Source: a virus (taxonomy: Duplodnaviria; Heunggongvirae; Uroviricota; Caudoviricetes). Taken from it: a stretch of 38,159 nt of DNA. The translations under genes and the position numbers were made by a program. This document shows positions 1 to 38,159 of the stretch, one piece after another. Location of the stretch: positions 1 to 38,159 of IMG/VR virus record IMGVR_UViG_3300045988_123528; one strand, written 5' to 3'. How positions within the stretch are numbered: the stretch's first letter is position 1; every line of letters starts with the position of its first letter. The notes beneath the pieces are model-generated. The model did not search any database, was not told the origin of the DNA, and was given only the letters and a program-made list of their open reading frames with translations.

Positions 1-42
1 AATGTGAATTTTCCCTATAGCATGGAAGTTTTTACATAAAAG

Positions 43-69
43 AACCCAATATTGATTGGGTTCTTTTTT
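43..69 (+). terminator. Rho-independent terminator of an upstream host gene
   Basis: Hairpin GAACCCAAT / ATTGGGTTC followed by a T-run. Confidence 0.5.
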
Positions 70-361
70 CTCTATCAGTGCTATTAGCAGGGAGAGATAT
101 CACCGTAGTTTAATGTGTGATTTTTATTTATCGTCGAACCTGGATTGTTTATCATTGGCCTTAACAAAGCTAACGGCTAATAAGATTATTTCCATCACTT
201 CGTGAGAGCTTCATGCCTTGAGAGGATCTCAATTTTCTTTTGCAATGAGACAGGCGCTTCCTGTTGTTATGGTATAGTACCCCGCTATTGAGCCTCCTGA
301 ACAGTGATGCTGAATAACATAACCCCATGATATATCGATAAAATAATCTCTACATTTGAAA

Positions 362-484
362 ATGCACGGTAATTCTGAAATGCAAAAAATCAACCAAACC
401 AGCGCAATGCCTGAAAAAACTGACGTTCACTGGAGTGGTCGGTTTAGCGTTGCACCAATGCTCGATAGGATGTACCGTTTTTGA
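362..484 (+). pseudogene. dusA: Displaced original 5' end of dusA, truncated by prophage insertion
   Basis: Reads MHGNSEMQKINQTSAMPEKTDVHWSGRFSVAPMLD then unrelated residues and a stop; about 80% nt identity to the intact dusA start at 38009. Confidence 0.6.
439..465. repeat. attL core region (segment shared with attR, ends in ATGCTCGA)
   Basis: TCGGTTTAGC and ATGCTCGA are identical in both dusA 5' copies; sequence diverges into phage DNA immediately after. Confidence 0.5.
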
Positions 485-505
485 AAAACAACTAGTTATA
501 CACTT

Positions 506-530
506 TGTGGGAGCCTATTGGGAACCTGTT
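506..530. repeat. Putative integrase arm-type binding sites (GGGA[GA]CC motifs) next to attL
   Basis: TGTGGGAGCC and TGGGAACCTGT; the 11-mer TGGGAACCTGT recurs near attR at about 37956. Confidence 0.35.
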
Positions 531-719
531 ATTCTTAGAAAGCATCATTTGCTCATCACTTCAATTGACCATGGTTAAAGCCAGCTATAAACTTGACAAA
601 CGAGGTAACTGGTTGCTTAGGCCCAAGTGGGCACACCATAAGAAGCTCGTGTTGGTGATGAAGCAACCCATGAAGTATCGAGAATAATTATAAAGTTCAC
701 TATCTTTGAGGTTTCTTAT

Positions 720-1292
720 ATGTTTTGCGAAGAAAAAGTAGCTCAAATGGCTGCATACCTACTTCTTAAGCGAGGTGGGCGCATGGCATATCTGAAATTG
801 ATGAAGTTGCTCTATCTGTCTAACCGCCAGTCGATTTTGAAGCATGGCAGGATGATCGGCGAAGATAGCCTTTACTCTATGAAATTTGGACCAGTCATGT
901 CGAATACGCTGAACTTGATTCGCGGTAAGGCTGAAGGCATTGGTGACTACTGGTACAACTTGATAGAGACGAACGGGCATAATGTATCGTTGCGTTCAGA
1001 TCCGAGGGAAATGGATGCAGACGAGGTCTTTGATGAATTGAGTCGTGCAGATATCCGGATTTTAGATGAAATCTATTCTCGGTATGGGCATATGAACCGA
1101 TTTGATCTCGCAAATATGACGCATTTAGAAAGCGTTTGTCCAGAGTGGCACGATCCTGGCAATTCTCGTAAGCCTATAGACCTGAAAGAAATGCTGATCA
1201 GTGAGGGTAAAAGCGAGGATGAGGCTAATCGCATAATTGGCAAAATGGAAGAATCTCAGAAACTTAAGGAATTTTCTTTGCAATTATCATGA
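720..1292 (+). CDS. Panacea-domain (DUF4065, SocA/PanA-like) protein, putative antitoxin
   Basis: 190 aa; KLMKLLYL and MKFGPV motifs recognised as the Panacea pattern; SD GAGG upstream; stop overlaps next start (ATGA). Confidence 0.55.
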   Translation: MFCEEKVAQMAAYLLLKRGGRMAYLKLMKLLYLSNRQSILKHGRMIGEDSLYSMKFGPVMSNTLNLIRGKAEGIGDYWYNLIETNGHNVSLRSDPREMDADEVFDELSRADIRILDEIYSRYGHMNRFDLANMTHLESVCPEWHDPGNSRKPIDLKEMLISEGKSEDEANRIIGKMEESQKLKEFSLQLS

Positions 1293-1708
1293 CGGATTAT
1301 CAGCCATACAGGAAAGGAACTGTGCTTGCCCCAACTGGGCCATGCAATCATCTTCATGTGATTTGTAATGATCCTGTTTATTACCCCGTTAACGATTGTT
1401 ATTGTGTTTTAGTTGTTAATATTTCTAGTATCAAGGATGGTGTCCCCCACGATCCGTCTTGCGTCTTGAATTCTGGTGATCATCGCTTTATCAAGCATCC
1501 AAGTTATGTTGTTTACGCTGAAGCTATAATTTGGCGAGTGGATAACATGGTTAGAAAGCAGCGATCGGGTGAGATTTCTGTTCATGATGATATGCCAGAA
1601 GCTACATTCAATAGAATTCTGGACGGTTTTGATATCTCTGATGAAGTTACGCCAAAGAACCTTAAATTTAAAAATAAATATTGCGTATCATCTATTGATG
1701 ATGAGTAA
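1289..1708 (+). CDS. Hypothetical protein, candidate toxin partner of the Panacea protein
   Basis: 139 aa, translationally coupled by ATGA overlap; residue pattern loosely reminiscent of a MazF/PemK-type fold (inference only). Confidence 0.4.
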   Translation: MTDYQPYRKGTVLAPTGPCNHLHVICNDPVYYPVNDCYCVLVVNISSIKDGVPHDPSCVLNSGDHRFIKHPSYVVYAEAIIWRVDNMVRKQRSGEISVHDDMPEATFNRILDGFDISDEVTPKNLKFKNKYCVSSIDDE

Positions 1709-1747
1709 ACAACAGGAATTGTTTCGGTATAACTTCAGGAGTTTTCT

Positions 1748-1921
1748 ATGGAAGATCAAAAAGCAACCAAGCCACAGGTTAAGTTCGACACAATGAAAGC
1801 ATTCGCAGGTATGGGTGCTGCTGTTGAAGTTCTGATGAAGGCTGCTCCTAATGCGTTCACTCACGCTACTGTCTCTGGTAAAGAGCAGCAGGGTAAGCTT
1901 CGTCGTCGCAAAGCAGCATGA
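1748..1921 (+). CDS. Small hypothetical protein (57 aa), basic C-terminus
   Basis: Strong SD CAGGAG 7 nt upstream of ATG; followed by a terminator; below the ORF-track size cutoff. Confidence 0.35.
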   Translation: MEDQKATKPQVKFDTMKAFAGMGAAVEVLMKAAPNAFTHATVSGKEQQGKLRRRKAA

Positions 1922-1941
1922 TCATAGCTGGTGCTTTTTGA

Positions 1942-1967
1942 AAACCCGCCTTTAGGCGGGTTTTTTA
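1942..1967. terminator. Bidirectional intrinsic terminator
   Basis: CCCGCC TTTA GGCGGG hairpin flanked by A-run and T-run, between convergent genes. Confidence 0.7.
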
Positions 1968-1968
1968 T

Positions 1969-2250
1969 TTAGTGATGTTCTTTGCCCTTCTGTTTGCTTG
2001 TTCTGACCTGTTCCCACTCGATACGTCCTTCTTCTCGTCTTTTGTCTATGTATTCCGCAAGATCCTGAATATTGATGCAACGTTTTGCTTTTTGTGATGT
2101 GCCGATGCGATATGTTGGAACGGGCAACTTACAAGCGTTTGCTTTTGCTTCTGCCGTGGCTGGACTCATGCCAAAGTACTTTTGGCTAACTGCTGAGAGT
2201 TCAATGTTAGGGGTATTGAATTCAGCCATCAGTAAAAACAAGGTGTTCAT
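1969..2250 (-). CDS. PrtN/excisionase-like small DNA-binding protein
   Basis: MNTLFLLMAEF...YFGMSPATA...LPVP start typical of the PrtN-like family; SD GGAG before this ATG; track ORF extends to a GTG at 2277. Confidence 0.5.
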   Translation of the reverse strand: MNTLFLLMAEFNTPNIELSAVSQKYFGMSPATAEAKANACKLPVPTYRIGTSQKAKRCINIQDLAEYIDKRREEGRIEWEQVRTSKQKGKEHH

Positions 2251-2286
2251 AATTTTCTCCATCAAAACCGGCTGCACCCGGGAAAA

Positions 2287-2862
2287 TCATAATTCTGTGC
2301 TGGTGGCAGGAATTAATTTCTGCCAGATAGCGGAAACATATTTTGCCTGATGACGGGCATCAGCCAGGGCGTTGTGCCGTTCGCCATCGAAAGGCATGTC
2401 CATTTTGGGGTCGAATCCGATGGAACGCCCAAGCGTAACGATCGTGCGTACATCGTGGTCATTCCAGTATGCCCACGGGCAGATTTGTCCTGCTCGCTCA
2501 TAAGCTCCACGTAAAATTACGTTGTCGAAGGTGGCTCCGTTACCCCAGACTTTTAAATATTTCGTATTGTCTGCGTGCCGGTTAATGAAATGATTTAGTT
2601 CTGAGAGAGCATCGCTGATCGACAAAGTATCATCAATACAGATTGCAGCTCGTGCTTCAGGGCTTTGTTTCAACCACCACAGGATGGTATCGCCGTCAGG
2701 TGTAGCTCCTTGCCCCATAGCACTTTCCAGGCTAACAACCGTATAGAATTCTTGTCCGATGTCTCCGGTTTCTGGAGTGAAGAACACCGCGCCAATGGAA
2801 ACGATCGGTGCATCCTTATTTTTCCCCATCGTCTCAAGGTCGATCATTAAGTTGTTCATCAC
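2287..2862 (-). CDS. Phage 3'-5' exonuclease (DnaQ-like)
   Basis: 191 aa; N-terminal MIDLETMG exonuclease motif. Confidence 0.75.
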   Translation of the reverse strand: MMNNLMIDLETMGKNKDAPIVSIGAVFFTPETGDIGQEFYTVVSLESAMGQGATPDGDTILWWLKQSPEARAAICIDDTLSISDALSELNHFINRHADNTKYLKVWGNGATFDNVILRGAYERAGQICPWAYWNDHDVRTIVTLGRSIGFDPKMDMPFDGERHNALADARHQAKYVSAIWQKLIPATSTEL

Positions 2863-3668
2863 TTCACCTCTTGTGATGGTTTTGCTGCAAAATACTCGAT
2901 ACCTTTATCCCAGATAGATTTTATGGTCGACCACGTGACTGGCACTTTAATTTCAATACGTCCGCTCCCGTCACAGGTATCGCAATCATCATCGCCAAAG
3001 CATTCCAGGCAGCTTATAAACGTAGTTTCTGAAAATTCACCGGATAGCGCCCCCTTAGCGCCGTTCTCGGCTGTTAGTCTCTTCGGCACCATAACCCAAC
3101 CATCCGGAGTTACCGGAGAGTTGCCAGACAGTGCGTTCTGCAATCGTTCCAGCTTAACGTATTCCTGAACCCTGTTTCCGTCGCACGCCTGAAGCCATTG
3201 CACAGCCTTTTGCGCATCAGTGTGAAAGGCACAAGTGCGACCGTCATCAAATTGCATTTCGTAGAGGTCAGCAACCTGTTTAAACTGCGTTTGTGGCAAC
3301 TTGTAAGCCTGGCTTGCAGGTACGGCACCATAGAGCATGGCAGCGCGGCAGGCGTTCCAGCCTTCATCAAAACCGACTATGCCATTATTTAAAGACGGAC
3401 GAGCATCTGGCACCACCGGCACTGGCTTGGCTATATATAGCGGCTGAACATACCAGCCCTTTGATAACCAACTGTCAGCAATGTTTTTACTCCTGGTTAT
3501 TGCCGGAATACCTAAGCCATTGTCTGAATGCAGCCATGCCACCGGATCCTCTTCCAGCGATGCCAGAGCAATTTCATAAGCACGGCGCTCAACATTGTCT
3601 CGCACGTCCATGCTGCTGATTCGTTCTTTGATTTCTTTAATCAGTTCTTTATCGGTAAATGTGGTCAT
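2859..3668 (-). CDS. Hypothetical phage protein with C-terminal CxxC-x5-CxxC zinc-ribbon motif
   Basis: 269 aa ORF in operon context; CLECFGDDDCDTC near C-terminus. Confidence 0.5.
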   Translation of the reverse strand: MTTFTDKELIKEIKERISSMDVRDNVERRAYEIALASLEEDPVAWLHSDNGLGIPAITRSKNIADSWLSKGWYVQPLYIAKPVPVVPDARPSLNNGIVGFDEGWNACRAAMLYGAVPASQAYKLPQTQFKQVADLYEMQFDDGRTCAFHTDAQKAVQWLQACDGNRVQEYVKLERLQNALSGNSPVTPDGWVMVPKRLTAENGAKGALSGEFSETTFISCLECFGDDDCDTCDGSGRIEIKVPVTWSTIKSIWDKGIEYFAAKPSQEVK

Positions 3669-4030
3669 TATGCTCCAGCCTCCGGTGCTTTTGGCATTAC
3701 TGCCCAGTGAGTGATGTTGACGTTTTCAAGGTCCCCGACCTGAAATGTCCACTGCCATTCTCCGGTTTCTTTTTGCCCCCATGTATACCAGAGAGAACGC
3801 CAGCCAATCAGCCAGCCTTCTCCATTAGCATCAAATAACAGAACACTTTCATTCGCTGGCGGCAGTTCAGCTGACACTGGTATTACTTTGTTTTCCAGTG
3901 CTGCACATTTAGCTTCAAGCGCATCAAATTTACGCACCAGGTATTCAGCATCCGTTTCATTCACTTTCAGATCTCGCGGTACACATTTCCCGCGAAGAAA
4001 TCCTTCCATTTCGAAAACATTCATGCGCAT
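3668..4030 (-). CDS. Hypothetical phage protein, YfdS-like by size and position
   Basis: 120 aa, start/stop overlaps with neighbours in the leftward operon. Confidence 0.45.
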   Translation of the reverse strand: MRMNVFEMEGFLRGKCVPRDLKVNETDAEYLVRKFDALEAKCAALENKVIPVSAELPPANESVLLFDANGEGWLIGWRSLWYTWGQKETGEWQWTFQVGDLENVNITHWAVMPKAPEAGA

Positions 4031-4557
4031 TTTCGTAACTCCGATAATTCGTTAAAGCGTTCCATAAACATCCCGTAGGCATGGCCTGGAGCCAGTGGAA
4101 TCACGTTGAACATCTCTGTTGCCGGGATACCTTCCAGTACAGGCCAGAAAGAGCCATCATCAAGCCCGAGATCGCGGCGTTCGGTTGCCAGCATGATGAG
4201 ATCGGCATATTTCACGGGCGTACTCATAACTGGGGGTAACCCGTATTTCTCACGGATTACGGCGTCTATTTTTTCTTCCATTTGTTTATAGTCAGGAAGA
4301 AGGCGTTTCAGTGGTGCGGGAATGTCCTGGCAATACGCTTCTGTTGCATCATGCATTAACGCTTCAAAAGCAAATTCCTGCGGCACCAACTGGCTGCAAA
4401 GAACCGCATGTTGGGCGACGCTGTAGAAGTGCGAAAGATGACCGGCAAAGCGACAGATATTTGAAAGGGAAACCGCGATATCGTTAATATCGATGTCGTC
4501 TTTATTTATCCTGTCATAATAAAAATGCTTCCCAGAAAAAGTTTTGATAAATGACAT
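4021..4557 (-). CDS. HD-domain phosphohydrolase (YfdR-like)
   Basis: HxxxxxxxxxxxHD-type motif (HAVLCS...LMHDATEAY); start set at the internal ATG; track ORF extends to 4584. Confidence 0.65.
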   Translation of the reverse strand: MSFIKTFSGKHFYYDRINKDDIDINDIAVSLSNICRFAGHLSHFYSVAQHAVLCSQLVPQEFAFEALMHDATEAYCQDIPAPLKRLLPDYKQMEEKIDAVIREKYGLPPVMSTPVKYADLIMLATERRDLGLDDGSFWPVLEGIPATEMFNVIPLAPGHAYGMFMERFNELSELRKCA

Positions 4558-4684
4558 TTTGTTCTCCACGTATATGCGCTGCACCGCGCTGAATTCTGGT
4601 AAAAAGAATCCCTCACCATCCGGCGATTATTGAGTAAATTACGTTTCCATAAATGCCCCCGCAGGGGCATTTGCAGTAATGAAA

Positions 4685-5509
4685 TCAGGCGGTGAAAGTA
4701 CCAATAAAGGTTTCTACTTTGCTGTCCTTGAATTTCTCAACAAGCAGATCACGAAATTCGTTAGCCATTTCTTCCTGCACCGCCTCCAGCTGAATAATGC
4801 GCAGAACCAGTACAGGACGATCGCCAGTGATAATGCTGAGGCGTAATTTAAACGGACGTTCTTTCAGACCTTCAAACGGAACGCATTTAAATTCAAATGC
4901 CACTGGCATAATGTCTTTGGTCTTCGCTTCGACAGACTCCATCAGGGAGCGTTTGCCGCTGAAGTCATTGTCTTCAAAATCAGCGGTCTGGTTCGCTTCA
5001 ATTGTGATTTTACGGATCGCCGCAGCCGCTTTGGTTGCCTGAATGGCGTCACCATTAGCATCAAAGCCCACAAGGTAGTCGGCCCAGTCTTCAATCCATT
5101 CTGCCAGTGACTTCTGGGAGTTACGCTCGCCATTAACAGACAACAGAGCAGAGAACGGTGCTGTCTTTTTCAGTTTGAGAGTGGCGGTGTTATCTGCGTG
5201 ACCTGGTTCATCAATAGTACCCAGGTTAAGCACACTGACTGCTCGCATATTATCGGCATCGATAAAGCAGCGGGTGCCTTCATCTGCAAGATCTTTAGAA
5301 TAACGGGTAAAGTCATCGATGCTGGCAGTGGAAAGTGCACCACGGAAACGGAAGCGATTTAAATTAAATTTTTCCAGATCATGAATGCGGAAATTCTCAG
5401 GCAATGCCACAGCATCGGCACCAATATTATTGATAATTTCATTAACACCCTGAGCAGAAATAAGGGCATGGATTTGATTAATTGCGGTTGCGTCTAAGTT
5501 CTGAGACAT
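4685..5509 (-). CDS. DUF2303 / YfdQ-like prophage protein
   Basis: 274 aa, the size of E. coli CPS-53 YfdQ; SD GAGGA upstream. Confidence 0.55.
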
Positions 5510-5574
5510 AATAAGTCCTCACTATATAAAGATATTCAGTGATGAGATAAATAATCAGTTTATTAAAAGCGATA

Positions 5575-5937
5575 TTAACGACCTGCTGCGCGGAGTTTTC
5601 CGTCAGGTTCACCGGCAAGAGTCAGTAATTGTCCCTGGTCTTCCTGCAGAATAGTCAGGCGACCACCGCGATTGACATACATCGGCGTTTCGGTGGTGTC
5701 TTCTTCGGAAATTTTCCCGCGGTTAGTCGGGCGAACATATGAGAGTTTGTGTTTGATTTTCACACGGTTCTCATCAAATGGTTCGATTTCCAGGTTGAGC
5801 GAGACCTTACCTTTGGTTTTCGTGTTCATCACACCGGAAGCGACTTCACTGAGAACTGCGCCGATTTTGGTTTCAAATACGCCGCCGTCCAGCTCCCCAA
5901 TAAATGCCTGCACATCAGTACTGCGTTCGCTAGCCAT
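5575..5937 (-). CDS. YfdP-like hypothetical protein
   Basis: Start chosen at MASERSTD with SD GAGGAG 7 nt upstream; the track ORF extension to 6255 is GC-rich non-coding-looking. Confidence 0.55.
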   Translation of the reverse strand: MASERSTDVQAFIGELDGGVFETKIGAVLSEVASGVMNTKTKGKVSLNLEIEPFDENRVKIKHKLSYVRPTNRGKISEEDTTETPMYVNRGGRLTILQEDQGQLLTLAGEPDGKLRAAGR

Positions 5938-6374
5938 TTTGCTGCTCCTCATCATATCGACCCTGCAAGGCCGATTAGTTTCTCCACAAAACAGAGAAGA
6001 ACACCTGCGGCGGCAGCCGCCCGGATGGATTGGGTTATGAGCCCGTCGTCCGGTGATGCTCTTCTCTGTTTTGTAAAAAGGACGGTACCAGCCTGAAGCA
6101 AGGGTACAAACTGGTACCGCCAGGACTACACACAGCATAAAGTTGTGGTGCCGGGTGCCTCCCGGTGCCTGGCGAAGGTTGCACACCAGACGGGTGGGTA
6201 TCCACAGAAGGTCGACTGTCAGCCTCAACCTTAACCCGCGTGCGCTGAGCCGCATTCACCACAACGCTAAGGATTCTCTTTGGTTGAAAATACTTAGCTG
6301 TTATGTGCCTGTCTTTTCACCACTTCAGGCTCGGTGGTATCCTTTTAAGCCCGTATACATAAAAGGAAAATCAA
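5938..6374. other. Non-coding, hairpin-rich block (possible structured RNA or regulatory region)
   Basis: About 430 bp with no credible ORF; 17/18 bp inverted repeat at 5987-6003 / 6057-6074; perfect 9 bp inverted repeat CGGTACCAG / CTGGTACCG at 6083-6119; GCGGC..GCCGC hairpin. Confidence 0.4.
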
Positions 6375-6620
6375 ATGACTTTTGATGAAAAAGAACTTGA
6401 TAATGCAATTAATAAAATCATCGTAACGTCGCTCTTTTCCTGTCTCAGCGACACTCAGCAGAAACAGTTCTACGAATCGGCTTTCAACATGATCGAGCGT
6501 TGTTGTTTCTGCGATGCCGACGAGTTACCTGAAAAAATCAGGAAACAGTTGGCTGATGCTCTTCGAGTGCGACTTTCTGACCAATTTTCTGAAATGTACT
6601 CTCCGAATTTGGACAAATAG
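6375..6620 (+). CDS. Hypothetical small acidic protein, antisense to the leftward early operon
   Basis: 81 aa; SD AAGGA 6 nt upstream of ATG. Confidence 0.45.
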   Translation: MTFDEKELDNAINKIIVTSLFSCLSDTQQKQFYESAFNMIERCCFCDADELPEKIRKQLADALRVRLSDQFSEMYSPNLDK

Positions 6621-6813
6621 AAAAAGGCCATTTCCATTCAGGGTCTGATGGAAATACTTCAGCCTGTTCCAAAGCACGGCGTAAAGAGAACACAACTCCA
6701 GCCATAATCTGATGTTTCCCATTGGTCCAGCTATCGCCGCTCTGATCTACAGGGGCGGCTATGTCGTATGACCAAACGACTTCACAGTTATTGTTTAAAA
6801 TCTGGACTTTCAT
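6538..6813 (-). CDS. Hypothetical protein, first ORF downstream of PL (N-gene position)
   Basis: 91 aa; weak SD; overlaps 6375-6620 convergently by 83 bp, so one of the two may be spurious. Confidence 0.35.
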   Translation of the reverse strand: MKVQILNNNCEVVWSYDIAAPVDQSGDSWTNGKHQIMAGVVFSLRRALEQAEVFPSDPEWKWPFSICPNSESTFQKIGQKVALEEHQPTVS

Positions 6814-6931
6814 TTTGTTCTTTAACCTCCAGATACGGGCGTTTAATTGCCCCGCCGAACAGCTCTTTTCCGCAATAGCTGCAATGTCTTTCGCGAATCA
6901 GCCTGCGCATTCACCACAACTCTAAAAACAA

Positions 6932-6984
6932 ATGTAGGATATCCAACATGCAAGTGTCAAGAGTTTATGTTGGTTATCCTACAT
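6932..6984 (-). promoter_or_regulatory. OL/PL: two 18 bp operator palindromes flanking a leftward TTGACA -35
   Basis: ATGTAGGATATCCAACAT (6932-6949) and ATGTTGGTTATCCTACAT (6967-6984); TGTCAA at 6954-6959 is TTGACA on the minus strand. Confidence 0.65.
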
Positions 6985-7046
6985 GAAAAGATAGGCTCAT
7001 AAAAAAACCGGGGATACCCCGGTTTTGCGATAGTGAGGAAGATGTG

Positions 7047-7700
7047 TCAAAAATCCATTATTACTTGTTTGACAAGACCAACTATTCTGCAGTTCTCACC
7101 GCATTCAATAGTTTTATAGTTAGGATTTAGTGGGACGAGATACCTGTTCGGCCAGTCCTCAACAAATTTTTTGAGTGTCGCTTCTTGCCCACCATTGATA
7201 TGGGCAACAACGATTTTTCCGTTAATACACTCTGTATCAATAATATCTGGCTCTACGATAACGATAGAACCTTCTGGTATCGATGGTGAGCCGAGGGGAT
7301 TGGTCATTGAATCACCACGGACCCGTAGTGCAAATGCCATTTCTGATACAAGGGCGGTAGTATAAACCCACTCTTCAGCATCTTCTTTCCTGACACCAGG
7401 CTCCGTCATTGTCCATGAACCCGCCTGAACCCACGAGATGAGGGGGACTTTTTTAACTGCGAATATTTCAGGTTTTAGATTTATCTTTGGTTCAGGCGAG
7501 CCTTTTCCGCTAACAAGCCACAGAGGATCGCATTTAAGTGCGTTGGCTAGGGCTTGAAGGTTGGCTCCATTTGGTTGGTAGTCGTCCTTTTCCCATCCAG
7601 TAACCGTGACACGGTTCACACCAGTCAAATCAGCCAGTGCTTGTTGTGTCAGGTTCAGTTCTTTTCGCCTTTGGCGAATACGATCACTCATGTTCATCAT
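7047..7700 (-). CDS. cI: CI-type prophage repressor (N-terminal HTH, C-terminal S24 LexA-like peptidase)
   Basis: HTH LTQQALADLTGVNRVTV; Ala-Gly site (VQAGSW); GDSM Ser and LKKF Lys of the S24 dyad. Confidence 0.85.
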   Translation of the reverse strand: MMNMSDRIRQRRKELNLTQQALADLTGVNRVTVTGWEKDDYQPNGANLQALANALKCDPLWLVSGKGSPEPKINLKPEIFAVKKVPLISWVQAGSWTMTEPGVRKEDAEEWVYTTALVSEMAFALRVRGDSMTNPLGSPSIPEGSIVIVEPDIIDTECINGKIVVAHINGGQEATLKKFVEDWPNRYLVPLNPNYKTIECGENCRIVGLVKQVIMDF

Positions 7701-7763
7701 GTAGGCAATCCTACCACATGCCCATGTAGGATTCTTGACATTGGCATGTTGGATATCCTACAT
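7698..7763. promoter_or_regulatory. OR region with PR (rightward) and probable PRM
   Basis: Operator copies at about 7724-7741 (ATGTAGGATTCTTGACAT, contains TTGACA -35) and 7746-7763 (ATGTTGGATATCCTACAT); a degenerate third copy overlaps the cI start. Confidence 0.6.
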
Positions 7764-7795
7764 TTCTGCTTAACGTAATTTAACGGGAGACAGAA

Positions 7796-7993
7796 ATGCG
7801 GAAATCCGACGTGATTAATTATTTCGGCGGAGTTTGTAAAACCGCCGAAGCCCTAGGTATTAAGCATCCGTCTGTTTCAGAGTGGCCTGAGATTATTCCT
7901 GAAGGCCGAGCGTACCAGTTAGAAAAAATTACTAACGGGAAACTGAAAGTTGACGTGTCTTTATATCAAAAGACTAACAGTGCTGCGGCATAA
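7796..7993 (+). CDS. cro: Cro-like transcriptional regulator
   Basis: 65 aa, divergent from cI, SD GGGAGA; Cro/YdaS-like sequence. Confidence 0.65.
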   Translation: MRKSDVINYFGGVCKTAEALGIKHPSVSEWPEIIPEGRAYQLEKITNGKLKVDVSLYQKTNSAAA

Positions 7994-8020
7994 AAACACC
8001 ACAGAAATGAGGAATTAACC

Positions 8021-8605
8021 GTGGGTAAAGAACCTGAATGGAAAGTTGATAAACAACCAGCATGGCTGGTGGCAGCAATACGAAGAACGATTGCTGATTT
8101 ACCTCATGGCTATGAGGAAGCAGCAGAAATTCTTGGTTTGTATAAATCTGATGATATCACCCCAGCAAAAGATCAATTGCATAACAGACTGCGTAGCGGT
8201 GGGGATCAAATTTTTCCACTTGAGTGGGCCATGGTTTTACAGGATGCCAGTGGTACCAGGCATGTAACAGATGCAATAGCCCGTCGTAGTAATGGGGTGT
8301 TTGTGCCGCTGGTGGTCATTGATGACATTGACAATGGTGACATTAATCAGCGGCTGATGGAGTCAATAGAATGGATTGGCAAGCATTCCCAGTACTTACG
8401 CAAGGCAACTGCTGATGGAGTTATTGACCAGGCTGAGCGTGAGCAAATCGAAGAGAACAGCTACCAAGTAATGGCGAAGTGGCAGGAGCATTTAACACTG
8501 TTATTTCGTGTTTTTTGTGCGCCGGAAAAGAGTAACGCCCGCGAGTGTGCAGCTCCGGGCGTCGTGGCGTCGATTGCTTCTGGTTGTGGAGAAACTAACG
8601 CATGA
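8021..8605 (+). CDS. Putative early regulatory protein (CII/YdaT-like position)
   Basis: 194 aa directly downstream of cro; family assignment uncertain. Confidence 0.4.
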
Positions 8606-8940
8606 ACAGTTTAACAACACACTACCGTCGCTCGCAACTGATTGCACTTCCTGTACCGGGTGGAAAAGCGAAGGTGGAGTATTGCTATGCAGTGAATGTA
8701 CCAGGTGACAGGGAAATTGTAACCCACAGCTTTGCAGAGTGGGCTGTGGGTGATTTCAACCGGCAGAAGGAGACAGTCCTTTGCGACAAGTTAACCGCTG
8801 GTTCAAAGATCACTACGGAGTGCCCGTCAGAGTCATTCGTTGGGAGCCGGAAACACAACGGGTTATCTACCTCCGTGAAGGCTATGAACATGAATGCTTC
8901 AGTCCGGTCGAACAGTTTCGTCGTAAATTCAGGGAAATAG
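8602..8940 (+). CDS. Hypothetical protein, possibly the 5' part of a frameshift-split gene
   Basis: ATGA coupling to upstream gene; the C-terminal third looks non-protein-like. Confidence 0.3.
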
Positions 8941-8993
8941 AGGTCGGTCATGAGCCTGTTAATGACATCCCAGCCCATTGTGATAAATCGTGA
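8781..8993 (+). CDS. Hypothetical protein, possibly the 3' part of the same split gene
   Basis: Frame is -1 relative to 8602 ORF; TTG start with SD AAGGAG 7 nt upstream; protein-like composition. Confidence 0.35.
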
Positions 8994-9942
8994 TCTTGCA
9001 TGCCGTATTGGTCTGAATGAGGCAATTGTGTTGCAGCAGCTTCATTACTGGCTGAATGAAACGAATTCAGGCACTGAGCATGGCGGAATTCGCTGGGTTT
9101 ATAACACGACAGAACAGTGGCTGGAGCAGTTTCCGTTCTGGTCAGAGTCCACTCTGAAACGCACATTTGCAAGCCTGAAATCACTTGGGGTTTTGCGTCG
9201 CGAGCAACTCAATAAATCGAAGCGTGACATGACCAACTTCTACACGATCAACTATGAAAGTGAGCTTTTAGAAGAGGTCAAAGTGAACGAATCCATCAGG
9301 TCAAAATGCACTTCTCCATCTGGTCAAAGTGACCTGATGGATGGGCGCAAAATGACACGATCCATTGGTTCAAAACGACACGCTGTCATCGGGTCAAAAT
9401 GGCCCAATGATCTTACAGAGAATACAACAGAGATTACTACAGAGAATAAAACCTCTTCTCGTCCGGACGCTTCGCAACCGGACACGCAAACGGCTGAACA
9501 GGAGTTTTTAACTCGCCATCCTGATGCGGTTGTATTCAGCCCTAAAAAGCGCCAGTGGGGAACGCAGGATGATTTGACCTGCGCACAGTGGCTCTGGAAA
9601 AAAATCATCGCCCTGTACGAGCAAGCCGCCGAATGTGACGGCGAGGTGGTTCGTCCCAAAGAACCGAACTGGACAGCCTGGGCAAACGAAATTCGCCTGA
9701 TGTGTGTGCAGGATGGTCGTACTCACAAACAAATCTGCGAGATGTACAGCCGCGTCAGCCGCGATCCGTTCTGGTGCCGTAACGTGCTCAGCCCGTCGAA
9801 GCTGCGGGAAAAATGGGATGAGCTTTCCCTGCGCTTATCGCCGTCCGTAAGCACGTACACCGAAAAACGCGAAGACCCGTACTTCAAATCCAGTTACGAC
9901 AACGTGGACTACAGCCAGATCCCGGCAGGATTCAGGGGGTGA
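8950..9942 (+). CDS. Replication initiator (O-like) with central iteron-encoding linker and DnaT-like C-terminal domain
   Basis: 330 aa; iterons inside the gene; C-terminal domain resembles DnaT-type primosomal domains (recognition-based). Confidence 0.65.
   Translation: MSLLMTSQPIVINRDLACRIGLNEAIVLQQLHYWLNETNSGTEHGGIRWVYNTTEQWLEQFPFWSESTLKRTFASLKSLGVLRREQLNKSKRDMTNFYTINYESELLEEVKVNESIRSKCTSPSGQSDLMDGRKMTRSIGSKRHAVIGSKWPNDLTENTTEITTENKTSSRPDASQPDTQTAEQEFLTRHPDAVVFSPKKRQWGTQDDLTCAQWLWKKIIALYEQAAECDGEVVRPKEPNWTAWANEIRLMCVQDGRTHKQICEMYSRVSRDPFWCRNVLSPSKLREKWDELSLRLSPSVSTYTEKREDPYFKSSYDNVDYSQIPAGFRG
9271..9470. repeat. Putative replication origin: five GGTCAAA(A/G)TG-type iterons plus AT-rich repeat tract
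   Basis: Iteron cores at about 9276, 9299, 9322, 9367, 9391 (mostly 23 bp spacing), then ACAGAGA-rich AT tract. Confidence 0.6.
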
Positions 9943-10433
9943 TCATGAGTCTGTTAAATGACGTTCAGAAATTCATTGAAGCCCATCCGGGGTGTACTTC
10001 CGGAGACATTGCGGATGCTTTTGCAGGTTACTCACGGCAGCGCGTTCTGCAGTCAGCAAGCAAGTTACGTCAGAGTGGGCGTGTGGCTCACCGTTGTGAA
10101 GGAGATACACGCAGACATTTCCCACGCCTGACTGAGAGAGCGCAGGAGCCGGAACCACAACCAGTTCGTGAAACCAGACCTGTGCGCAATTTCTATGTCG
10201 GCACTAACGATCCCCGGGTGATTTTGTGCCTGACCCGCCAGGCGGAAGAACTGGAGTCCAGGGGCTTATACCGTCGTGCTGCAACGGTGTGGATGGCGGC
10301 ATTCCGTGAAAGCCACTCCCAGCCAGAACGAAACAATTTTCTGGCGCGTCGTGAGCAGTGTTTACGGAAAAGCAGCAAGCGCGCTGTATCGGGTGATGAG
10401 TGGTATCTGTCAGGGAATTACGTGGGGGCTTAA
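9939..10433 (+). CDS. PerC-like (Pch-like) regulator
   Basis: ELESRGLYRRAATVWMAAF recalled as the PerC-family signature; family call unverified. Confidence 0.4.
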   Translation: MIMSLLNDVQKFIEAHPGCTSGDIADAFAGYSRQRVLQSASKLRQSGRVAHRCEGDTRRHFPRLTERAQEPEPQPVRETRPVRNFYVGTNDPRVILCLTRQAEELESRGLYRRAATVWMAAFRESHSQPERNNFLARREQCLRKSSKRAVSGDEWYLSGNYVGA

Positions 10434-11086
10434 TGAGTAATAAATATTGCCAGGAGTTGGTGGAACTGCGGAACAAACCAGCCCATGAACTGAAGGAAGT
10501 GGGTGATCAGTGGCGCACGCCGGACAACATTTTCTGGGGAATTAACACCCTGTTTGGCCCGTTTGTTCTGGATCTGTTCACTGACGGTGATAACGCCAAA
10601 TGTGCTGCGTATTACACGGCGGAAGACAACGCGCTGGCGCATGACTGGTCAGAACGTCTTGCGGAGCTTAAAGGGGCTGCCTTTGGTAATCCCCCATACA
10701 GCCGCGCCAGTCAGCATGAGGGGCAATACATCACCGGCATGCGTTACATCATGAAACATGCCAGTGCCATGCGTGATAAGGGTGGGCGCTATGTTTTCCT
10801 GATCAAAGCTGCCACCAGCGAAGTGTGGTGGCCGGAAGATGCGGACCATATTGCTTTTATTCGCGGGCGTATTGGTTTTGAACTGCCTGCCTGGTTTATC
10901 CCGAAGGATGAGAAGCAGGTGCCGACAGGCGCTTTCTTCGCTGGTGCTATTGCTGTTTTCGACAAGACCTGGAAGGGACCGGCAATTAGCTACATCGGGC
11001 GCGATGAACTTGAGGCATGTGGTGAGGCGTTTCTGGCGCAGGTTCGCCAGCAGGCGGAAAAACTGGTCAGGGAGATGGCGGCATGA
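10433..11086 (+). CDS. Phage DNA N6-adenine methyltransferase (orphan, Dam-like)
   Basis: WRTPDNIF...DLFTDGDN...AFGNPPYS motifs; start ATG overlaps upstream stop. Confidence 0.75.
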   Translation: MSNKYCQELVELRNKPAHELKEVGDQWRTPDNIFWGINTLFGPFVLDLFTDGDNAKCAAYYTAEDNALAHDWSERLAELKGAAFGNPPYSRASQHEGQYITGMRYIMKHASAMRDKGGRYVFLIKAATSEVWWPEDADHIAFIRGRIGFELPAWFIPKDEKQVPTGAFFAGAIAVFDKTWKGPAISYIGRDELEACGEAFLAQVRQQAEKLVREMAA

Positions 11087-11409
11087 CGACGTTAACTCAA
11101 TGCCAGCAGCAGGTGCTGGATATGCTGATTTCTTACCAGCAAGAACGTGGCTTCCCGCCAACTAATCAGGAGGTGGCAACCATGCTGGGATACCGTTCAG
11201 TGAATGCAGCGGTGGAGCATCTTCGCGCACTGGAGAAAAAAGGCGTCATCACGATAAAGCGTGGCGTGGCCCGGGGGATAACGCTTCATACCGCGGTGAA
11301 GGACGACGACAGCGAGGCGGTCGGGATTATCCGCGCACTGCTTGCCGGTGAGGAAAACGCAAGGCTGCGTGCAACCCACTGGTTACATGAGAGGGACCTG
11401 AAAGTATGA
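11083..11409 (+). CDS. LexA N-terminal DNA-binding-domain-like protein lacking the S24 peptidase domain
   Basis: 108 aa; QQVLDMLISYQQERGFPPTNQEVATMLGYRSVNAAVEHLRALEKKGVI closely parallels the LexA DNA-binding domain; no Ala-Gly/Ser-Lys module. Confidence 0.6.
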   Translation: MTTLTQCQQQVLDMLISYQQERGFPPTNQEVATMLGYRSVNAAVEHLRALEKKGVITIKRGVARGITLHTAVKDDDSEAVGIIRALLAGEENARLRATHWLHERDLKV

Positions 11410-11795
11410 AGCTGATCCTGCCTTTTCCGCCCAGCGTGAACACGTACTGGAGACACCCCAACAAAGGGGCGTTTGCTGGTAAGAGCCTGATAAGCGCGGC
11501 GGGGCGAAAATTCCAGAGCGCGGCGTGCGCAGCAATAGTTGAGCAGTTACGTCGTCTGCCGAAACCAACGTCGGCACCTGCTTCAGTGGAGATCGTGTTA
11601 TTTCCTCCGGATAACCGGATCCGCGATCTGGACAACTATAACAAGGCGCTGTTTGACGCCCTGACCCACGCGGGTGTGTGGGAAGACGACAGTCAGGTGA
11701 AAAGAATGCTGGTGGAGTGGGGACCGGTTATCCCGGAAGGGAAGGTCGAGATCACTATCAGTAAGTACGAGAAAACGGCGGGTGCAGCCGCCTGA
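11406..11795 (+). CDS. rusA: RusA Holliday junction resolvase
   Basis: 129 aa; LPFPPSVNTYWRH and RDLDNYNKALFDALT match RusA signatures. Confidence 0.85.
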   Translation: MKLILPFPPSVNTYWRHPNKGAFAGKSLISAAGRKFQSAACAAIVEQLRRLPKPTSAPASVEIVLFPPDNRIRDLDNYNKALFDALTHAGVWEDDSQVKRMLVEWGPVIPEGKVEITISKYEKTAGAAA

Positions 11796-11814
11796 TCAAG
11801 AGGAGAAACGAAGT

Positions 11815-12624
11815 ATGAATAATCTGATGGTCATTGATGGTATTGAAGTTCGTCGTGATGCTTATGGGCGTTACAGCCTGAACGATCTGCATCGCGCAGC
11901 AGTAGCATCTGGTGCAAATGCCAGAACCAAGGAGCCGGGGAAGTTTCTTTCCAGCCAACAAACTGTTGAGCTTGTTCATGAATTGACCAACACCCAGAAT
12001 TTGGGTGTTGACCCGGTGAGTGTGATTCATGGGGGAAATGAACGGGGAACTTATGTCTGCAAGGAACTGGTGTATGCCTATGCAATGTGGATCAGCCCGT
12101 CATTCCATCTGAAGGTGATCCGTACTTTCGATATGGTAACCAGCGCACCGGAAAAATTATCCGGACAGGCTGCTGACAAGATGCAGGCTGGTGTGATTCT
12201 GCTGGACTTTATGCGCCGGGAGTTAAACCTGTCTAACTCTTCAGTGCTTGGTGCCTGTCAGAAACTCCAGGAGGCTGTTGGCTTACCGAATCTGGCACCG
12301 CGCTATGCCATTGATGCTCCTGCTGATGCACACGATGGCTCAAGTCGCCCGACACTGTCACTGAGTGCACTGCTGAAACAGTATGGTATCCGCCTGACGG
12401 CTAATCAGGCATATCACCAGATGGTGAAGCTGGGGATCGTCGAGCAGCGCGAACGATACAGCCGTACCGCGATTAACAACATCAAAAAATTCTGGTCGCT
12501 GACAGCGAAAGGCTGCATGTTCGGCAAGAACATCACCAGTCCCGCAAATCCGCGTGAGACGCAGCCGCATTTCTTCGAATCCCGATTCCCTGAGCTGTTA
12601 AAGCTGCTCGATACCGTTCATTGA
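11815..12624 (+). CDS. KilA-N domain protein with antirepressor-like C-terminal domain
   Basis: KilA-N motifs (YVCKELVYAYAMWISPSFHLKVIRTFD); SD GAGGAG upstream of this ATG. Confidence 0.65.
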   Translation: MNNLMVIDGIEVRRDAYGRYSLNDLHRAAVASGANARTKEPGKFLSSQQTVELVHELTNTQNLGVDPVSVIHGGNERGTYVCKELVYAYAMWISPSFHLKVIRTFDMVTSAPEKLSGQAADKMQAGVILLDFMRRELNLSNSSVLGACQKLQEAVGLPNLAPRYAIDAPADAHDGSSRPTLSLSALLKQYGIRLTANQAYHQMVKLGIVEQRERYSRTAINNIKKFWSLTAKGCMFGKNITSPANPRETQPHFFESRFPELLKLLDTVH

Positions 12625-12625
12625 G

Positions 12626-13621
12626 GTGACTGTGAGAGCACTACTGACCCCTGAAATTGCCCCGCGTATGGGGATCGTATTGTTCAGACCAGGTTCAGAG
12701 CTGATGCCCCTGTTTATGCAGGGGCGTGTCCTGCTGGAGCCTGAGCCGGAACGTTATTCATCTTTCGCCAGTGGTGCCGTTCCGGCGGCATCACAACCGC
12801 TGGCGGATGATCCTGCCGTTCGGGCCGTGTTCCGCAATGAGGCAGTGATCCGTCGTGCTGGTGGAGTGGAATGTCTTGAAAGCTGGTTACTTCGTGAAAA
12901 AGGCTGCCAGTGGCCTCATTCCGACTGGCACAGCGAGAACATGACCACAATGCGACACGCTCCGGGTGCAATCCGTCTGTGCTGGCACTGCGATAACCAG
13001 CTGCGCGATCAGTTCACGGAACGGCTGGAATCAATGGCAACGGATAACTGTGCCCGCTGGGTGTTATCTGTTGTGCGCCGTGATCTCGGTTTTGATGATA
13101 GTCACGTTGTGACAATGCCGGAACTGTGCTGGTGGCTGGTTCGTAATGACCTGGCTGATGCCTTACCGGAAAGTGCAGCCCGTAAGGCACTGAGATTACC
13201 GAAGCCTGTTGTGCCGTCTGTCACCCGGGAGAGTGACCTTGTTCCTTCGGTTCCTGCCACCAGCATTATCCAGGATAAAGCGAAAAAGGTGCTGGCGCTG
13301 AAAGTGGATCCAGAGTCGCCGGAGTCTTTTATGTTACGCCCAAAACGTCGCCGCTGGGTTAATGAAAAGTACACGCGCTGGGTTAAGACACAGCCGTGTG
13401 CATGTTGTGGAAAGCCTGCTGATGATCCCCATCACCTGATAGGCCACGGTCAGGGTGGAATGGGTACAAAAGCGCATGACCTCTTTGTGTTGCCTTTGTG
13501 CAGAAAGCATCACGACGAGCTGCATGCGGATACCGTGGCATTTGAAGAGATGTATGGTTCCCAGCTGGAGCTGATATTTCGTTTTATCGATCGTGCGCTG
13601 GCAATAGGCGTACTGGCGTAA
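12626..13621 (+). CDS. DUF968-family protein with C-terminal Cys/His cluster
   Basis: 331 aa; CACCGKPADDPHH...LCRKHHDELH; GTG start, exact start uncertain. Confidence 0.5.
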   Translation: MTVRALLTPEIAPRMGIVLFRPGSELMPLFMQGRVLLEPEPERYSSFASGAVPAASQPLADDPAVRAVFRNEAVIRRAGGVECLESWLLREKGCQWPHSDWHSENMTTMRHAPGAIRLCWHCDNQLRDQFTERLESMATDNCARWVLSVVRRDLGFDDSHVVTMPELCWWLVRNDLADALPESAARKALRLPKPVVPSVTRESDLVPSVPATSIIQDKAKKVLALKVDPESPESFMLRPKRRRWVNEKYTRWVKTQPCACCGKPADDPHHLIGHGQGGMGTKAHDLFVLPLCRKHHDELHADTVAFEEMYGSQLELIFRFIDRALAIGVLA

Positions 13622-13634
13622 GTGGAGAACGAGC

Positions 13635-14387
13635 ATGAACCTTGAAGCCTTACCAAAATATTACTCCCCAAAATCTCCAAAATTGAGCGATGACGCACCG
13701 GCGACAGGCTCAGGTGGTTTAACGATTACGGATGTGATGGCTGCGCAGGGGATGGTGCAGTCGAAAGCACCGCTTGGGTTTGCCTTATTCCTGGCAAAAG
13801 TTGGTGTTCAGGATCCTCAATTTGCGATTGAAGGTCTGCTCAATTACGCGATGGCACTGGATAACCCGACATTGAACAAATTGAGTGAAGAAACCCGGTT
13901 ACAGATCATCCCTTACCTTGTGAATTTTGCCTTTGCTGATTATTCCAGGTCTGCGGCAAGTAAGGCTCGCTGTGAGCATTGTGCTGGTACTGGATTTCAT
14001 AATGTATTGCGCGAAGTGGTGAAACACTCCAGAAGCGGGGAATCTGTTATCAAGGAAGAGTGGGTGAAGGAACTATGTCAGCATTGTCATGGTAAGGGAG
14101 AAGTCAGCACAGCGTGCAGAGGGTGTAAGGGTAAAGGTATTGTCCTGGATGAAAAAAGGACCCGGCTTCATGGCACGCCTGTTTATAAGATTTGTGGGCG
14201 TTGCAATGGAAATCGGTTTAGCCGTTTACCAACCACACTGGCGCGGCATCATGTCCAGAAGCTGGTACCAGACCTGACGGATTATCAGTGGTACAAAGGA
14301 TATGCAGATGTCATTGATAAACTGGTGACAAAGTGCTGGCAGGAAGAAGCATATGCTGAGGCGCAATTAAGAAAAGTGACGAGATAA
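13635..14387 (+). CDS. Late antitermination protein Q (QuuQ-like)
   Basis: 250 aa, Cys-rich zinc-finger motifs; sits immediately upstream of a PR'/tR' unit and the lysis genes. Confidence 0.7.
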   Translation: MNLEALPKYYSPKSPKLSDDAPATGSGGLTITDVMAAQGMVQSKAPLGFALFLAKVGVQDPQFAIEGLLNYAMALDNPTLNKLSEETRLQIIPYLVNFAFADYSRSAASKARCEHCAGTGFHNVLREVVKHSRSGESVIKEEWVKELCQHCHGKGEVSTACRGCKGKGIVLDEKRTRLHGTPVYKICGRCNGNRFSRLPTTLARHHVQKLVPDLTDYQWYKGYADVIDKLVTKCWQEEAYAEAQLRKVTR

Positions 14388-14418
14388 ATGATTTTCGCCG
14401 AAGATGGCGACATGATTC

Positions 14419-14447
14419 TTGCATTTTTCAAAAAATTTGGTTAGGAT
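14419..14447 (+). promoter_or_regulatory. Candidate late promoter PR'
   Basis: TTGCAT-17 bp-TAGGAT, about 60 nt upstream of a terminator (qut/short-transcript arrangement). Confidence 0.45.
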
Positions 14448-14493
14448 TCTCCTAACGATGGGCTTTGTGTGTCTACCGTTGATAATCTTCAAG

Positions 14494-14517
14494 AAACCGC
14501 CACCGAGCGGTTTTTTA
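14494..14517 (+). terminator. tR'-like intrinsic terminator
   Basis: AACCGC CACCGA GCGGTT hairpin plus TTTTTT. Confidence 0.65.
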
Positions 14518-14675
14518 TTGATGTCAATTGTGTTTTTAAGGCTCTCCTTCCTTAAAGTGTGTTGTACAAAAAACTGGCAGCCAGCTACGCTCATTTTGAA
14601 AAAGTGACACCCTTCAATGTTTCTTTTGAATGGAATTGCTACCCATAAATCTCTATCAAAAACAGGAGAGCATAT

Positions 14676-14918
14676 ATGGTGGATCGTTGTTCTGTTTGTG
14701 AGCAGTCATTAAGTTATTCACGAGAAGTTGAACAAGATGGCGTTGAATATAAATCTTGCCCAAAATGTTCTGCTGATGCCGGAGTGCACGTTTTTTATAA
14801 AACAATAGACTTTGGTTATAGGGATATGGGAGACGGAAGGCATATCGTTCAGTCATGGTGTCCGGCTTGTCGTTCTGGTGAAAAACCTTCTATACCACCA
14901 GCATTTAAATGTTGTTAA
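14676..14918 (+). CDS. Small Cys-rich (CxxC x3) zinc-ribbon protein, moron between Q and lysis genes
   Basis: 80 aa; CSVC, CPKC, CPAC motifs; SD AGGAG; own terminator downstream. Confidence 0.5.
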   Translation: MVDRCSVCEQSLSYSREVEQDGVEYKSCPKCSADAGVHVFYKTIDFGYRDMGDGRHIVQSWCPACRSGEKPSIPPAFKCC

Positions 14919-14937
14919 CTCAATGAATTATAAAAAG

Positions 14938-14963
14938 AGGCTGCCTGTGGGCGGCCTTTTTTG
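14938..14963 (+). terminator. Intrinsic terminator after the Cys-rich ORF
   Basis: GGCTGCC TGTG GGCGGCC hairpin plus TTTTTT. Confidence 0.55.
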
Positions 14964-15049
14964 TGCACTACGCAACTTTTGCGACTCAGCGCTATAACCA
15001 GCTTCTTTCCCTTCACTCGTTGCACTTCCGATAACCGGAGGTGGGAATT

Positions 15050-15391
15050 ATGAAAATGCATAACGATCCTCATTCCTGGTCTGACTTACTTGAATTGTTA
15101 CAGAGCTGGTGGCGTGGAGACACACCGCTGGGCGCAGTAATTATGTCGATCGTTATGGCTGGCTTGCGCATTGCCTATTTTGGCGGTGGTGGTGGCTGGA
15201 AGCGAAAAACGCTCGAGATTTTGCTCTGCGGCGCTCTGACGCTGACTTTTGCATCCGCTCTTGAGTATGTCGGATGGCCTAAATCGCTTTCTGTTGCCAT
15301 TGGTGGTGGTGTTGGGTTGATCGGTGTCGATGCTATTCGTGGGGCTGCAATGAGAGTAATCGGTAACAAGTTCGGTGGCTCTAAGGAGTAA
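15050..15391 (+). CDS. Class I holin with lambda-S-like dual-start motif (MKM)
   Basis: Three predicted TM segments; Met-Lys-Met start; SD GGAGG 7 nt upstream. Confidence 0.7.
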   Translation: MKMHNDPHSWSDLLELLQSWWRGDTPLGAVIMSIVMAGLRIAYFGGGGGWKRKTLEILLCGALTLTFASALEYVGWPKSLSVAIGGGVGLIGVDAIRGAAMRVIGNKFGGSKE

Positions 15392-15394
15392 TTT

Positions 15395-15871
15395 ATGCAG
15401 GTACTAAATTCCCAGCGTAAAGCTTTCCTCGATATGTTGGCGTGGTCAGAAGGAACGGATAACGGGCGACAGCCAACCCGCAATCACGGCTACGACGTTA
15501 TTGTAGGTGGTGAGTTATTCACGGATTACTCCGATCACCCTCGCAAACTTGTCACGCTAAACCCCAAACTCAAATCAACAGCAGCCGGACGTTACCAGCT
15601 TCTTTCCCGTTGGTGGGATGCCTATCGTAAGCAGCTTGGCCTGAAAGACTTCTCTCCAAAAAGCCAGGACGCTGTTGCACTGCAGCAGATTAAGGAGCGT
15701 GGCGCTTTACCGATGATTGATCGCGGTGACATCCGTCAGGCAATCGACCGTTGCAGCAATATCTGGGCTTCACTGCCGGGCGCTGGTTATGGCCAGTTCG
15801 AGCATAAGGCTGACAGCCTGATTGCAAAATTCAAAGAGGCTGGCGGAACGGTCAGAGAGATTGAGGTATGA
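15395..15871 (+). CDS. R: Endolysin, lambda R-type lytic transglycosylase
   Basis: 158 aa, near-identical over most of its length to lambda R as recalled ([21 protein letters not shown]...). Confidence 0.95.
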
Positions 15872-16335
15872 GCAGAGTCACCGCGATTATTTATGCTCTG
15901 GTTATCTGCATCATCGTCTGCCTGTCGTGGGCGGTCAATCATTACCGTGATAACGCCATCGCCTACAAAGAACAGCGTGATAAAAAAGTCAGTGAGCTGA
16001 AGCAGGCGACCGCCACCATTACTGACATGCAGATGCGTCAGCGTGATGTTGCTGCGCTCGATGCAAAATACACGAAGGAGTTAGCTGATGCGAAAGCTGA
16101 AAATGATGCTCTTCGGCGCAAGCTTGATAATGGTGGTCGGGTGCTCGTCAAAGGAAAATGCTCTGTGCCATCCTCAGCCGAAACCTCCAGCGCCTCCGGC
16201 ATGGGCAATGATGCCACCGTCGAACTCTCTCCAGTTGCTGGACGAAACGTTCTCGGTATCCGGGACGGAATTATCCGCGACCAAACAGCACTGAGAACGC
16301 TTCAGGAATACATCAGGACGCAATGCCTTCGATGA
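15868..16335 (+). CDS. Rz: Rz i-spanin
   Basis: N-terminus [30 protein letters not shown] matches lambda Rz. Confidence 0.9.
16088..16294 (+). CDS. Rz1: Rz1 o-spanin lipoprotein, embedded in Rz in the +1 frame
   Basis: KLKMML...VVGC lipobox followed by a proline-rich segment, wholly inside Rz. Confidence 0.85.
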
Positions 16336-16698
16336 TAGCGATAATTTTACTCATCATCCTTCACATTTGGCTCTGTAGACAGGGTGGTGATCACTTCTGG
16401 AGTGAATCCAGATTAAATATCTCATTGCTGATGCTTGATATTGAGCATCTTGCGCGCGGTAAGGGGCTGCGTTGAGATAAGAGCCAGTCATTACAAATAC
16501 CAGGATTTAGCCTCGTATTCGCGGGGCTTTTTATTGTCATTACAAAAGCCACTCCCTACAGAGTGGCTTTGATAATGGTTTATACCCTACACGGGATAAC
16601 TTAACTGATATCCCTTTTAACGGATAAACGGAGCCAACAATGGCAGAGAATGTCGGCATTATGGCAGTTAAATTTGGATAAATCGGAGATTAGTACAT

Positions 16699-17049
16699 AT
16701 GCCGCCACGAATCCCGAAAGCCTGCCGTGCTCGAGGTTGCCGTAATACCACCACTGACCCGTCAGGCTATTGCGAAAGCCACAAAAGCGAAGGCTGGAAG
16801 CAATACAAACCTGGACAATCCCGTCATCAGCGCGGCTACGGTTCGAAGTGGGACAGTATCCGCGCGCGTGTCCTGAAGCGTGACAAAGGCCTGTGTCAGT
16901 TATGTCTGCGTTCTGGTGTGGTGCGTGAGGCGAAAACTGTTGACCACATCATCCCTAAAGCGCATGGCGGCACTGATGCTGACAGTAATCTGCAGAGTCT
17001 GTGCTGGCCGTGTCATAAGGCGAAGACGGCCCGTGAACGGTTAAAGTGA
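16699..17049 (+). CDS. HNH endonuclease (terminase-associated)
   Basis: Cys-rich HNH motifs (CQLC...DHIIPKAHGG...CWPCH); directly upstream of the terminase genes. Confidence 0.8.
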   Translation: MPPRIPKACRARGCRNTTTDPSGYCESHKSEGWKQYKPGQSRHQRGYGSKWDSIRARVLKRDKGLCQLCLRSGVVREAKTVDHIIPKAHGGTDADSNLQSLCWPCHKAKTARERLK

Positions 17050-17174
17050 TAATAATTCTCAACTGTCTGAGGGGAGGGGCGGGTCAAATCCCTGTGACCT
17101 GACGTCTTCCGGACTGCCCGCCCCATCGTTTTTTTATACCCGCGAAAAATGAAATTTAACCAGGAGTGCCGCAT

Positions 17175-17660
17175 ATGGCTGGAACGGCGGGGCGTTCCGG
17201 GCGTCGCCCCAAGCCAACGGCGCGCAAGGCGCTGGCCGGAAACCCCGGCAAGCGAGCCCTGAATAAAGATGAACCTGTTTTTACGCCCATCAAAGGTGTT
17301 GAGCCACCGGAGTGGTTCGCTGAAGAAGATCTCCCTCTCGCCACGATCATGTGGCAACTGACAACCAAAGAACTCTGCGGTCAGGGCCTGCTGTGCGTGA
17401 CTGACCTGGCGGTACTTGAGCGGTGGTGTGTGGCCTATGAATTCTGGCGACGTGCCGTGAAAAATATTGCCAGACAGGGCAACACCATCACCGGTGCAAT
17501 GGGCGGCATGGTCAAAAATCCGGAGCTGACCGCCAAAAAAGAACAGGAGTCCGAGATGAGCAGCACGGGGGCAATGCTCGGACTCGACCCCAGCAGCCGC
17601 CAGCGTCTGATTGGCCTGGCGGGGAAGAAGAAAGCCACTAACCCGTTTCTGACAATCTGA
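17175..17660 (+). CDS. Terminase small subunit (P27-like)
   Basis: Position before the large terminase; SD AGGAG 8 nt upstream of this ATG (track ORF starts at a GTG abutting the SD). Confidence 0.7.
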
Positions 17661-17673
17661 AAATCATCGAATC

Positions 17674-19407
17674 ATGAGCCGGAAATCTTACCCCAACGTA
17701 AATGCAGCCAATCAGTATGCCCGTGATGTCGTGCGCGGAAAGATTGTGGCCTGCCAGTTTGTGATTCAGGCCTGCCAGCGCCATCTTGATGACCTGATGG
17801 CGGAAAAAAGTAAGTCGTTTCGTTACCGCTTCGACAAGGACCTGGCTGAACGGGCCGCCAAATTTATTCAGCTGTTGCCGCATACCAAGGGTGAGTGGGC
17901 ATTCAAACGGATGCCCATCACGCTGGAGCCGTGGCAGCTCTTTGTGATCTGCTGTGCGTTTGGCTGGGTCAATAAAGGTACCCGGCTGCGCCGCTTCCGG
18001 GAGGTGTATACCGAAATCCCCCGTAAGAACGGCAAATCGGCAATCTCTGCCGGTGTCGCCCTGTATTGTTTTGCCTGTGATAACGAGTTTGGCGCGGAAG
18101 TGTATTCCGGTGCCACGACAGAGAAACAGGCGTGGGAAGTCTTTCGCCCGGCGCGACTGATGTGTAAACGCACACCCATGCTGACGGAAGCGTTCGGGAT
18201 TGAGGTTAACGCCTCAAACATGAACCGTCCGGAGGATGGCGCGCGGTTTGAACCGCTGATCGGTAACCCCGGTGATGGTTCATCACCCCACTGTGCGGTG
18301 GTGGATGAATATCACGAGCACGCCACCGATGCGCTTTATACCACGATGCTTACCGGGATGGGGGCGCGACGTCAGCCACTGATGTGGGCCATCACCACCG
18401 CCGGGTACAACATTGAGGGGCCGTGCTACGACAAGCGGCGGGAAGTTATCGAGATGCTCAACGGTTCGGTACCCAACGATGAACTGTTCGGGATCATCTA
18501 TACCGTTGACGAAGGCGATGACTGGACCGACCCGCAGGTGCTGGAAAAAGCCAACCCGAATATTGGCGTGTCGGTTTATCGCGAATTTTTGTTAAGTCAG
18601 CAGCAGCGTGCGAAAAATAACGCCCGTCTGGCAAACGTCTTTAAAACAAAACACCTCAATATCTGGGTGTCGGCGCGTTCGGCGTATTTCAACCTGGTGA
18701 GCTGGCAGAGCTGCGAGGATAAATCACTGACCCTTGAGCAGTTCGAGGGGCAGCCGTGCATTCTGGCCTTTGACCTGGCGCGTAAGCTGGATATGAACAG
18801 CATGGCGCGACTTTATACCCGCGAGATTGACGGTAAAACGCATTACTACAGTGTGGCCCCGCGTTTCTGGGTACCGTATGACACGGTGTACAGCGTCGAG
18901 AAAAATGAAGATCGCCGGACAGCCGAACGCTTTCAGAAATGGGTGGAAATGGGCGTTCTGACTGTTACCGCTGGTGCGGAGGTGGATTATCGCTACATCC
19001 TCGAGGAGGCCAAAGCGGCGAACAAAATCAGCCCGGTCAGTGAGTCACCCATCGACCCCTTCGGGGCGACCGGGCTGTCGCATGACCTTGCTGATGAAGA
19101 CCTGAACCCCATCACCATCATTCAGAACTACACCAACATGTCCGATCCGATGAAAGAGCTGGAAGCGGCGATTGAATCGGGGCGCTTTCATCATGACGGC
19201 AATCCCATCATGACCTGGTGTATCGGCAACGTGGTCGGCAAAACCATTCCGGGTAACGATGATGTGGTGAAGCCTGTCAAGGAGCAGGCGGAAAACAAAA
19301 TCGATGGTGCGGTTGCACTGATTATGGCGATCGGTCGGGCAATGCTCAAAGAACCCGACGATTTCCTCTCATCTCTTGATCCGGACGATGTTCTCTTAAT
19401 TCTATGA
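17674..19407 (+). CDS. Terminase large subunit
   Basis: 577 aa; ATPase and nuclease regions typical of HK97-type large terminases. Confidence 0.9.
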
Positions 19408-19565
19408 AATCACTAATTGCTGATGTTATCGGGTTGGCTGGTTTTGGCCTGCTTACGTGCGGGTTTTACCTGCAGTTTGGTATGGCTCCGGCTCTGATGC
19501 TGTCCGGCGGTTTACTGCTGGTGGGCGCACTGGCTATGGCCAGAAGGGGGACGCGTGCTGCTTGA
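19404..19565 (+). CDS. Small membrane protein (53 aa, two hydrophobic segments)
   Basis: ATGA overlap with terminase stop; below the track size cutoff. Confidence 0.4.
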
Positions 19566-20781
19566 TGCTCTGTTCAGAAGTAAATCACTGGAGAATCCTT
19601 CCACCCCGATAACCGGGGATGCCGTTGATACTGATGGGCTGTTCCGGGCAGACGTTTATGTCAGTCCTGAAACTGCGATGAAACTGGCTGCGGTGTATTC
19701 CTGTATCTATGTCCTGTCTTCCAGCCTTGCCCAGATGCCGTTGCATGTTATGCGCAGGCACAATGGGAAGGTTGAGCCCGCACGCGATCATCCGGCGTTT
19801 TATCTGGTTCATGATGAGCCCAATACCTGGCAAACCAGTTACAAATGGCGCGAACTGAAGCAACGTCACATCCTTGGCTGGGGGAATGGGTATACCTGGG
19901 TGAAACGTAATCGTCGCGGTGAAGTCATATCCCTGGATTGCTGTATGCCGTGGGAAACGACGCTGATGAATACTGGTGGCCGATACACCTACGGTTTGTA
20001 CAACGAATATGGGGCGTTTGCGATCAGCCTCGACGATATGATCCACATCCGTGCGCTGGGTAATAATCAGAAGATGGGGCTGAGTCCGATTATGCAACAT
20101 GCCGAAACAATAGGCATGGGGATGAGCGGTCAGAAATACACAGAAAGCTTCTTCAGCGGTAATGCCCGTCCGGCGGGGATAGTATCCGTTAAAAGCGGAC
20201 TCAATAAGGACAGCTGGGGCTGGCTTAAAGATCAGTGGCAGAAGGCATCGCAGGCGTTACGCAGCCAGGAAAACAAAACCATGCTGCTGCCAGCCGATCT
20301 GGATTACAAGGCACTGACTGTGTCGCCAGTTGACGCTCAGATCATTGACATGATGAAACTGAACCGTTCAATGATTGCCGGTATTTTCAATATTCCTGCG
20401 CACATGATTAATGACCTCGAAAAAGCCACCTTCTCCAATATTTCTGCGCAGGCGATTCAGTTTGTCCGCTACACGATGATGCCGTGGGTGACGAACTGGG
20501 AGCAGGAGCTTAACCGTCGCTTGTTTACCCGCGCTGAGTTAGCCGCCGGGTATTACGTCAGGTTCAATCTGACGGGGCTTTTACGCGGAACTCCGCAGGA
20601 GCGCGCGCAATTCTATCACTTCGCTATTACCGATGGATGGATGAGCCGTAATGAGGCCCGCGCATTCGAGGATATGAATCCGGTTGAAGGGCTGGATGAG
20701 ATGCTGGTAAGCGTGAATGCTGCTAACCCGGCAGGAGATTTTAAGCCCCCAAAAAAAGATGAGGGAAAAACCAATGAATGA
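19555..20781 (+). CDS. Portal protein (HK97 family)
   Basis: 408 aa; N-terminal LLDALF...AVYSCI pattern typical of HK97-type portals; GTG start with SD AAGGGGG. Confidence 0.9.
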   Translation: MLLDALFRSKSLENPSTPITGDAVDTDGLFRADVYVSPETAMKLAAVYSCIYVLSSSLAQMPLHVMRRHNGKVEPARDHPAFYLVHDEPNTWQTSYKWRELKQRHILGWGNGYTWVKRNRRGEVISLDCCMPWETTLMNTGGRYTYGLYNEYGAFAISLDDMIHIRALGNNQKMGLSPIMQHAETIGMGMSGQKYTESFFSGNARPAGIVSVKSGLNKDSWGWLKDQWQKASQALRSQENKTMLLPADLDYKALTVSPVDAQIIDMMKLNRSMIAGIFNIPAHMINDLEKATFSNISAQAIQFVRYTMMPWVTNWEQELNRRLFTRAELAAGYYVRFNLTGLLRGTPQERAQFYHFAITDGWMSRNEARAFEDMNPVEGLDEMLVSVNAANPAGDFKPPKKDEGKTNE

Positions 20782-21376
20782 CCGTGAAATCCGTTGTTAC
20801 AGCGGTGAGGTGCGTGCTGAGCGGCATGACGATAACCCTGCGCACATTATCGGTTATGGATCGGTGTTTGACTGTCGTTCTGAGCTGATATTTGGTTCAT
20901 TCCGCGAAATCATCCGGCCCGGCGCTTTTGACGATGTGCTTGGTGATGATGTACGCGCACTGTTTAACCACGATCCTAATTTTATTCTTGGGCGTAGTGC
21001 AGCAGGCACGCTGAATCTTTCAGTTGATGAGCGCGGATTGCGCTATGACATCCAGGCTCCGGAGACACAGACCATTCGTGATCTGGTGCTGGCCCCGATG
21101 CAACGTGGAGATATTAACCAGTCATCTTTTGCTTTCCGTGTCGCCCGTGACGGCGAGGAGTGGTATCAGGATGAGGACGGGGTTGTTATTCGCGAGATAA
21201 CCCGCTTTTCCCGTCTGCTGGATGTCAGTCCTGTGACATATCCTGCCTATCAGGAGGCTGACTCGGCTGTTCGCTCCATGAAAGCATGGCAGGAGGCGCG
21301 CAACAGCGGCGCGCTACAGAAAGCCATTAATCAACGTATGGCGCGTGAGCGCGTCCTGACCCTTCTTAACGCGTAA
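20774..21376 (+). CDS. Prohead protease (HK97 family)
   Basis: Position between portal and capsid; start at ATG overlapping portal stop. Confidence 0.85.
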   Translation: MNDREIRCYSGEVRAERHDDNPAHIIGYGSVFDCRSELIFGSFREIIRPGAFDDVLGDDVRALFNHDPNFILGRSAAGTLNLSVDERGLRYDIQAPETQTIRDLVLAPMQRGDINQSSFAFRVARDGEEWYQDEDGVVIREITRFSRLLDVSPVTYPAYQEADSAVRSMKAWQEARNSGALQKAINQRMARERVLTLLNA

Positions 21377-21386
21377 AGGAAACATC

Positions 21387-22616
21387 ATGAAACTGCATGA
21401 ACTGAAACAGAAACGTAATACTATCGCAACTGACATGCGTGCCCTGAATGAAAAAATTGGTGATAACGCATGGACGGAAGAGCAGCGCACTGAGTGGAAC
21501 AAAGCAAAATCCGAACTGGAAGCGCTTGATGAACGAATTGCACGCGAAGAAGAACTGCGTCGTCAGGATCAGGCGTACATTGAAAGCAATGAGGAAGAGC
21601 AGCGTCAGAATCTTGATCCGGAAAACAATCCGCAACAGGATGAGAAACGAGCTCAGGTTTTTGATAAGTGGATGCGTCACGGTGCCAGTGAGCTGACATC
21701 AGAAGAACGAAAGGCGTTGCGTGAACTTCGTGCCCAGGGCGTAGCTCAGGATGAAAAGGGCGGATATACCGTACCAGAAACATTCCTGGCGAAAGTTGTT
21801 GAGAAGATGAAGTCCTACGGTGGCATCGCCAGTGTGGCGCAGATTCTTACCACTTCTGACGGTCGCACTATGGAGTGGGCAACAGCTGATGGTACTTCCG
21901 AAGTTGGTGTTCTGCTGGGCGAAAATGAAGAAGCCGGTGAAGAAGACACCGATTTCGGTATGGGAAGTCTTGGGGCGCTCAAAATGACATCGAAAATCAT
22001 TCGTGTGTCTAATGAGTTGCTGCAGGACAGCGCGATCGATATGGAAGCTTATCTTGCCCGTCGTATTGCTGAACGTATTGGTCGTGGTGAAGCCCGTTAT
22101 CTGATTCAGGGAACTGGTGCTGGTACGCCTAAACAACCCAAAGGGCTGGTCGCATCTGTGACCGGCACAACACAGACTGCCGCGGCAAATACGGTGAAGT
22201 GGCAGGAAATTCTGGCTCTGAAACACAGCATTGATCCTGCATATCGTCGCGGGCCGAAATTCCGCCTGGCGTTTAACGATAATACGCTGAAACTGATCAG
22301 TGAGATGGAAGACGGTCAGGGACGCCCTTTATGGTTGCCGGATATTGTTGGTGTGGCACCTGCTTCAGTGTTGAATGTACCGTATGTCATTGATCAGGAA
22401 ATTGATGATATCGGGGCGGGTAAAAAATTCATGTTCTGTGGTGACTTTGATCGCTTCATTATCCGTCGTGTGCGATACATGATTCTTAAACGTCTGGTTG
22501 AGCGTTACGCGGAATATGATCAGACCGGTTTTCTGGCCTTCCATCGTTTTGACTGTATCCTGGAAGACACCTCTGCCATTAAAGCGCTGGTGGGGAAAGG
22601 TAGCGTTGGTGGTTGA
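21387..22616 (+). CDS. Major capsid protein (HK97 fold) with N-terminal delta domain
   Basis: 409 aa; charged coiled-coil N-terminus then capsid domain; terminator downstream. Confidence 0.9.
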   Translation: MKLHELKQKRNTIATDMRALNEKIGDNAWTEEQRTEWNKAKSELEALDERIAREEELRRQDQAYIESNEEEQRQNLDPENNPQQDEKRAQVFDKWMRHGASELTSEERKALRELRAQGVAQDEKGGYTVPETFLAKVVEKMKSYGGIASVAQILTTSDGRTMEWATADGTSEVGVLLGENEEAGEEDTDFGMGSLGALKMTSKIIRVSNELLQDSAIDMEAYLARRIAERIGRGEARYLIQGTGAGTPKQPKGLVASVTGTTQTAAANTVKWQEILALKHSIDPAYRRGPKFRLAFNDNTLKLISEMEDGQGRPLWLPDIVGVAPASVLNVPYVIDQEIDDIGAGKKFMFCGDFDRFIIRRVRYMILKRLVERYAEYDQTGFLAFHRFDCILEDTSAIKALVGKGSVGG

Positions 22617-22641
22617 TTAGTCTTTTTACGTAATACAGCAC

Positions 22642-22684
22642 GCCGCGTAATGCGGTTTTTTTGTGCCCGCGTTCTGGCGGGCAC
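22642..22684 (+). terminator. Hairpins with T-run after the capsid gene (partial terminator)
   Basis: CCGC GTAAT GCGG plus T7, then TGCCCGC GTTCTG GCGGGCA. Confidence 0.45.
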
Positions 22685-22694
22685 AGGAGGTTTT

Positions 22695-23018
22695 ATGCTG
22701 TTAAAAATGGAAGAGATTAAGCTTCAGCTCCGTCTGGATGATGATTTCTCTGATGAAGATGAGTTGCTTGAACTGCTTGGTAAGGCCGCTCAGAGTCGTA
22801 CGGAAAACTTCCTTAACCGTAAGTTGTATGCAACCGCAGATGACAGGCCTGCGGATGATCCTGATGGGCTTGTGATATCTGATGATGTGAAGCTGGCGCT
22901 TCTGCTACTTGTCAGCCATTTCTACGAAAACCGCTCAACGGTTACAGACGTTGAGAAAATGGAGTTGCCAATGAGTTTTAACTGGTTGGTTGTTCCTTAT
23001 CGCCTTATACCACTATGA
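22695..23018 (+). CDS. Head-tail connector protein (gp6-like)
   Basis: SD AGGAGG before this ATG; position after capsid. Confidence 0.6.
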   Translation: MLLKMEEIKLQLRLDDDFSDEDELLELLGKAAQSRTENFLNRKLYATADDRPADDPDGLVISDDVKLALLLLVSHFYENRSTVTDVEKMELPMSFNWLVVPYRLIPL

Positions 23019-23425
23019 AAATTCGTCAGGCGCAGACCAGCGCAACCTACATTCTGCCGGACCCCGGCGAACTGAATAAACGCGTCCTGATCCGCCAGCG
23101 GGTGGATATGCCCGCGGATAACTTTGGCGTGGAGCCTCAATACCCGGTTGCGTTCCGGGCATGGGCGAAGGTTATCCAGACCAGTGCCACCACCTGGCAG
23201 GAAACCGCGCAGACCGGAGACGCCATCACCCATTACATCACCATTCGTTACCGCCGGGGGATCACCGCTGATTATGAGGTGGTCTGCGGTGACAGTGTGT
23301 ACCGGGTGAAACGTCAGCGCGATCTGAACGGAGCGCGGCGCTTTCTGCTGCTGGAGTGTACGGAGCTGGGCGAATGTAGGCAGAGTCACGGAGGCAACAA
23401 TGACGACTTCCTTTTTGCACGTTGA
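23015..23425 (+). CDS. Head closure / head-tail adaptor protein
   Basis: 136 aa, coupled to connector gene; position-based. Confidence 0.5.
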   Translation: MKIRQAQTSATYILPDPGELNKRVLIRQRVDMPADNFGVEPQYPVAFRAWAKVIQTSATTWQETAQTGDAITHYITIRYRRGITADYEVVCGDSVYRVKRQRDLNGARRFLLLECTELGECRQSHGGNNDDFLFAR

Positions 23426-23906
23426 TTTTCAGCAGCCCGCGGAGATGCGCTTTAACCGCGCCCATGTCCGGCGGGCGTTTGTCACGATTGGTCAGCGTCA
23501 TATGCGTGATGCCCGTCGGCTGGTGATGCGCCGTGCGCGGTCGGCACCGGGTGAAAACCCCGGTTATCAGACCGGACGCCTGGCTCGCTCAATTGGTTAC
23601 ATGGTACCCAGAGCCAGTAAACATCGCCCTGGTTTTATGGCACGTATAGCCCCTAACCAGCGTAATGGAGAGGGAAACCGCCGTATCACCGGTGATTTTT
23701 ATCCGGCTTTTTTGTTCTATGGCGTGAGGCGAGGGGCAAAGCGTCGTCGCGGCCATCATCGTGGTGCATCCGGTGGCAGCGGCTGGCGACTGGCTCCACG
23801 TAATAACTTCATGGTGGAAACTCTTGAAAAGAACCGCAGCTGGACACGCTATTTTCTGGCGCGGGAATTGCGTAAATCACTGAAGCCGGAGCGACGACAC
23901 AGATGA
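23400..23906 (+). CDS. HK97 gp10-like tail component
   Basis: 168 aa basic protein in the expected position. Confidence 0.55.
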   Translation: MTTSFLHVDFQQPAEMRFNRAHVRRAFVTIGQRHMRDARRLVMRRARSAPGENPGYQTGRLARSIGYMVPRASKHRPGFMARIAPNQRNGEGNRRITGDFYPAFLFYGVRRGAKRRRGHHRGASGGSGWRLAPRNNFMVETLEKNRSWTRYFLARELRKSLKPERRHR

Positions 23907-24463
23907 AACTGACGCCCGTTATTGCTGCACTGCGTGCCCGCTGTCCGTATTTTGAAAACCGGGTGGCAGGCGCGGCACAGTTCAAAAATCTGCCGGAGGT
24001 CGGAAAGCTGAGACTCCCGGCGGCGTATGTGGTACCGGGTGATGACTCTCCGGGAGAAAACAAAAGCCAGACCGACTACTGGCAGGAGCTGAAAGAGGGC
24101 TTCTCCGTGGTTGTCATACTGAGTAACGGGCGTGATGAGCGCGGTCAGTTTGCCTCGTATGATGTGGTGGACGATGTCCGGCAGATGCTCTTTAAGGCTC
24201 TGCTGGGCTGGAACCCGGAAGCGTGTGGTAACCCGATTACCTATGACGGCGGCACGCTGCTGGATCTGAATCGTCATGAGCTGATTTATCAGTTCGATTT
24301 TTCGGTCATCAGCGAGCTGACTGAAGACGATACCCGCCAGCAGGATGATCTGAACAGTCTGGATGAACTGCAAACGCTGGCGATTGATGTTGATTATCTC
24401 GAGCCCGGTAACGGGCCTGACGGCGATATCGAACATCACACCGAAATAACCCTTCCTTCCTGA
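23903..24463 (+). CDS. Tail completion/terminator-like protein (Mu-type tail module)
   Basis: 186 aa upstream of sheath; family call tentative. Confidence 0.45.
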   Translation: MKLTPVIAALRARCPYFENRVAGAAQFKNLPEVGKLRLPAAYVVPGDDSPGENKSQTDYWQELKEGFSVVVILSNGRDERGQFASYDVVDDVRQMLFKALLGWNPEACGNPITYDGGTLLDLNRHELIYQFDFSVISELTEDDTRQQDDLNSLDELQTLAIDVDYLEPGNGPDGDIEHHTEITLPS

Positions 24464-24471
24464 GGATCCTC

Positions 24472-24642
24472 ATGTTTGTCAAACCTGTTAAAGGGCGGTC
24501 AGTGCCTGACCCTGCCCGCGGCGACCTTTTGCCCGCCGAAGGGCGAAATGTTGACGAGAACAACTACTGGCTGCGCCGTGAAGCAGCGGGTGATATCCGG
24601 CGCGTGAATAAAAAGGTGAATACCGATGACGATAAGCTTTAA
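24472..24642 (+). CDS. Small hypothetical protein (56 aa) preceding the sheath gene
   Basis: SD GAGGA; overlaps the sheath start; below the track cutoff. Confidence 0.4.
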   Translation: MFVKPVKGRSVPDPARGDLLPAEGRNVDENNYWLRREAAGDIRRVNKKVNTDDDKL

Positions 24643-26122
24643 CACCATTCCGTCGAATACGCTGGTTCCGTTGTTTTATGCGGAAATGGATAACCAGGCG
24701 GCGAATACTGCACAGGACAGCGGAGCATCGCTGCTGATTGGTCATGCCAATAACGGTGCAGAGATTGTTGCCAACAGTCTGGTACTGATGCCGTCGGCAG
24801 ACTATGCACGCCAGATTTGTGGTGCGGGAAGTCAGCTGGCGCGTATGGTCGAGGCTTATCGCCAGACCGACCCGTTTGGCGAGCTGTATGTGATTGCCGT
24901 TCCTGAATCCACAGGCGCGGCGGCAACAGTTACGCTGACGGTGACCGGGGCAGCAACCGAAACCGGCACGGTGAATGTTTATGTGGGACGTACCCGCGTG
25001 CAGGCACCGGTGACCAACGGCGATAACGTCGCGACGATTGCCAGCAGTATCAAAGATGCCATCAATGCCGTTCCGGCCCTGCCGTTTACGGCCTCATCTT
25101 CGGCTGGTGTGGTTACATTGACCGCTCGCCATAAGGGGCTTTGCGGGAATGAAATTCCTGTCAGCCTCAATTACTACGGCTTCGGTGGGGGCGAAGTGCT
25201 GCCAGCGGGCGTACAGATTGCCGTGGCGACGGGGACCGCCGGAACGGGCGCTCCGGTTCTCACCGGCGCGGTGGCTGCAATGGCGGATGAGCCGTTTGAT
25301 TATATCGGTCTGCCGTTCAACGACACGGCCTCTGTTAACACGCTGGTGACCGAGATGAACGATACCAGCGGTCGCTGGAGCTATGCGCGTCAGCTGTATG
25401 GTCATGTGTATACGGCAAAGGCCGGCACACTGTCAGAACTGGTGAACGCAGGTGACCAGTTTAACCAGCAGCACATCACCCTGGCGGGGTACGAAAAAGA
25501 GACCCAGACGCCTGCCGACGAGCTGGCAGCCAGCCGTACCGCCCGCGCAGCGGTGTTTATCCGCAACGATCCGGCACGTCCCACGCAGACCGGTGAGATG
25601 GTGGGTATGCTGCCTGCGCCGAAGGGGAAACGGTTCACGATGACCGAACAACAGACCCTGCTGTCTCATGGCGTGGCAACGGCGTATGTCGAAAGCGGGG
25701 TACTGCGCATTCAGCGTGATGTCACCACGTACAGGAAAAACGCTTACGGGGTTGCGGATAACAGCTACCTCGACAGTGAGACACTGCATACCAGCGCGTA
25801 TGTACTGCGCAAACTGAAATCCGTCATTACCAGTAAGTACGGGCGTCACAAGCTTGCCAGTGACGGTACCCGCTTTGGTCCCGGTCAGGCGATTGTCACC
25901 CCGGCGGTGATCAAAGGGGAACTGCTGGCAACCTACCGTCAGCTTGAGCGTGCGGGGATCGTGGAAAACTACGAACTGTTTAAGCAGTACCTGGTTGTGG
26001 AGCGTGATGCCAGCGATCCGAACCGCCTGAACACGCTGTTCCCGCCTGACTATGTTAACCAGTTGCGTGTCTTTGCCGTGGTTAACCAGTTCCGTCTTCA
26101 GTATTCAGAGGAGTCTGCATAA
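24626..26122 (+). CDS. Contractile tail sheath protein (Mu L-like)
   Basis: 498 aa, Mu-type sheath size and sequence character. Confidence 0.85.
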   Translation: MTISFNTIPSNTLVPLFYAEMDNQAANTAQDSGASLLIGHANNGAEIVANSLVLMPSADYARQICGAGSQLARMVEAYRQTDPFGELYVIAVPESTGAAATVTLTVTGAATETGTVNVYVGRTRVQAPVTNGDNVATIASSIKDAINAVPALPFTASSSAGVVTLTARHKGLCGNEIPVSLNYYGFGGGEVLPAGVQIAVATGTAGTGAPVLTGAVAAMADEPFDYIGLPFNDTASVNTLVTEMNDTSGRWSYARQLYGHVYTAKAGTLSELVNAGDQFNQQHITLAGYEKETQTPADELAASRTARAAVFIRNDPARPTQTGEMVGMLPAPKGKRFTMTEQQTLLSHGVATAYVESGVLRIQRDVTTYRKNAYGVADNSYLDSETLHTSAYVLRKLKSVITSKYGRHKLASDGTRFGPGQAIVTPAVIKGELLATYRQLERAGIVENYELFKQYLVVERDASDPNRLNTLFPPDYVNQLRVFAVVNQFRLQYSEESA

Positions 26123-26478
26123 TGGCCCGTATCGGGGGAACCTGTTATTTCAAAATTGACGGTCAGCAGCTATCGCTGACCGGCGGCATTGAGGTGCCCA
26201 TGAACAGGACGGTCAATGATGACATCATCGGCCTGGACGGTTCAGTGGACCGCAAGGAAACTCACCGTGCGCCTTATGTCAAAGGGACCTTCAAGGTGCC
26301 GAAGAATTTTCCGGTGAACAAAATCACCTCGTCTGATGAGATGACAATCACTGCCGAGCTGGCGAACGGTCAGGTCTATGTACTGTCGTCTGCCTGGCTG
26401 CACGGCGAAGCGAACCATAATGCCGAAGAAGGCACGGTTGATCTTGAGTTCCACGGTGAAGAAGGGGATTACCAGTAA
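26122..26478 (+). CDS. Tail tube protein (Mu M-like)
   Basis: 118 aa immediately after sheath. Confidence 0.8.
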   Translation: MARIGGTCYFKIDGQQLSLTGGIEVPMNRTVNDDIIGLDGSVDRKETHRAPYVKGTFKVPKNFPVNKITSSDEMTITAELANGQVYVLSSAWLHGEANHNAEEGTVDLEFHGEEGDYQ

Positions 26479-26747
26479 TGAAAGAGCTTGAGTTAAAGAA
26501 ACCGATTACCGCTCATGGCGAGACACTCTCCGTACTGGAGTTTGATGAGCCCACCGGGAAAGATGTCCGCGAGCTGGGATATCCCTACCAGATGAATCAG
26601 GATGAGTCCGTCAGACTTCTGGCGCATGTGGTATCGAAATACATCGTGCGGCTGGCGAAAGTGCCGCAAAGCTCTGTCGACCAGATGTCTCCGGCAGACC
26701 TGAATGCAGCGGCGTGGCTTGTGGCCGGTTTTTTCCTCCAGGCCTGA
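26478..26747 (+). CDS. Tail assembly chaperone (short form)
   Basis: 89 aa upstream of tape measure; contains slippery TTTTTTC near its 3' end. Confidence 0.7.
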   Translation: MKELELKKPITAHGETLSVLEFDEPTGKDVRELGYPYQMNQDESVRLLAHVVSKYIVRLAKVPQSSVDQMSPADLNAAAWLVAGFFLQA

Positions 26748-26896
26748 CGGCTGAATACCTCACTGATCGCTTCTTTGACTGCGCCAGTTACTGGCGCATT
26801 AATCCTTTCGAATTGCTGAATATGCCGATCAGTGAAATTCCCTTACTGGTCAGTCAGGCAAACAGGATAGAGCAGGAGAAACGCACACATGGCTGA
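26478..26896 (+). CDS. Tail assembly chaperone, -1 frameshift-extended form
   Basis: Slippery heptamer T TTT TTC at about 26729-26735; the -1 frame stays open to 26896 and overlaps the tape measure start. Confidence 0.55.
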
Positions 26897-28724
26897 ATTT
26901 GAGCTTAAGGCGTTGATCACCGGTGTCGACAGGCTTTCTCCGGCGCTGTCGAAAATGCAAAAGAAAATCCGGGGATTTAAACGCCAGGCGGAAGAAGCGT
27001 CACAGGGTGGGCTGGCGCTTGGTGGCGGACTGGCAGCGGGTCTGACGCTTTCCCTGAAATCTTATGCCGATCAGGAAAACGCCGCCACCGGGCTGAAAGT
27101 CGCCATGATGGATGCGAACGGCGAGGTTGGAAAAAGCTTTCAGGACATCAATAAATTGGCTATTGGCCTGGGTAACCAGCTACCCGGTACAACGGCTGAT
27201 TTCCAGAACATGATGCAGATGCTGGTGCGTCAGGGGATCCCAGCAGAAAACATTCTGGGTGGTGTGGGTAAAGCGACAGCTTATCTTGCGGTACAACTGA
27301 AAAAAACACCGGAATCGGCAGCCGAGTTTGCTGCAAAGATGCAGGATGCTACCGGAACGGCGTCAGAAGACATGATGGGGCTGTTCGACACTATCCAGAA
27401 AGCGTTTTATCTGGGCGTTGACGATACCAACATGTTGTCCTTCTTCACTAAAACCAGTTCTGTTCTGAAGATGGTGAATAAGGACGGTCTTCAGGCTGCA
27501 CAGAGCCTTGCCCCTATCAGCGTCATGATGGATCAGATGGGGATGAACGGGGAGTCGGCAGGTAATGCCCTGCGAAAAGTTATTCAGTCCGGATTAAGCG
27601 TTAAGAAAATCAGGGACGTCAATAAAGTCATGGCCCGCCAGAAACTCGGAGTGCAGCTCGATTTTACTGACGGCAAAGGGAGTTTTGGCGGTCTTGATAA
27701 CATGTTCAGGCAACTGGCAAAGCTGCGAAAACTGACCGACGTTAAGCGAACAGGTGTACTTAAGGCAATATTTGGTGATGATGCCGAAACCCTTCAGGTG
27801 GTCAATGCACTAATCGATAAAGGAAAGGATGGCTACGATCAGATCCAGCAGAAGATGAATAAACAGGCCAGCCTGAATAAACGTGTTCAGGCCCAGCTTG
27901 GTACGCTGTCCAACCTGTGGGAGGCAATGACGGGGACCGCAACTAACGGCCTTGCGGCTATTGGCGGCGCATTTTCTGGTGACGCCAAAAATATCACGCA
28001 ATGGCTGGGGGAGTTGGGGGAGAAATTCACGAAGTTTGCGGATGAAAATCCCCGGGTTATTCGCGGCGTCGTCGGGCTTGCTGCCGGTCTTGCGATTCTG
28101 AAACTGGGATTGATGGGCGTTGGCGGTGCCATCAGTATTGTCAGCAGGATCATGTCGATGACGCCGATTGGCATGATTGCGACGGCGATAGCCCTGGCTG
28201 CGGGATTAATTATCACTAACTGGGATGTTGTCGGACCTTATTTTAAGAAACTCTGGGAAACCATTAGTCCTTATTTTGAGGCTGGCTGGGAACTTCTGAA
28301 GAAGGTTTTTGCCTGGTCGCCGCTGGGGATGGTGATCAATAACTGGGGACCGGTTGTTAAGTGGTTTCAGGATATGTGGGATAAGCTGAAGCCGATTATT
28401 GAATGGTTTACCGACAGTTCCGGTGACACGGTCGATGCCATTAACTCTGCGCAGTGGGGCGCGGGTGCTTATGATGCTTATGGGACGGGAATACCGGCGC
28501 GGGGATACAAACCTTATCCGGCGGTAGATCTGGCTCAGTCAAACAACGCCTCCGGTGCCACAGGCCCAAATCCCTTCATGATTAACAAAGCTTCTGCGCC
28601 AAAAGTTGATGGTGAGATCAAGGTCTCTTTTGTGAATTCGCCTCCGGGTATGCGGGTTATGGAAACGCGATCCAGCGGTTTTGATGTCAGCCATGATGTT
28701 GGCTATACGCGCTTTGGCAGGTAA
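26889..28724 (+). CDS. Tail tape measure protein
   Basis: 611 aa, Gly/Ala-rich hydrophobic stretches, position after chaperones. Confidence 0.85.
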   Translation: MAEFELKALITGVDRLSPALSKMQKKIRGFKRQAEEASQGGLALGGGLAAGLTLSLKSYADQENAATGLKVAMMDANGEVGKSFQDINKLAIGLGNQLPGTTADFQNMMQMLVRQGIPAENILGGVGKATAYLAVQLKKTPESAAEFAAKMQDATGTASEDMMGLFDTIQKAFYLGVDDTNMLSFFTKTSSVLKMVNKDGLQAAQSLAPISVMMDQMGMNGESAGNALRKVIQSGLSVKKIRDVNKVMARQKLGVQLDFTDGKGSFGGLDNMFRQLAKLRKLTDVKRTGVLKAIFGDDAETLQVVNALIDKGKDGYDQIQQKMNKQASLNKRVQAQLGTLSNLWEAMTGTATNGLAAIGGAFSGDAKNITQWLGELGEKFTKFADENPRVIRGVVGLAAGLAILKLGLMGVGGAISIVSRIMSMTPIGMIATAIALAAGLIITNWDVVGPYFKKLWETISPYFEAGWELLKKVFAWSPLGMVINNWGPVVKWFQDMWDKLKPIIEWFTDSSGDTVDAINSAQWGAGAYDAYGTGIPARGYKPYPAVDLAQSNNASGATGPNPFMINKASAPKVDGEIKVSFVNSPPGMRVMETRSSGFDVSHDVGYTRFGR

Positions 28725-28784
28725 TGAAAAATTAATCTGTTAATGAGTCCCACTCCGGTGGGATTTTTTATGTACGGAGTTTAT

Positions 28785-30113
28785 ATGACGTGGAAAGACA
28801 GACTTCAGGACGCGTCATTTCGAGGTGTGCCGTTTAAGGTTGAAGAAGAAAGTGCGGGAACCGGCCGTCGTGTGGAAACACACGAATATCCGAACCGCGA
28901 CAAACCCTATACCGAAGATCTGGGAAAAGTCACTTTCCGCCCGTCCATCACAGCTTATGTGGTGGGAGATGACTGCTTTGACCAGCGCGATCGCCTGATT
29001 GAAGCGCTGAATAAACCCGGTCCCGGCACGCTTGTCCATCCGACTTACGGTGAGCTGAAAGTCTGTGTTGACGGGGAAGTTCGGGTCAGCACATCGAAAA
29101 GTGAAGGACGTATTGTCCGCTTTGACCTGAAGTTTGTCGAAGCGGGAGAACTCTCTTACCCCACATCAGGTGCGGCGACGGCGCAGACGCTGATGTCATC
29201 CTGTTCTGCACTGGATGACTGCATCAGTGACAGTTTCAGTGGTTTCAGTATCGATGGCGTGGCAGATTTTGTGCAGAACGACGTCGTCGGTAATGCCGGC
29301 ACAATGCTTGGGTATATTTCTGATGCGATGAAAGTGGTGGATTCTGCCGTATCGGATGCCGCCAGGCTGTTGCAGGGGGATATCTCGGTACTTCTGCCGC
29401 CGCCATCGTCAGGCAAAAATTTCGTTGAGCTGGTGCAGAAAATGTGGCGTACCGGGAAACGCCTTTATGGTAACGCCAGCGACCTGGTCACCATGATCAA
29501 AACGCTTTCCGGTGTCAGCCTCGGCAGCGATCTGCAACCGCGCGGCGTCTGGAAAACGGACAGTAAAACCACCGCCACGGCGACGCAGCAGCGTAACGTG
29601 GTTGCCAGCACCCTTCGTACGACCGCAATCAGCGAAGCGGCGTATGCCGTCACCCGATTGCCTGCGCCAACAACTTCCGCGGTGATGCAGAATGCCGCAG
29701 TGGGGCAGGCAACAACACCCGCGCAGAGCACTGGCTGGCCTTCCGTCACGCATCCGGCACTGAACAATGCACCGGCGGTGAAAAACACGGTTGACCTGCC
29801 GACGTGGGAAGAACTGACTGACATTCGCGACACACTGAATACGGCAATTGATAAGGAGTTGTCCCGTACAACCAGCGATGCGCTGTTTCTGGCGCTGCGC
29901 CGGGTGAAAGCAGATCTGAATGCGGATATCAACACGCGCCTTGAACAGTCTGCACGGATCATTCAGCGCACACCGGATGAAGTTTTACCCGCGCTGGTGC
30001 TGGCGGCGACCTGGTTTGATAACGCGGCGCGTGACGCGGACATTATCCGGCGTAATGCCATTACGCATCCCGGCTTTGTGCCGGTGATCCCTCTGAAGGT
30101 GCCAGTGCAATGA
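28785..30113 (+). CDS. Mu N-like DNA circularisation protein
   Basis: WKDRLQDASFRGVPF...GRRVETHEYPNRDKPYTEDLG N-terminal signature; start at ATG with SD GGAG. Confidence 0.7.
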   Translation: MTWKDRLQDASFRGVPFKVEEESAGTGRRVETHEYPNRDKPYTEDLGKVTFRPSITAYVVGDDCFDQRDRLIEALNKPGPGTLVHPTYGELKVCVDGEVRVSTSKSEGRIVRFDLKFVEAGELSYPTSGAATAQTLMSSCSALDDCISDSFSGFSIDGVADFVQNDVVGNAGTMLGYISDAMKVVDSAVSDAARLLQGDISVLLPPPSSGKNFVELVQKMWRTGKRLYGNASDLVTMIKTLSGVSLGSDLQPRGVWKTDSKTTATATQQRNVVASTLRTTAISEAAYAVTRLPAPTTSAVMQNAAVGQATTPAQSTGWPSVTHPALNNAPAVKNTVDLPTWEELTDIRDTLNTAIDKELSRTTSDALFLALRRVKADLNADINTRLEQSARIIQRTPDEVLPALVLAATWFDNAARDADIIRRNAITHPGFVPVIPLKVPVQ

Positions 30114-31189
30114 ACGACAATGTCACGCTACGGGTAAATGGCCGGGAGTGGAATGGCTGGACATCGGTGCGCATCGGTGCCGGTATTGAACGGCTGGCGC
30201 GGGATTTCAGTGTGGAGATCACCCGCCAGTGGCCGGGAGATGAGGGTATCACCACGCTTCAGCCGCGCATTAAAAACGGTTCAAAAGTGGAAGTGCTGAT
30301 TGGTGATGAGCTGGTGATCACCGGCTGGGTGGAGGCGACGCCCGTTCGTTACGATTCCCGTTCGGTCAGCACCGGTATTGCCGGACGTAGTCTGACGGCT
30401 GACCTGATTGACTGTGCAGCCGAACCGACACAGTTTAACGGACGCTCGCTGGTGCAGATTGCGCAGGCGCTTGCTGCGCCTTTCGGCATTGAGGTGGTGA
30501 ACAGCGGTGCGCCGTCGGGTGTTATTCCTGATGTTCAGCCTGATCACGGTGAAACGGTGATTGAGGTAATCAACAAAATACTCGGTCAGCAGCAGGCACT
30601 GGCTTACGACGACCCGCACGGCAGGCTGGTGATTGGCGGTATTGGCTCAACGCGGGCACATACTGCGCTGGTACTCGGGGAAAACATCCTTTCCTGCGAT
30701 ACGGAGAAGAGTATCCGGGAGCGGTTTTCTGTTTACCAGGTGGCGGGGCAGCGTGCCGGAAACGACGATGATTTCGGTGAGGCCACCACCACCGCGCTGC
30801 GGGCCCGCACAGAGGACGCATTTATTGCCCGTTACCGTCCGATGTATATCAGGCAGACAGGGCAGGCTACGGGGGCAGGCTGTATTGCGCGTGCTGACTT
30901 TGAAGCCCGGCAACGGGCGGCGCGGACGGATGAAACCACCTATGTGGTGCAGGGCTGGCGACAGGGTAACGGTACGCTGTGGCAGCCCAACCAGCGGGTG
31001 ATTGTCTTTGATCCGGTCTGTGGTTTCGACAATACCGAACTGCTTGTTTCGGAAGTCACGTTTACTCAGGACCAGAACGGCACCCTGACGGAAATCCGTG
31101 TCGGCCCACCTGATGCTTATCTGCCTGAACCCGAAGCCCCCGGCGCGCGGAAAAAGAAAAAAGCCAGAGTACAGGAGGACCCGTTCTGA
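30110..31189 (+). CDS. Baseplate hub protein (Mu P-like)
   Basis: 359 aa in conserved Mu-type baseplate order. Confidence 0.65.
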   Translation: MNDNVTLRVNGREWNGWTSVRIGAGIERLARDFSVEITRQWPGDEGITTLQPRIKNGSKVEVLIGDELVITGWVEATPVRYDSRSVSTGIAGRSLTADLIDCAAEPTQFNGRSLVQIAQALAAPFGIEVVNSGAPSGVIPDVQPDHGETVIEVINKILGQQQALAYDDPHGRLVIGGIGSTRAHTALVLGENILSCDTEKSIRERFSVYQVAGQRAGNDDDFGEATTTALRARTEDAFIARYRPMYIRQTGQATGAGCIARADFEARQRAARTDETTYVVQGWRQGNGTLWQPNQRVIVFDPVCGFDNTELLVSEVTFTQDQNGTLTEIRVGPPDAYLPEPEAPGARKKKKARVQEDPF

Positions 31190-31737
31190 TGAGGACGATT
31201 GAAGCCATGCAGCGACAACTCCTCGGCCTGATTGGGCGGGCAGTGGTGAAAAGCATCAGTGCCGCCACGAAATGTCAGACCGTGGATGTGTCCCTGATTG
31301 CCGGTGAACCCAAAGCCGGGGTTGAACATCTTGAACCCTACGGTTTTACCGCAAGGGCAAACAGCGGTGCGGAAGCGGTGGTGTTGTTTCCGGATGGCGA
31401 CCGTTCTCATGCGGTGGTTGTTACGGTGTCGGACCGGCGCTACCGCCTGAAAGGGCTGCAGACGGGTGAGGTGGCTGTCTATGACGATCAGGGGCAGTCT
31501 GTGACGCTGACCCGGGAGGGGATCGTGGTGGACGGTGCAGGTAAAACGATCACGTTTCGCAATGCGCCCAGAGCACGTTTTGAAATGGACCTGGAAGTGA
31601 CCGGACAGGTGAAAGACCTGTGCGACTCCGGCGGTACCACCATGTCAGCGATGCGGCTTGCCTATAACGGGCATCGTCACAGAGAGAACGGTCAGGGCAG
31701 TAACACCGACAAACCTGATAAAGCGATGGAGGCATGA
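31189..31737 (+). CDS. Baseplate assembly protein V-like
   Basis: 182 aa, position and size. Confidence 0.6.
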   Translation: MRTIEAMQRQLLGLIGRAVVKSISAATKCQTVDVSLIAGEPKAGVEHLEPYGFTARANSGAEAVVLFPDGDRSHAVVVTVSDRRYRLKGLQTGEVAVYDDQGQSVTLTREGIVVDGAGKTITFRNAPRARFEMDLEVTGQVKDLCDSGGTTMSAMRLAYNGHRHRENGQGSNTDKPDKAMEA

Positions 31738-32162
31738 TGGAACTGTGGCTGACGGTGAACGGTAAACGCACCTGCGCCAGCGCACAGCTGGATCCGCTGA
31801 CCCGCGCCGTGGTGATTTCCCTGTTTACCTGGCGGCGGGCGGAGCCTGATGACAACGCCGATGTCCCGATGGGATGGTGGGGGGATACCTGGCCTGCGGT
31901 ACAGAATGACCGTTACGGCTCCCGACTGTGGCTGCTTCAGCGCAGCAAACTGACCAATCAGCTGGTGCAGACGGTAAGGGGGTATATCCGCGAATGCCTG
32001 CAATGGATGATTGATGACGGCGTGGTGTCCCGTATTGATCTGGATATCCGCCGCACCGGGATTAATGAACTGGGTAACAGTATCACTCTCTGGCGTCGTG
32101 ACGGACCGGTAATGATTTCTTTTGATGATCTGTGGAGTGCGATAACGCATGGCGGACAGTGA
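31734..32162 (+). CDS. Baseplate protein (Mu gp46-like)
   Basis: 142 aa, conserved order. Confidence 0.6.
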   Translation: MMELWLTVNGKRTCASAQLDPLTRAVVISLFTWRRAEPDDNADVPMGWWGDTWPAVQNDRYGSRLWLLQRSKLTNQLVQTVRGYIRECLQWMIDDGVVSRIDLDIRRTGINELGNSITLWRRDGPVMISFDDLWSAITHGGQ

Positions 32163-33207
32163 ATTTCAGCGCCCGACGCTGGCAGAAAATATCAGTATGC
32201 TCCGTAACGATTTATTCGCCAGGCTGGACGTCAGCGACACGCTCCGGCGCATGGATGAAGACGTGCGGGCAAAGGTGTATGCGGCGGCGCTGCATACGGT
32301 TTACGGTTACATCGATTATCTGGCAATGAACATGCTGCCTGACCTGTGCGATGAGTCCTGGCTGGCGCGACATGCTGCGATGAAACGGTGTCCGCGCAAG
32401 GGGGCCACGGCTGCCAGCGGGTATATGCGCTGGGAAGGTGTCAGCGATGGCCTGAAGGTGACCGCCGGGAGTGTTATTCAGCGCGATGACCTGGTGCAGT
32501 ACACGACAACTGACGATGCAACCAGCTCCGGTGGTGTCCTGCGCGTGCCGATCACTTGCTCAACTACAGGCGCGGTCGGTAACGCTGACGACGGTACGGC
32601 ATTAATCCTGGTCACGCCGGTGAATGGTCTGCCGTCTTCCGGTGTTGCAGATACCCTGACTGGCGGATTTGATACTGAAGAGCTGGAAACGTGGCGCGCC
32701 CGCGTCATTGAGCGGTATTACTGGACGCCTCAGGGCGGGGCTGACGGGGACTATGTCGTCTGGGCTAAAGAAGTGTCAGGCATTACCCGTGCATGGACAT
32801 ACCGCCACTGGATGGGAACGGGGACTGTCGGTGTGATGATTGCCAGCAGTGACCTGATTAATCCCATTCCGGAAGAATCAACGGAAACGGCGGCAAGACA
32901 ACACATTGAGCCACTGGCCCCGGTGGCAGGCTCTGATTTGTATGTATTCAGGCCGGTGGCGCATAAAGTGGATTTTCATATCCGCGTGACGCCGGACACA
33001 CCGGAAATACGGGCTGCCATCACCGCGGAGTTGCGTTCGTTCCTGCTGCGTGATGGTTATCCGCAGGGAGAACTGAAGGTATCGCGTATCAGTGAGGCGA
33101 TTTCCGGTGCGAACGGGGAATACAGCCATCAGTTGCTTGCACCGGCAGACAATATCTCCATTGCAAAAAATGAACTGGCGGTTCTGGGGACGATTTCATG
33201 GACGTGA
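32149..33207 (+). CDS. Baseplate J-like protein (Mu gp47-like)
   Basis: 352 aa, conserved order. Confidence 0.7.
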
Positions 33208-33782
33208 CAAACGATGATTACATCCGCCTGTTATCGGCACTGTTGCCGCCCGGTCCTGCATGGTCAGCCAGCGATCCGGCGATTGCCGGTGCGGCACCTT
33301 CATTAACCCGCGTTCATCAGCGTGCGGATGCCCTGATGCGGGAGCTGGATCCGCGCACCACCACTGAACTGATAAACCGCTGGGAGCGTCTGTGCGGTCT
33401 GCCGGATGAATGTATTCCCGCAGGGACACAGACCCTTCGCCAGCGTCAGCAACGGCTGGATGCGAAGGTTAATCTGGCGGGCGGCATCAATGAGGATTTT
33501 TACCTTGCACAGCTTGCTGCCCTGGGCAGACCAGACGCCACTATCACGCGATACGATAAAAGCACGTTCACCTGCTCATCGGCCTGTACTGACGCAGTGA
33601 ATGCGCCGGAATGGCGGTATTACTGGCAGGTCAACATGCCAGCCGCCACCAACACCACCTGGATGACATGTGGCGATCCCTGTGATTCCGCACTGCGTAT
33701 CTGGGGCGACACCGTTGTCGAGTGCGTGCTTAACAAACTCTGCCCTTCGCATACCTACGTAATTTTTAAATATCCGGAGTAA
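33198..33782 (+). CDS. DUF2313 / YmfQ-like tail protein (Mu gp48-like)
   Basis: 194 aa, the size of e14 YmfQ; precedes the tail fibre. Confidence 0.6.
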
Positions 33783-33785
33783 TCC

Positions 33786-34490
33786 ATGCATCGTATAGAC
33801 ACGAAAACCGCGCAGAAGGATAAGTTCGGCGCGGGTAAGAACGGTTTTACCCGTGGTAACCCCCAGACCGGCACACCTGCCACCGATCTGGATGATGACT
33901 ACTTTGACATGTTGCAGGAAGAACTTTGTAGCGTGGTGGAGGCCTCCGGTGCCAGCCTGGAGAAAGGGCGGCATGACCAGATGCTTACCGCACTTCGTGC
34001 GCTGCTGTTAAGCCGCAAGAATCCGTTTGGCGATATCAAATCGGATGGCACTGTGCAAACGGCTCTCGAAAACCTTAGTTTAGGAGAAGGCTCAGCATTG
34101 CCTGTTGGCGTACCTGTTCCGTGGCCTTCAGTCACACCGCCAACAGGCTGGCTGAAATGCAACGGTGCAGCTTTTTCTGCCGAAGAGTATCCGGAACTGG
34201 CAAAAGTTTATCCGACAAATAAATTGCCAGATTTACGCGGCGAATTCATTCGTGGGTGGGATGATGGAAGAGGAATTGATTCAGGACGGACTCTCCTGTC
34301 TGCTCAGGACGGGAGCATTGAGGCACACGGCCATGATTACAATGGGGCCATCTATACTTCTAGCGGTCCTTCCTGGGCTAATACGACGGATGCGGGACAC
34401 CGGGCATATTCGGGATTTACATCATCATATGGCGGGAGCGAAACCCGTCCACGAAATATTGCATTTAACTATATCGTGAGGGCTGCATAA
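33786..34490 (+). CDS. Tail fibre protein
   Basis: 234 aa; Gly-rich C-terminal region; followed by a tail fibre assembly gene. Confidence 0.7.
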
Positions 34491-35089
34491 TGGATAACGC
34501 CGTATTAAATAGCGAGCTTATTGCCACGAAGGCGGGGAATATTACTGTTTATAACTATGATGGTGAGACGCGGGAATATATTTCTGCATCAACTGAATAT
34601 CTTGCAGTGGGTGTCGGTATTCCAGCATATTCCTGTTTAGACGCTCCTGGTACATCTAAGGCTGGTTATACAATTTGCCGTTCTGTGGATTTAAAATCAT
34701 GGGAATATGTGTCAGACCATCGCGGTGAAATCGTCTATAACACCGAAACGGGAGAATCGAAAGAAATCACAGCTCCGGGTGATTATCCTGAAAATACAAC
34801 CACTATCGCCCCGTTAACGCCATACGATAAATGGGATGGTGAAAAATGGGTGACGGATATCAATGCTCAGCACGTAGCGGAAGTGGAAGCGGCAGAGCAA
34901 CAGAAATCTGTGCAGCTTCTGTTCGCAAAGGAAAAGATCATTCTTTGGCAGACTGAATTACAGCTGGGAATTATCAGCGACGAAGATAAAGAAAAACTAA
35001 TATCTTGGGTGAACTATATCAAAGCTGTTCAGGCAGTAGATACCCAGAAAGCTCACAATATCATCTGGCCTAAAAAACCATTCATATAA
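34490..35089 (+). CDS. Tail fibre assembly protein (Tfa)
   Basis: 199 aa, coupled to the fibre gene. Confidence 0.75.
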   Translation: MDNAVLNSELIATKAGNITVYNYDGETREYISASTEYLAVGVGIPAYSCLDAPGTSKAGYTICRSVDLKSWEYVSDHRGEIVYNTETGESKEITAPGDYPENTTTIAPLTPYDKWDGEKWVTDINAQHVAEVEAAEQQKSVQLLFAKEKIILWQTELQLGIISDEDKEKLISWVNYIKAVQAVDTQKAHNIIWPKKPFI

Positions 35090-35091
35090 AT

Positions 35092-35118
35092 AAACGCCCC
35101 TTATGGGGCGTATTTTGC
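35092..35118. terminator. Bidirectional terminator between tail genes and the acyltransferase
   Basis: ACGCCCC TTAT GGGGCGT hairpin plus T-run; overlaps the acyltransferase stop. Confidence 0.7.
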
Positions 35119-36270
35119 TGCTTGCACGTTATTCTTTGGAAGAATTTTATTTGATAAATAATTGGAAAATTTTATCGCGTTATCATCAATTAGCAATTTA
35201 AAAATTAAAGCTGCAAGTATTGAAGATAATAAAGTGATTGGGAAAGTAATAAGTAAAGACTTTCCGTATGAAACTCCTGCATCACCAAGCTTAATTACGA
35301 TCAAAGAAGATATTGAAGCTATTAATGGAAAATGCACCAGATAAAGAGAGTATGATACATCTCCAAGAAATTTACAGGTTTTTGTTTTGAATAAATTTGA
35401 GATAACTATTGATTTATCAATTGCTATAATAAGAAACATTGAACCAAAGGCTTGAGAAACAATTCTCAAATCAAAGTAAGTTATGTCACTGTTATTTATC
35501 CAGATACTATGTTCAGTTATAAAATATGGGTATGAACCTAGGTAACATCCTAGTAAAATAAACATAAAGATAATTGTGGTATTAATTTTCTTTATATTAA
35601 CTGAAACATCTGCACAAATCACCCCTAATATAAATCCTATTAGATGACTTGAGCTAAATACCACAATACCTAAAGTATAAAAAGCAAACCTAATTCTGGT
35701 AGTGCAAACTAGTGGGACCAGAACGAGTACAAGAATTGAGCCAACCAATTCGGTGTGAATGGTCCATAATACTGGGTTTAATGTTTGAACTCCGTAAAAA
35801 TATGTACCAATACCCCCTTCCCATACCGCATTCAGTAATGTCATTGTAGTTGGCATCGCTGGGATTACTTGTGATAAAGAGTACACTGCAGTTTCTGATG
35901 AATGAAATCCAATCGTTGTCATCAGAATAAAGGAAAATATAGTAGATGCAATGGTAGGTATTGCAAGACGTGGGTATCTCTTGATAATGGATTTAGAGTA
36001 CCATTCTAGCCCCTTCCCTTTGAAAAAGGGAATCGATAGAACCATTCCACTCAAAACGAAGAAAAGCATTACGGCAAAGTGACCATTATATAATATATTA
36101 AATGGAGTTTCACTTATGTATTTCTCTCCATAATGATCTATCTGATTTTGAACAAAAACAGATGGTAGAAAGAATTGCATGAAATGGCTTATTAAAACTA
36201 TCAAGCAAGCTATACCACGAATACCATCCAGTGCGTGATCTCGGGAAGGCGTCGTTAATTGTTGAACCAT
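35101..36270 (-). CDS. Acyltransferase family 3 integral membrane protein (OafA/Oac-like)
   Basis: LDGIRGIACLIVLISHF N-terminal motif and many TM segments; AT-rich relative to the rest of the prophage; SD GAGGA before this ATG. Confidence 0.8.
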   Translation of the reverse strand: MVQQLTTPSRDHALDGIRGIACLIVLISHFMQFFLPSVFVQNQIDHYGEKYISETPFNILYNGHFAVMLFFVLSGMVLSIPFFKGKGLEWYSKSIIKRYPRLAIPTIASTIFSFILMTTIGFHSSETAVYSLSQVIPAMPTTMTLLNAVWEGGIGTYFYGVQTLNPVLWTIHTELVGSILVLVLVPLVCTTRIRFAFYTLGIVVFSSSHLIGFILGVICADVSVNIKKINTTIIFMFILLGCYLGSYPYFITEHSIWINNSDITYFDLRIVSQAFGSMFLIIAIDKSIVISNLFKTKTCKFLGDVSYSLYLVHFPLIASISSLIVIKLGDAGVSYGKSLLITFPITLLSSILAALIFKLLIDDNAIKFSNYLSNKILPKNNVQAAKYAP

Positions 36271-36512
36271 CAATTCCTCACACATTGTAATAAAGTATTA
36301 AAATAAAATAGTAAAAGCAGAATATACAAATACGAAAAGCGGAATTATACTTTACAAGAGTGCTTGATGCTATTGTTTTGTCGAGATTTATAATCTGATC
36401 TTCTGTAGATGTTGTCCTGGCATTGTCCAATCATGATCTATGGGCTGGCTGGCGAACTTTCGATAGTGCGAGTATTGAATGATTTCCAGCCGTTACCGAT
36501 TTTACGTGTTAA

Positions 36513-36761
36513 TTAGTGAACAAACCACTCGTCAGCAGATTCCCAGGTATCTTTCAGAGTCTCCTGAACAAAAGTTTTTGCAGAATCCTTATCTGCGGTG
36601 CGTGTAACAGAAAGGCCATCGTTGCTGGTGGCTTTTACGATCACCTCTACATCGTCATAACGTTTACTGATGCGTCGGGTTAATTCTTCCTTTAACGCAT
36701 CCACAGCACCGGTTGGCATTTTAGTCATTTTTTCTTTGGCTATGCAGATTTCAATACGCAT
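36513..36761 (-). CDS. DinI-like protein
   Basis: 82 aa; MRIEICIAK...[11 protein letters not shown] closely matches DinI; SOS boxes in promoter. Confidence 0.85.
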
Positions 36762-36773
36762 AAAAGTCCCTCT

Positions 36774-36825
36774 ATACTGTGTTTGTATACAGTATTATTT
36801 TTAACTGTATGGATAAACAGTGTCA
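36774..36825 (-). promoter_or_regulatory. SOS-regulated promoter with two LexA boxes
   Basis: TACTGTGTTTGTATACAGTA and AACTGTATGGATAAACAGTG (CTGT-N8-ACAG); minus-strand TTGACA-17-TAAAAT; coordinates +/-2. Confidence 0.75.
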
Positions 36826-37920
36826 AGAGGTCTTATTTCTGCTCCTTTGGAGCTCTTCAAAACGATTATGTAAAGATTTCGGATACAGTTCGGTATATAC
36901 CTGCCATAGCACGTTTAATGAACGATGCCCTGTAACCTGGGCGACTTCCTCAATACTAAAACCAGCCTCAAATAAGCGACTTGCCCCTTCTCTACGCAAA
37001 TCATGGTATCGCAGATCTTTAATACCTAATTTGCTTCTTACCCTCTGGAATCCCGCAGTAACAGAAGTGCTGTTATATGGAAAAATGAATTCTGATTTTT
37101 TGGGTTGTCGTTGGACGATATCCCAGGCTTCCCCAAGCAAGGCTACTTTCATATGGTTGCCTTCCTTTTTACGTGGATCTTTCCTGTCTCTTACGAGTAT
37201 GGATTTTTGTTCCTGATCGAGATCCTCCCATCGTAATCGGCATACTTCACCGATTCGCATACATGACCACACAGAAAATTTGAGGATATCAACGAACGGA
37301 ATTTTTGAGCATTTATGTGTAGATCGTTGTTGAAGACCTTCAATGAGCATGTCCAGTTCATCAGATGCCGGTCTACGATTACGACGATTTGATTTACCAA
37401 TTAAACCAAGTTTAAGTAGATATGGACGAGCGGCTTTTGCTGGGTTTGATGTGTAATTAATTCCATATACAGGTTTGGCAGCATCCAGAACACTACCAAG
37501 ATAACTAACATCGTGGCTAACTGTAGCTGGACCTGCACCAGCGTTGTTTCTTAGCCTGCAATGTTCAATTACGTCATTTTCTGTCAGTTCAGATAGTTTG
37601 ATCGCGGAGATGTCACTATCCATAAGCAGTTCCAGCACATATCTTTTAGTACGGCCTGCTTTACCTCCGGCATTTGGGTCATTTAAATATTTGTGTAGTA
37701 AGTCACGGACTGTAAGTCCGTCAACTGCATTTGATGATGGAATGCCATATAGATCTAATTCCATCACTTTCTGTGTGCCCCATGTTTTGGCATGAGCATG
37801 TTTAGGGAATGTTTTGCTTTCCCTGTAAGTGATAACACCTTTTTCTTTGATAATCACATTACAGCGATAGCGTGGTGTGCCATCGGATTTTAGTCGTTTC
37901 TCTATGTTATAGTACGCCAT
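36823..37920 (-). CDS. int: Tyrosine integrase (dusA-associated integrase type)
   Basis: 365 aa; catalytic R..HDLRR..H...Y motifs; adjacent to the dusA junction. Confidence 0.9.
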   Translation of the reverse strand: MAYYNIEKRLKSDGTPRYRCNVIIKEKGVITYRESKTFPKHAHAKTWGTQKVMELDLYGIPSSNAVDGLTVRDLLHKYLNDPNAGGKAGRTKRYVLELLMDSDISAIKLSELTENDVIEHCRLRNNAGAGPATVSHDVSYLGSVLDAAKPVYGINYTSNPAKAARPYLLKLGLIGKSNRRNRRPASDELDMLIEGLQQRSTHKCSKIPFVDILKFSVWSCMRIGEVCRLRWEDLDQEQKSILVRDRKDPRKKEGNHMKVALLGEAWDIVQRQPKKSEFIFPYNSTSVTAGFQRVRSKLGIKDLRYHDLRREGASRLFEAGFSIEEVAQVTGHRSLNVLWQVYTELYPKSLHNRFEELQRSRNKTS

Positions 37921-37939
37921 TACACGACCTCGTTATTTC

Positions 37940-37976
37940 GGGTTCCCATAAAACGTGGGAACCTGTGCGGGAACCT
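37940..37976. repeat. Putative integrase arm-type sites next to attR
   Basis: GGGTTCCC, GTGGGAACCTGT and CGGGAACC clustered; the 11-mer is shared with the attL side. Confidence 0.4.
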
Positions 37977-38008
37977 AACGCGAGAAAAATAGCCTGAAAT
38001 GTTCAAAA

Positions 38009-38159
38009 ATGCACGATAATCATGAAACACAAAAAATTAATCAAACCAGCGTGATGCCTGAAAAAACTGGTGTTTACTGGAATTCTCGGTTTAGCATTGC
38101 TCCTATGCTCGACTGGACGGACAGACATTGCCGCTATTTCTTGCGTCTGCTTTCCCGCA
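38009..38159 (+). CDS. dusA: dusA 5' end (partial; continues beyond the window), phage-supplied replacement
   Basis: [50 protein letters not shown] is the conserved DusA N-terminus. Confidence 0.8.
38086..38112. repeat. attR core region
   Basis: Same TCGGTTTAGC...ATGCTCGA segment as attL. Confidence 0.5.

Follow-up and report, generated by a model that had tools for sequence, protein, structure and literature searches.

The window, by which we mean the whole stretch of 38,159 nucleotides analyzed here, is a prophage of about 37 kb at dusA that combines lambdoid early and late control with an HK97-type head and a contractile tail. Between its gene for the antiterminator Q and its holin gene, which is followed by the genes for lysozyme, Rz, and Rz1, lies a small gene for an 80-residue cysteine-rich protein (Table 1). 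A first-pass annotation had placed this gene between Q and the lysis cassette, in a position used for accessory cargo, and both parts of that description hold. The module of Q and the putative late promoter PR' is present in 2471 of 5426 complete E. coli genomes, whereas the segment 14481-14970, which carries the cassette, is present in 24, and only 3 of 80 closely related prophages have the gene. Thus, the cassette is rare cargo in a slot of variable content, which is filled by other ORFs in the phages 118970_sal3 and SKA5.

Table 1. Features of the cargo slot and the methyltransferase gene upstream of it (positions are those of the window)
Feature	Position	Strand	Details
Dam-family N6-adenine DNA methyltransferase gene	10433-11086	+	PF05869, E 9.7e-46; RefSeq annotation
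Q antiterminator gene, YdfT/QuuQ type, 250 aa	13635-14387	+	PF03589, E 9.5e-54; phrog_127, E 6e-109; RefSeq "antitermination protein"
Putative late promoter PR' and qut-like start	14419-14462	+	TTGCAT (14419-24), 17 nt, TAGGAT (14442-47), tctcct, AACGATGGG (14454-62)
tR'-like terminator	14494-14519	+	AAACCGC-CACCGA-GCGGTTT, T-run; −12.7 kcal/mol, z = −4.2, 0/200 shuffles
Cassette leader	14520-14663	+	last ~130 nt accompany the ORF in a second prophage background
Shine–Dalgarno sequence	14664-14669	+	AGGAGA, 6-7 nt 5' of the zinc-gene ATG
Gene for the protein with two putative zinc sites	14676-14918	+	ATG start, 80 aa; phrog_7682; WP_089438607.1 (RefSeq: hypothetical protein)
Cassette intrinsic terminator	14932-14965	+	A-run, 9-bp GC-rich stem, TGTG loop, T-run
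Lambda-family holin gene, first lysis gene	15050-15391	+	PF05106, E 4.7e-28; phrog_126

Several other genes of the prophage were noted in passing. The Q protein also has DnaJ-type CXXCXGXG zinc repeats (PF00684, E 3e-7, residues 148-193). At the left end, adjoining the dusA fragment, a gene for a protein with a Panacea (SocA-like antitoxin) domain (720-1292; PF13274, E 2e-19) overlaps a downstream ORF of 139 aa (1289-1708) that has no Pfam match, and the two may be a toxin–antitoxin pair. An acyltransferase-family gene on the minus strand (35101-36285), located between the tail-fibre genes and the integrase gene, is by analogy with Shigella serotype-converting phages likely an O-antigen-modifying conversion gene. 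An HNH endonuclease gene (16699-17049; PF01844, E 1e-16) stands directly 5' of the P27-family small terminase gene, a pairing that is usual in cos-type HK97-like phages. The DNA circularization protein is encoded by one intact 456-aa ORF (about 28743-30113); in the prophage of E. coli MINF_9A, which is about 0.4 kb longer than the window, the same gene is annotated as two pseudogene pieces (L105 29785-31523).

The 80 codons of the zinc gene encode MVDRCSVCEQSLSYSREVEQDGVEYKSCPKCSADAGVHVFYKTIDFGYRDMGDGRHIVQSWCPACRSGEKPSIPPAFKCC. The three CxxC motifs (C5xxC8, C28xxC31, and C62xxC65) and the terminal cysteine pair (C79-C80) described earlier are all present, although in the family only C79 of the terminal pair is conserved (106 of 150 listed sequences) and C80 is not. 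The Shine–Dalgarno sequence that had been assigned to the gene is likewise confirmed, and AGGAG or GGAG is retained 6-9 nt 5' of the ATG across nearly all homologous loci. An identical protein is encoded in five complete E. coli genomes (WP_089438607.1). The protein matches the phrog_7682 HMM over its full length (residues 1-80 on positions 1-80 of 80, E 2.5e-59) and is a member of that family with no difference; since phrog_7682 carries no functional annotation, the name explains nothing. A protein search yielded 20 homologue clusters at 55-97% identity, with members of 78-80 aa except for one 55-aa fragment (P0019), and the CxxC cysteines are invariant or nearly so. Scans of genomes and viral contigs located about 100 zinc-gene loci in hosts that include Escherichia, Enterobacter, Citrobacter, Kosakonia, Atlantibacter, Yersinia, Proteus, Xenorhabdus, Photorhabdus, and Sodalis, among others. 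Intact ORFs of 78-82 aa that keep the ligands and the Shine–Dalgarno sequence are found across genera at identities down to 50%. The median pairwise dN/dS is 0.18, with no value above 1 among 418 usable pairs. The ORF encodes a real protein and is under purifying selection, and on the point of conservation, on which the first-pass annotation had made its reading depend, the result is favorable.

A locus for a non-coding RNA, or an ORF that arose by chance in a non-coding spacer, would agree with the short length of the gene, with its annotation as hypothetical only, and with its going unannotated in three complete E. coli genomes. Against this stand the low dN/dS, the intact ORFs across genera, the conserved ligands and Shine–Dalgarno sequence, and the phrog_7682 match, and the conservation pattern refutes such a reading, which we give practically no chance. 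An Rfam scan of 14200-15200 (E≤1) returned only sub-threshold sRNA matches (best E 0.12), and a tRNA scan of the window returned none.

Known families gave few leads. No Pfam, NCBIfam, or PADLOC model matched the zinc protein at threshold, no PDB family was found for it, and the PADLOC defence models gave 0 families at E≤0.01. Literature searches on DpnII with zinc ribbons, on DUF3553, and on DUF6997 turned up nothing about the family. A tblastn search with three family members against 50,697 deposited phage genomes gave no match; the family is to date known from prophages, uncultivated viral contigs, and bacterial genomes only. In a word-indexed protein search, one relative bore the UniRef label "RNHCP domain", which was set aside as lacking Pfam support, and the other names were "hypothetical protein".

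Remote homology and structure prediction had been recommended as routes to the nature of the protein, and both were followed. An exhaustive profile search identified 277 cluster representatives at E≤1e-3 (57 at E≤1e-10). Judged by these profiles, the protein belongs to a broad, widespread, and so far undescribed zinc-domain family. About two thirds of the 150 listed representatives are free-standing proteins of ≤110 aa. The family signature is L-x2-S ... K-S-C-P-x-C-S ... G-x-H-[VI]-[FY] ... F-G-x-R ... Q-S-[WYH]-C-x2-C-R ... C, and the window protein carries both ligand sites and every signature residue. C28, C31, C62, and C65 are each present in 144-149 of the 150 listed sequences; all eight ligands occur together in 97 sequences and the core four alone in 31. 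As ligand presence sorts cleanly by co-occurrence, we assign two putative sites, a universal Cys4 site (C28/C31/C62/C65) and an optional Cys3His site (C5/C8/H38/C79) that is gained or lost as one unit. The classical ribbon pairing of C5/C8 with C28/C31 was dropped because co-occurrence pairs C28/C31 with C62/C65. Each site has four conserved Cys/His ligands at knuckle spacing, and the protein is predicted to bind zinc.

AlphaFold2, run with a 21-sequence alignment, produced a confident model of a small α/β protein (pLDDT 83.4, pTM 0.70). Comparison with solved structures and with viral predicted structures revealed nothing similar, and a profile search of PDB sequences gave generic zinc-knuckle matches only (E≥0.068). 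The net charge of the family domain has a median of +3, the prophage clade is neutral to acidic, and the window protein has a net charge of −1. One Bacteroides contig (L037) encodes two family members, of 86 aa (875-1135) and 72 aa (3408-3626); the short member adjoins two methylases and lies opposite an HTH regulator and a PD-(D/E)XK nuclease pair.

The putative late promoter downstream of Q has the same layout as lambda PR' and its pause-inducing start region, in which TTGACT, 17 nt, TAAATT, and tgactc lead to AACGATGGG at the start site. Salmonella phage 118970_sal3 carries this segment, with 96% conservation, after the same Q, and we infer that the segment acts as a promoter. As in the lambda PR'-6S RNA-tR' region, an early terminator follows. 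118970_sal3 has a terminator of other sequence at the same distance from PR' and then an unrelated 85-aa ORF, a layout from which the hairpin in the window is best read as tR', with the zinc gene beyond it. The stretch 14547-14675, which includes most of the cassette leader, recurs with 92% identity 5' of the E. coli E7476 homologue, where it stands behind different genes.

A scan for sigma-70-like promoters on the plus strand of 14300-15100 found none, and hand inspection gave at best 7/12 promoter matches; a consensus scan of this kind could miss a weak or activator-dependent promoter. The first-pass annotation had called the gene a self-contained moron. The first of these terms is not supported, as the plus strand of 14300-15100 showed no promoter and the gene lies downstream of PR' and tR'. 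The second is only partly right: the gene has its own terminator, is patchily distributed, and is inserted, but no promoter of its own was found and it appears to borrow the late promoter. Because it lies past PR' and tR' and its leader has no promoter-like site, the zinc gene is predicted to be Q-dependent in this phage and to be the first late gene. Transcription would start at PR', and without Q most transcripts would stop at the tR' hairpin. With Q, transcription would read through tR', the zinc gene, and its terminator into the genes for holin, lysozyme, and Rz, and the 80-aa zinc protein would be the first late product.

The terminator ascribed to the gene is confirmed by its fold, by its recurrence, and by compensatory changes in its stem. 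The hairpin, GAGGCTGCC-TGTG-GGCGGCCTT, spans 14937-14958 with the T-run extending to 14962, and with its flanks has a folding energy of −19.6 kcal/mol (z = −4.4; 0/200 shuffles as stable). An intrinsic terminator follows the zinc ORF in 44 of 54 distinct related loci, nearly always 6-21 nt past the stop codon; the control value in random windows from the same loci is 11%. Among 17 hairpins of the same shape, the stem is 99.3% paired, with 18 compensatory cells at three stem positions, while none of 500 shuffles was as good and slid controls were at most 62% paired. These hairpins were chosen from fold predictions, which favours pairing, and the double changes are therefore the informative part. 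The unit of Shine–Dalgarno sequence, ORF, and terminator is a conserved cassette that moves among enterobacterial prophages. It is always co-oriented with the late genes and located just 5' of the lysis cassette.

The arrangement is different in the loci with a short QuuD-type Q, which number at least 28 of the 54 distinct loci. Here, antisense cargo often stands directly after Q and is followed by a conserved element, GCGTACGC-A5-CTATCGTAAnCTGTTAAGAGT, 100-135 nt 5' of the zinc gene. The same element is elsewhere the last conserved non-coding block 5' of the late genes, in SfII, in Stx1a and Stx2a phages, and in 358 E. coli genomes. Its palindrome varies yet stays palindromic (GCGTACGC changes to GCGGTCCGC or GCGGACCGC), as expected of a protein-binding site. 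On the basis of position and layout, the element is probably the late promoter together with the qut, or Q-binding, region of the QuuD-type Q family. The element was mapped to 3838-3871 in L066, with equivalents in L003, L075, and L079-L100, and it also occurs in L103 (2516-2555), L248 (2201-2249), and L249 (1501-1555).

A strong terminator, AAACCCGC...GCGGGTTTTTT, lies about 12-30 nt past the element in Shigella phage SfII, in a Stx2a phage, and in one E. coli prophage. In 27 of the 28 QuuD-type loci, the stretch that separates the element from the zinc gene has no credible terminator (best hairpin no stronger than −7.2 kcal/mol); the exception, L012, has a hairpin of −8.7 kcal/mol in the leader. 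If the element is indeed the late promoter, the cassette terminator would occupy the usual position of tR', and the promoter-proximal transcript, which needs no Q, would have the zinc gene as its coding part. In these relatives, then, the usual tR' would be missing, the cassette terminator would be the first after the promoter element, and the zinc protein would also be made constitutively from PR'. In E. coli E7476, the cassette and its leader follow a further, different upstream module, and here too no terminator intervenes.

One other prophage (L104 2732-3094) has an unrelated 108-aa ORF with its own terminator in the same promoter-proximal slot. The recurrence of this format with an unrelated ORF suggests that ORF-plus-terminator cassettes after the late promoter may be a general format for cargo. 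Unrelated 85-aa ORFs were also seen in the slot at L101 (2640-2897) and L102 (2639-2896). The antisense cargo between Q and the element, all on the minus strand, covers 2184-3795 in L003, 1732-3830 in L004, 2222-3748 in L075, and 2324-3710 in L092. In L004 it comprises genes for a RelA_SpoT-domain protein and an NA37-like protein; most of the antisense genes have no Pfam match, and they are candidate defence genes. A further observation concerns GATC, which occurs at −69 to −73 (about 70 nt 5' of the ATG) in 22 of 28 leaders, including otherwise diverged ones; L066, L003, L080, L090, and L095 are among them. The window leader has no GATC, and the sole one nearby is at 14682, inside codons 3-4. 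The leader GATC could be a Dam-sensitive site or a chance inheritance.

For the protein, to which the first-pass annotation could assign no function, the neighbors of the homologues now point to DNA adenine methylation and restriction. Outside Enterobacterales, 12 of 16 loci have a gene for a D12 (Dam-family) methylase adjoining the zinc gene, in or beside a Type II restriction–modification (R-M) operon, and these operons usually add a second methylase, N6_N4. The partner nuclease is of the DpnII kind (PF04556, E 6e-112), of the DUF6996/6997/7226 kind (PADLOC REase_II, 2e-127), or of the HNH kind, the last of which bears the zinc domain at its own N terminus. In Vibrio nigripulchritudo, the zinc gene stands beside dam and an N6_N4 methylase gene in the aroK-aroB-damX-dam-rpe locus. 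In a phage-like contig, a gene for a form with one site shares 4 nt with the 5' end of an MT-A70 methylase gene. Prophages of Proteus, Xenorhabdus, and Sodalis have an MT-A70 or N6_N4 methylase gene 57-138 nt upstream of the zinc gene, and loci of the Kosakonia type have an N6_N4 methylase gene about 240 nt downstream.

Fusion partners among the 150 listed representatives are the Tudor-like domain DUF3553 (9 cases), HNH (7-8 cases), DndB/DGQHR, and NOV_C; the DGQHR fusion sits behind a nuclease–methylase pair in the same operon. DUF3553 resembles the RNA-polymerase-binding Tudor domain of PcrA/UvrD (PMC6511836). The methylases that recur as partners belong to three adenine-methylase classes, and the nucleases are of varied kinds. 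In general, methylase genes are frequent occupants of this prophage slot, and the link between the homologues and adenine methylases, R-M operons, or nuclease fusions is a strong association, not proof. The window copy has Q and holin as its neighbors; without the adjoining methylase or nuclease that accompanies many homologues, it is filed as a relative of R-M proteins and not as a demonstrated component. The phage Dam, encoded 3.6 kb upstream, might be its functional partner. Dam occurs in 60 of the 80 related prophages with or without the zinc gene, so a correlation between the two is uninformative.

The explanation that we tentatively prefer is that the protein is a nucleic-acid-binding zinc module, made late under Q, that works with adenine methylation or restriction. 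Because genes for restriction enzymes and DNA adenine methylases adjoin those of its relatives, DNA is its probable target in R-M conflicts. Nucleic-acid binding is suggested by the fusion partners and by the positive charge of the family, and it is DNA binding that the neutral to acidic prophage clade and the lack of an adjacent methylase in the window count against. The domain would bind nucleic acid, with DNA as the most likely kind, and would have N6-adenine DNA methyltransferases and restriction nucleases as its working partners. In an R-M conflict, the free copy made by the phage would act either on DNA, whether of the phage or of the host, or on the methylases or nucleases themselves; it might assist or adjust a methylase by which progeny DNA is protected, or it might hinder a nuclease. 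A more specific version, possible but rather doubtful, makes the protein a dedicated partner of N6-adenine methyltransferases and, in many lambdoid prophages, the coding content of the constitutive transcript from PR' to the first terminator. Q would then act at the zinc gene's own terminator, and the counterpart of lambda 6S RNA would be an mRNA expressed in lysogens as well as late in infection.

Other explanations were weighed against the preferred one. The gene may be an autonomous moron, transcribed in the repressed prophage from a weak promoter in the 155-nt leader, whose product benefits the lysogen (by superinfection exclusion, defence, or host regulation, for example) and whose terminator shields the lysis genes. 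A conserved terminator directly 5' of the lysis genes is what an insert expressed in the lysogen needs, the slot is a hot spot for cargo that in relatives includes the antisense RelA_SpoT and NA37-like genes, the cassette is rare, and the QuuD-type relatives would express the gene in lysogens anyway, from PR'. The promoter scan and the hand inspection nevertheless revealed no convincing start site, the gene invariably runs in the direction of the late operon, in contrast to the adjoining antisense cargo, and no PADLOC defence model matches it; we regard this explanation as unlikely. Equally improbable in our estimate is an anti-restriction or anti-defence factor, in which a late free copy of a nuclease N-terminal domain blocks host restriction, for instance through competition for the same DNA sites or partners or through inhibition of the Type IV enzymes directed against adenine-methylated DNA. 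The domain does make up the N-terminal part both of a NOV_C nuclease-like protein and of HNH nucleases that two methylases flank, its expression is predicted to be late, alongside that of the phage Dam, and the loss of the wider family's positive charge in the prophage clade could mean a changed role. An inhibitor is, however, less expected inside bacterial R-M operons and beside chromosomal dam, where the same free-standing protein is found. At a net charge of −1, the protein is also insufficiently acidic for a DNA mimic of the Ocr or ArdA kind, and it has no Pfam or PHROG similarity to known anti-restriction proteins.

Less probable still is a role in regulating gene expression as a small zinc finger, in the manner of Mu Com, P2 Ogr, or TraR. 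By binding RNA polymerase or an mRNA, the protein would adjust late transcription, the timing of lysis, or the translation of a methylase. The place of the gene at the head of the late transcript, the relation of DUF3553, the commonest fusion partner, to an RNA-polymerase-binding domain, and translational coupling to methylase genes at some loci are consistent with such a role. But the Pfam models for Com, Ogr/Delta, and DksA/TraR gave no match at E≤1, and the zinc gene may be upstream of, downstream of, or convergent with the methylase gene, a variable order that fits poorly with a fixed cis-acting translational activator.

Small zinc proteins in phage cargo slots usually stay annotated as "hypothetical", and these results provide a testable context for this one. 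The domain recurs with three adenine methyltransferase classes and at least three unrelated nuclease families. This recurrence raises the possibility that the domain is an overlooked accessory part of common R-M systems, those of the DpnII type among them. The comparison of loci also indicates that the interval from a lambdoid late promoter to the first terminator can hold a protein gene. Such an arrangement would give a prophage a simple means to express cargo constitutively without a new promoter, with transcription still able to pass on into the lysis genes under Q.

Among known systems, the generic zinc ribbons (Zn_ribbon_TFIIB, PF13453; FmdB CxxC_CxxC_SSSS, TIGR02605) resemble the protein in having CxxC knuckles on β-hairpins, and they match residues 4-39 weakly (E 0.017 for PF13453 and 7.8e-4 for TIGR02605). 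The scores remain below the curated cut-offs (14.9 vs 22 bits for PF13453 and 19.5 vs 31.3 bits for TIGR02605; for PF09723, 12.9 vs 34.4 bits), the ribbon models would pair C28/C31 with C5/C8, and the family has motifs of its own (KSCPxCS, FGxR, and QS[WY]CxxCR). The term zinc ribbon used in the first-pass annotation is apt in a descriptive sense, but none of the curated zinc-ribbon models scores high enough to clear its threshold. Mu Com, a 62-aa Cys4 zinc finger, activates translation of the DNA-modification gene mom. The zinc protein resembles it as a small phage protein with a predicted zinc site, predicted late expression, and a genetic tie to DNA modification; the window protein differs in having two putative metal sites, a variable gene order relative to the methylase, and no Pfam match to Com at E≤1. 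Like the controller (C) proteins and accessory subunits of Type II R-M systems, the family members are small and encoded within R-M operons. C proteins, however, are helix–turn–helix proteins encoded ahead of the nuclease gene, whereas the zinc domain is often encoded by the last gene of the operon and is also found fused to nucleases and with orphan methylases. Zinc-containing HNH restriction enzymes such as Hpy99I (PDB ID: 3fc3) are another nearby known system.

Morons, as known from HK97 and HK022, are extra genes with their own promoter and terminator that are absent from close relatives. The zinc gene is likewise an extra, patchily distributed gene with its own terminator between genes that are neighbors in relatives, but it apparently borrows the late promoter. 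In lambda, the interval from PR' to tR' is regarded as non-coding, with an unproven orf-64 annotated there. In the window, unlike in lambda, a conserved protein gene and a second terminator come after tR', and the QuuD-type relatives, again unlike lambda, hold the zinc gene inside the interval from the putative promoter to the first terminator. The system as such is of no new kind; what is undescribed is the domain, which has a clear, testable context and an unusual placement relative to PR' and tR'.

Follow-up and report, generated by a model that had tools for sequence, protein, structure and literature searches.

Gene order and anatomy of the locus

The DNA analysed here, a stretch of 38,159 nucleotides that is called the window throughout, contains the tail gene locus of a phage or prophage of the SfI/SfV group. 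The 901 bases around the site described below are 98-99% identical to SfI, SKA5, vB_EcoM-689R6, SfV and SfII, and matches to lambdoid early regions were found in the left part of the window. On the plus strand, from position 24626 onwards, genes were found in the order tail sheath (498 aa), tail tube (118 aa, 26122..26478; PF10618 Tail_tube, E = 3.3e-33), an 89-aa ORF, tape measure (611 aa, 26889..28724; PF10145, E = 4.7e-27), DNA-circulation protein and Mu gp44-like baseplate hub, and each of them gave a Pfam match. The tube gene adjoins the 89-aa ORF on its upstream side, the TAA of the former overlapping the ATG of the latter in the sequence TAATG, and the tape measure gene, preceded by an AGGAG of its own at 26874-26878, starts with an ATG at 26889. 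The surrounding tail module can be classed as Mu/SfV-like, not P2-like.

The 89-aa ORF (26478..26747, plus strand), whose frame is taken as the 0 frame, encodes a tail assembly chaperone of the family PF10109 (Phage_TAC_7) and is the counterpart of P2 gpE and lambda gpG. It matched PF10109, a family described as 'Phage tail assembly chaperone proteins, E, or 41 or 14', with E = 1.9e-16 and 60.3 bits (cut-off 25), residues 4-86 covering profile positions 2-78 of 79; it also matched PHROG 166 'tail protein' with E = 7e-24, and it lies between the tail tube (PF10618) and tape measure (PF10145) genes. The protein ends in ...WLVAGFFLQA*, and the end codons of the gene are GGT (26727), TTT (26730), TTC (26733), CTC, CAG, GCC and TGA (26745-26747). 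Within these codons, the slippery heptamer T TTT TTC was read from the sequence at 26729..26735 (plus strand), in frame as X XXY YYZ. Three sense codons stand between the heptamer and the stop, and the TGA is the fourth codon, which confirmed the earlier claim, made in a sequence-only reading of this DNA, that T TTT TTC lies about four codons before the stop of the 89-aa chaperone.

A second ORF, with codon starts at 2 mod 3 vs 0 mod 3 for the first, runs in the -1 frame, which opens well before the heptamer and stays open as far as 26896. Read from 26735, this frame in the ORF list provides an extension of 53 sense codons, PPGLTAEYLTDRFFDCASYWRINPFELLNMPISEIPLLVSQANRIEQEKRTHG, followed by a TGA stop at 26894-26896 (26735..26896, plus strand), and it is the counterpart of P2 E' and of the lambda T segment. 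As 49 of the 53 sense codons lie past the 0-frame stop and the extension overlaps the tape measure gene by 8 nt (ATGGCTGA), the sequence-only reading also held in its second point, namely that the -1 frame continues for about 50 more codons and overlaps the tape measure start. The -1 extension matched PHROG 32181, 'unknown function', with E = 4e-40, and gave no Pfam or NCBIfam match. Joining the two frames in silico, as join(26478..26735, 26735..26896), gave a predicted trans-frame product of 139 aa (span 26478..26896, plus strand) with the predicted fusion junction ...WLVAGFF|PPGLTAEY... and the predicted junction peptide ...AGFFPPGLTAEY... / ...WLVAGFFPPGLTAEYLTDR. A phmmer search of the predicted fusion against PDB sequences returned only spurious light-harvesting protein matches, and NCBIfam held no model for the predicted fusion, the extension or P2 E+E'.

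Annotation of the region in public records

The chaperone and tape measure genes are separated by 141 nt, at 26748-26888 in the window and at 649-789 in the genome locus L110 (NZ_AP022098). In RefSeq/PGAP and in SfI, SfV, SfII, SfIV, ST64B and phiP27, these 141 nt are either unannotated or assigned to a separate hypothetical protein, and in ON470584 a separate 60-aa hypothetical protein is called there. A frameshift is unmarked in the records of SfI, SfV, EPP-1, AH07, F1055, SfIV, ST64B, phiP27 and BgVeeders33 and in the RefSeq E. coli annotation. The word 'frameshift' is absent from the SfI and SfIV genome papers, and in the literature searched no paper was found that combines TTTTTTC, tail assembly and frameshift. 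Nor did this literature explicitly describe the site in phages of the SfV lineage, and an earlier mention is possible (Xu et al. 2004; Christie et al. 2002). Neither the mechanism nor the protein family nor the phage group is new, so the finding itself is already known, and it is an annotation gap, not a discovery, that is described here. Were join(26478..26735, 26735..26896) annotated as ribosomal slippage, thousands of prophage records would gain an essential tail-assembly protein.

Conservation of the heptamer and the split arrangement

Taken by itself, the pattern of a heptamer followed by an ORF is weak evidence, because T6 runs are at chance level in the window, with 45 found vs 38.5 +/- 8 expected and thus no enrichment, and because an in-frame heptamer followed by a long -1 ORF was encountered in 4 cases among all ORFs of at least 80 aa on both strands, when the heptamer was allowed at most 25 codons from the ORF end and at least 30 extra -1 codons were demanded. 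The other three cases were judged to be short ORFs that overlap larger ORFs in another frame or strand. An 83-aa ORF at 10503-10754 (plus strand) carries an in-frame AAAGGGG at 10670, near its end, and then a 136-codon -1 ORF; it overlaps a larger ORF (10400-11086) and probably is not a genuine gene. For the chaperone locus, position, homology and conservation combined put the heptamer arrangement, as a feature of sequence, far beyond chance.

About 90 distinct relatives from several bacterial genera, with identities down to about 35-40%, carry T TTT TT(C/G/T) at the same codon, and in all of them the -1 extension comprises 49-63 codons and ends at the tape measure start. Using the predicted 139-aa fusion as the tblastn query, both halves were recovered as separate pieces in 23 phage records, the most distant of them about 40% identical. 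In SfIV, ST64B, phiP27, F1055 and the Burkholderia phage BgVeeders33 (~40% identity), T TTT TT(T/C) stands at the same codon and Phe85-Phe86 are invariant; the 0-frame stop comes 10 or 21 codons after the heptamer in these five phages, vs 3 here, and the extension still measures 52-54 codons and retains the motifs [YF]W[RK]-[ILV]-[ND]-P and A-[NV]-R-I. The fusion lengths across relatives were 129-150 aa and those of the 0-frame product 89-111 aa (annotated records). Among genome loci from different bacterial species, TTTTTTC was present in 17/17 and the 8-nt tape measure overlap in 14/17, and among viral contigs the arrangement with the heptamer was found in 62/62 complete distinct loci, which are 43-92% identical to one of the 17 genome loci. 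A closer alignment was used for the genome scan; a diverse 8-sequence alignment was too divergent. The arrangement also occurs in three phages or phage-like elements that are more remote, Pseudomonas phage DVM-2008, Pseudomonas phage PG1 (from Stutzerimonas) and Bordetella phage PBb002, and the split arrangement is carried by 1086 of 5426 complete E. coli genomes.

At the nucleotide level, GGT TTT TTC was invariant in 16 distinct close relatives in which third codon positions are otherwise nearly saturated; Ala83 and Val82, beside the heptamer, show all four bases at the third position in the same set. GGG TTT TT(C/T) was seen in 3 of 80 near-identical prophage copies (the IMG/VR contigs L024, L055 and L061, position 1752), where the change of GGT to GGG is synonymous and breaks the first heptamer position; these copies may have reduced frameshifting or be decaying prophages. 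The only complete relative without the heptamer is the Paraburkholderia phage IPK (L111, PV588664, UNVERIFIED), which reads GGC TTC TTC. In IPK (701-1200), the chaperone ends in ...MGFFGQG, and the -1 frame that encodes the conserved extension, LAHFWNVSP...AVRIAEK, opens no earlier than 9 nt upstream of the 0-frame stop. Either this phage is recoded at another kind of site or its sequence contains an error.

Selection on the extension and absence of its own start

For the part of the extension outside the chaperone ORF, the pairwise differences by -1-frame codon position were 685 / 438 / 1333, the third position being the most variable, and both other frames are interrupted by stops in all sequences (2-7 per sequence). 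The extension thus bears the signature of protein-level purifying selection in the -1 frame only. In 15 of 26 relatives, no ATG, GTG or TTG was found in the accessible -1 frame near the site; no start codon of the extension is conserved, and an SD-like motif was present in 0/26. In several relatives, the -1 frame opens just 7-12 codons upstream of the heptamer. The GTG at 26714 in the window arises solely from the juxtaposition of an Ala codon with a final G and the Trp codon TGG, and this position reads CTG in many relatives. Being selected and without its own start, the extension must be entered from the upstream frame, and the only conserved entry point is the heptamer.

A probable programmed -1 frameshift and its alternatives

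Given the comparison with relatives and the P2 slip site at the same profile position, the locus is best explained, with a high degree of confidence, by a programmed -1 ribosomal frameshift that would give the 139-aa fusion. In E. coli, one tRNA-Phe decodes both UUU and UUC, and on U UUU UUC the P-site and A-site tRNAs can fully re-pair in the -1 frame. A ribosome translating the 89-aa gene would reach UUU (Phe85) in the P site and UUC (Phe86) in the A site (26730-26735), and in a minority of passes both tRNA-Phe would move back by one base onto U UUU UU, both codons then being UUU. After the slip, -1 decoding would continue with CCU CCA GGC..., bypass the TGA at 26745 and end at 26894-26896 inside the tape measure start. 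Two proteins with the first 86 residues in common would be made in this way, the 89-aa chaperone in abundance and the 139-aa fusion more rarely. If they work as lambda gpG/gpGT and P2 gpE/gpE+E' do, their common N-terminal part would bind the tape measure protein, and the extension would bring in tail tube (perhaps also sheath) subunits and so allow the tube to polymerise around the tape measure; neither the chaperone nor the fusion would end up in the virion. We infer the ribosomal nature of the shift, and likewise its efficiency and the binding partners of both protein parts.

As to the strength of such a site, Sharma et al. (PMC4066793) reported that the A-site tetramers U_UU.C and U_UU.U are second only to A_AA.G, and they count the H_HH.U_UU.Y group, to which U_UU.U_UU.C belongs, with the most efficient -1 motifs of E. 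coli. For UUUUUUC, Table S3 of PMC4066793 lists 0.12% frameshifting when no stimulator is present, 0.89% in combination with the IS911 signal and 7.6% in combination with the IS3 pseudoknot. At the present locus, RNAalifold found no consensus structure 5-9 nt 3' of the heptamer, and a canonical 3' stimulator at this distance was rejected, as only a 3-4 bp stem could be drawn and this was not conserved; in the upstream alignment, no SD-like element stood out by eye. With no conserved stimulator and 0.12% for the bare UUUUUUC, the efficiency here is not predictable. For P2 and its relatives, no downstream stimulatory structure has been reported (PMC3091744), and P2 frameshifting is said to be two to three times more efficient than that of lambda (PMC5009743), which contrasts with the ~0.1% of T6-type heptamers in stimulator-free reporters.

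The same 139-aa protein would also arise if RNA polymerase slipped at T6 and added one U, generating a minority mRNA that is then translated in the standard way. With one inserted U, the message would read GGU UUU UUU CCU... and specify an amino-acid sequence identical to that of the ribosomal slip product, and because the products are identical, protein data cannot separate transcriptional from ribosomal slippage. A 5-bp hairpin at 26715-26727 (plus strand), flagged as terminator-like by a pattern scan, lies directly before T6, and stem-loop-mediated slippage with a hairpin before the run was described by Penno et al. 2015, to the extent that this work is cited in PMC5009743. Individual sequences do fold here, but the relatives equal the shuffled controls, with pairing of 64.6% vs 63.7% in shuffles (18 sequences) and no structure from RNAalifold; the hairpin is not conserved and was rejected as a slippage stimulator. 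Moreover, about 90 relatives strictly keep the X XXY YYZ register in frame, a requirement of tRNA re-pairing but not of polymerase slippage. Six U are also short for productive slippage by E. coli RNA polymerase, the known cases having about nine, and the P2 and lambda events are assigned to the ribosome. We consider transcriptional slippage improbable.

Two further readings dispense with slippage of any kind. The downstream ORF could be a separate small gene of 60 aa (26714-26896, GTG start), as annotated in vB_EcoM-689R6, and the ORF list does hold this GTG-initiated ORF, one GenBank record (ON470584) calls it a hypothetical protein and PHROG 32181 collects such ORFs; yet 15/26 relatives have no ATG/GTG/TTG in the accessible -1 frame, no SD-like motif is present, and the GTG is a by-product of Ala-TGG, all of which makes an independent gene highly implausible. 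It is equally hard to credit that nothing is recoded and only the 89-aa protein is made, the locus being a single gene decayed by a homopolymer indel, an assembly error or a chance overlap. Such an explanation would fit the chance level of T6 runs, the four occurrences of the heptamer-plus-ORF pattern among ORFs, and four single-member database proteins (P0001-P0004, 112-139 aa) that run on into the frame of the extension and span all or most of the fusion. These four proteins, with scattered indels and frame changes elsewhere, are probably products of noisy assembly, and because of their indels they are not evidence for a natural fusion either. However, the split arrangement recurs in 1086/5426 complete E. 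coli genomes and in independent lineages, from Enterobacteriaceae to Pseudomonas, Burkholderia and Bordetella, and the extension is under -1-frame purifying selection, whereas a dead remnant would gather stop codons. The number of genomes and the purifying selection together exclude a pseudogene or assembly error.

A hairpin inside the extension

The only consensus structure that RNAalifold returned was a perfect 8-bp hairpin, UGCGCCAG-UUA-CUGGCGCA, at 26780..26798 (plus strand; as DNA, TGCGCCAG-TTA-CTGGCGCA), which covers the codons Cys-Ala-Ser-Tyr-Trp-Arg and lies 44 nt 3' of the heptamer. This is too far from the slip site for a canonical stimulator, and under the frameshift model the hairpin would be located in a stretch translated by frameshifted ribosomes only. 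The third positions of the stem (TGC, GCC, TAC, CGC) were invariant in 16 distinct relatives, the loop position being A/C/T; the clustering test gave P about 0.03 after scan correction, and one compensatory G-C to A-U double change was found in the stem, in L132/L138. In sister clades with a CAKYWK peptide, the hairpin is lost, the same third positions vary and the frameshift site is kept. A role as a repeated DNA operator was rejected, since the hairpin occurs a single time in the window. That it is a functional RNA element, which sets the frameshift level at long distance or controls the stability or translation of the chaperone/tape measure message, seems doubtful, with some chance of being right; if true, such a long-distance effect might lift the 0.12% heptamer to a useful frameshift level.

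Comparison with known frameshift systems

By sequence comparison, the closest known system is P2 E/E+E' of the PF10109 lineage, not lambda G/GT. In the P2 record, E has 91 aa, the -1 site is annotated at TTTTTTG, E' comprises ~50 codons, and E+E' overlaps gene T by 8 nt; the P2 FETUD tail operon goes back to Christie et al. 2002, as far as that study is cited in PMC3091744 and PMC5009743. P2 E matched PF10109 at 1.4e-12 over residues 7-85, compared with residues 4-86 of the window ORF, and the profile ends at the slip site in both. P2 and the window are also alike in a T6-type heptamer at ...V-x-G-F codons, the slip-site Phe being one of five invariant alignment columns, in a -1 extension of ~50 codons with an 8-nt tape measure overlap, in the contractile tail, and in having no downstream stimulatory structure near the site (for P2, PMC3091744; for the window, RNAalifold). 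They differ in the heptamer, TTTTTTC in the window vs TTTTTTG in P2, and in the 0-frame stop, which comes 3 codons after the site in the window vs 6 in P2. Furthermore, P2 E+E' matched PF06528 (GpE') at 1.2e-21, whereas the window fusion gave no PF06528 match at E <= 0.1. Homology of the extension to P2 E' was not supported, with a BLASTP E of 0.37, an hhalign E of 0.008 and probability of 5% against P2 E+E', and no PF06528 match; the extension (PHROG 32181) can be placed in a different or very divergent sequence family vs P2 GpE'.

Lambda G/GT resembles the window in that the chaperone is encoded between the major tail and tape measure genes, the -1 slip occurs near the 3' end of a small ORF, and a short abundant protein is accompanied by a rare extended one, both the slip and the pair being predictions for the window. 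In lambda, the partner of the G part is the tape measure protein and that of the T part the tail tube protein, and neither gpG nor gpGT is in the virion (PMC5009743); the work of Levin et al. 1993 and Xu et al. 2004, 2013, 2014 is drawn on here as summarised in that article. On the other hand, lambda slips at G GGA AAG, with different tRNAs, and its tail is non-contractile. No sequence homology to lambda gpG/gpT was detected, and Pfam searches with the ORF and the fusion gave only PF10109, so lambda G/GT can be regarded as an analogue by position and mechanism only, not as a detectable homologue. The sequence-only reading had identified the conserved G/GT-type chaperone frameshift of tailed phages: the features of a tail-chaperone frameshift are indeed present (PF10109, position, heptamer, a selected extension, no own start), but the 'G/GT' type has to be replaced, P2 E/E+E' being closer. 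With E. coli dnaX and IS3/IS911, the window would share tandem tRNA slippage on an X XXY YYZ heptamer; those systems need an upstream SD-like element and/or a hairpin/pseudoknot 5-9 nt downstream, and neither is conserved in the window.

Mu resembles the window in its neighbouring genes, as the flanking sheath, tube, DNA-circulation protein and baseplate hub genes are Mu-type. Mu gp41 (L092, NC_000929, 3553-4131), a protein of 144 aa, scored 24.7 bits against PF10109, just under the cut-off of 25, and has no in-frame -1 heptamer; the window ORF gave no match to PF23746 Gp41_Mu in the Pfam scan, which returned only PF10109. In Mu, the ORF toward the tape measure gene lies in the +1/-2 frame and runs 43 codons past the stop, whereas in the window a stop ends the +1 frame 2 codons beyond the 0-frame stop, and it is the -1 frame that stays open. 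The Mu +1/-2 ORF agrees with the short statement '-2 in Mu' that PMC2628397 attributes to Xu et al. 2004. Mu-type neighbours together with a -1 heptamer therefore indicate that SfV-like phages combine Mu-type tail genes with a P2-type chaperone frameshift, and the present locus would confirm that phages of this kind use a P2-type -1 site and not the -2 arrangement of Mu.

Follow-up and report, generated by a model that had tools for sequence, protein, structure and literature searches.

What does a gene for a membrane-bound acyltransferase do at the end of a temperate phage genome, next to the genes for the tail fibre? The question is raised by the window, the whole stretch of 38,159 nucleotides of caudoviral DNA analysed here. 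A preliminary description, made from the letters alone, had called the gene an AT-rich acyltransferase-3 (AT3) moron lying between tail-fibre genes and integrase, and had proposed a function in lysogenic conversion or superinfection exclusion.

The prophage and its end

In several E. coli genomes a prophage integrated in dusA matches the window at 100% identity, and a search of IMG/VR returned one identical contig. When phage records were searched for near-identical DNA, the dinI flank at 36443-36600 alone matched and the AT3 gene did not. The prophage combines lambdoid early genes with an HK97-type head and a Mu-like contractile tail. At its end, the genes for baseplate J, YmfQ, a tail fibre (234 aa, with a Collar domain) and the tail-fibre assembly protein tfa are followed, on the opposite strand, by AT3, dinI and the integrase, and then by dusA. 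At least one carrier, the strain MS14385, falls in ST648, a lineage represented by human clinical isolates (PMC8454413). In NZ_AP022098.1, the 50-kb segment where rfb was expected lay in an IS-rich island.

The features of the prophage end, in window coordinates, are as follows.

34011..34490, plus strand: C-terminal tip part of the 234-aa tail-fibre gene, which moves with tfa and AT3 (limits taken from the homology in loci L002 and L017, described below)
34490..35089, plus strand: tail-fibre assembly protein tfa (Caudo_TAP, Pfam E = 3.3e-32), part of the cassette and convergent with AT3
35094..35111, no strand assigned: GC-rich hairpin ACGCCCC-TTAT-GGGGCGT with A-rich and T-rich flanks, a predicted bidirectional terminator common to tfa and AT3 (terminator score on both strands)
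35101..36270, minus strand: AT3-only (PF01757) membrane acyltransferase, a CDS of 389 aa (ORF, Pfam and RefSeq CDS WP_157915790.1)
36271..36505, minus strand: non-coding upstream part of the cassette (Shine-Dalgarno sequence GAGGA at 36279-36275, TATAAT at 36349-36344, GC 0.31 up to 36442)
36513..36761, minus strand: dinI-like gene upstream of AT3 (Pfam DinI, E = 1.1e-19)
36823..37920, minus strand: tyrosine integrase (Pfam Phage_integrase), at the prophage end beside dusA

The list of open reading frames agrees with the earlier statement that AT3 lies on the strand opposite to the tail genes. Its placement between tail-fibre genes and integrase holds loosely, but dinI (36513-36761) separates AT3 from the integrase.

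Gene call and family

The minus-strand frame is open from 36285 to 35101 (394 codons in the list of open reading frames). The start was assigned to the ATG at 36270, which has GAGGA 4 nt upstream. The same ATG is used by RefSeq for an identical gene, WP_157915790.1 of E. coli WP4-S18-ESBL-09, and both calls give the 389 aa of the preliminary description.

Family membership is clear. Pfam PF01757 (Acyl_transf_3) matches residues 17-361 over profile positions 2-323 of 326, with E = 6e-27 and 95 bits against a gathering score of 31 bits, as expected from the family proposed at first reading. PHROG 3333, 'O-acetyltransferase', matches as well (E = 1.7e-26). The Pfam search of the 389-aa protein found no second domain, SGNH included, so the architecture is AT3-only.

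The AT-richness noted earlier was borne out by the numbers: GC is 0.333 and GC3 0.264 in the AT3 gene, against 0.571 and 0.615 in the baseplate J gene and a GC of 0.501 in the whole window. It is common to all AT3 homologues compared (GC 0.33-0.37). Foreign composition, a strand of its own and a terminator of its own also agree with the description of the gene as a moron. AT3 is most likely a stand-alone, AT3-only integral-membrane O-acyltransferase carried as moron cargo by a temperate E. coli phage.

Catalytic motifs and predicted fold

An alignment of 88 AT3 homologues (28-97% identity) showed R18, H29, F70, F71, S74, G75, R98, R101, W169, T170, E174, S306, Y310, H313 and D362 to be invariant. 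R18 and H29 form the R/K-X10-H motif of TMH1, and pairwise alignments with Oac, WecH and OpgC place them opposite the Arg-X10-His pair of each of these proteins. F70-F71-V-L-S74-G75 is a FFXISG-type motif in TMH2, its two phenylalanines, serine and glycine being among the invariant residues. R98-Y-P-R101 is the RXXR motif at the cytoplasmic end of TMH3, with both arginines invariant. R/K-X10-H, FFXISG and RXXR are the motifs of AT3 proteins; the residues of the first and third are needed for activity of OafA, OafB and Oac, the glycine of FFXISG is also critical in Oac, and in the OafB model the motif residues are placed along the wall of the acetyl-CoA pore (PMC7448272, PMC9833829).

The AlphaFold2 model calculated from the 88-homologue alignment is all-helical (pLDDT 91.6, pTM 0.90). 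Together with the hydropathy profile it corroborates the polytopic membrane protein first described. The sole meaningful neighbour of the model in the PDB was human HGSNAT with acetyl-CoA (probability 0.99, TM 0.41-0.46), a likeness in line with the TmAT superfamily that has been proposed (PMC12423673). Neither sequence search nor fold search found an AT3 structure among the PDB matches, and the sequence search of PDB chains with the AT3 protein gave no match at E <= 1. The fold search of BFVD returned one significant match, an unnamed and uninformative protein of 637 aa.

A portable cassette of fibre tip, tfa and AT3

A DNA homologue of AT3 was detectable in 11 of 5,426 complete E. coli genomes, in every case at least 99.7% identical. 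These 11 genomes represent three contexts (dusA, myovirus-type and argW); a fourth was found in a draft assembly outside the collection.

L001, 8 genomes: dusA prophage, with the whole region shared
L002 (strain C1) and L017 (strain TL20): myovirus-type prophage whose DUF2612 and baseplate J genes are unrelated to those of the window; 34011-36505 shared at 99.4%
L018 (strain 52F4): remnant at tRNA-argW; 34349-36505 shared, alone between emrY and intS-argW
L020: ykgR-proA, a 95% variant (protein cluster P0001, 130 members) with little phage left; 34325-36405 shared at 95% and 36443-36505 at 84%

The unit that recurs is a cassette of tail-fibre tip, tfa and AT3 of about 2.2-2.5 kb, at about 34011-36505, and it is found at 95-99.9% identity in three chromosomal contexts besides dusA. 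The tfa protein is 100% identical in L002. Upstream of AT3, the homology ends at 36505 in L002, L017, L018 and L020 alike, 8 nt from the dinI stop codon. The cassette thus recombines among unrelated prophage backbones and is retained in decayed remnants.

A sibling dusA prophage (L003) presents the reciprocal case. It is 97-98% identical to the window on both flanks, and the homology is lost over 34289-36442 except for a 90% patch in tfa. At this position L003 has a Pin-type invertible tail-fibre segment with an alternative fibre tip, tfa genes and a recombinase. This exchange and the other contexts indicate that the cassette is one among several alternative 'host-range end' modules.

The argW context bears on function. 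In 52F4 the cassette lies at argW beside intS, which in K-12 is the slot of yfdG/H/I in the prophage CPS-53. In K-12, yfdG/H/I (the gtrA, gtrB and type-specific O-antigen glucosylation genes) adjoin intS at argW and are followed by tail-fibre assembly genes.

Diverged homologues

More distant AT3 relatives keep the arrangement to varying degrees. In homologues at 81% (L004 and L005) and 69% identity (L006), a Caudo_TAP gene and a Gp53-like fibre again meet AT3 tail-to-tail, within other tail backbones, and a 57% homologue (L009) faces two small convergent genes that have no identifying Pfam annotation. Homologues at 40% identity are in non-phage neighbourhoods. The matches to the tfa of the window are limited to the C-terminal 66 aa in L004 (58% identity) and to 24% identity in L006.

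Co-variation of the fibre tip with AT3 was considered and rejected, as the tfa and fibre genes beside the 81% and 69% homologues have diverged much further than the AT3 genes themselves. This difference in divergence ties AT3 to the tail-fibre locus and not to one fibre specificity.

No characterised homologue was found among 756 database matches, which carry only generic names ('acyltransferase family protein'). A tblastn search of 50,697 phage records gave only two matches at E <= 1e-5, Pantoea PA-1 and Tunturi_4. Species-representative genomes were scanned with the protein and again with an alignment of five sequences; neither scan found a relative. No defence-system model of PADLOC fits AT3 or DinI.

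Terminator, upstream spacer and dinI

The genes tfa and AT3 are convergent, with stop codons 11 bases apart. The hairpin at 35094-35111 has a perfect 7-bp stem and the AT3 stop codon within its loop. Scored on both strands, it has predicted folding energies of -14.9 and -14.7 kcal/mol (z = -3.5 and -3.1), in support of the bidirectional terminator suggested earlier. L004, L005 and L006 have a hairpin in the equivalent position. In L009 the hairpin, also 3' of the stop codon, differs in sequence, from which it appears that structure rather than sequence is conserved.

Upstream of AT3, a spacer of 242 nt reaches to dinI. For the promoter region that the gene was said to own, one candidate element was found: a perfect -10 hexamer, TATAAT, lies at 36349-36344 on the minus strand, but the best -35 hexamer near it, read by eye, matches at 3 of 6 positions, and a sigma-70 consensus scan found nothing upstream of AT3 on that strand. 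The search thus gave no convincing promoter, and expression of AT3 in the lysogen from this spacer is putative. Folding of the spacer is unremarkable (z = +0.8 and -0.5), and Rfam gave only two sub-threshold chance matches to miRNA families over 34000-38159. A 50-aa ORF with a TTG start at 36278-36430 (minus strand) was rejected as a gene, as the region varies among homologous loci. Across these loci the Shine-Dalgarno sequence of AT3 and the terminator hairpin are kept, while the upstream regions differ.

The dinI gene has two LexA-box-like sites of the form CTGT-N8-ACAG, at 36820-36805 and 36792-36777, and its promoter region includes a TTGACA -35 hexamer detected by the sigma-70 scan. Neither the terminator scan nor folding predicted a terminator-like structure between dinI and AT3.

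One alternative is that AT3 is expressed mainly when the prophage is induced, through transcripts that start at the SOS-controlled dinI promoter and read on into the gene; it would then mask the receptor on the dying cell and its debris and spare the progeny from re-adsorption, with no serotype conversion. The position of dinI 243 nt upstream on the same strand, its LexA-type boxes and -35 hexamer, the lack of a predicted terminator in between and the failure to find a consensus promoter directly upstream of AT3 would all suit such a scheme. Nevertheless, the cassettes in L002, L017, L018 and L020 have no upstream dinI, so that the linkage is not conserved, and the upstream regions of the homologues differ. 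Moreover, AT3 is kept in remnants that cannot be induced, which fits better with a benefit to the lysogen or host. Expression of this kind is considered unlikely.

Selection on the gene

AT3 is full length in 11 of the 11 complete E. coli genomes that carry it. Comparison with the 81% homologue gives a dN/dS ratio of 0.11, and comparison with the 57% homologue one of 0.13; the catalytic residues are all kept among homologues of 57% to 100% identity. These ratios and the full-length copies show purifying selection and speak for an enzyme that is almost certainly active.

The same data bear on a view in which AT3 is a silent hitch-hiker, for example repressed through its AT-richness, that persists beside recombination-prone tail-fibre modules. 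H-NS is the usual silencer of AT-rich DNA. The low GC (0.33, with GC3 of 0.26), the rarity of the gene (11 of 5,426 complete E. coli genomes) and the outcome of the sigma-70 scan, which demonstrated no promoter, are what such a passenger would be expected to present. However, a dN/dS of about 0.11 with catalytic residues retained from 57% to 100% identity makes silence unlikely, every copy is intact, including those in two heavily decayed prophage remnants, and the Shine-Dalgarno sequence and terminator hairpin are conserved. A silent passenger is regarded as very improbable. AT3 is, with high probability, an active acyltransferase acting on some extracytoplasmic glycan.

Proposed function and the choice of acceptor

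Acetyl-CoA held in a transmembrane pore is the mechanistic model derived from OafB (PMC9833829). By analogy with the AT3 proteins studied, cytoplasmic acetyl-CoA would enter the pore of the helical bundle, where R18 and R98-x-x-R101 would hold the 3'-phosphate of CoA and H29 would lie near the thioester. The acyl group would then be passed to a sugar hydroxyl of a glycan at the periplasmic face of the inner membrane. With O-antigen as acceptor, the substrate would be the Und-PP-linked repeat unit or the growing polymer. The surface of the lysogen would be chemically altered, which amounts to lysogenic conversion, and the pay-off would lie in changed recognition by phages or antibodies. Acetyl-CoA-dependent O-acylation of O-antigen giving lysogenic conversion is the preferred reading, at slightly better than even odds (roughly 0.55); its donor, acceptor, expression in the lysogen and phenotype are what we infer from these analogies.

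O-antigen is favoured as acceptor because the AT3 cassette fills the gtrABS slot, the strongest new argument, and because the layout resembles that of oac in phage Sf6. The AT3-only phage genes so far known from this location encode O-antigen O-acetylases. The preliminary description took O-antigen acetylation as established for phage genes of the family that are so placed. That is true of some members but not of AT3 proteins generally, which act on varied glycans (PMC9558356). The acceptors of AT3 enzymes include ECA (WecH), OPG (OpgC), capsules, peptidoglycan and Nod factors (PMC9558356), and with such variety family membership leaves the substrate unfixed.

The tip of the co-travelling fibre is about 60% identical to Stf/gpH-type fibres, namely the Stf of HK97 and HK106 and the tail fibre of a P2-named phage. 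Receptors of the Stf/gpH-type fibre family include LPS core and OmpC, and these fibres are not classic O-antigen binders. A tip of this type makes core or ECA a serious rival acceptor. The lower conservation of fibre tip and tfa than of AT3, in turn, argues against a strict pairing of fibre specificity with acetylation, and any tie between AT3 and the receptor of the phage itself is conjectural.

A functional AT3 may thus have another acceptor in the envelope, such as LPS core, enterobacterial common antigen, colanic acid or another capsule, or periplasmic glucans, with a benefit in phage adsorption or in host fitness unrelated to phage. That AT3-only proteins modify ECA (WecH), OPG (OpgC) and capsules (PMC9558356) is in keeping with this, and the occurrence of the cassette in several chromosomal backgrounds is easier to reconcile with a conserved acceptor than with a serotype-specific O-unit. 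The likeness of the tip to the HK97/HK106 Stf, with its family receptors LPS core and OmpC, points the same way. On the other hand, BLASTP gave no significant similarity that would suggest orthology to WecH (E = 0.27) or OpgC (E = 0.017), the alignments being confined to the motif region, and the NCBIfam MdoC model scored 16 bits against a cut-off of 338. The positional equivalents, gtrABS of CPS-53 and oac of Sf6, are specifically O-antigen modifiers. Another envelope acceptor is therefore a tentative alternative.

In a more specific version, AT3 would belong to a distinct, uncharacterised clade coupled to fibre tip and tfa as a portable 'bind-and-modify' cassette, which moves among unrelated prophage tails and outlives them in remnants. 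It would act on a conserved envelope glycan of E. coli (LPS core or ECA) rather than a serotype-specific O-unit, and mask receptors over a broad host range, possibly through SOS read-through from dinI. This combination is rather doubtful.

Significance

If AT3 is active, it would place an O-acyl decoration on the E. coli that carry it, and serotyping, antibody recognition and susceptibility to phages, therapeutic ones included, could change. The locus also illustrates that host-range and surface-modification functions are swapped jointly among temperate phages, with tip, tfa and AT3 moving as one unit. This unit replaces the invertible Pin fibre segment and is allelic with gtrABS.

Comparison with known systems

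AT3 was compared with the serotype-converting Oac group of phage proteins (Sf6 Oac, OacB/C/D and PhiV10 Oac). The AT3-only architecture fits this group, as does the position at the prophage end as a separate transcription unit, although dinI is interposed and the promoter is a candidate only. Oac of the Shigella phage Sf6 (OacA) likewise consists of PF01757 alone and lacks SGNH, and its R-X10-H, FFxxSG and RxxR motifs align with those of the window protein. The layout is similar too: in Sf6, the tailspike gene runs to a terminator that is met from the other side by oac, with its promoter, followed by int at the prophage end. Sf6 Oac 2-O-acetylates rhamnose, converts serotype and gives superinfection immunity (PMC9558356). 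Nevertheless, a close sequence relation between AT3 and a characterised Oac was not found; identity to Sf6 Oac is 22% over 206 residues (pairwise E = 0.002), and the proteins have 333 aa (Oac) and 389 aa. Sf6, a P22-like podovirus, cleaves O-antigen with its tailspike, whereas the contractile tail of the window phage is Mu-like and comes with a short fibre and tfa; unlike Sf6, the window phage also has dinI before int.

The 52F4 cassette lies on the same side of intS-argW as gtrABS (yfdG/H/I) of CPS-53, with a tail-fibre assembly gene bounding the other side. gtrABS and the SfV-type gtr modules encode three proteins that glucosylate via Und-P-Glc, in contrast to the single acyl-CoA-type acyltransferase of the window. 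The equivalence of the two is positional only, their proteins and chemistry being unrelated.

The best match in the phage collection was the acyltransferase ORF081 of Pantoea phage PA-1 (29% identity over the full length, E = 2e-29). It also lies between tail fibre/tailspike genes and integrase, but it shares the strand of the tail genes, is uncharacterised and belongs to a phage of another host genus. The AT3-SGNH acetylases of O-antigen or peptidoglycan, OafA, OafB and OatA, have an AT3 membrane domain with the same essential residues. Unlike these, the window protein lacks both the C-terminal SGNH domain and an 11th helix, and ends about 25 residues past its last helix. WecH (ECA O-acetylase) and OpgC (OPG succinylase) share with it the Pfam family and the N-terminal motif region.

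AT3 morons beside phage tail genes have been known since oac of Sf6, and no new mechanism is implied here. The gene is a rare, uncharacterised example of a phage-borne AT3 surface-glycan acyltransferase moron, to which the present analysis adds that it moves with the fibre tip and tfa and persists in prophage remnants.

SOS-type sites near the acyltransferase-3 (AT3) gene

Upstream of dinI, which itself lies upstream of the AT3 gene, the minus strand carries two sites that resemble the LexA box.

36820-36805 (-), LexA-box-like site CTGTTTATCCATACAG, upstream of dinI
36792-36777 (-), LexA-box-like site CTGTATACAAACACAG, upstream of dinI

This tandem pair overlaps a TTGACA -35 hexamer (window 36777-36826, -), and as judged from the sequence the prophage dinI is predicted to be under SOS control. 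Because no terminator was predicted downstream of dinI, ahead of the AT3 gene, SOS-induced transcription may read through from the dinI promoter into AT3.

A LexA-box-like palindrome, TACTGTATA-N-ATACAGTA, was also found about 200 nt upstream of two AT3 homologues, 69% identical in locus L006 and 57% identical in L009.

L006, about 7795-7815, LexA-box-like palindrome
L009, about 8-27, LexA-box-like palindrome

The L006 palindrome adjoins a divergent gene for a 129-aa Peptidase_S24 (UmuD/LexA-like) protein. Here the AT3 clade is seen beside SOS-regulated neighbours a second, independent time, which may be chance.

Cassette boundaries and retention

Many lambdoid and Stx phages carry window 36443-36600 at their dinI flank with 96-99% identity. 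The 63 bp at 36443-36505 lie just downstream of dinI. They also mark an unvarying outer boundary for the AT3 cassette (tail-fibre tip, tfa and AT3) in contexts that lack dinI, and may be a module-boundary sequence serving recombination. RefSeq annotates an overlapping capsid-protein pseudogene fragment in the identical record (about window 36445-36516, +).

Within the tail-fibre gene, the window has a counterpart of one crossover site of the sibling dusA prophage L003.

34070-34089 (+), AAACCTTAGTTTAGGAGAAG, counterpart of the L003 left crossover site, within the tail-fibre gene
L003 2604-2623 and 4425-4444, inverted-repeat crossover sites of the Pin-type invertible fibre segment

The left L003 site reads AAACCTTGGTTTGGGAGAAG and is matched by AAACCTTAGTTTAGGAGAAG; neither a second crossover site nor a pin gene was found in the window. 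On sequence grounds, 34070-34089 looks like the relic of an invertible host-range switch displaced by the AT3 cassette.

Two heavily decayed prophage remnants also carry the cassette.

NZ_CM147848.1, about 33.6-37.1 kb, remnant L018 of E. coli 52F4
GCA_050206055.1, remnant L020

L018 stands in place of dsdCXA and the rest of the cryptic prophage CPS-53, as compared with K-12. Since essentially tfa and AT3 alone are left of the prophage genes in both (with intS additionally in L018), retention of the cassette by the host is suggested.

Far prophage end

RefSeq annotates two features at the opposite end of the prophage.

Window about 1-1000 (NZ_AP022098.1 4707929-4708859), Panacea-domain protein
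Window about 1-1000 (NZ_AP022098.1 4707929-4708859), truncated tRNA-dihydrouridine synthase fragment

The latter is the duplicated 5' end of dusA, typical of dusA-targeting integrases.

Follow-up and report, generated by a model that had tools for sequence, protein, structure and literature searches.

The DNA stretch analysed here (the window, 38,159 bases) corresponds according to the RefSeq annotation to one complete prophage inserted in the 5' end of dusA, whose head is of the HK97 type, whose tail is contractile, and whose early region is lambdoid. The segment 36300-38159 was 100% identical to E. coli chromosomes, for instance that of strain WP4-S18-ESBL-09. [quoted passage not shown] The dinI-like gene belongs to a group of accessory genes flanked by the tail fibres on one side and the integrase on the other, and the acyltransferase gene adjoins it across a gap of 227 bp on the same strand. 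An Rfam scan of positions 36000-38159 gave no match above chance.

Table 1. Features of the prophage discussed in the text, in window coordinates.
Feature	Position	Strand	Remarks
Prophage repressor	7047-7700	-	HTH_3 and Peptidase_S24 (88 bits) domains; QAGS and GDSM motifs
Acyltransferase	35101-36285	-	Downstream of the dinI-like gene
Conserved 3' flank of the cassette	36443-36512	-	What is left of the spacer that, in other phages, precedes a second, ykgJ-like gene
dinI-like coding sequence	36513-36761	-	82 aa, stop codon included in the coordinates; Pfam DinI, PHROG 189
Shine-Dalgarno AGAGGGA	36767-36773	-	5-6 nt before ATG; read from the sequence; purine-rich block at this place in relatives
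Proximal LexA box	36775-36794		TACTGTATACAAACACAGTA (minus-strand reading); between the -10 region and the Shine-Dalgarno; ends 13 nt before ATG
-10 region TAAAAAT	36797-36803	-	Promoter scan; TAAA-rich block kept in relatives
Distal LexA box	36803-36822		CACTGTTTATCCATACAGTT (minus-strand reading); fills the -35/-10 spacer
-35 hexamer TTGACA	36821-36826	-	Contains the integrase stop; upstream edge of the mobile cassette
dusA-specific tyrosine integrase	36823-37920	-	Directly upstream of the dinI-like gene, same strand; Pfam Phage_integrase; annotated

The palindrome CTGT-N8-ACAG was found exactly twice in the 38,159 bases, at 36777-36792 and 36805-36820, the two cores being 28 bp apart just upstream of the 82-aa minus-strand ORF. 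Shuffled versions of the window contained 0.42 such matches on average, and 6 of 100 had two or more anywhere. The corresponding 20-mers, TACTGTGTTTGTATACAGTA for the proximal box and AACTGTATGGATAAACAGTG for the distal one, agreed with the consensus at 17 and 15 of 20 positions, respectively. The two LexA boxes proposed in the initial annotation are therefore both present; the second was correctly placed, but the first had to be moved by one base, from 36774-36793 to 36775-36794.

Sites were scored with a LexA matrix built from 24 E. coli boxes known from the literature, three of which (lexA1, lexA2, and uvrA/ssb) were checked against E. coli DNA and found to be exact. The proximal and distal boxes obtained 23.4 and 22.0 bits, to be compared with 23.4 for recA, 23.1 for sulA, and 22.7 for the chromosomal dinI on the same matrix, and they are both inside the range covered by the 24 known sites (12.5-28.2 bits). 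The third-best site of the whole window reached 9.5 bits, i.e., 12-14 bits below both boxes, and the best site of each shuffle (n = 30) scored 11.1 bits on average with a maximum of 19.0. The matrix scores across the window thus designate a single plausible LexA target in the prophage and none in the immunity region. As expected for members of the LexA regulon, the boxes combine perfect CTGT-N8-ACAG cores with scores similar to those of proven sites.

A promoter scan predicted a minus-strand promoter matching the consensus at 10 of 12 positions. Its -10 element can be read in two registers, TAAAAA after a 17-nt spacer or AAAAAT after an 18-nt spacer, and since it is without the A at position 3 or without the final T, depending on the register, the basal strength of this promoter is uncertain. 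The promoter had previously been described as TTGACA-17-TAAAAT overlapping the boxes. We recovered the TTGACA and the overlap, but TAAAAT resulted from a miscount, the sequence being TAAAAAT with five A's. The integrase stop codon TGA (36825-36823) falls within the -35 hexamer and, with the distal box ending at 36822, this box indeed abuts the stop codon. The operators overlap the predicted promoter as in LexA-regulated genes, the distal one being in the spacer and the proximal one just downstream of the -10 region. The layout previously proposed for LexA repression is thus borne out insofar as the boxes sit where RNA polymerase would be blocked.

Predicted LexA control across the DinI family

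Eighty DinI-family loci were surveyed in a one-genome-per-species set of Enterobacterales that also included a few mislabelled assemblies, and 79 of them were usable. At least one LexA box of 15 bits or more was present within 120 bp upstream of 72 of these 79 loci, for a chance expectation of about 0.004 per upstream region. The seven loci with no box in this interval corresponded to one truncated ORF and six Yersinia genes, five of the latter having a strong LexA box about 300 bp upstream. In one Yersinia locus (L108), an ORF is located between this distant box and dinI, which recalls the split-Tum arrangement.

Most chromosomal-type dinI genes were preceded by only one box, which began at -38 or -39. 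In the clade nearest to the window gene, whose N-terminus reads M-R-I/V-E-I-C/S-I-A-K-E-K, two boxes are usual, one at about -61 and the other at -33 to -35, and this two-box layout was found in Escherichia, Shigella, Trabulsiella, Mixta, and Erwinia. The spacing between paired boxes ranged from 24 to 29 bp among relatives. We considered helical phasing as a sign of cooperative LexA binding and rejected it, since the spacing varies and follows the promoter geometry; with such unphased spacing, cooperative binding should not be assumed.

Fifty-six near-identical viral contigs displayed 22 distinct upstream sequences, all of which kept both boxes. In the 18 close variants that could be aligned in register from the -35 hexamer to the ATG, none of the 16 positions of the CTGT/ACAG cores was variable versus 12 of the 49 other promoter positions (one-sided Fisher p = 0.023). 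The operators are thus conserved upstream of orthologues, as expected within the LexA regulon. At the sequence level, these comparisons show that predicted LexA control, often exerted via two operators, is family-wide and selectively maintained in chromosomal as well as phage-borne dinI genes.

A mobile cassette at the integrase end of the prophage

The extent of homology with other phages (mEp460, VT1-Sakai, and 2H10) defined a cassette at 36443-36826. One of its edges corresponds to the -35 hexamer and the other is located 70 bp past the stop codon of the dinI-like gene; among phages with different neighbours, the homology ends just upstream of this hexamer. The cassette is found beside the same integrase in mEp460, SKA5, and Lys8385Vzw, and it is adjoined by other integrases, attachment sites, or effector genes in VT1-Sakai, BP-4795, 2H10, CP-1639, and many Stx1a, Stx2a, and Stx2c phages. 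A copy covering at least 80% of the cassette was present in 1,612 of 5,426 complete E. coli genomes (about 30%), with a maximum of nine matching places in a single genome. Few genomes share the junction at 36443: in the search with 36300-38159, at least six of the genomes listed matched the full query at 99.9-100%, versus 715 genomes with a place covering 80% or more.

In VT1-Sakai, the cassette is followed by a YkgJ-like gene (H0002). From 36442 downward, the window contains no ykgJ-like gene, the cassette being separated from the acyltransferase by unrelated A/T-rich DNA. RefSeq annotates an incomplete "capsid protein" on the plus strand at 36445-36516, which we discarded as a probable mis-annotation: this stretch is the conserved spacer downstream of the dinI-like gene, whose counterparts in VT1-Sakai and on the chromosome, at the ykgJ locus, precede a ykgJ gene.

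A consensus scan detected no intrinsic terminator after the dinI-like gene, and the predicted RNA fold downstream of it was no better than that of shuffled sequences (z = -0.5). Read-through into the acyltransferase is thus possible, though unsupported. The cassette exhibits a predicted promoter of its own and occurs beside different integrases, attachment sites, and tail genes in unrelated phage contexts, as typical morons do, and differs from them in having no recognizable terminator of its own. No minus-strand sigma-70-like promoter was found by consensus scan between the dinI-like gene and the acyltransferase. On reading the sequence of this gap, we observed a perfect TATAAT with a weak -35.

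The DinI-like protein and possible roles of the cassette

The 82-aa product matched the Pfam DinI profile (PF06183) over positions 1-63 of 63 with 70.9 bits (cutoff 24.2), and PHROG 189, "RecA filament binding protein DinI," with E = 5.7e-31, filling only positions 71-149 of the 151 in the latter profile. It obtained 73 bits against the NCBIfam equivalog NF007893 (true DinI), for a cutoff of 111, and should thus be considered a DinI paralogue; RefSeq names it "DinI-like family protein." Identity with E. coli DinI was 49%. The AlphaFold model (pLDDT 79) comprises the elements E2-8, H19-34, E39-45, E49-53, and H58-80, and Foldseek aligned it with 1GHH and 7YWA with TM scores of 0.79-0.82 and a probability of 1.00. 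The modelled protein would thus adopt the small beta-alpha-beta-beta-alpha fold of DinI with its long, acidic C-terminal helix. Taken together, the profile matches, the identity level, and the fold match confirm that the gene noticed in the initial annotation belongs to the DinI family, as a paralogue.

In the RecA-DinI complex solved by cryo-EM, the pocket of DinI receiving RecA F203 consists of L13, L21, W71, W77, and F78, and the acidic patch of E24, E69, and D76; mutation of each of these pocket or patch residues impairs filament stabilisation by DinI (PMC9926225). The aligned positions are M15, L23, W73, W79, and F80 for the pocket and E26, D71, and E78 for the patch in the window protein. 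Five of the eight contact residues are thus identical (L21, E24, W71, W77, and F78), and the other three are conservatively replaced (M for L13, D for E69, and E for D76). From the fold and the conservation of these residues, we infer on good grounds that the protein can bind in the RecA groove, and binding of the window protein to the RecA filament is probable. The activity of the paralogue could differ from that of true DinI.

We consider it likely that the locus is a self-contained SOS-inducible accessory cassette ("moron") that occupies the integrase end of a dusA-inserted E. coli prophage. Judging from its operators, this copy very probably binds LexA and responds to DNA damage. In an undamaged lysogen, host LexA dimers would occupy the two strong operators. 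One of these would fill the spacer between the perfect -35 and the A/T-rich -10, the other would cover the transcription start region, and both together would keep RNA polymerase off. Upon DNA damage, activated RecA would trigger LexA self-cleavage and the promoter would open independently of the phage CI. The 82-aa paralogue would then bind the groove of RecA-ssDNA filaments via a hydrophobic pocket and an acidic patch of the host DinI type; from this position, it may stabilise the filament and compete with UmuD, LexA, and phage repressors of the S24 type.

The prophage repressor harbours an S24 domain with the QAG/S and GDSM motifs, and its self-cleavage aided by RecA* (the activated RecA filament) is therefore expected, so that a modulator of RecA is relevant in principle. 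The phage-made DinI could prolong the inducing signal or else compete with CI. That it measurably shifts the induction threshold of this prophage is speculative, and we regard such an effect as rather doubtful.

The cassette could alternatively be a moron that benefits the host only, the extra DinI helping the lysogen to survive damage with no role in the lysis-lysogeny decision: RecA filaments would be stabilised, and UmuD processing and mutagenesis damped. This possibility, which we consider somewhat unlikely, differs from the SOS-inducible accessory cassette favoured here only in the beneficiary. It agrees with the location among accessory genes, next to the acyltransferase, with the movement of the cassette between unrelated phage backbones, and with its abundance in E. 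coli genomes (about 30% of the complete ones, in up to nine places each). In addition, when the dinI homologues of Gifsy phages were deleted, in what is the only genetic test of a dinI gene from a prophage, no effect on induction was detected (PMC3121763). This null result transfers weakly to the present prophage, since the Gifsy phages use antirepressors and not repressor cleavage.

We also envisaged that the promoter mainly serves a longer transcript running into the acyltransferase, which would make O-antigen modification damage-inducible. The two genes are on the same strand, only 227 bp apart, with neither an intrinsic terminator after the first nor, by consensus scan, a minus-strand promoter in the gap. 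However, the 36443 junction is confined to few genomes, the cassette has different downstream neighbours in other phages, and the gap does contain the TATAAT with its weak -35, which makes this explanation improbable.

Another protein of the prophage led us to consider a combined role. Over LexA residues 1-86, the LexA-DBD-only protein (11083-11409, 108 aa) shows 43% identity. S39, N41, A42, and E45 of the LexA recognition helix, which we take to be base-contact residues, are conserved in it, and it could thus plausibly bind the boxes described here; a "LAGE" motif aligns with the LexA cleavage site. The two proteins would then form a two-part device with which the prophage manages the host SOS response. 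The DinI paralogue, made only once LexA is cleaved, would fill the RecA groove and thereby set a damage threshold for the cleavage of S24 repressors, both that of the phage itself and those of other prophages in the same cell. Once the prophage is induced, the LexA-DBD-only protein is expressed from the early-right region, and being without the catalytic domain it cannot self-cleave; by binding LexA boxes anew, the two described here among them, it would shut off host SOS genes and the dinI-like gene again during lytic growth. We looked for the two genes travelling together and discarded this idea: among the matches listed, the overlap was partial and came from shared phage lineages, each gene also occurring alone. 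At least 48 records of Stx1a- or Stx2a-converting phages have the dinI-like gene and none of these was among the LexA-DBD matches listed; SfV, SfII, and SfIV carry the LexA-DBD gene. Since the genes occur independently in phages, their partnership is only a hypothesis, and we give the two-part device little credence.

A Tum- or Gifsy-type induction module, in which a LexA-controlled antirepressor would inactivate the repressor of the phage and DinI would be either a passenger or a fused domain, is very improbable here. Such modules are known, either with DinI-like sequence forming the second half of the LexA-controlled Tum antirepressor, as in phage 186, or with dinI heading a dinI-antirepressor-irsA operon under LexA control, as in Gifsy (PMC3121763). 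The partial coverage of PHROG 189 by the window protein and the ORF intercalated between LexA box and dinI in at least one Yersinia relative (L108) would fit with this scheme. However, the 82-aa protein consists of the DinI domain alone, with no fused antirepressor. We sought an antirepressor downstream and found no same-strand ORF of at least 30 aa within 80 bp of the dinI-like gene; where a partner gene follows dinI in other phages, it is YkgJ-like and not an antirepressor. Furthermore, the repressor is of the S24 self-cleaving type and needs no antirepressor.

Finally, that the two palindromes arose by chance in an A/T-rich intergenic region and are not functional LexA sites is hardly credible despite the six shuffles in 100 with two or more core matches somewhere, given that the motifs are positioned 28 bp apart exactly on the promoter of a gene from a LexA-controlled family, that their 20-mers exceed every other site of the window by 12-14 bits, and that the boxes are conserved across genera with cores invariant among close variants.

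Comparison with known systems

The feature is real, well supported, mechanistically conventional, and already annotated in close relatives. Considering the annotations of VT1-Sakai and mEp460 and the precedents of Gifsy, PhiKO2, and Serratia OS31, our finding is a correct re-discovery. It places, on sequence grounds, a common E. coli prophage cassette in the SOS regulon, which has little weight as a discovery. The small additions are the recognition of the distal site in the spacer as a second conserved LexA box, the extension of predicted LexA control to essentially the whole DinI family, and the coincidence of the cassette boundary with the -35 hexamer. As many E. coli strains harbour several copies, in up to nine places, the dosage of DinI-type proteins after damage could differ widely between strains. 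Such differences in putative RecA modulators might affect SOS mutagenesis as well as the induction of prophages with cleavable repressors, Stx phages included.

The closest relatives are the cassettes of the H0001 type, present in VT1-Sakai, mEp460, Lys8385Vzw, 2H10, CP-1639, and Stx1a/Stx2a/Stx2c phages, whose proteins are 95-100% identical to that of the window (95% for H0001 itself, from the Stx1 phage VT1-Sakai, AP000400). They display the same layout, with TTGACA, distal box, TAAAAAT, proximal box, Shine-Dalgarno, and ATG in succession, and they too occupy the prophage end that carries the attachment site or the integrase. The GenBank record of VT1-Sakai already indicates a promoter and a "putative SOS box" for H0001, and that of mEp460 a promoter. 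In VT1-Sakai, the proximal box alone is annotated and the distal one is weaker (CTGG, 16 bits); its cassette runs on to the YkgJ-like gene, whereas that of the window runs on to the acyltransferase region.

The chromosomal DinI of E. coli (1GHH; RecA complex, 7YWA) shares with the window protein the fold, the RecA-contact residues, and a LexA-controlled promoter. Compared with it, the window protein is longer by two residues after K9, shorter by two in the beta-hairpin, and, by our own count, less negatively charged in net terms. One principal box, at -39, precedes the chromosomal dinI of E. coli, and the chromosomal gene of Salmonella has a very weak additional one (HI 17.6; PMC8072944).

Among phages, Tum of coliphage 186 and the split tum of PSP3 and Fels-2 also associate a LexA-repressed promoter with a DinI-like polypeptide (PMC3121763), but 186 Tum has an N-terminal antirepressor half whereas the window protein is the DinI domain alone. 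Described cases also include PhiKO2 and Serratia OS31 (PMC7556043), and the dinI-like gene c0943 of CFT073 co-varied with sulA, umuD, and recN (PMC2817434).

LexA regulation and the response to damage have been demonstrated experimentally for the dinI homologues of the Salmonella prophages Gifsy-1, -2, and -3 (PMC3121763, PMC8072944), which are located behind LexA boxes (PMC3121763). Nalidixic acid raises their expression 5- to 23-fold (PMC8072944). Mitomycin C leads to accumulation of the Gifsy-2 protein, and damage-dependent induction of this prophage is abolished when its LexA-box region is replaced by araC-PBAD and likewise prevented by the lexA3 mutation (PMC3121763). Like the window gene, they encode prophage-borne DinI paralogues with a LexA box, located in Gifsy about 19 bp from the ATG. 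The two systems differ in the number of boxes (one in Gifsy, two in the window), in the operon, which Gifsy dinI heads together with the antirepressor and irsA whereas the window has no antirepressor, and in the repressors, which are not cleaved in Gifsy whereas that of the window is of the cleavable S24 type.

The dinI-like gene, its downstream spacer and the ykgJ locus

An unannotated fossil is present in most E. coli chromosomes. It shows about 87% identity to the final ~58 nt of dinI-like, the prophage gene for an 82-aa DinI paralogue, and to the spacer downstream of that gene. The fossil lies between ecpE and the core gene ykgJ, directly upstream of the latter, and in VT1-Sakai dinI-like is followed by a YkgJ-like gene. 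The cassette therefore shares an ancestral dinI-like-ykgJ unit with the ykgJ locus of the chromosome. In the window, RefSeq places an incomplete "capsid protein" in this region (see the table), a call that looks spurious because the stretch corresponds to the conserved spacer downstream of dinI-like.

Database matches to the dinI-like product included a small number of E. coli proteins named "DinI-like family" that are 108-112 aa long (P0001-P0003). Despite being only 70-75% identical to the query, they scored higher than its near-identical 82-aa relatives (198-208 versus 166 bits), which suggests that they carry a partial internal duplication or extension.

Coordinates of features in the window and of the chromosomal fossil
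Feature	Location	Strand	Basis or remark
dusA fragment pseudogene, 105 bp	window ~362-466		
Panacea-domain protein gene and small adjoining ORF	window ~720-1292		annotation
LexA DNA-binding-domain-only protein, 108 aa	window 11083-11409	+	Pfam LexA_DNA_bind, 69 bits; PHROG 362
Acyl_transf_3 family acyltransferase, 394-aa ORF	window 35101-36285	-	RefSeq start at 36270
Incomplete "capsid protein" pseudogene	window 36445-36516	+	RefSeq annotation
Replacement 5' end for dusA	window ~38009-38159	+	
dinI-like fossil, E. coli ESY002	L167 3001-3125		matches window 36446-36570

Other genes of the prophage

The acyltransferase gene shares its strand with dinI-like and follows it after a gap of 227 bp (36286-36512) in which no terminator was found and no promoter was detected by the scan. 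Its product resembles those of O-antigen-modifying conversion genes, and the junction with dinI-like occurred in only a handful of genomes among the matches listed. The Panacea-domain gene and its small adjoining ORF, which occupy the extreme left of the prophage immediately within the attachment site, may represent toxin-antitoxin or defence cargo.

The LexA-DBD-only protein, encoded between genes for a Dam methylase and RusA, aligned with LexA residues 1-86 at 43% identity. The alignment indicated that the recognition-helix residues S39, N41, A42 and E45 of LexA are kept and that the A84-G85 cleavage site is matched by "LAGE"; the S24 catalytic domain is absent. We recovered the gene in at least 59 phage records, including SfV, SfII, mEp460, cdtI and Stx2c phages, and found no functional study of the protein in the literature searched.

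Comparison with dusA-specific integrases and split tum

A replacement 5' end for dusA is supplied at the integrase end of the prophage and a dusA fragment is left at the other, both of which are typical of dusA-specific integrases.

In five Yersinia DinI-family loci (L108, L119, L138, L148 and L154), no LexA box was present within 150 bp upstream of the DinI homologues, and a strong box (20-27 bits) was located about 300-420 bp upstream. In L108, the only one of these loci that was translated, an ORF of about 90 aa separates the box from dinI, an order that resembles the split tum of phages PSP3 and Fels-2.
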